From positions 1-38,706 of the forward strand of contig NW_021836766.1 in assembly GCF_006345805.1 (NCBI RefSeq): a stretch of 38,706 nucleotides of DNA, read 5' to 3'. The notes under the pieces were generated by a model. The model was not told the origin of the DNA and searched no databases. It saw nothing but the letters and a program-made list of their open reading frames with translations. Positions 1 to 38,706 of this stretch are shown here, piece after piece (positions within the stretch are counted from its first letter, which is position 1; each line of letters opens with the position of its first letter). A program made the position numbers and the translations under genes. Source of the stretch: Octopus sinensis (lineage: Eukaryota).

Positions 1-1172
1 TCCCGTAAAATGATGTAGTTGTGGAAAGGAAAAATTAGAGATACATGGTCAGAAAATGTTTCTGATTTTTCTTTTCCACAAATTACATGACACAGGTAAG
101 GTTGGAAGAAAGATAAAAGAAAAACGGTTTATTAAAATGTTGAACTCTGTTCTGAACGGAAACAACAGCAATAATATAACAACCAGTTTTAATGATGTGG
201 ATTAAAAAATATCTCTAGCATATGAATTACGGAATATCGGTACGACTGGTAAACCGTGATGTTGAAGCTGCATTCGAAACAATATGTGTGTGGTGTGTGT
301 GGTGTGTGTGTGTTGTGTGTGGTGTGTGTGTGTGTGTGTTGTGTGTGGTGTGTGGTGTGTATGTGTGCGCGCGTGTGTGTGTGTGAGTGTAATTTTCGTT
401 CTGTTTTCACTGCTTTTTGATTTTGCACTCTTCCTTCGTGCACGCGCTCGCCACGCAAACGTAATGCGGTATTCTTACAAAAGAGTGCTATGCCGAATTT
501 GTTCCCTTGTGACTTTCAGGAAAAATGTTTTTTTTTTCGTAATGAAATTCTCTGCAAATCTTTTTCAAATGCTGTAGACTCCGATTATGTCGGAATTACG
601 CGTGGAAAAAAAAAAGAAAAGGAAAATGCTGGCTGCGCACCCATATATGCTGACATACATCACATATTTATCTACAAAATGAAACTTGAAATTTTGAAAA
701 ATTTCGTGGTATATGTCAGTATGCGTGTGCACACCTACCATTTTTTTTCACATTAACTTCGGAATCTATACCATCCGAATGCTGTTTCTAAAAAAAAAAA
801 AATTTTTTAAATTAAAAAATCATTAAAAAATGCCCATTTCCTGAAAGTTATGAGGAAACAAAGTCGATTCGTGTGAGTTATCTGAAACACCTCTCCATCT
901 CACCCCAAAATATTTCTAACCATAATTTCCTATATAATCAGAGGTATTCATTAAAAATACCTATTTTTCTCAAAGTTATGAAGAAACAATGTCGACTCGT
1001 GTGAACTATCCGAAATTCCTTTCTCCCCCTCTGAAAAAGTTTTCTCATCAAATTCCAATTTAATCGGAATCTAACCATCTGAAAGGTATTTGTAGAAAAT
1101 TTCATTTGAAAATATCCATTTTTCTAGAACTTGTTAGGATATAAATCGAGGTGCACACTTGTCTAGGTATGC
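1..1172. mobile_element. Right part of an unclassified non-autonomous TIR element with ~130-190 bp internal sub-repeats; a (GT)n tract lies at ~284-390
   Basis: Ends in CACACTTGTCTAGGTATGC (1154-1172), the same terminus as the element at 10543-11221. Shares the recurring motif AAGTTATGAGGAAACAAAGTCGA(T/C)TCGTGTG with that element. Confidence 0.6.
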
Positions 1173-1180
1173 GTGTAATG

Positions 1181-1218
<38 letters not shown>

Positions 1219-1274
1219 GTGTGTGTGTGTAATAATAATAGTAATAATAAAAATAATAATAACAATGATAATGG

Positions 1275-1562
1275 ACTCTTCCGTCGTTAGATGACGTATG
1301 AAGGTTCGACAATTTCTTACCGAACAGCCCCACAGATGATTTGTTTATAGTGATCAAATGTTTGTGTAGACATAAGCTCACTCCTTCCATCAGATCGACA
1401 TTACCTGTACAGGTGCAACGGATGTTACTTGTCAGATGTCAAAGATGTCGAAACGATCACAGAGCAACGTGAAATGATGAACACAATGTAACGCCTGGCC
1501 TCGAATCGAACCCATGATCTAGCAATCGTGTGTGCAACACCTTAACCAGAAAGCCATGCACC

Positions 1563-1566
<4 letters not shown>
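1275..1566 (-). mobile_element. tRNA-derived SINE (related to the copy at 36670-36960)
   Basis: The minus strand starts with A-box/B-box-like TGGCTTTCTGGTTAAGG...GGTTCGATTCGAGGCC. It shares GATTTGTTTATAGTGATCAAATGT with 36746-36768. Confidence 0.65.
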
Positions 1567-1603
<37 letters not shown>

Positions 1604-1671
1604 ATACATACATCCGTTAGCTCCTACACACATTTTTTCTCTCGTTTCTCTCCTTGTTTTTTATCTGTGTA

Positions 1672-1709
1672 TCTTTCTGTCGAAGAGCGTAGGCTCGAAA
1701 CGTAAAAGA
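1672..1709 (+). ncRNA. Minimal type I hammerhead ribozyme motif, family B (core mutated to CUGUCGA), within a Penelope-like terminal repeat at ~1620-1805
   Basis: TCTTT-CTGTCGA-A-GAGC(GTAG)GCTC-GAA-ACGT-A-AAAGA gives stem I TCTTT/AAAGA, stem II GAGC/GCTC, a palindromic ACGT stem III and a GUA site. Confidence 0.55.
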
Positions 1710-1806
1710 CTTGTTCTATTTCTATTCCTGAGCGCCATACTAATACATTTGTTTGTTTGTACTCCACCTGCCTTCGTCTTTTGCTTATTTTCGTAAACCT
1801 TCCCGT

Positions 1807-1864
<58 letters not shown>

Positions 1865-1889
1865 GTGTGTGTGTGTGTGTGTGTGTGTA

Positions 1890-2467
1890 AGGGGAGTGCA
1901 AAATTAGCAACGGGGCAAAATGAGTAACTTCTGGTTGCTCGTTATTATCTCTCAGTTTGAAATCATTTCATTGCAAGTAAATATTGCATCGTTATTCTGT
2001 ATGTTCTGTTGCATAATCTTTAGGAGTAAAAGATGGTCAGCTTAGTTGTTGTCGTTTAATTTGTGAGTCCGAAACAGTCCAGTGCGGTTCCTTTTCTTTC
2101 AAGAAATTTTTCCTCAAAAAAATTTCCTCAGATTCCTCGATTGTAATTGAGGTTGCTAATAAAACATTTAGATAATTTTTGGTGTTTAACGATCAATATT
2201 CTTTTCTCTTTTGGATTCCAAGTCAACTTTTTCCCCACACTAATGTTTAGTTTGAGAATTTTCAAGTTTCAAAATCCGATGCCTAAATTGGGGTAAAATG
2301 AGTAATGTCCAATTTCAATAATTTCTTTTCTTTAACTGCATGGTGAGTAAATATATCACGAAGAGGATACTCCAGCAGATCGTGAAGAAGCCACAGATAA
2401 TATTAATAAAATATTTTTTTTATCTAGTTGAGTTTCGTTGATTTCATATCATGTGCCATTTTCCCCT
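1890..2467. mobile_element. Possible pogo/Tc1-like non-autonomous element (degenerate)
   Basis: Starts TA|AGGGGAG and ends TTTTCCCCT. The motif GGGG(C/T)AAAATGAGTAA recurs at ~1914 and ~2290. Confidence 0.3.
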
Positions 2468-2580
2468 GATACGCTTCATTTCACCTAGTTATTAAAAATT
2501 TTTGTTTGCATTTCTGATCTGTCTGGTGTCTAGGGATTGATAGTGATATGTTGTTGTTTGTTCCTTCTCGAGCCACGCCT

Positions 2581-3900
2581 GTTTCATTTTACTTATATTA
2601 GCCATGTGTGATAGGTCAATATGTAGTTATAAACGAGACATTTACAAAAATATCCCAAGGCCTCTTCGGAGATTATGAAATACAAACCAAATTAAATATA
2701 CACCCATATAAGTGCGGGTACATACCCATAATATATCATATACACATACATATGAGTGCATATACTCATACTACTATACATATATATATACATATACATA
2801 ATAATATAAATAATATAAATCAATAAACATACATATGTTCCTTATTCAATGTTACAGTTTTTCAACTTAATATTATGATATTACAATGTAGAAAACATAC
2901 ACATATTAATACCCAAATGCAGATATACAGAGTCAAGAGTACATTATATTAATTTATATCAATTTACAAAATGTCATTAATGTTAACATCATTACTATTA
3001 TCATTACCACTAATGCTACCAATATCATTATTCTTATTATTAATAACATTAATACTAGCAAAACAATATATAGATCACATTATTAGCAACATAATAGCAA
3101 AACCAAGAACAACAATAGTACTACAGTACCATGCAAAGCATTAAATATCTGCATGAGAAATAAAAGCATTTGGTTTACATGATATTAAGTTCCACAGGTG
3201 TATAAATGTACATACGAGTGCAATTTATAATTTCAACTGTTGTAATATCATAATATTAAGTTGAAAAACTGTAACATTGAATATGGAACATATGTATGTT
3301 TATTGATTTATATTATTTATATTATTATGTATATGTATATATATATGTATAGGAGTATGAGTATATGCACTCATATGTATGTGTATATGATATATTATGG
3401 GTATGTACCTACACTTATATGGGTGTATATTTAATTTGGTTTGTATTTCATAATCTCCGAAGAGGCCTTGGGATATTTTTGTAAATGTCTCATTTATAAC
3501 TACATATTGACCTATCACACATGGTTAATATAAGTAAAATGAGACACCCATATCTGCATGGCTGAAACAGCTGTAAGAGGTAGTTTATATTTATATTTAT
3601 ATTTATATTTATTTATATTTATTTATATTCTCTTATACATATTGTACTTATTGTATCATATTACTCCTTCATGTACACTGTTTTGTTCTATATTATTATG
3701 TTTGACCTTAATGTTCATATGTATGTGATTGGGTATTATCTGGTAGTTGATTATTGATTAAGGCGTATTTCTCTATTTTCTTATTTTGTATTATTAATTT
3801 GTGGTAAAACATTTTACCTTTGCCCATATAATACAGTAAATGAATTAATTGCATCGCAATTCTTAACATTTATGTATAACTTTGTTGGGTACTTCACCAG
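2581..3900 (+). mobile_element. Penelope-like element remnant with an inverted 5' duplication and a hammerhead-bearing terminal repeat
   Basis: 2581-2886 is the reverse complement of 3240-3545 (306 bp, about 7 mismatches by eye). The sense copy continues into GAAACAGCTGTAAG and an AT-rich tail resembling 21840-22080. No ORF remains, so the family assignment is inferred from architecture. Confidence 0.55.
3453..3579 (+). ncRNA. Type I hammerhead-like motif, family C, with a ~92-nt insertion in stem II (core variant CCGAAGA)
   Basis: ATCT-CCGAAGA-GGCC-[92 nt containing TGGG...TGTCTCATTT/AAATGAGACA-CCCA hairpin]-GGCT-GAA-ACAGCTGT-A-AGAG. Confidence 0.5.
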
Positions 3901-3981
3901 CATTATATTGGATATATGTTATCCCATGGAGGGTTGCATTTACAACCCCTATCTCAATTTGTATATATATATTATATGTAT

Positions 3982-4034
<53 letters not shown>

Positions 4035-4085
4035 ACATACATACAATATGCATATATATATGCATATATATATGCATATTTATAT

Positions 4086-4120
<35 letters not shown>

Positions 4121-4323
4121 ATATATATATATTTGATATATGCATATAATATATATATATAGTTTGATTTGAAAAGCCCACTCGATTGGGAGAAAGCGCT
4201 AATCCGAATGATATGATCTGAATGATATGATATATATGTAAAAAATGTAATATATAAATAAATATCTATAAATAGAACCATCGATCTGATACCTCATTTT
4301 TTTAATATATATACCTATATATA

Positions 4324-4368
<45 letters not shown>

Positions 4369-4419
4369 TACTATATATACGACATACATACATACACATA
4401 TGTTATATATATATATTGA

Positions 4420-4720
4420 ATATATGGGTATAGGACGTCACCAACAGCAAACAACATGAAATACGAAAACAAATGAGTTTAATACGCAAACAACGAGAGA
4501 AAAAAGGGAAAAAGGGAAAGTAATACAAAGAACGGCCCTTCAATAGTTGTCGGCTGTCTACCTACTCCTAATTTCGATAATTGATCGACAATATGAGTCT
4601 TCGGAGACAGTGGCTCTATAAATACCAAAATAAAATTTGGGATTTATGGAGGGTCAAAGATGGGAACAAAAACAGTACAATGGAGACACACAAGGAAATG
4701 GAACGAAAACTAACATGCAT
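4420..4720 (-). mobile_element. Probable Penelope-like terminal-repeat fragment of another family
   Basis: Non-coding insert between (TA)n tracts. The minus strand contains CTGTCT-CCGAAGA...GAAA...AGACAG, a degenerate hammerhead-like layout. Confidence 0.35.
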
Positions 4721-4777
4721 ATATATATACATATATATATATATATAAATATATACATATATATATATAGATTTATA

Positions 4778-4862
4778 TATCCTGGGGTAGATTTCTTCGA
4801 CTAAAAGCGGTGCTCCAGCATGGCCGCAGTCACATGACCGAAACAAGTAATACAACAAATAA
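4778..4862 (+). mobile_element. 3' end of the abundant SINE family A
   Basis: CGACTAAAAGCGGTGCTCCAGCATGGCCGCAGTCACATGACCGAAACAAGTAA matches the 3' end of the full copy at 28693-29097. Confidence 0.75.
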
Positions 4863-4963
4863 CTATGCAATTTTAACTCCGAACAACTCAGGGTGACCAC
4901 GTGTGTATCGTTGGTTATTCTTTTTCCTCCGTTTTCCCTTCCTTGGATCTTTCCCTTTTCTAT

Positions 4964-4999
4964 GTTTCTGACGAAGAGCTCCGCTCGAAACGTTAAAAC
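4964..4999 (+). ncRNA. Minimal type I hammerhead ribozyme motif, family B (intact CUGACGA core), within a Penelope-like repeat at ~4880-5090
   Basis: GTTT-CTGACGA-A-GAGC(TCC)GCTC-GAA-ACGT-T-AAAAC. The downstream tail is shared with the 1672 and 37346 copies. Confidence 0.6.
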
Positions 5000-5080
5000 C
5001 TCCTCCTTTCTTTCCTTTCCTGAGCGTCCAGTAACACTATACCTGTTCCACGTCCTCACGTTGTGTTTTCATGTTTGGAT

Positions 5081-5147
<67 letters not shown>

Positions 5148-5150
<3 letters not shown>

Positions 5151-5386
5151 GGCGCAATGACCCAGTTAGGGCAGCGGAATCGCGGTCGTAGGATCGCGGT
5201 TTCGATTCCCAGATGCTACGACCGCGAGTGAGTGTTTATTGAGCGAAAACACCTAAAGTTCTACGAGGCTCCGGCAGGGGGTGGTGGTGATCCCTGCTGT
5301 ACTCTTTCGCCACAACGTTCTCTCACTCTTTCTTCTGTTGGCCTGCTCGCTTAGCCAGCGGGTCGGCGTCATTTGAAGGCTAAAAC
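5148..5386 (+). mobile_element. tRNA(Arg)-like SINE family B, 3'-truncated
   Basis: GGCGCAATGACCCAG...GCGGTTTCGATTCCCAG head. The body is colinear with the full copy at 25455-25759. Confidence 0.8.
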
Positions 5387-5439
5387 AGAGACTGTAGGTT
5401 TGTTTGCAACTGCACAACTTTGCAGTTCGGCAAAATAAA

Positions 5440-5558
5440 CAATAAAATAAATGCTAGGCTTTAAAAAATAAGGATTGGGCACTATTTTTTCAACTACAAC
5501 CCTTCAAGGTATTGCTCCAGCATGTCCGCAATCTCCAATGACTAAATGAGATAAACGA
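5440..5558 (+). mobile_element. Degenerate 3' end of SINE family A
   Basis: CCCTTCAAGGTATTGCTCCAGCATGTCCGCAATC...GATAAAAGATA tail. Confidence 0.55.
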
Positions 5559-5680
5559 TAAAAGATATAACACACACACACACACACACACAAAAGTACG
5601 TATATATACATGCATATACACATACACACACGCATATATATACATGCATATACACATACATACATACATACATACATACA

Positions 5681-5713
<33 letters not shown>

Positions 5714-5764
5714 GCATACATACATATATGCATACATACATAATATATACATACATATGTATTT

Positions 5765-6420
5765 GCAATCTATTTGCAATCCAGGCACAGGAGATTGCCA
5801 TAAAGTACCTGGTGAACAAGAGAAACAGTGACGCTCTTGTAATCCCAAGGTGCAACCACATGTGCAGGCCATGTCATGTTTCTGTGGAAGACATCACGCA
5901 TATGATTAACAGCTGCCCTAAAATGGCGTCGCTGTACCACTTCCCTATGCGGCACGATGTTGTCGCCAAAACTATTTACAATGCCATCCGTAAAAAAAGA
6001 CTGTCCTGAAACAAACTTAGAAATTCCTGTTATGGAATACATTCATAAACACCATCTTAAGGAATATTGTTGGAATATTCCCATGAAAGCTTCTGTCAAA
6101 TGTAAACCTAACAGGCCGGATGTTGTTGTTTGGGACAGAGGGGCAAAGGTATATACCATCATAGAGGTCAGCTGCCCTGCAGATATAAATATCTCTTTGA
6201 AAATCAAAGAAGAGAATATGTATGGACAACTGCTTCGAAACCTCCAGCTTCTATATCCAGACAATAAATTCATATAATCCAATAATAATTGGAGCTGTAG
6301 GATTTGTTAGTAAATGCTTAAAGGAGAATCCGGATAAACTGGGATTTTCAGAAAGATAAATGGACCGGCTAATTCGTACATTACAAGTGCAATCTGTGAG
6401 TGGAATAGAAAAAATATGAA
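5765..6420 (+). mobile_element. R4/Dong-clade non-LTR retrotransposon, 3' ORF fragment (CCHC finger and restriction-like endonuclease), degenerate
   Basis: Across frameshifts it reads LFAIQAQEIA...CRPCHVSVEDITHMINSCPKMA...RHDVVAKTIY...NRPDVVVWD...IIEVSCPAD...YGQLLRNLQLLYP...IIIGAVG, the CxxC-H-C / RHD / PD..D-K layout of RLE-type LINEs. Confidence 0.85.
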
Positions 6421-6648
6421 GAAGTAAAAACGAAGAAAAAAGAGTGTTAGAGAAAGGGAAGAATCGACTGATCTAAGTATAGAACGAGTACTGTTATATA
6501 TCGATTCCGAAATGATAGCGCTAAGTTATGTTTCGCTGAATATATATATATTCATATATTCTTTTACTTGTCTCAGTCATTTGACTGCGGCCGCCACACA
6601 CATGTACATATGTACCTATGTGTACGCACCCTCCATATATATATATAT

Positions 6649-6679
<31 letters not shown>

Positions 6680-6692
6680 ATATATATATATA

Positions 6693-6756
6693 TACCGGAG
6701 TAAACATAAAATGTGAAACAAGGTGAAAAAAAGAGTACTAAATACCAGTGGTAGAG

Positions 6757-6760
<4 letters not shown>
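6693..6760 (-). repeat. Short dispersed repeat, probably a Penelope-like 3' terminus; second copy at 16832-16901 (+)
   Basis: The reverse complement ATTACTCTACCACTGGTATTTAGTAC...CACCTTGTTTCACATTT...TTACTCCGGT closely matches 16832-16901. Confidence 0.7.
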
Positions 6761-6790
<30 letters not shown>

Positions 6791-7254
6791 TATGTATGTA
6801 TGTATGTATGTATATATGTATGTATGTATATATATAAATATGTATGTATGTATGTGTATATATATATATATTATATATGTATGTATGTATGTATGTATGT
6901 GTATATAATATATATATATATATACGCATGTGCACGCACACATACTCACATAAAACATACATAATCGTATGTCTTTAGGAAGAGTAAGCAAGGGGAACAA
7001 ACGTGTATGCGTGTGTGTATGTATGTGTGTGTATGTGTTTGTGTATGTGTGTATGTGTGTATATGTGTGTGTTTGTGTGTGTGCTTGTGTGTGTGTGTGT
7101 GTGTGTGCGTGTGTGTGTAGTATGTGCGTGTGTATGAATGTGTGCGTGTGTTTGCGTAATATCGGGGCGGGGTGTAAAATGAAGATCGTGGCAGGAAATT
7201 AGAAATAATGCTAAACGATGAAAGTTAAGTGGAAATATATATATATATATATAT

Positions 7255-7255
<1 letters not shown>

Positions 7256-7330
<75 letters not shown>

Positions 7331-7345
7331 AGAGAGAGAGAAAGA
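7256..7345. repeat. (GA)n microsatellite and purine-rich tract about 1.1 kb upstream of the Dact-like ATG
   Basis: Direct reading. Confidence 0.9.
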
Positions 7346-8399
7346 GGGAGAAGTGTAGATAAGTAGATATAGAGATATAGAAAGAATGAAAAAGAGAGAC
7401 GGAAATGTTGATAGATAGACACATAAATAGGAAGAGAGAGAGAGAGAAAAGGAGAGAGAAAAGGAGAGAGGAAGGGAGAAGCCGGTAATCCTGGTGAAGA
7501 CACCAAAGTAGGAAGAGGAGAGAAAGAGCGGAAAGCGGGAATGTGGAATGGGAGTAGCGGCATGAGGAATATAATATAAAGCAGAGAGGGAAAGATTGAG
7601 TGACTACGGATGTGTGTGTGTGTGTGGTGCATTTGTAATAAGTGGCCTGACACCAGTAGCAGTAGTGTAAGATTTTTTTTTTTTACCTGTGAATATGAAA
7701 GAGGTAAGAGGTTTCTGTGACGAGTGGGGGAGGACAGTGAAGAAGTTTACGACAAGTGACTTGCCCTGAGTAAGGTTTGGACTGGAAAGAAAAAGCTACG
7801 ACAATCAATTTTTTTTCGTTGAGAAAAACAATAACAAAAAAAACTATTAGTGATACAGATGTCCATGTATCTCTCTCAGGTGTTACAGATTTATCAGAAA
7901 CACTACAAACCTACCTGGGATACGCAGCCGAAGTCAATATTTGCAGTGAAAATGACTCGAGAGAAAGTTACGGCGATTTCTTGGATTATTATTGTTGTTG
8001 ATATTGCTGTTGCTGGTGTTGCTCTTTTCGATTTATTTTAATCTGTTGAGTGTAGTTAGGTGATTTCGTTGCTTCAGCCCACTCACGCACATAGAAACAC
8101 ACACGAGCACACATGCTGATATATATACACACACACACACACACAACACACACAGATAACTATAAACTCACACATACATGCATACATACATACATAGAAA
8201 TAAAGCTCGATCGGTGGTAACCTAGGGTCGTACAACATAGAAATACACACACACACACACAAACACACTTAGAAACACGCACTGACACAAATATAAACAC
8301 GTTCACACTCGCATATATACACAGACACATAAGTTTACACACACACACACACACACTCTCTCACTCACTCACACACGCACACATACACACAGAGGCAAT

Positions 8400-8690
8400 A
8401 TGAGCTGCACCATGTCGACATCGGCGCCAGGGACAAACTCGACTAGAAACGGATTGTGTAACCCGGTTCGTCCCCGGAGTCGATCGCTGAACGATCTGCC
8501 GGGAGGTTTGAAAGTTCCTCTATTGAAAAGACCTGAACGTTTAAAACCAAGGATCCAGGCTGTCCTGGCCGGCCTGGACGAACTCAGGTTACTGAAAGAT
8601 CAACACAAAAACTTGGTGGATGAGGCCAAATATGGAGACATTTCTAATACCATCAACAGTGACAGCATGCAAGACTTGTTTACGCAACAA
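8400..8690 (+). CDS. dact: First coding exon (97 codons) of a Dapper/DACT-like protein; rest of the gene not seen in the window
   Basis: ATG at 8400 opens a normal-composition frame. Residues 46-76 (ERLKPRIQAVLAGLDELRLLKDQHKNLVDEA) match the N-terminal motif of vertebrate DACTs as I recall it (DACT1 ...[29 protein letters not shown]). The frame ends at CAA|GTGAGT (8690/8691), a strong phase-0 donor, after which the sequence becomes (TTA)n and TE DNA. Confidence 0.75.
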
Positions 8691-8696
8691 GTGAGT
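8691..8696 (+). promoter_or_regulatory. 5' splice donor of the Dact-like exon 1
   Basis: CAA|GTGAGT matches the U2-type donor consensus and falls exactly where coding-like composition stops. Confidence 0.75.
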
Positions 8697-8724
8697 ATAA
8701 TTTATTATTATTATTATTATTATT

Positions 8725-8903
8725 TGAATCTTTCGAAGCGCCTCCCCCTATTGGGAGTTTTTCGTTGTTATATTATTTGATTGTTACACTGTTTTTACAC
8801 GATTTTTTCACAAACGGACAAACCCCCTTGTAACCTTTCGTCCTGTTTTGTCCCTTTATGTTTTCTAATCATGTGTGTCAGCCCTTGTGGCCAATAAAAA
8901 GAA
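8725..8903 (+). mobile_element. 3' UTR fragment of a Tx1/L1-like LINE
   Basis: The layout (TTGTTATA...TTTTACAC...CCCCTTGTAACC...CCCTTGTGGCCAATAAAAAGA) parallels the 3' end of the Tx1-like copy at ~10400-10542. Confidence 0.45.
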
Positions 8904-8904
8904 T

Positions 8905-9595
8905 TAATTATTATTATTATTATTTTTATATCACGCGCTTTCACTGCACTACTGAGCGCAGCTTTGTGTGCCTTGGGTATGTGCTATGGTTTGTTGTGAT
9001 GTTCTTATTATCATTGTATTGAAAGTGTTTTACGTAGGATGTGTGCGGTACTTTGTAGTGCTATTTTCTGTATATTATGTTTTTGTTATGTATTTGTCTG
9101 AATGCTTTTTTTTTTATCAAGCCTATTGTGCCTTCTATGATAGGAATTATTTTTGCGTTTTGGCTCCACATTCGAGTTAACACTATTTTCAGATCTTAGT
9201 ATCTTGAAAGCTACTCCGTTTCTTTTAGAGAAACTTTATCTTTTGGTATTGATACATCGATTAGAAAGCATTTTTTCTTGGTGATCTCTGATAACTATAT
9301 CTGGCTTATTGGCCTTAATTTCTCTATCTGTGTGTATTGGTATATCCCAGAGTATGGTTGCTTTCTCATTTTCTGTGACCTTTTCTGGCGTGTGCCTATA
9401 CCATCTTTTTTCTGTTGTTATTCCAAAGTGTTGGCATAGCTTCCAGTGTATATAGATCCCAACTCTGTCATGTTTGTGAATATATTCCCTGTCAGCCAGC
9501 GTGGGCAGCCCGAGACTGATTTATTGTTTCTTCTCCATCACCACATATTCTGCAGTTACATGTTTTTCTTTTTCATTACGTGTTTTTGGTGATTT
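8905..9595 (-). mobile_element. R4/Dong-clade LINE 3' fragment with a (TAA)n tail
   Basis: The minus strand reads CRICGDGEETIN..SGCP....YIHKHDRVGIYIHWKLCQHFG...ILWDIPIHTDREIKANKPDIVIRD...FLIDVSIP...IIPII, then a 3' UTR ending in ATAATAATAATAAT. Confidence 0.85.
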
Positions 9596-9619
9596 TTGGT
9601 GGGAAGGCTTTGAACTTGT

Positions 9620-9658
<39 letters not shown>

Positions 9659-9689
9659 GTCAGTCAGGTTTTGCGGTCGGTGGAAGTTC

Positions 9690-10542
9690 CATTTTGGCAT
9701 TCTGTAGAGGGTTATTGCCGAGTAAGTACGACGATGTTCTCGAGGAGACTCTGGGCGTCGACGAGAATCGACTGGCTGGTCTCTTCCGAAGGACTTCCGG
9801 GCTGGGGCCCATAGATTATCTACAAAAATCCCTGGTCTGGCAGTGCTATCGGGGAGTATTGCCGGTTCGGGGTAAGCTCTACAGGCATGGAAGTGCCGTC
9901 AGCCGAGCTTGCCCGAAATGCGCACAGAGCAACGAAACTGTTCTGCTTTCTCGCCCAGTGCCTGAGTATTGTTGATTGGTGGGTTTATGTCGAACACCTG
10001 CTATCACGTGTAGGACGGATTCATTATGAAGATCGTCCCGCTATCTTTCTTTGGCCAGAAAGGGTCGCTAGTATTTATTTGTTTCGGGATCTTAGCGAAA
10101 GAAGTTGTGTGGTGGACCAGAGTGAAACGGTTGAAGACAGGTTCTTTACTCTTTGACCAAGTTCCCATCAACTCTCTCAAGTTTCACTGGGAAAGAAGGT
10201 GGGGGTAAAGAGGGCAGTGTTGCCTCCTAACAATTTTATCAAAAGGTGGTTGAAAGTGGCAAGAATAGTCCGAGTGAACGGGTTTATTCTAAGCATGCGC
10301 CCGTAGATCGAAGGAATACGATGTAGAGAGAGCTTTAGTCCTAGTTGTCAGAGCGACCGTGGCTTTGTAGGATCTCCACGAGCATCCCTTGGAAGACTTG
10401 CTCTTTAGGGGAATTATTCATTGTTATAATTTTATATTGTTACCTTTTTTTTACTTTTTACACACCTTTTATGTAACCCCACAGTCTATTGACCTGTGCT
10501 GTCCCCAATGTTTTTTTGTGAACCCTTAATGGTAAATAAAGA
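9690..10542 (+). mobile_element. Tx1/L1-clade LINE 3' fragment (C-terminal zinc-binding region of ORF2 plus 3' UTR)
   Basis: KSLVWQCYRGVLPVRGKLYRHG...CPKCAQSNETVL..[fs]..QC..I..WW...AKEVVWWTR fits the zf-RVT region. The 3' UTR ends GGTAAATAAAGA. Confidence 0.75.
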
Positions 10543-11221
10543 CATACCTAGACAAGTGTTCCCCCCTTCTCTCTCCGATTTTATTTTCTCATAACTTCCA
10601 GAAAAATGGATATTTTTAAATGATATTTTTAAAAACTTTTTCCGAGGGTGAAGTGAGGAGTTTCAGAAAATTACATGAGTTGACTTTGTTTCCTCATAAC
10701 TTTCATAAAAATGAGTAATTCTTTTAATGAAATTATCTTCAAATACCTTTCAGAGTGTGTAGATTACGATTGTATCGGAATTTAACATGAAAAAACAAAA
10801 AAACTGGTGCGCTCATATGCATACATACTGACACATTACAAATATTTAGAAAATGAAAGTTGAAATTTCGAAAAAAATATTGTGATGTGTGTCAATATGT
10901 TTGTACGAGCCCACCAATTTTCTTTTCCACATAAAATGATGATATAATTGCAATCTATACACTCTGAAAGGAAGTTGTAGAAAATTTCGTTAAAAAACAC
11001 CCATATTTCTAAAGGACAGGAGGAAAGAAAGCCGACTCGTGTGAATTTTACGAAACTTCTTACCCAACCCTCACAAAAAAATTTTTTACCACAAATTCTG
11101 ATATAACCAGAATCTACATCATTTGAGGCGTAGTTTTAGAAAATTTCATTAAAAAATACCCATTTTTTCTGGAAGTTATGAGGAAACAAATTCGATTGGG
11201 AGCACACTTGTTTAGGTATGC
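10543..11221. mobile_element. Non-autonomous TIR element (MITE-like, ~680 bp)
   Basis: Left CATACCTAGACAAGTGT (10543-10559) pairs with right ACACTTGTTTAGGTATG (11204-11220), 16/17 match. Internal sub-repeats occur in both orientations. No TSD is apparent. Confidence 0.7.
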
Positions 11222-11329
11222 CGGTAAGGCTGCAGTTGAGAAGTACTCCGTTTCAGTAAATTTACCTTTACTGAAAAGTGTCTGAGGACTTTGAACATGG
11301 TCTGGGTGTTTGGATACGTGTCCGACTCT

Positions 11330-11450
11330 CTAACGAATTGTTAAAGAGTCGGACAAAATTGCCTTGCAGTATTCAGTTGTAATCTTCAAGAATCTGAGTT
11401 CAAATCTCGCCGAGGAATCCTTCAATGGTTGATAAAATGATGTATCCATC
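11330..11450 (+). mobile_element. Degenerate tRNA-SINE head (family also at 35581-35710 +, ~30118-30245 -)
   Basis: B-box-like TCTGAGTTCAAATCTCGCCGAGG. Confidence 0.5.
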
Positions 11451-12551
11451 AAATCCTGGCGGGCGTCAAGTTAATCGACTAAACCCGTTCATTCCTAAAT
11501 TTCTAACCCCGTGTTTTGTGTTTGAAGCAATTGTTAGGAATTAGCACAGGCGTTAGGGCATCGGAAAATTGCGTTAGGGTCTTTATTCGTCTCTTTATGT
11601 TGTTAGTTCAAATCCAGCTGAGGTCAGCTTTGCCTTTTATATCTCCGGTGTTGATACCAGTAAATACCAGTTCTGAGGTCAACGTAACTGACTTACCCCT
11701 CCCCCACCAAATTGCTGGCATTGTGTCAAAAATGGGAAGAGTTATGGTAGTAATAATGAGGACGATGTTGGTGGGGATGGGGGCTGGTTGTAACAAGGTG
11801 TTCTCAGACGTGTGAATAACTACAAAGATACCCGAGCCCTACAATATATACCCTCATCCAACTTTACTCTCCCACCATTTTAGGGGTTAGGGGTTAAATT
11901 CAATTAATACTCTCCTTTAATACTCTCAAGCACACAGTTGTACACTTTCACAAAACACGTACATGCGCAGATGTGATCACTCACATACACCCGCAAGCAC
12001 ATATAAGTAATGGATCTCCGTCAGTTGCGATGATTACTTGATCGGCTGAACTACTTGTTCGTCGATTTAGTGTGTAAGTGGCTGAGTGTTTCAGAGATAC
12101 GTCTACCCTTAATGTAAGTCTCGGGTAGGAAGGATCAGGGTGACAAGGCTGGGCTTTTGATTTACATGTACAATCGATCTGACCGTCTTCTGCGCAGTTT
12201 TTCGCCAACCCACTCTCATTGGTAGGGCTTGAGTCAACCTCATACTATGGTAAAATACATTTATCCTAGACTGGGATCGAACCTGCAATGTTGTGATTGC
12301 AAGTGGACTTCTTAATAACTAGGTCATACTGAATCCACACACACACACACACACGCACAAACATGCATATGCACATACACACGCATACAAAACTAACGAA
12401 ATATTGTGTGTAAGAGATGTCAGCTGCTGCCAGATAGGACTATATCGAAACTTGTTTACTTTATGGTGTGTAACATGATGACCCTTTCTCGCTAATTCCC
12501 AGCTCTGGAACAACTGTATACTGACTTAACTCCGCTCTCCTATCTTCCCCC

Positions 12552-12552
<1 letters not shown>

Positions 12553-12639
<87 letters not shown>

Positions 12640-12640
12640 C
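12553..12640. repeat. (CTAT)n microsatellite
   Basis: Direct reading. Confidence 0.95.
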
Positions 12641-12699
12641 CTATCTTTCTATCTGTCCACCTATCTATCTGTCTAAGATTAAAATAGGAACACACAAGG

Positions 12700-13605
12700 T
12701 GAGGACATGCTCTTCTCTCGTCAATTATCGTACAGAAATCATAAGTTCGTATGAATGCATCTCGGCTTGGCTTCAAGAGTGAAGCCTTACGTGGAGGGAT
12801 GTCCACATCTGTTGCAGGCTTGCTGATGTCCGATGAGTGATGTTCGTGAAAAACAAGCACGACCTTGGTCAGTCTGTGGATAACTTTCTTTTAGCATCTG
12901 ACGAGATGAAGCTTCCTAGGTAGATGAACTGGTTGACTGCCTTTAGTTTCGTTTCTACGACGAAGATGTGAAGTAGGTGGTCTTTTGCTGTAGCGCGAGT
13001 TGATAGAGGACTTCACTTTTCTATAAACTGACTTCTAGGCCAAAGTGTCAGGCAGGTGATATGTCGTAGGGCTGTCTCTGAGGGTAGCAGGGGCAGCAAC
13101 GTCTGCGAAAAGTTACTCATGGATGAGTTGTTCTAGTGATTAGGTGTGGCTTTGCAGACTCCTCAGGTTGAAGAGGCTGCCCTCAGTAGGGTATAGAAAG
13201 TAGATGCCATCTTCATTATCAGGGTCTTCAGTGTCCTGCTTGAACATTATACCGAAGAAGATGGTAAAAAACGATCGGCGTGGAGACCCAGCCTTGTTTC
13301 GCACCGTTGCCAAAAAGGGAAGGGCTCTGAGAGTTCGTTGCCGAACCAGACCCAGCTCTACAGGTTTTCATGCCGCGGAATGATCATGTTGAGGAATTTG
13401 ATGGGGACATCCAAGACGCTCTTGATTCGGCCGTACACTTTTTCTCTTTACAGTGTCGAATGCTTTGCTGAGATCGACAAATGTGATTTAAAGCCCTTTG
13501 TTATGCTCTCTGCACCTCTCTTGAAGCTATCTAAGAACAAAGACCATATCAGTAATGCTCCTCTTTGGCCTGAAGCCACACTGTTGGAAACATTGCAAGT
13601 TCTCA
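12700..13605 (-). mobile_element. RTE-clade LINE, degenerate RT domain with an internal deletion reaching the C-terminal zinc finger
   Basis: The minus strand reads QCGFRPKRSITDMVFVLR*LQERCREHNKGL*ITFVDLSKAFDTV...SEPF...FFGIMFKQ..ED...EDGIY...GSLFNLRSLQSHT...LFAD...YLGSFISSD. Confidence 0.9.
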
Positions 13606-13611
13606 CATAAT

Positions 13612-13765
13612 ATCCGCGATGCTGTCATCATACCCTGAATAAGAACAAGGGGATAAAATCTGACTGTTCCAAATACATGGAATTACCTTGCTCTCCAGTG
13701 CGGGCAAATCTTTGTCAGAGTCCTTCACAACAGACAAATGGTCATTATGCAAATGAAAACGACGT
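13612..13765 (+). mobile_element. Inverted 5' segment of the same RTE element
   Basis: The plus strand reads RDAVII..NKNKGIKSDCSKY.GITLLSSAGK...RVLHNR, the RTE motif immediately N-terminal to QCGFR. Confidence 0.8.
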
Positions 13766-13874
13766 GGAACACACACACACAGATACACAGATAGATAGAT
13801 AGATAGAAAGATAGATAGATAAATAGATAGATGTTTATATGTACATACAAACACACGACAGAAAAATAAAACTA

Positions 13875-13906
<32 letters not shown>

Positions 13907-13953
13907 CTGTGTGTGTATGTGTGTGCGTGTGTGTGTATGTATGTATATATATG

Positions 13954-13999
<46 letters not shown>

Positions 14000-14001
14000 T
14001 G

Positions 14002-15379
<1,378 letters not shown>

Positions 15380-15675
15380 TATATACAGGTTGTTCAATCG
15401 ATGAATAGCCTACGCGTAAACCAATTGGTTCGTTTCATTCTCTTACTTTATTATTATTATTATCATCTTATAATCATCTCATAATAATGACCTTTATGAC
15501 TCGTATTACTACTTCAGTCAATCTAAATATATATATTTGTCACTACCTGTCATAAATAGCGTTTTCTATCTGCAATATGCATTTTCGTTGATTTTTCATA
15601 TTTTACCCTTACATTTCCACGTGTATTTTATATTTTCTTTTCGTAACATATTTCTACTATATATATATACATATA

Positions 15676-15806
15676 TACGACGGGTCTCTTTCAGTTTCCA
15701 GCGACCAAATCTATTACAAGGCTTTGGTCGGCACGAGCCTGTAGCAGAAGACACTTGCCCGGAACCATGTGGTTGGGAAGCGAGTTTCTCACCACACAAC
15801 CACGCT
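15676..15806 (-). mobile_element. SINE family A, 5' half with an internal deletion
   Basis: Matches 28930-29090 (CGACGGG..TTTCAGTTTCC...GACACTTGCCC|GGAACCATGTGGTTGG). Confidence 0.75.
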
Positions 15807-15855
15807 ATTGTTTCTTACTTATTTATGGAAGTTAATTGCGGTGGCCGGTTAGACC

Positions 15856-16016
15856 GATCAGAGAGCAGCTATTGGTTTCGCACCTATAAAGCGCTTAGTC
15901 GTATAGGCGGCTCACCAGACTCAAACGGTCGAAGGCGCATGACTCATTTAAGTCTGATGAGCCGCCTTTTACCGTTAAGCGCTTTATAGGTGCGAACCAA
16001 TAGTCACTCTCTGATC
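15856..16016. repeat. 161-bp imperfect fold-back (arms ~66 bp, 29-nt loop)
   Basis: GATCAGAGAG..CTATTGGTTTCGCACCTATAAAGCGCTTA...AGGCGGCTCACCAGACT pairs with AGTCTGATGAGCCGCCT...TAAGCGCTTTATAGGTGCGAACCAATAG..CTCTCTGATC. Confidence 0.85.
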
Positions 16017-16062
16017 ATTGAATTTCCATTAAAAAATATTTGACTGCTTTAATCGTTTAGAG

Positions 16063-16263
16063 CAGTGCTTTTCAAACTTTTTGCTGAAGCGGAACCCCAA
16101 GGAAACATTCCACTGGCTCGAGGAACCCCTATGCAATAATTTAATTGTCTTATGCACACATATCTGCACAGGAGAATTAAAAATTATTGTCGATTTTAGC
16201 ATTTTTGTAACTTCTTGCGGAACCCCTGGACTGTACTGGCGGAACCCTGGTTGAAAACCACTG
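16063..16263. mobile_element. hAT (Charlie-like) MITE, 201 bp, with a perfect 8-bp TSD
   Basis: TIRs CAGTGCTTTTCAAAC / GTTGAAAACCACTG. GTTTAGAG is duplicated at 16055-16062 and 16264-16271. Internal GCGGAACCC repeats. Confidence 0.9.
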
Positions 16264-16799
16264 GTTTAGAGTGTGCTTCTTTTTCGGATATATGAACACT
16301 GACGATATATATATATATATATATGTATGTATGCTCACATATACATATATACGAGCACATATATACGCACCACACACACAATTTTAACAAGTGGAAATAT
16401 AAACCTTTTGTAAGTTAATCAGTGTGAAATCTCAGCTATAACGATACACACGCATACACACACATGCATGCACACGGATATATATTTGCTTGTGTACATA
16501 TGTATACACGCACATACACACGCTTACTTACCCACGCATCTAAAATTTTCAAGCCCCCCGTCACTATATTATTTTCATTGTTATATTAGAAGGGGAGTGT
16601 ATGATTTATATACTACCTTCACACGGTATATATATATATCATCCCACCCGTTTCCAACCCTGTTCCCATAGTGCAGTTTACAGAAATATCCACCCATCTA
16701 CTCTAAGTTATACTTTTAAAACGATCACGCACATTTATATGTACACATACATTTACATGTGTGTGTGTGTGTGCGTGTGTGTATGTATGTGTGTGTGTG

Positions 16800-16836
<37 letters not shown>

Positions 16837-16957
16837 CTCTACCTCTGGTATTCGAGGTACTTTTCTTTCCACCTTGTTTCACATTTATTGCTTACTCCGG
16901 TGTTGTGTGTGCGTGTGTGTGTGTGTGTGTGTGTTGTATATATATATATATATATAT

Positions 16958-17072
16958 TATAGAAGGAGCTTCTACAGGACTAGAACTGTTTCATTCAGAT
17001 GAAATCTTCAGGAAGCTTCCTGAAGATTTCATCTGAATGAACAGTTCTAGTCCTGTAGAAGCTCCTTCTATA
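16958..17072. repeat. 115-bp near-perfect palindrome made of two inverted copies of hammerhead family A; the Penelope-like tail continues to ~17150
   Basis: Centre GGAAG|CTTCC at 17015/17016. The arms differ only by one A. Confidence 0.9.
16968..17017 (-). ncRNA. Type I hammerhead ribozyme, family A (complete core)
   Basis: AGCTTC-CTGAAGA-T-TTC(ATCT)GAA-T-GAA-ACAG(TTCTAGTC)CTGT-A-GAAGCT gives a 6-bp stem I, a 3-bp stem II with U.U closure, a 4-bp stem III and a GUA site. Confidence 0.65.
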
Positions 17073-17152
17073 AAATAAATTACTTTACTCTGCTATGTAT
17101 TGAGTACCTTATTTACTGTGGTTAACCCCGACTCAACCCGGGACCTACATAC

Positions 17153-17196
<44 letters not shown>

Positions 17197-17274
17197 TATA
17201 TATAATCGTACTTCCAAACTCATCATACGCGACATGTATGAAAGCCTTGCCCTATAATTGATAATTCTCTCTTT

Positions 17275-17667
17275 TCTTTTCTTTTATTTGTTTCAGTCAT
17301 CTTGACTGCGGCCATGCGGGAGCACCGCCTTTAGTCGAACAAATCGATCCCGGGACTTATTTTTTGTAAGCCTAGTACTTATTCTGTCGGTCTCTTTTGC
17401 CGAACCGCTAAGTTACGGGGACGTAAACACACCAACAACGGTTGTCAAGCGATGGTGGGGGAGAAGCACAGACATATAATTCCCCCCCCACACACACATA
17501 TATGATGGGCTCCTTTCAGTTTCCGTCTACTAAATCCACTCACAAGGCTTCGGTCGGCTCATGGCTATACTCGAAGAGTCTTGCCTAAGGTGCCACGCAG
17601 TGGGACTGAGCGCGGAACCATGTGGTCGGTAAGCAAGCTATTTACCACACAGCCACTCTTGCGCCTA
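17275..17667 (-). mobile_element. SINE family A, full length
   Basis: Colinear with 28693-29097. Head GGCGCAAGAGTGGCTGTGTGGTAA...GGTTCCGCGCTCAGTCCCACTGCGTGGCACCTTAGGCAAG. Confidence 0.9.
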
Positions 17668-17757
17668 TTGAAATTTTTTAATGATTTATGAGCATACCAA
17701 GAATTTATTCAGTAAAAATATATAATTTGAAACACTGCAGTTATGCATCAACAGCAG

Positions 17758-18125
17758 TGGAGGCGCAATGGCCCAGTGGTTAGGGCAGCGGACTCGCAGT
17801 CGGAGGATCGCGGTTTCGATTCCCAGACCGGGCGTTGTGTGTTTATTGAGCGAAAACACCTAAAGCTCCACGAGGCTCCGGCAGGGTGGTGGTGGCGACC
17901 CATGTTGTACTCTTTCGCCCCAACTTTCTCTCACTCTTCCTTTCTGTTTCTTGTCCCCGACTTCCTACGCAACCGCTGAGCCTGGATGCGCATTCATCCA
18001 TCCGTCGATGATCTCGATGTCGGGGGTTGACTTGCTTTCTCTTCTGCGGGTCTTACGAATAGCAAAAGGACCTCGTTTTGGACTTCTCCCAAACGCTCAA
18101 CAGCAGCAACAACAGCAGCAACAGC
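17758..18125 (+). mobile_element. tRNA(Arg)-like SINE with the family-B head but a different 3' half and a (CAG/CAA)n tail
   Basis: Head is near-identical to 25455-25759 up to ~17945, then unrelated. TCAACAGCAG occurs both before the head and at the start of the tail (possible TSD). Confidence 0.8.
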
Positions 18126-19301
18126 TGTGTGTACTCTACCGTGGGGTATGTTAGTTATAAACTGCTCACGGGGCCTGGTTACATCTCAACTATCCGTGCA
18201 GGCATTTCAGAAGTATTCATTACCTTACCGGTTTATCCGTCTCACACATCTCCCCTATATGCTCTGAAGCCCAATGGTATATCACGAGTCCCTTATATTC
18301 AGATGAAATGAATTTGAGTTAGAGGAAGAAAATGTCAATAAAAAAGAGGGTTGTGGGGTCATTAAATTTGGGCATTAAATTGCATTTCATTTAAATATAA
18401 TTAAAAGTGGGACTATTGTATCGTGTCTACAACAGGCCAATAACAATGTAGGGTGCGTGTGTCTGTTATTTTTTATGCTCAGTTGCTAGGGTCTCTGTGT
18501 ATTTTCGATAGCTTTATTTGACGTTACGTCGTATGCTAACATAATTTCTTTCGTATTGCCTATCTGCTGAATTTCATAACAATTTCCTTTTAGTGTTGGT
18601 CACATATTTATGAAACTCCAGGAGTTCTTCTTATTCTCCAGGTATCTTAATTTTCTTCGTATATCTCTTACAGCTGGCCATTAATGTCTTTAGCCACTGA
18701 CATGCTTAAGGCACCGTGGCCAGCCTCAAGAGAAGAACTAATAGCCAAGTAATGAGAGAGTTGCCTAATCAGAAATTCGATGGAAAATACAGAAGATGGA
18801 CGTCTCAGTGAAGTGAGCAAATACCGGTAAACAGCTTGCAGGAGCTGGCAGTAATGATCGACGTGTTAATAAACACAATGTTTAGCCGAGAATAGACTAA
18901 ACACGGCATCTTCAGTTATATGTAACACTCTTGAGAAAAATATTTCGTATTAAAGACTAGCTTCGAAGATGAGAAAACTCTCTTTTAGATTGAATCTTTC
19001 TCTCTTACTCGAACACATTCCATCTGAATGGGTCGTTGTGCCCCACCGAGCTTTCACAGTATATAATAGAGTTTAGTGAAATAGGTAGACAGGTATCTGG
19101 AACAAGGCAGTACCTCTGAATTGTCTGTATGAGTAGTTGAGATGTAAGCAGATCCTGTGAACGGTTTATAGCCAGTGTACCGGGTGATAGTGTCCTCAAT
19201 TCTAGTCGTTACACCATGCTTCATTCATATCTCTACATAAAACGCTTTGTCCAAGATGAGGACAATAAATTCACCTGGTGAAATATGGGCAAGGAAACAA
19301 G

Positions 19302-19366
<65 letters not shown>

Positions 19367-19379
19367 TAATATATGTACA

Positions 19380-19654
19380 ATATATAATGTATTATGTGTG
19401 TGTAATATATGTAATATTATGTGTGTAATATGTGTACAATATATATGTATATATATTGTTAATACATATATACTATTATATCTACTATATATATATTGTA
19501 TATATATATATTATAGGTATTTATATAATCTTATATCTTATATATATACCCTATACAAATATCTATATATATTGTATAATATATATATATATATCTATAT
19601 ATATATATATATATTGTATATTGTATATATATATATATATTATACCTATAATAT

Positions 19655-19693
<39 letters not shown>

Positions 19694-19774
19694 ATATATA
19701 TTGTATTTGTCTATATATATATATATAATATATATATATATATAATACCTATAATATATAATATATATATCTAT

Positions 19775-19806
<32 letters not shown>

Positions 19807-20005
19807 GGTATTTGTTATATATATATAATATATAATATATACCTATATATATAATATAATATATATATTAATATATATATATCTATATATTAGTTTATAT
19901 TGTATATATAGATATATATATATCTATATATATATCTATATATATATATAATACCTATAATATATAAATTACATAATATATAATACATATAATATAGATG
20001 ATATA
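19380..20005. repeat. Long degenerate (TA)n low-complexity array
   Basis: Direct reading. Confidence 0.9.
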
Positions 20006-20087
20006 CATCATATATATATATACATATTGTATGTATATAGCAGATATGAATATGTATATGTGTATGTATCACGTGTGTGTAGCTTTT

Positions 20088-20250
20088 ATCTTTTATCTTT
20101 TACTTGTTTCAGTCATTAAACTGTTGCCATACTGGGGCACCACCTTGAATACTTTTTTAAGCCTTGTACTTATTCTATCGGTCGCTTTTGTCAAGCTTCT
20201 AGATTATGGGATCGTAAACAAACCAACGTAAGTTGTCAAGTGGTGGTGAA
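20088..20250 (-). mobile_element. SINE family A 3' portion, degenerate
   Basis: CTTTTACTTGTTTCAGTCATT...GTACTTATTCTATCGGTC...GTTGTCAAG. Confidence 0.7.
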
Positions 20251-20325
20251 GAGCAATATAGTAATGGTTGCTGACCTATTTTTGTGACTGTCCCTCTTCC
20301 AAATTTGGCAATACAATACTGCTAT

Positions 20326-20464
<139 letters not shown>

Positions 20465-20590
20465 AGTACTTCTCTTTCAGTTGTTCCCACCCCGTTGTAA
20501 CCTGCCTTCACCTAGTCTATTTAAACATCTTCCCCCAGTTTCCCCATGCAACACCCATTCTTCAAATACTCCGGTCGGTATTTTCAGCGA

Positions 20591-20685
20591 TGGCTCTGAC
20601 GAAGGTCGTTCAATTTACCTCAATTGATCAGTAGACCAATTGAGTAAACCCATCTACAATGACTACTTGAAACAGCTGTAAGCCA
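20591..20685 (+). ncRNA. Type I hammerhead ribozyme, family C, intact core with an extended branched stem II
   Basis: TGGCT-CTGACGA-[AGGTCGTT...CTCAATTG/CAATTGAG hairpin...AATGACTACTT]-GAA-ACAGCTGT-A-AGCCA gives a 5-bp stem I and a GUA site at 20678-20680. Confidence 0.65.
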
Positions 20686-20906
20686 AATTTACTCTGATAA
20701 AGGAATTATGTATATACAATTAAGATTCAGTTGAATTAGGTACTTAAATTGGGGTCCCTTGCAAGGTCTGAGTAACATGCATACCCAACAATATTAAGTG
20801 AATATCAGACTTAGTGCATAAGTGCCGGCCATATGATGTTCTTGCAGTGTATGCAGATAATAAGACCCAGCTAAGTGCAGAATTCCGCTCTTAGCTATTC
20901 AGACAT

Positions 20907-21467
20907 GTTAGTTAGTTAGTTAATTTTTTGGCTCAAAAAGCAAAAAGCAAGGCCATGTAGGGGGACATGGAGTTATGTACAGGGTGGTGTTCATATAAAG
21001 AGTTCAGGCCACTTGAGGTCAAGGGAGACTTTGAACCGAGCGGTCGTCGGCATCTTCACCATCTCGTCTGGCAGCTTATTCCACGGATCCGCAACCCGGA
21101 CGGAGAAAACCCCTCTCCTTCGATTGAGATGAAATCGTCCCAGATAGAGCTTTTCGGAATGACCCCGCAGCCGACGCTCTGGAGCAGGAGTGAAGAACAG
21201 CTCTTTTGAGAGGTTACATTTTCCGCTTATGATGTTGTGAGCAAGAATGAGATCACCACGGCGTCGTCGTTTTTCTAGAGAATAAAGGTCGAGCGTCTTC
21301 AGCCTTTCTTCATAAGACAAATTCTTGAGACCAAGAACCATGCGGGTAGCCAGCTTCTGGACTCTTTCGAGATGCTGTGTGTCTTTGAGGAGATATGGAG
21401 AAGAGGCTTGAATCCCGTACTCCAATATGGGTCTCACCAGCGTGACATAGAGAGGGAGGAATATGGC
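20907..21467 (-). mobile_element. CR1-clade LINE, 5'-truncated, with intact 3' end and (TAAC)n tail
   Basis: LYVTLVRPILEYG..ASSPYLLKD...LERVQKLATRMV.GL..LSYEERLKTLDLYSLEKRRRRGDLI...RGHSEKL...FSVRV...WNKLP is the CR1 ORF2 C-terminus. Confidence 0.9.
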
Positions 21468-21570
21468 ATGTACTTTATATTAAAAATATTGTCTATAATA
21501 TTTATGAAGCGAAAATTCTAGGATAGGTGAATAAAATATGAATAACAAAGAGGTACAAGAGTCAGTTGAT

Positions 21571-21733
21571 CACGGTCGTTTCTAACGATTCATTTAATTG
21601 ATTAATGAAAGCAATACATCATTGCAAAGAAACCGTTTTCGTCTGAGAAATTCATGATTTTCAAACATACGGTCTCTTTGCAATGATGTAATGGTCCCAT
21701 TAATCAGCTAAAGGAGTCGTTAGAAACGGCTGT
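21571..21733. mobile_element. Palindromic MITE-like fold-back (~163 bp, ~32-nt loop)
   Basis: CACGGTCGTTTCTAACGA...TACATCATTGCAAAGAAACCGT pairs with ACGGTCTCTTTGCAATGATGTA...TCGTTAGAAACGGCTGT. Confidence 0.7.
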
Positions 21734-21802
21734 AATAAATTGACACCTGTACCTCCGTTTTACTCACTTATATGTATGTATGTATGTATGTATATATATA
21801 TA

Positions 21803-22080
21803 ATATTGACCAACCATAAAGGGCTAATATTGGTAAAATGAGAATACTTATCTACATGGCCGAAACAGCTGTAAGATATAATCTATACTTGTATTTATAT
21901 TTACTTATATTTATATTCCTCTTTAGATATATTCTACTTATTATACAACATTACTCTTTTATGTACACTTTTTTATGTACTTTCCTTATGTACACTGATT
22001 TGTTCTGCTTTTTTTTATTATTTACCCTACAGTCCTTATGTGGTGGTTTAATAAAGTATGTGATTATTATCTAGTAATTG
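21803..22080 (+). mobile_element. Penelope-like terminal-repeat fragment carrying the 3' half of hammerhead family C
   Basis: ...GTAAAATGAGA...ATCTACATGGCC-GAA-ACAGCTGT-A-AGAT followed by an AT-rich tail similar to 3580-3850. Confidence 0.6.
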
Positions 22081-22834
22081 GTATTTGATTTCAGCAACGA
22101 ATGTGTTTAGATCAGATTTGCATCATAAATGTTTGAAAGGTATCTATGTTGAGGTCAATGGGATCCAGTTTTGTGGAAATCAACTGAAAAATATTTGATG
22201 ATATATTGATGTAATCAATCCTTGTGATGTACGCACCTATCAGTGCATTTAAAAAGGGGACTGACCCTTAAATGTGTACCCTAAGCACATAGGCGAGAAA
22301 TCCCTTTTTGTGTAATTGGGTCACAGGATATTTCATACAATGGAAGTGGTTTACCTTTTTGTTCTTGTAAAACTTAATCATTAAAATGTCAAGGATATTC
22401 ACTTATTCAGTACGTGTCACCCCAAATATTACCCTTAACGAATGTAAAGGCAGGAAATGGATAGTGATTTATTTCTATCCTCTAGTAACTGACCCTAACT
22501 GCACTTCTAACGTGAGCTCTTGTTTAAATATAAATTACAGTGAAGCTATCAAAATATCTTGAGCTTGGTTTCCGAATTTTGCCCCGAAACAGTTTATCTC
22601 ACTCCTTTCAAATAAATAAATCTGATGAGTATTTCTTTGTAAACAAATTAGTCAAGTGACTATAGCCTTGGTAGCTTAACAATATGACACTGATATATAA
22701 AACAGGGGTGGCCAATCTTGCTTAATTTAAGAGTTACAACCAATAAAGTTCAGGTGTTTGAGAGCCGTAACACATGGACGACATTTAAACTATAACAAGT
22801 AGCTTGAAATTAGTGTGTGTGGTGTGTGTGAGAA

Positions 22835-22835
22835 A

Positions 22836-22905
<70 letters not shown>

Positions 22906-22908
22906 AGA

Positions 22909-22940
<32 letters not shown>

Positions 22941-23130
22941 AGAAGAAGAGGAAGAAGAAGAAGAGGAAGAAGAAGAAGAAAGGAGAAGAAAAGAAGAAGA
23001 AGAAGAAAAGAAGAAGAAGAAGAAGAAGAAGAAGAAGAAGAAGAAGAAGAAGGAAAGGAGAAGAAAAGAAGAAGATGAAGAAAAAAAAAGAAGAAGAAGA
23101 AGAGAAGAAGAAGAAGAAGAAGAAGAAGAG
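22835..23130. repeat. (GA)n followed by (GAA)n microsatellite
   Basis: Direct reading. It produces the spurious poly-E/K/R ORFs. Confidence 0.95.
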
Positions 23131-23487
23131 TGAAAACGCTATCAGGAGAACAATGGTTTAAGTGACGAAACAAGCAATGTTGGACAATAGTAGAGAAAAT
23201 GAGGATTTCTAGAACGATTATAGAGAGGAGCTTATAAAATAGTTTGTTGCTTCTTGAATGGGTCATTATGCAAAGAATAAGCGAGCGCGTGCACACAAAC
23301 ACACACGCACACACACAAACTGAAATAGGGCAAGAAATAAGAGATTGCTCTGGGCTCGCATAAAGCAAGAAGTTGAAGCTTTTTCTGCATTGTCAAACAT
23401 TTAAACCAAATTTTCTCAAAGCAATTTGTGCGACTGTCCCATAGTCCGTCCCTTTGGGAAGCACTGATTTAACCTAAATTTAAGACA

Positions 23488-23896
23488 CCAGCAAAAGAAG
23501 AAATAACGATAGACATTTTTTCTATTCCAAAGAAAAACGATTTCTGACGGCTTTATCGATCGCACTCTCACCTGACATCGATTTTTGTAATTTTTTCAAT
23601 ACTTATACACGCCCTGATACCGTCGGTATCTACATATCAAATTTGAGCGCAATCGGATCCAGCAAAAGAAGAAATAAAGGTAGACTTTTTTTCTATTCCA
23701 AAGAAAAACGATTTCCCACGGCTTTATCGATCGCACTCTCACCTGGCATCGATTTTCGTAATTTTTTCAAGACTTATACACGCCTTGATACCGTCGGTAT
23801 CTACATATCAAATTTGAGCGCAATCGGATGGAGGATGCCCGAAATCCTAGAAGACACACACAAAGACAGACAGACAGAACAGATTTTATATAATAG
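23488..23896 (+). mobile_element. Helitron-like non-autonomous 3' end with a 171-bp tandem duplication
   Basis: Units 23488-23658 and 23659-23829 end AAATTTGAGCGCAATCGGAT, followed by (GACA)n and TTTTATATAATAG. This resembles invertebrate non-autonomous Helitron ends. Confidence 0.55.
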
Positions 23897-24173
23897 GTAC
23901 GGATATTTGATTGTTCGTTCCTGTCCGGACTATAAAAGATCTTTTTATATTTTCTGTTGGTCGTAATTATTCGTACCAATATGTAATTCCTGACGGACGA
24001 AGAACCTAGTTTTTATTTCAAGAAGAGTCTTTCGTTTTTGTTTTTGGAATTAATTAAACCCCGAAGGAAGTTTTTGATATATATATAATGGTTTTTTTAC
24101 CAACTTTTCCTTTCTTTATACTTTATATATGGATTATAATATACATATTCATAAACCTACATACATGCATATA

Positions 24174-24209
<36 letters not shown>

Positions 24210-24478
24210 TGTGTGAGTGCACGCGCGCGTGTCTGTGTGTTTGTGTGCGTGGAAGTATACAAACATCGATCCCCAGCCCCTCCCACTACTGTAGATTTTT
24301 GTATTTAGGTTAAGTGTGAATACTGAGGGTGAATGTAGTGGTATGGTTTTGATGTCCGTATCCACAATATACCTTCAGGTTCTCACGATAATATGCGCTA
24401 ATACATAGATACAATCACACACACACATCCACCACCACATATATACATACATAAATGCATTACATATACATACATACA

Positions 24479-24515
<37 letters not shown>

Positions 24516-24646
24516 ATATATATATATATATACGTATATAAAATCACGTGTAAGGTATATTTACCTATTGTGCAGATATCCTGTTTATAATTCACAATTA
24601 TAAATATGTCTGTGTAAACATTACTTATATATATATATATACACAC

Positions 24647-24677
<31 letters not shown>

Positions 24678-24731
24678 CGCACAACCCCACACATATATAT
24701 ATATACATATATATATACACACCACACATAT

Positions 24732-24764
<33 letters not shown>

Positions 24765-25454
24765 TATATAATATATATATTTTGTATGCATGTATACACA
24801 CACATTCATTCGTGCATACACACACGCACACAGACACACACACACACACACACACACACAGATGTGCGTGCGTGGCGTTGACAAACCCCCGCCGACGACT
24901 GCCCCCCCCCCTGATAGTAAGAGCTCCGACTCCTCCACACAATTTACGCTAGTTATTCAAGTTATTACACCATAAGACACTACCAACAGTCTATCGGTCG
25001 GTGTGTGTACCAACACGTTGCTATGGTTTCAGTTTTGGGCATGAGTGAGTGGTGGGGGTGGGGATAGGGATGGGGAGGAAGGGATGGATCCGCTCCAATG
25101 GTGTAGCACGCAATTATTCAAATGTTAACGTGTTAGCATAGTGGTGTGTGGGTGGGAGTGGGGGTGGGGGCGATGTGGTGTAGCTGTTGTTATTTAGCTC
25201 CAGATCAACCCTGAATCGCGTATGTTTTTCCAATCGAAAGCCTTCCAATCGTGACCACCTTGTCTTTTCCAGATGTGCAGGGAACCAGAACTACATCTAA
25301 CATACCCTTTTCTAAGACAGTAGCGTGATTTTGAAGGAAATTTGGCTGCTATTTCTAACTCGTTGTGTGACCACGTACGGGGTCTTTTGTTGCCCTCTGG
25401 TGAGTTGTATTGCTACAAAGCATTGCTGTGGTTTAGTGTGATAGTTACTAATAT

Positions 25455-25759
25455 CACGTGATCACGTGACCGACCAGTCTATCAGATGTTGTTACACATC
25501 GCTGGTCACAATGCGTTCGCATTGTTTTAGCCTTCGAATGACGCCACCCCGCTGGCTAAGCGGGCAGGCCAACAGAAGAAAGAGTGAGAGAAAGAGTGGT
25601 GAAAGAGTACAGCAGGGATCACCACCCCCTGCCGAAGCCTCGTGGAGCTCTTAGGTGTTTTCGCTCAATAAACACTCACAACGCCCGGTCTGGGAATCGA
25701 AACCGCGATCCTGCGACCGCGAGTCCGCTGCCCTAACCACTAGGCCATTGCGCCTCCAC
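25455..25759 (-). mobile_element. tRNA(Arg)-like SINE family B, full length, with a 12-bp TSD
   Basis: AGTTACTAATAT at 25443-25454 and 25760-25771. The head has A and B boxes; the tail is TCACGTGATCACGTG. Confidence 0.92.
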
Positions 25760-25859
25760 AGTTACTAATATATAGTTCCCTATCGGTGTGTCACAATGGT
25801 GTGGTTGTGTGAGGTATGTAGTGGAGTGAGACTTTGGCGTTGTAATTATGTAGGGCAGC

Positions 25860-26135
25860 GGCCCCTAACTTCTTGTGCATCACGGATCGTTTTCATGTAA
25901 GACAATTTTTCCACGCACCGAGAATAAAGTGCATATATTGTAAGACAATTTCCTGGCAACGTTTTTGTTCTCCTTCCATGACATCTGAGCATCGAGTGAA
26001 CCCTGCTTCCGACGAATCCGCTCACACCTATCTCTATAGGAAAGCTTATTGCCTCCCAGCCATTATTACTGACATTAAATTCAGTGATCTGGGCAAACAT
26101 GAAAACGCAAAGTGTATTAAGGGCGATATCTGAAC
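25860..26135 (-). mobile_element. HERO-like RLE-type LINE, C-terminal fragment
   Basis: FAQIT..VSNNGWEAISFPIEIGVSGFVGSRVHSML resembles the GW..xPxEVGxRGFxG motif of HERO-type elements. Confidence 0.6.
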
Positions 26136-26440
26136 CCAGTTATTTAGGGCAACATATTAAATTTGATAAAATATCTAACCTAGTTCTCCTCTCCGCCTAA
26201 CTCTCCACCTCGTATCTTAGAGATTCCACAGAGAGGAATTAATTCTGGTGTGGACAATCGTAAAGCAGTCCCATTAAAGCTTTCAGTTGCCCATGGTAGG
26301 GTTTGAACTCAACACGGCAGGGTAAGGAAACACACAACAGTCATAATACTGGTGTTGCTTTTTACTAGCTTATGTGCTTGAGATCCTGAGATGTACCTAA
26401 AAAGAATCAGCGAATTCGGATTCCGGTTTTTTCTGTTTTT

Positions 26441-26704
26441 ACTTGGCCCTCCGTCGGTTAAGGCGATGGGTGTTCCAGTTGATCCGATCAACGGTGCAGC
26501 CTGCTCGTGAAATTAACGTGCATGTGGCTGAGTACTTCGAAACAACGTGTGCCCTTAACGTAGTTCTCAGGGAGATGCAGCGTGACACAGTGTGACAAGG
26601 CTGGCCATTTGAAATACAAGTACTACGCATTTTTGCCACCTGAAGGACACAATACATCGCCGGGAATTGAACTCATGACCTTGCGATCGTGAGCCGAATA
26701 CCCT
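26441..26704 (-). mobile_element. tRNA-derived SINE (another family)
   Basis: Minus-strand head GGGTATTCGGCTCACGATCGCAAGGTCATGAGTTCAATTCCCGGCG. Confidence 0.7.
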
Positions 26705-26734
26705 TTAAATCATAATTAACTAATCCTCCTGTAT

Positions 26735-26778
26735 TTTTTTTTACCCAAAGCCAGGAACTTTTCAGTACCCTCCTCGTA
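26735..26778. mobile_element. Solo mariner-like TIR fragment
   Basis: AAAGCCAGGAACTTTTCAGTACCCTCCTCG|TA is the reverse complement of TA|CGAGGAGGGTACTGAAAAGTTCC, a typical mariner terminus. No partner TIR was found. Confidence 0.5.
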
Positions 26779-27010
26779 TGTATGTATGTATGTATGTATG
26801 TATGTAGTATGTATGTATGTATGTATGTATGTATGTTTGTATGTATGTGTGTCTGTATGTCTGTATGTATGTATGTATGTATGTATGTATGTATGTATGT
26901 ATGTATGTATGTATGTATGCATGTATGTATGCATGTATGTGTGTGTATGTGTAGTATGTATGTATGTATGTATGTATGTATGTATGTATGTATGCATGTA
27001 CGTACGTATG
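26776..27010. repeat. (TATG)n microsatellite
   Basis: Direct reading. Confidence 0.95.
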
Positions 27011-27057
27011 TGTGTATGTCAGTACTCATTTTTTTCAAGATTTCTTGCCCATAGAGA

Positions 27058-27128
27058 AAGAGCCGGTTTCTAACCGAGATCCAAGATTCCTTCATTGGAA
27101 TTTAAACAACATCAACAAGGTATTTTTT
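27058..27128 (+). repeat. Short dispersed repeat followed by (TATG)n; second copy at 30455-30523
   Basis: CCGGTTTCTAA(C/T)C(G/T)AGATCCAAG..TCCTTCATTGGAATTT...GGTATTTTT(GTAT)n at both sites. Probably a retroposon 3' end. Confidence 0.7.
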
Positions 27129-27284
27129 GTATGTATGCATGCATGCATGCATGCATACATGCATGTATGTATGTATGTATGTATGTATGTATGTATGTAT
27201 GTATGTATGTATGATTGAACGTATACATGAGTGTGTGTTTGATATATATTTGTGTATGTATATGTGTGTGTGTGTGTGTGTGCG

Positions 27285-27460
27285 TGCGTTTGTCTCACAT
27301 CGCTCGATAATTAGTGCTGTTTTTTTTACGCTCCCGCAACGTAGCGGTTCGGCAATAAGAAATCGATAGAATAAGGACCAGACTTAAAAATAAGTAGTGG
27401 GTCCAATTTAGTCGATTTTAACCCCTTGGAAGTGGTGTCACAACATCGCACCACCGTCCA
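27285..27460 (+). mobile_element. SINE family A 3' portion, degenerate
   Basis: CGTAGCGGTTCGGCAATAAGAAATCGATAGAATAAG. Confidence 0.6.
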
Positions 27461-28206
27461 TTTGCTTTAGAGAACTAAAAGAGTAAATGAATCCTTATCA
27501 ATATAATTGGGACATTTGTCAAGGTATGTTCAGGACGATGCTCTAGATTTGCATGAAGAGATAAAGAAGTCACGGCTTCTAAGCTCTTTGATCAAAGCTC
27601 TGCTCGGTTAGATATGATCTGATGTTAACAACGTATGTACTTTTTTGTACTGAATGGCAGCTAAACTAGATGAGCTAAGAGATAAGAAACGTAAAAAAAT
27701 TCCTCACTGCACTTTTCAATTTTCTGCAATTCAGGCATCGTTAACCAACCGGAGGAGACGTTCTCTTGGGGTTATAAAATCGCAGTAACCTCCGTTCTTA
27801 TGGAACAGCCACGTTGAAGCGGCGACAAACATTACTTGCCAGTACAGTTACTGCTTTTATCTCTTACACAGATTTTATAGCTCGCATTTATTCATGTTTT
27901 TTTTTATATAGTACACCCCACTCACTCTCACTCTGTCTATCTGTCTGTTTGCCTGTCTGCCTGCTTGTCTATCTGTCTGTTTGCCTGTCTGCCTGCCTGT
28001 CTCTGTCTCTGTTTCTCTTTCTCGTATGGACCTTGTTTATTCGCAGCACTGAATAACTACAAAACACGCATCAATTATAGAATGTTTCTGCTACATTACT
28101 CATTCGTCATGGTGGCGGTGGTGGTGTGAGCATGTATGCACGTATATATGCGTCTGTATGTATATACATATGTGTGTGTATATGTATTTATATATATGTA
28201 TATATA

Positions 28207-28327
28207 TTGACCTGCTCACTTAGCCAGCGGGGTGGCATCATTCGAAGGCTAAAAGAATGCAAACGCATTGTGACCAGCGATGTGTAGCAACATCTGATGG
28301 TCTGGTCGGTCACGTGATCACGTGATG
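28207..28327 (+). mobile_element. SINE family B 3' portion
   Basis: GCTCACTTAGCCAGCGGGGTGGC...GGTCGGTCACGTGATCACGTGAT. Confidence 0.85.
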
Positions 28328-28692
28328 TATGTATATATATGTGTGTGTGTGTGTTTATGTATATAAAAATATATTTACATATATGCATAAATATACCCAC
28401 TGGGAGGCCCTCGAAGTCGCTGGAAATGGAGATCTCCAGGACCAAATTCTTGAACGGCATCAGTGAGGGTAGATGACAAGGTGCTACCTTGTTTATCATC
28501 GGGTGATCTTCAGCAAGCATCGAATAGTGTTATAGAATATAATACTGCAGCAAAAAAAGAAGGAAAAAGAAATGTTTTTTACGTATTGTAGTATTTTCTA
28601 ATAAGACGCAGGTCGCAGGTGCCACAATACATTTAATCAAAAAAACCATAAAAGTTAATTACTAGCGTTCCAATGATATAACTCAAGTGTTA

Positions 28693-29097
28693 TACTCTTT
28701 TACTCTCTGTTACTTGTTTCAGTCATTTGACTGCGGCCATGCTGGAGCACCGCCTTTTAGTCGAGCAACTCGACCCCGGGACTTATTCTTTGTAAGCCCA
28801 GTACTTATTCTATCGGTCTCTTTTGCCGAACCGCTAAGTGACGGATACGTAAACACACCAGCATCGGTTGTCAAGCAATGCTAGGGGGACAAACACAGAC
28901 ATACAAACACACACATATATATACACATATATACGACGGGCTCCTTTCAGTTTCCGTCTACCAAATCCACTCACAAGGCTTTGGTCGGTCCAGGCTATAG
29001 TAGAAAACACTTGCCCAAGGTGCCACGCAGTGGGACTGAACCCGGAACCATGTGGTTGGTAAGCAAACTACTTACCACACAGCCACTCCTGCGCCTA
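28693..29097 (-). mobile_element. SINE family A, full length, little diverged
   Basis: tRNA-like head GGCGCAGGAGTGGCTGTGTGGTAAG...GGTTCCGGGTTCAGTCCC, a core GGCACCTTGGGCAAGTG, an internal (TA/TG) tract and a (GAGTAAAA) tail. Confidence 0.92.
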
Positions 29098-30522
29098 TCT
29101 TTAGAAGGTTCACATAACACACTTTTGCACTCTGAGAAAAGAAATACTTTTCTATTACAGCTTCTCTGAAGACTGAAAGAGATGGCACTATGAGCTTTAA
29201 GTTTCTATGCTCAATGATCGAACGTGCATATTCATATTCTGGAGAATCTACTACATGTTGCTTCTATACTTTCAGAAAAAAAATTATGTATTGACGTCTC
29301 CATCTAACTTGTTAACTTCTCGGGATGAGCTCATCCCTAGATGTTGTCACCAAAATAAGTTCATTCTACGGAAACTTATTTTACTCAGAGACTGCATATG
29401 CTATTATCATGTTAGCGCAGAATTTCGTTGACATTCTTCGAACGATTGTGTAAGTTGCTTGAAGTGCTTTTTTCTATTTAAAGTTCTTCTTAAGTTGCAT
29501 CTTTATTCCACTAATGAAGAAGAGATATTTTAAAAAAAACACAAGTTCTGACAATAATCATCCTGATGCAATAACCACCCAGACTGTAGAGGCACGCTTC
29601 ATTAATAAGCAGACTCACTCTGTATCATAAGGGAGAGTTGGCTGACACTGATGTACACATTTTGTATATCTGGACAGTAGAGGTGTGCGACCCCGAATTT
29701 TACCAATTTCCCATATTAAATCAAAACACAAATCACAACTGCACATCTGCCGAAGAGTTTTCGAACTCGACAACGCTCACAGTTAAGCATGTACACTTAA
29801 ACAAGCAACAGGACTCCCAGTTCAATGTTACTTGTTACCTTATTTTGTTTTTTGGTCTTTCTGTTATTGACAGACTTAAACTAAAGTAGGTTCCAAGACA
29901 GTTTCGTCCGCCTATTTGCATTTATTCCATGTCATACTTTGAGCGCTTAACTCCTTGTTGGAGTGTCAGAGGCATCGTCCATACCGTCTGTCCTGAGTGT
30001 TTTGGGCCTGGTGGAGTCTATCCAGCTACACACTCGATTTCTTCCAGAAGGAGAGAGAGAGAGACAAAAAGACAGAGTTAGAGAGAAAGAAGAATTGACC
30101 GCAGTGCGGGAGTAATACTTTATTTATCGACTCAGAAAAGAAGAAAGGCAAAATTGACAACGGCAATATTTGAGTCAGAGCGGTGAAAGCTGGAGTGATT
30201 ATCGCTGAGTAATCAATCTAATACAATAACGAGTCTGCCAAATGGCCGTTATTTGCATTTATGTACACATGTAAATACAAATATCTAGTTGGGAGTTATG
30301 AGTTAGTCACCAATGGTCCAAGCACGGACAGCTTGTACTGGCTTGCATGATTATCAGAAGCAGGTTTCTGACTGTCAGATCCTTTACCTGACCATCCATC
30401 CATCCAATCTCCCACTATATATCTGTATGCCATTATTCAGTTTATTTAAAAAAAAACCCGGTTTCTAATCTAGATCCAAGGCTCCTTCATTGGAATTTCA
30501 TCATAAAAAAACAGGGTATTTT

Positions 30523-30819
30523 TGTATGTATGTATGTATGTATGTATGTATGTATGTATGTATGTATGTATGTATGTATGTATGTATGTATGTATGTATG
30601 TATACATGTATGTATGTATGTATGTATGCATGTATACATGTATGTATACATGTATGTATGTATGCATGTATGTATACATGTATGTATACATGTATGTATG
30701 TATGTATGTATACATGTATGTATACATGTATGTATACATGTATGTATGTATGTATGTATGTATGTATGTATGTATGTATGTATGTATGTATGTATGTATG
30801 TATGTATGTATGTATGTAT
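30523..30819. repeat. (TATG)n array with an internal GTATACATGTAT higher-order variant
   Basis: Direct reading. Confidence 0.95.
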
Positions 30820-31309
30820 TTGAAGATGTGTATGCTTTATATATGTATTCTCTTGCATATTGCTGTATATCTAGACATGCTCATATATATTTAAATGATA
30901 AGCTTCTGGAAAATTTTACAGATGTTTACAGTTCCAGTGATGGATTGGATCTGTAGTCTTAGAATTAGCTTTCTCTTTTCTGGTTTTGATAAGCCTGATT
31001 TCTCGAGATTGGTATTTAGGCAATGTGTTACATATCCCAGGGCCCCAGTAATCACAGGTATAAACCTGAACTTGTAATCTGGATAGAGTAACTGCAGATT
31101 CCTCAGTAGTTCAGCATAGGAGTTCACTTTTTCACTAATCTTCAGCTTTATGTTAACATCTGCTGAGTTGCTAATTTACACAACTGTGCACAGTTTCTAT
31201 TCTCTATTCATCATATCAGGTCTGTTGTGCTTACATTTTATTGAGGTTTTCGCTGGTACATTCCACCAGTATTCCTTTTTATTATGAGTGGCTATGACTT
31301 CTACTATAC
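30820..31309 (-). mobile_element. R4/Dong-clade LINE 3' fragment, same subfamily as 5765-6420, with intact 3' UTR
   Basis: EYWWNVPAKTSIKCKHNRPD...YAELLRNLQLLYPDYKFRFIPVITGALGYVTHCL...LQIQSITGT. Confidence 0.85.
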
Positions 31310-31374
31310 TGTATGTATGTATGCATGTATGTATGTATGTATGTATGTATGTATGTATGTATGTATGTATGTAT

Positions 31375-31943
31375 TGGTGAGGGTAGATGACAGGTGTCTT
31401 CGGAACCTCCTTCACATCCGCTGGCAGGACAAAGTCCCAGACACGGAAGTTCTGAAGCAGGCAGATCTCCCTAGCACCATCACGATCATGCGCAAGGCCC
31501 AGCTGAGATGGGCAGGCCACGTCTCCCGCATGTCCGACACTCGCATCCCAAAACAGCTCTTCTACGGTGAACTCAGCCAGGGCAAACGCAAAGTCGGAGG
31601 GCAGAAGAAGCGCTTCAAGGACAGTCTCAAAGTCTCTCTCATAGTCTTCTCCATCGGCACAGAGACTTTGGAGACACTTGCTGCCGACCGCTTATCCTGA
31701 CGCAGCACAATCACCACAGGAGCAAAGACAGCCGAGGAGAGACGGATTCAGTCAGCAGAACAGAAACGCCAGATGCGGAAAGCCAGAGCCACCTGCACCA
31801 ATAGCACAGCCCCTACCCACTTCTGCCCCACTTGTGGGAGGGGCTTTCTTGCCCGGATTGGCCTCACCAGCCACCTCCGGTCTCATAGTAGCAATTCCAC
31901 CAAATGATGTCAATGGTCATCTTCGAACCCGAAGGACGAACAT
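31375..31943 (+). mobile_element. RTE-clade LINE, 5'-truncated, intact 3' end
   Basis: RCLRNLLHIRWQDKVPDTEVL...AQLRWAGHVSRM.D.RIPKQLFYGEL..GKR..GGQKKRFKD...CPTCGRGFLARIGLTSHLRSH. Confidence 0.92.
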
Positions 31944-31982
31944 TATGTATGTATGTATGTATGTATGTATGTATGTATGTTA

Positions 31983-32630
31983 CTGGATCAAGGTGTACCG
32001 GGCTGTTCTCACAACGCTGCTTTACGGCTGCGAGTCCTGTACGGTCTACCAGCATCATGCCAGGAAGCTGGACCACTTTCATACAATATGCCTCAGAAAA
32101 TTTCTCGGCATAAAGTGGCAGGACAGGATCCCGGACACCGAGGTACTAATACGTGCTAACCTGCCCATCATCCATGCCATCTTGATGCAGTCCCAGCTTC
32201 GCGGGGCAGGGCACGGAGCTCGCATATCAGACGATCGATTACCAAAAAGATTGCTCTTTGGCGAGCTGCAAAGGGGAAAGCGCTCACAAGGTGGCCAGAA
32301 GAAGTGCTTTAAGGACCCACTGAAAGCCTTCAACATCGACCATGGCACTTGGGAGCAGTCTGCTCTAGACATAGAAGGGTGGAGATCAGCTATCCCCAAG
32401 GGTGCCAAGACATGCGAGACCAATAGGATCGCTGCTGCAGAAGACCGCAGACAAGCCAGGAAGAACAGAGCTAACAACCCTGTAGCAGGCGCTACCATTC
32501 CCTGGCCACACTGTGAAAAGACTCTTTCGGGTGCAGATTGGCCTCGTTAGCCATCTGCGGACTCACAAAACAAGCTCACCCCCACCCTAGGATGAATTGA
32601 TGGTCTTCGTCACATCGACGGACAAACTAC
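31983..32630 (+). mobile_element. Second RTE-clade LINE (different subfamily), 5'-truncated
   Basis: KVYRAVLTTLLYGCES..VY..H.RKL..FH..CLRK.LGIKWQDRIPDTEVL...RLPKRLLFGEL..GKRSQGGQKK. Confidence 0.92.
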
Positions 32631-32677
32631 ATGTATGGGTGTATGTATATATGTTTACACATATACGTATACACATA

Positions 32678-32722
<45 letters not shown>

Positions 32723-32780
32723 TATATAATATATATATATATATACATACACGTATGTGTATATATACATACATATATAC

Positions 32781-32906
<126 letters not shown>

Positions 32907-33293
32907 TTATACAATACACACACACACACACACGTACATACATATATACGCGTGTATATTCATATATATATATATATATATGTGTGTGTGTATACACACA
33001 TATATACACGAATATAATATATGCATGTACGTAGATACATACAAGCATGCATACAACATGCGTCCATACTTACAGCAAATTCTCGTCATTTATTCGTTTG
33101 TTTTGACCTCGTCAAGGAAACTGTCGAAGCTTCAACCATGGTTGCCAATGAATTCAAAGCATTAGTCATTGCTTAAATATTGCATTTATTTTTATTACTA
33201 CTTAACGTCCCACGTTTTAGAAATATTAATACTAACTTAACAATTGGAATGTCATGAAAGTAAAACCTGCTCTAATCAAAGCAGACCCGCCTG

Positions 33294-33329
<36 letters not shown>

Positions 33330-33386
33330 CTCTCTGTCACTGTCTGTCTGTCTACCTTTCTGTCTTGCCTGTCTGTCTGTCTGTCC

Positions 33387-33446
<60 letters not shown>

Positions 33447-33450
<4 letters not shown>

Positions 33451-33905
33451 CATAAGGGACTAAAGCCATCTGAATATGGCTAGGGACAGGGCAGGGTGGT
33501 GGGGGTGTTACTGTTGCATTTAGCCCCAGGCGAACATCAACGTCGCCAGATAGGCTTGACACCATCACGGTGTCCTTTATCCTGCTAAGGGAGATAATTC
33601 CCCGATGAAGCGGAAACCAGACACGGACCTAGGTTTCAAGGTGTATTGCCTATCATCAACGTGTGGTAGGCCCCCGCTTCCTCGACGAACAACCCACTCT
33701 GCAGGATATTTATATATAGATTTTCAAGCAAAATACATTTGCTGATTTCGAAAATCTGTTCGACAGCAATAATAATTCTCTAAATGAGATATAGACAGTA
33801 ACTGCTCCATAACATAAGGGACTAAAGCCATCTGAATATGGCTAGGGACAGGGCAGGGTGGTGGGGGTGTTACTGTTGCATTTAGCCCCAGGCGAACATC
33901 AACGT
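33447..33905 (+). repeat. 97-bp perfect direct repeat (33447-33543 and 33809-33905) flanking 265 bp
   Basis: The two copies read identical by eye, from ATAACATAAGGGACT to GAACATCAACGT. Confidence 0.9.
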
Positions 33906-34005
33906 GGAAAGAAAAGCCTACGGAAAAGACCACGGTAACCTCGGTCAATGAAGTCACATGTTATATTTCTTTCTTTTTTTTGCAAATAAGCAACTCTCTG
34001 TATTA

Positions 34006-34007
<2 letters not shown>

Positions 34008-34095
<88 letters not shown>
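34008..34095. repeat. (GATA)n microsatellite
   Basis: Direct reading. Confidence 0.95.
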
Positions 34096-34450
34096 GAATA
34101 TATAAGTAAGAATGTATACTCTGCTCAGAATAAAGTTAGTTACATATATAACCTTCTATTGTGTGTTAGTTTATAATATAAACATTGGAACAAAGTTAAG
34201 ACAATATTGTATACATCTGACAAGTCTTTGGAACAATAACCAAATTTGTAATGCAAATATCTGTAATACTAACGTAGAAAGACGTCCATATCCTTAAAAC
34301 ACGAACATTGTATGCGTCAGCGTATATATAAGTACGTGGTGCATACGTCCATATATATGCATGTATCAATGCGCGTACTTGCGTGTACGTGTGCAAGTAC
34401 GAATGTATGTACGTACATTATATATATATATATATATATATTTATTATAT

Positions 34451-35000
34451 AGAACTAGTACTGTTTCATTCAAGAGAAATCTTCAGGAAGCTATAACAAG
34501 AATTGTATTAGCATTTATACATTTAGGCAGGTTTAAAGGAGTGGTGGTGGGGGACTTTTTGGGGGTAGGCATAGCGCCAAAATATCATACTTGGGGGAGT
34601 GGTCAGGAGTCAGTGGTAAGTTAGATGAAAGAATAGATAAATAAAATATTTTTTATTTTTTATTTTTTATTTTTTATTTTTTTTTTTTATTTTTTATTTT
34701 ATTTTTTTATTTATCTATTCTTCATCTAACTTACCACTGACTCCTTGACCACTCCCCCAAGTATGAATATTTTGGCGCTATGCCTACCCCAAAAAAAGTC
34801 CCCCACCACCACTCCTAAACCGCCTAAATGTATATAAATGCTAATACAATTCTTGTTAAATAGCTTCCTGAAGATTTCTCTTGAATGAAAACAGTACTAG
34901 TCCTGTAGAAGCTCCTTCTATATAATAAATAATTTTACTCTGCTATGTATTGAGTACCTTACTTACTGTGGGTTAACCCCGGATCAACCCGGGACCTACA
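34451..35000 (+). mobile_element. Penelope-like terminal repeat (hammerhead family A) with a ~200-bp inverted 5' duplication
   Basis: 34451-~34648 is the reverse complement of ~34705-34905, around a (TTTTTTA)n spacer. 34862-35000 matches 17014-17150. Confidence 0.8.
34862..34913 (+). ncRNA. Type I hammerhead ribozyme, family A (one extra A after GAA)
   Basis: AGCTTC-CTGAAGA-T-TTC(TCTT)GAA-T-GAAA-ACAG(TACTAGTC)CTGT-A-GAAGCT. Loop changes relative to the 17 kb copy leave all stems intact. Confidence 0.55.
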
Positions 35001-35021
35001 TATATTATATATATATATATG

Positions 35022-35148
35022 TTGGCCTGCTCGCTTAGCCACCGGGGTGGCGTCATTTGAAGGCTAAAAACAATGCGAAACGCATTGTGACCAGCGATGT
35101 GTAGCAACATCTGTGATAGCCTGGTCGTGGTCACGGTGATCACGGTGA
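35022..35148 (+). mobile_element. SINE family B 3' portion
   Basis: TTGGCCTGCTCGCTTAGCCA...CATTGTGACCAGCGATGTGTAGCAACATCTG. Confidence 0.8.
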
Positions 35149-35184
<36 letters not shown>

Positions 35185-35229
35185 TGTATACATACTATAC
35201 ATACATACATACATACATACATACATACA

Positions 35230-35265
<36 letters not shown>

Positions 35266-35580
35266 TATGCACATTTGAGCACGTTCTGTACATATATATA
35301 CGTGTGTATGTATAGATATACAAATGCATATATGTGTGTGTGTGTGTGTGTAAAAACGAAAAACAATTGCATGCAATACCTGTTGCGAAGTTTATATATA
35401 AATATTTGTATTAAAAGTTTGGCCCAGAATTGTAATGACTAAAGTTACTCTTAATTCTTCGGTCGCTTAATACTGATTGGTGAAGTGGTGACCGCTTATG
35501 ATTGTCACTGGATGATGACAGGGGAACGTTCTCATTGCCTTGTTCAGATCACGATTTATCATTATCATTAATAGATTAGT

Positions 35581-35710
35581 GAGGCAGCGAGTTGGTAGAA
35601 TCGTAAGCACGGTGGGCAAAATGCTTTCGCCAGTCTTTACATTCTGAGTTTAATTTCTGCCGAGTTCGATTTGCTTTTTTGCGTCGGCAAAATAAGTATC
35701 TGTTGAACTA
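35581..35710 (+). mobile_element. Degenerate tRNA-SINE
   Basis: GAGGCAGCGAGTTGGTAGAATCGTAAGCAC...TTCTGAGTTTAATTTCTGCCGAG...AAAATAAGTA. Confidence 0.6.
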
Positions 35711-36669
35711 AATGTAATTAGTAGCGGCTCGTAGATAAAATTAGCGTGGGTGCTGCTTCAGAAAATTTTTAACCGTTGTTTTAATGTTGTGTTAAAGGAA
35801 ACAAATGTATAAATAGAAAATTTATAAATAAACTTGATCGGTTCGCGTTTTAGCCACTGCCGGGTAGTGTGTTTAATTTTTTCACTAAAGACCACCGCCA
35901 ATTCCCCCTTGTTTTTCAAGAATACCCCCCCAATCACAAAATAAGTGTGGGTGGGGGGATGTGTCCTATTTTTCAAATCCTGGCAGCAACACTGAAGCTT
36001 GAAGCAGGATAATAATCTAATTCTACACTTTATCACATTCAAGAATATAAACATTATTTTAAGCATAACACATGCGGAGTCAAAAAGAAACATTACCGTT
36101 CACCCGGCACTGTCATTCAGGCAGTGCTCTCTCACCCTAGTATGAAGCTTCCTATCTCGGACATGTGAGCATGCGCACAACAACCAAACACCACGTCGCT
36201 GGAACTGTGAAGCGCACAGTTCTATACAAGGATTTTTGTATTTTTTCATAAACTAGGGGATGGCTACTGACATTAAGCTTAAGGATTATATAATGTACAA
36301 GTATAAAGAAAGAAATAAAGAAAAAAAATTACTCATTATATTGAATGTTATCGCTAATATCGAGTGGAAATAAGGGGCGCTGCAGTTCCGCAGTGCCTAT
36401 ACACGAGCCGCCACTGGATGTAATTAACTTACCCTTCTGCGAAATTGCTGGCCTTGTGCCCCAAATCGAAACCATTATTAGTAATGGCGTTCATTTAGTA
36501 CACAACCTAAGGTAGCTTCCTGTACTCCTTATGTAAGTGGAGTTTTTTTTTTTAATGAAAAGGAGCTGATTGTGAAATCGGTGGAGTACCTGACAATTCT
36601 CCACCACGGCTCTTAAGGTTCCGAGTTTATGTGTTGCTGAAGACGTGTTTGGCAGCTAACCCCAACCAT

Positions 36670-36960
36670 TGTCGATAAATGACACGATGGCAGTCTCTCT
36701 AGAAAGATGGTTCTGCTGCAATTTTTCGATCACTATAAACGAACGATTTGTTTATAGTGATCAAATGTTTATGTCGTACATTAGCTTTCTCACTCCATCA
36801 AATCGACAGGTGCACAGTGTACCACACGTCAGGTGTCGAAGTGTTCGCAGAGATGAAGTGTTTTGCTTAAGAATACAACGGACTACCCGGTCCAAGAATT
36901 GAAACCACCATCTGGCGATCGTGAGTGCAACACCCCAACCGTTAGGCTATGCTCCCTCCG
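36670..36960 (-). mobile_element. tRNA-derived SINE related to 1275-1566
   Basis: Shared central block, and a minus-strand head GGAGGGAGCATAGCCTAACGGTTGGGGTGTTGCACTCACGATCG...GGTTTCAATTCTTGG. Confidence 0.65.
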
Positions 36961-37027
36961 ATAAGTGACATATCACTTATACATACATACAAACACACAC
37001 ATACACACATACACGCACGCACGCACA

Positions 37028-37074
<47 letters not shown>

Positions 37075-37077
<3 letters not shown>

Positions 37078-37245
37078 CTTCATTAGTAATATAGTCCTTC
37101 CATCTTCCATCGAATCTTCATGGTTACTCGAAGTTTCTGCTGGAAACATTCCATTTTCTTCAAGTCACGTCGATACAACTTCCAAGTCTCATAGCCGTAG
37201 AGGAGTGTGGAAAGGATGACAGCTCGGAGATACCATGATTTTCGT
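37075..37245 (-). mobile_element. Short RTE-clade LINE fragment
   Basis: YLRAVILSTLLYGYETWKLYRRDLKKMECFQQ..LR..MKIRW. Confidence 0.8.
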
Positions 37246-37256
37246 TTGGATGATGA

Positions 37257-37300
37257 ATCGCCAGGCTTCATCGCCAGGCTTCATCGCCAGGCTTCATCGC
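37257..37300. repeat. 13-bp tandem repeat ATCGCCAGGCTTC x3.4
   Basis: Direct reading. Confidence 0.9.
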
Positions 37301-37345
37301 TGAATCCACAAGTTTTTTTTTCTTTTTTTTTCTTTATCTCTCCCT

Positions 37346-37381
37346 GTTTCTGTTGAAGAGCGTGGGTTCGAAACGTGAAAC
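37346..37381 (+). ncRNA. Degenerate hammerhead motif, family B (core CUGUUGA, cleavage triplet GUG; likely inactive), within a Penelope-like repeat to ~37472
   Basis: GTTT-CTGTTGA-A-GAGC(GTGG)GTTC-GAA-ACGT-G-AAAC. Confidence 0.45.
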
Positions 37382-37620
37382 CTTTTTCACTTTCCCGAGC
37401 GTCAAACTAATACACCTGCTTGTTGTTCATACACCTGTCTTTGTCTTTTGCTTTTCTGTAAATTTCAACTATATATGAGTGTGTGGAGTTTATATATATG
37501 ATTATATATAGATATATATAATTTAATCCAAACGGGAAACAAAAAAACAACAACAATGGAACAATTACAGTATTATTATTAATAGGCGCTCAGGAAAAGG
37601 AAGCAGGGATTTATATATAT

Positions 37621-37658
<38 letters not shown>

Positions 37659-37929
37659 GATATTATATATATATTATATTATATTATATATACGTATATG
37701 TATATATGTGTTATATATATATATATTAAGAGAGAGAGAGATACACATACATTACATAACACCACACACGCATACATACATATATATATAAATACACACA
37801 CGGTCATACACACACACACACACGGTCACACACATACAAGCATACATCCTGCCATATATACATGTGTGTGTGTGTGTCTGTGTGTCTTTGTGTCTATGTT
37901 TACCACCCACCACCACCACCACCACCACT

Positions 37930-38115
37930 GATTGAAAACCGGCGTCGGTGTGTTTACCTCCCTCTAAATTAGTAGTTGAACATGAACCAGACTGACAGAA
38001 TAAGTACCAGGCTTAAAAAAAAAAAGAAAAGAACTAGGGTCGATTAGCGCGACGAAAACCCTTCAAGGCGGTGCTCTAGCATGGCCGCAGCCTAATTAAC
38101 CGGAATAAGTAAAAC
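37930..38115 (+). mobile_element. SINE family A 3' portion, degenerate
   Basis: GACAGAATAAGTACCAGGCTT...CCCTTCAAGGCGGTGCTCTAGCATGGCCGCAG. Confidence 0.7.
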
Positions 38116-38339
38116 CTTAATCTCACCCAACTTCCATAAGATTTACTTAAGGTCAGTATCTTTAATGCTGACCGTTTCATTAGAAATACGAGAAGGCGTG
38201 AGGTATTTTGCAGGTCACTTAAATTACATCAGTTTTACTGGTTTTTTTTTCCTTCAGTTTTTTAATAGCAACAACGTCAAAATTGTTGCGCAACTTTCCC
38301 ATTAAATTCAACACCATTTTATTCTCAAACACATTTCCT

Positions 38340-38385
<46 letters not shown>

Positions 38386-38706
38386 TCCCTTTCTTTCTTT
38401 CTTTCTTCCTTCCTTCCTTCTTTTCTTCCTTTTTCGTTTCCTTTTTTTTTACTACATTGTAAGTTTCTACCTGTCTTTGTACTACCACCACCACTACCAC
38501 CACCGCCACCACCACCACCACCACCACCGCCACCAACAACAATGACAACGAAGACGACAACAACATTATTAGATCCGGTTAAATGAATTTAATAAATATC
38601 ATAGGGGTAACAGTGGGATACCTTTTATGTACATATACAGAAACAGGCAGACACCCATTCACACACAAGTACGCTCTCCACCATATATGTGTGTGTGTGT
38701 GTGTGG

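Follow-up and report, generated by a model that had tools for sequence, protein, structure and literature searches.

Can an adaptor of the DACT (Dapper/Frodo) family be encoded outside the chordates? The question is raised by a short exon in the genome of Octopus sinensis, located within the first 38,706 nucleotides of contig NW_021836766.1, the whole of which is referred to here as the window. The family is regarded as an addition to Wnt/PCP signalling that is peculiar to chordates. The survey of Schubert 2014, correctly cited by the sequence-only reading that had singled out the exon, reported dact in chordates only, with Aplysia being the sole lophotrochozoan searched, and a 2025 Nature Communications paper still terms Dact1 chordate-specific and explains vertebrate convergent extension on that view. 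No report of a non-chordate DACT came up in full-text literature searches; an apparent literature match for Dapper was to an author so named. On the evidence set out below, the octopus gene probably specifies a scaffold protein of considerable length, rich in serine and for the most part disordered, which would be distantly related to the chordate DACT adaptors yet devoid of their leucine zipper.

The first coding exon of this mollusc DACT-like gene lies at 8400–8690 on the plus strand and comprises 97 codons, from the start codon to a phase-0 splice donor. An ATG at 8400, in the context GGCAATATGA, opens a frame without a stop until 8780, and after exactly 97 codons this frame meets a consensus donor in phase 0 (CAA/GTGAGT, with the exon boundary between 8690 and 8691), which confirms the exon as originally described; its translation is MSCTMSTSAPGTNSTRNGLCNPVRPRSRSLNDLPGGLKVPLLKRPERLKPRIQAVLAGLDELRLLKDQHKNLVDEAKYGDISNTINSDSMQDLFTQQ. 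Towards the N-terminus, the alignment of the mollusc family delimits an RSRSL site followed by an LPG box, RPRSRSLNDLPGGLKVPLL (8469–8525, plus strand, residues 24–42), with L, P and G unchanged throughout and R-S-R-S-L as the majority consensus. The RPRSRS string previously noted in this N-terminal extension as an RxRxxS site is indeed present at residues 24–29. The site is of the basophilic RxRxxS / RxS type and, judging from its sequence, would be a target of basophilic kinases. The RSRSL-LPG box is restricted to the mollusc family and falls outside chordate DACT motif 1; the longer RSRSL..LPG..RVP arrangement, placed before motif 1, is an extra, invariant feature of the mollusc proteins in comparison with chordate DACT. 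Next comes the 31-residue peptide quoted earlier, ERLKPRIQAVLAGLDELRLLKDQHKNLVDEA (8535–8627, plus strand, residues 46–76), an amphipathic α-helix and the counterpart of DACT motif 1 according to Pfam Dapper, hhalign and AlphaFold2. The exon closes with the conserved tail SMQDLFTQQ (8664–8690, plus strand, residues 89–97), which recalls by eye only the DACT motif 2a found at the end of exon 1 (..KEQL), the motif 2a strings having been taken from Additional file 9 of Schubert 2014. When modelled by AlphaFold2 with a 28-sequence N-terminal alignment, the exon forms one helix over residues 47–87, with a pLDDT of ~96 in the motif-1 core, while the RSRSL-LPG box is non-helical with a pLDDT of ~67. 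A profile search of the PDB returned no related solved structure.

Evidence that the exon is genuine comes from its closest relative, the protein P0001 encoded by a 1.2-kb Logan contig (L001), which shares 64% amino acid identity with it. The P0001 reading frame runs into an intron at the equivalent codon (..VKQ/GTAGGT), that is, the octopus donor GTGAGT (8691–8696, plus strand) and the L001 donor GTAGGT follow the same codon, and the preceding DMQELFVKQ of L001 is the equivalent of the octopus exon tail. The alignment covers 94 codons, of which 18 match exactly, 42 carry nothing but synonymous changes and 34 are non-synonymous, the differences being distributed 35/20/65 over the three codon positions, and the flanks showed no nucleotide similarity by blastn. 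It follows that the protein sequence was conserved whilst silent sites became saturated; the exon is thus, as judged by this substitution pattern, protein-coding and under purifying selection. A mollusc-family HMM run against the six-frame translation of the window gave the exon as its sole match (E = 5e-25). With regard to its surroundings, the exon is an island of ~48% G+C flanked by simple repeats: on one side, a (CA)n-rich microsatellite at 8236–8395 reaches the start codon; on the other, an (ATT)n run at 8703–8725 begins 12 nt past the donor. Rfam and tRNA scans of the whole window gave no matches.

The gene that begins with this coding exon is mollusc-wide. A phmmer search of 1.84 billion representative proteins yielded 31 relatives at E <= 1e-3, and those with a named source are without exception molluscs, either gastropods (Gigantopelta, three species of Haliotis, Lottia, Aplysia, Biomphalaria, Bulinus, Bradybaena, two species of Elysia and Plakobranchus) or bivalves (Sinanodonta, Mytilus, Saccostrea, Pinctada and Mizuhopecten). 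Representative accessions are XP_041357065.1 (Gigantopelta), XP_067678156.1 (Haliotis asinina), XP_021356803.1 (Mizuhopecten), XP_061167791.1 (Saccostrea), XP_013071269.2 (Biomphalaria), XP_035829130.1 (Aplysia californica, P0023) and XP_009045155.1 (Lottia gigantea, P0014); the Aplysia member is annotated as a 129-residue uncharacterized fragment. These uncharacterized mollusc proteins are 34–52% identical to the octopus exon over a 68-residue N-terminal segment, and they show the same box-then-helix order as well as the same size and phase-0 end of exon 1. Within the family, the octopus sequence and P0001 form the closest pair (64–72% identity), set apart by their common tail ..[DS]MQ[DE]LF..Q. 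It had been guessed that automated annotation might already use the label 'dapper-like', and this turned out to be wrong: in every source the relatives are called "uncharacterized" or "hypothetical", except for two misnamed members, and never dapper. One of the two, P0004 from Gigantopelta, is labelled 'LIM domain-containing protein A-like', probably an effect of its low-complexity sequence. No gene model including the octopus exon was present in the protein collections, and a look-up of the exact sequence of its open reading frame matched no record. The zipper-less, DACT-like mollusc family has gone unrecognised by annotation and, as far as we could find, by the literature.

Full-length members of the family range from 330 to 1355 residues and can be aligned only as islands. 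In the family alignment these are the N-terminal box RSRSLxELPGxLRVPIL; the helix RLEAxxAGLxELxxLRExQ; a serine-rich SLSSIxEE block; RRAS[IF]QCExVLT, followed ~15–20 residues later by xP[SG]PLHAVxxQY; a D[DE]GY[SIV]TCDS block in many members; and the C-terminus [QE]-T-x-[V/L]. The loci of oyster, mussel, scallop and abalone all divide the coding region between two exons, a first of 93–109 residues and a single large terminal one, with 5, 12, 22 and 46 kb of intron between them. The mussel donor is in phase 0 (..SQEK/gttggt), and the abalone acceptor lies at ..tttag/LNQRRMS. Furthermore, transcript-like Logan contigs of 2.4–4.5 kb hold joined open reading frames of 701–964 residues that extend across both exons, and given introns of 5–46 kb this means that exons 1 and 2 are spliced together in these relatives. 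In the octopus window, neither tblastn nor six-frame searches with mollusc and DACT1 HMMs revealed further exons of the gene, and past 8690 the plus strand has no open stretch longer than ~300 residues. Since nothing more of the gene lies in the window, its intron 1 (8691–38706, plus strand) is at least 30 kb long, with at least 30,016 nt of it in the window, where microsatellites and the remains of transposons fill it. By comparison with its relatives, the octopus gene would consist of exon 1, this long intron and a single large terminal exon, and that exon would encode RRAS-[IF]QCE-xVLT...PSPLHAVxxQY together with a [QE]-T-x-[V/L] end.

How far does the resemblance to DACT extend? The alignment of the exon with the first N-terminal DACT motif (consensus ..ERLEAxLAGLxELxxLRxxQ..), which the sequence-only reading had proposed, is borne out by several lines of evidence. 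In Pfam, Dapper is the sole family matched by the exon (E = 0.0016, residues 51–76 against model positions 2–27), although the score of 17.9–18.7 bits stays under the gathering score of 27. Among 28 non-redundant N-terminal segments of the family, 25 match the same Dapper positions 2–27 (best E = 8.8e-6), as opposed to 0/28 reversed control segments; Dapper is the only recurrent family, with all others matching at most two of the 28. Comparison by hhalign of a 14-protein mollusc alignment with 12 mammalian DACT1 sequences placed motif 1 against DACT1 43–75 with P = 8.7e-7 and a probability of 91.5% when the full alignments were used, and with P = 7e-7, versus 0.2 for the reversed sequence, when the motif-1 region was used alone. 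It is important to stress that only mammalian DACT1 stood among the matches listed for the DACT1 query, so that DACT2–4, lamprey and amphioxus are represented only by the motif strings of Schubert 2014, Additional file 9. Chordate-only HMMs were built from these printed strings (Dact1–4, lamprey and amphioxus) and used to score 16 mollusc proteins. The motif-1 HMM found its best match at the expected site in 16/16 (6.6–31.7 bits), and in all 16 its score was reached by at most one of 4800 shuffled decoys.

The initial call rested on a single motif of ~30 residues; in full-length relatives it is now accompanied by a second motif and by a C-terminal T-x-V/L tail. The second motif is 4b (PKYQCDLVS... 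in DACT), which is present in the relatives, and the octopus window ends before the exon in question. Mid-block segments submitted individually to Pfam gave no Dapper match, and for that reason a profile–profile comparison was needed: in hhalign, SIQCEAVLT..PSPLHAVxxQY aligned with DACT1 253–280 (P = 3.4e-4 with full alignments; for the 4b block alone, P = 3.9e-6 versus 0.28 reversed), and the motif 1 and 4b matches run in the same order in the mollusc family and in DACT1. The chordate-only motif-4b HMM had its best match on the PSPLHAV site in all 16 mollusc proteins, with a score reached by at most one of 4800 decoys in 12 of them. As for the tail, an xTV-type PDZ-binding end had been suggested as a check, and the outcome, obtained from relatives only, is partial: 27 of the 28 relatives of at least 300 residues (a set with several near-identical members of the same clusters) have a terminal [QE]T.[VL]. 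Such an ending differs from MTTV but has the form of a class I PDZ ligand, which is a generic type. On sequence grounds, the mollusc tail may correspond to DACT motif 11g. The distribution of the motifs over exons is also parallel, with exon 1 holding motif 1 and the large last exon holding both the tail and 4b in either family; a comparison of primate DACT1 isoforms showed an alternative exon 4 acceptor and did not reveal the exon 1 boundary.

Taken over their full length, chordate DACT proteins (PF15268; DACT1–4, lamprey dactA–D and amphioxus dact) and the mollusc relatives thus share the motif-1 helix in exon 1, the 4b core [YIF]QC[DE]xV... followed by PSPLHAVxxQ in a large last exon, a serine-rich and disordered protein (~330–1350 residues), a C-terminal tail of the class I PDZ-ligand type and conserved basophilic RxxS sites. 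In contrast, the mollusc proteins lack a detectable zipper (2a–c), DSRPSS-GFYELSDG (2d–f), 5a–c, 8b and 11d–f, their tail reads [QE]T[ASED][VL] instead of K-L/V-MTTV, and they are encoded by two coding exons, as compared with four in vertebrate and three in amphioxus dact. The leucine zipper deserves particular attention, being one of the two features said to mark the DACT family, and it was the second motif expected by the earlier proposal, an expectation that was not borne out: no L-x6-L-x6-L-x6-[LIVM] run occurs in any of 16 full-length mollusc relatives, DACT1 residues 98–186 gave no above-decoy match in the same proteins while the DACT1 control was positive, and six-frame HMM searches disclosed no zipper-like exon in the window. 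Moreover, the two-exon structure in molluscs leaves no place for small zipper exons. Motifs 2b–f are undetectable in the mollusc relatives, and the remaining DACT motifs gave no hhalign match. No counterpart was found of the Vangl-binding serine/acid-rich region (motifs 11d–f, SDSEYSAEC...); the D[DE]GY[SIV]TCDS block resembles 11d by eye and scores no better than decoys.

The Pfam evidence is similarly divided, with the exon itself matching Dapper below threshold and 16 full-length relatives giving no Dapper match at E <= 1 or E <= 10; that only excised N-terminal segments match is probably due to composition correction on long, low-complexity proteins. In view of the missing zipper and of the Pfam threshold, the gene was filed as DACT-like and not as a member of DACT. 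The reading of the exon as part of a true cephalopod orthologue accordingly stands as a partial link to DACT, through motifs 1 and 4b and the tail, and falls on the zipper and the Pfam threshold. A useful yardstick is amphioxus dact, the most divergent accepted DACT (Schubert 2014), which shows how far accepted members can drift: it has kept motif 1, shows 4b only in a degenerate form (YPYSPMHAI) and is without the MTTV tail. Unlike the mollusc proteins, it still has a 5x leucine zipper, encoded by an exon 2 of its own.

We lean, if only slightly, towards common descent: a single gene of the protostome–deuterostome ancestor, with a core of motif 1, 4b and a ligand for the Dishevelled PDZ domain, would have given rise both to chordate DACT and to the mollusc family, and the distribution of the zipper would reflect either a gain in the chordate stem lineage or a loss among molluscs. 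The principal alternative holds that the proteins are a mollusc-specific scaffold family without DACT descent, in which the helix, PSPLHAV and T-x-V/L arose independently or by chance; the motifs may, for instance, be convergent through binding the same conserved partners. We regard such an origin as rather unlikely, albeit compatible with a likeness that is limited to two short blocks (the DACT statistics rest on motifs of ~30 and ~14–28 columns), with scores below the Pfam gathering cut-off and full-length proteins devoid of a Pfam match, and with the absence of the leucine zipper. It would also accommodate the taxonomic gap, as nothing related was detected beyond molluscs and chordates. The search for non-mollusc intermediates, of which none was found, was limited: a profile search of a 5.8-billion-protein index with the full mollusc alignment returned six proteins, and low-complexity words filled the candidates, making it uninformative for other phyla. 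Finally, synteny support is absent. None of the DACT-associated families (Ehd, Eml, Fos, Mark, Rtn, Sipa1l) was identified among the oyster neighbours, which are a GPLD1-like gene (Pfam Zn_dep_PLPC plus FG-GAP) and a WD40-annotated gene model, and the mussel locus has no called neighbours. Against an independent origin stand two independent blocks in the same order, each with P ~1e-6 as opposed to 0.2–0.3 when reversed, the specificity of the Pfam matches (25/28 versus 0/28 controls), the correct best site of both chordate-only HMMs in 16/16 proteins and the parallel partition of motifs over exons; in addition, ~25 residues are long for a convergent motif.

At the other extreme, the octopus gene might be a full DACT orthologue whose downstream exons, situated beyond the window, supply both the leucine zipper and a tail of the MTTV type. 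The loose likeness of SMQDLFTQQ to motif 2a, located in chordates ahead of the zipper exon, could be invoked in its favour, and the downstream exons do lie outside the window. Nevertheless, none of the 16 full-length gastropod and bivalve relatives has a zipper, exon 1 joins the large terminal exon directly in 4/4 species, and 30 kb of the window are free of any zipper-like exon, which makes this reading highly improbable. Least plausible of all, to the point of being nearly dismissed, is assignment of the N-terminal helix to the CUPID (cytohesin ubiquitin protein inducing) domain family of the FRMD4/CCDC120 type, as suggested by the UniRef name 'Cytohesin Ubiquitin Protein Inducing domain-containing protein' for A0AAV4J2Z0 (P0025, Elysia marginata GFS17208.1), since that naming could not be reproduced with current Pfam, in which no CUPID match at E <= 10 was obtained for A0AAV4J2Z0, its close relatives or the 28 N-terminal segments, and Dapper was the only recurrent family.

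If the gene is a zipper-less relative of DACT, a mechanism can be proposed by analogy with the chordate proteins. In these, the C-terminal MTTV (K-L/V-MTTV) binds the PDZ domain of Dishevelled (Schubert 2014, Kivimae 2011), the region of the motif-1 helix and PSPLHAV has been implicated in vertebrates in Alk5 blocking and Tcf3 binding, and phosphorylation of DACT1 by PKA recruits 14-3-3 and blocks Dvl degradation. The mollusc scaffold would correspondingly bind a PDZ domain through its C-terminal tail, with Dishevelled as the most plausible partner, while the motif-1 helix and the PSPLHAV block might recruit additional partners, and the conserved RxxS sites (RSRS-L at S29, RRAS before QCE) could act as switches under the control of basophilic kinases, whether or not 14-3-3 binds as well. 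In DACT, the leucine zipper near the N-terminus (motifs 2a–c) is necessary and sufficient for dimerisation (Kivimae 2011). Because leucine-zipper dimerisation is unavailable to the mollusc proteins, any self-association would need to proceed through the motif-1 helix.

Should common descent hold, the label "chordate-specific" would be wrong and the origin of DACT would move to the bilaterian ancestor, with the zipper, and hence dimerisation, being separable from an older core. Molluscs, cephalopods included, would then own an unrecognised Dishevelled/PCP adaptor, and dozens of "uncharacterized" mollusc proteins, one of them in Aplysia, are flagged for re-annotation. The PDZ tail, too, would probably be ancestral. 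Schubert 2014 described amphioxus as lacking the PDZ motif and left the origin of C-terminal Dishevelled binding open. The amphioxus dact C-terminus is printed as ..HLVTEL in Additional file 9 of the same study, despite the text denying a PDZ-binding motif, and this ending is of the class I T-x-L form, as are the mollusc tails ETAL and ETSL.

A few further observations concern the neighbouring sequences. In the Saccostrea echinata locus (L004), a 766-residue neighbour that adjoins the DACT-like gene (18274–26143, minus strand) has many WD40 β-propeller Pfam matches, yet its visible exons look by eye like uroporphyrinogen decarboxylase, and the gene model may be a fusion. In the octopus window, intron 1 carries a decayed Tc1/mariner transposon at 14362–15340 on the plus strand (HTH_Tnp_Tc3_2, E = 3e-15; DDE_3, E = 2e-8), which is frameshifted and dead, as the two pieces lie in different frames. 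Three fragments of open reading frames, at 20991–21437 (minus), 31245–31697 (plus) and ~31990–32547 (plus), resemble by eye the C-terminal parts of LINE reverse transcriptases, with strings such as ..RWAGHVSRM.. and ..LEKRRRRGDLI..; two of them are adjacent, with a (TGTA)n microsatellite between, and none has a Pfam match at E <= 0.01. An interspersed, SINE-like repeat family of a few hundred nucleotides is represented on the plus strand at 17330–17557, 20121–20252 and 28756–28988, with a related piece at 15667–15732; two of the copies are 89–92% identical, and all share one orientation inside intron 1. Local duplications comprise a tandem pair with a 171-nt unit at 23488–23829 (95% identity) and 109-nt direct copies at 33447–33555 and 33809–33917 (362 nt apart, 95% identity). 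Upstream of the gene, a 307-nt inverted repeat at 2580–2886 and 3240–3546, with 98% complementary arms and a 353-nt spacer, has the look of a young element of the foldback or MITE-like kind.
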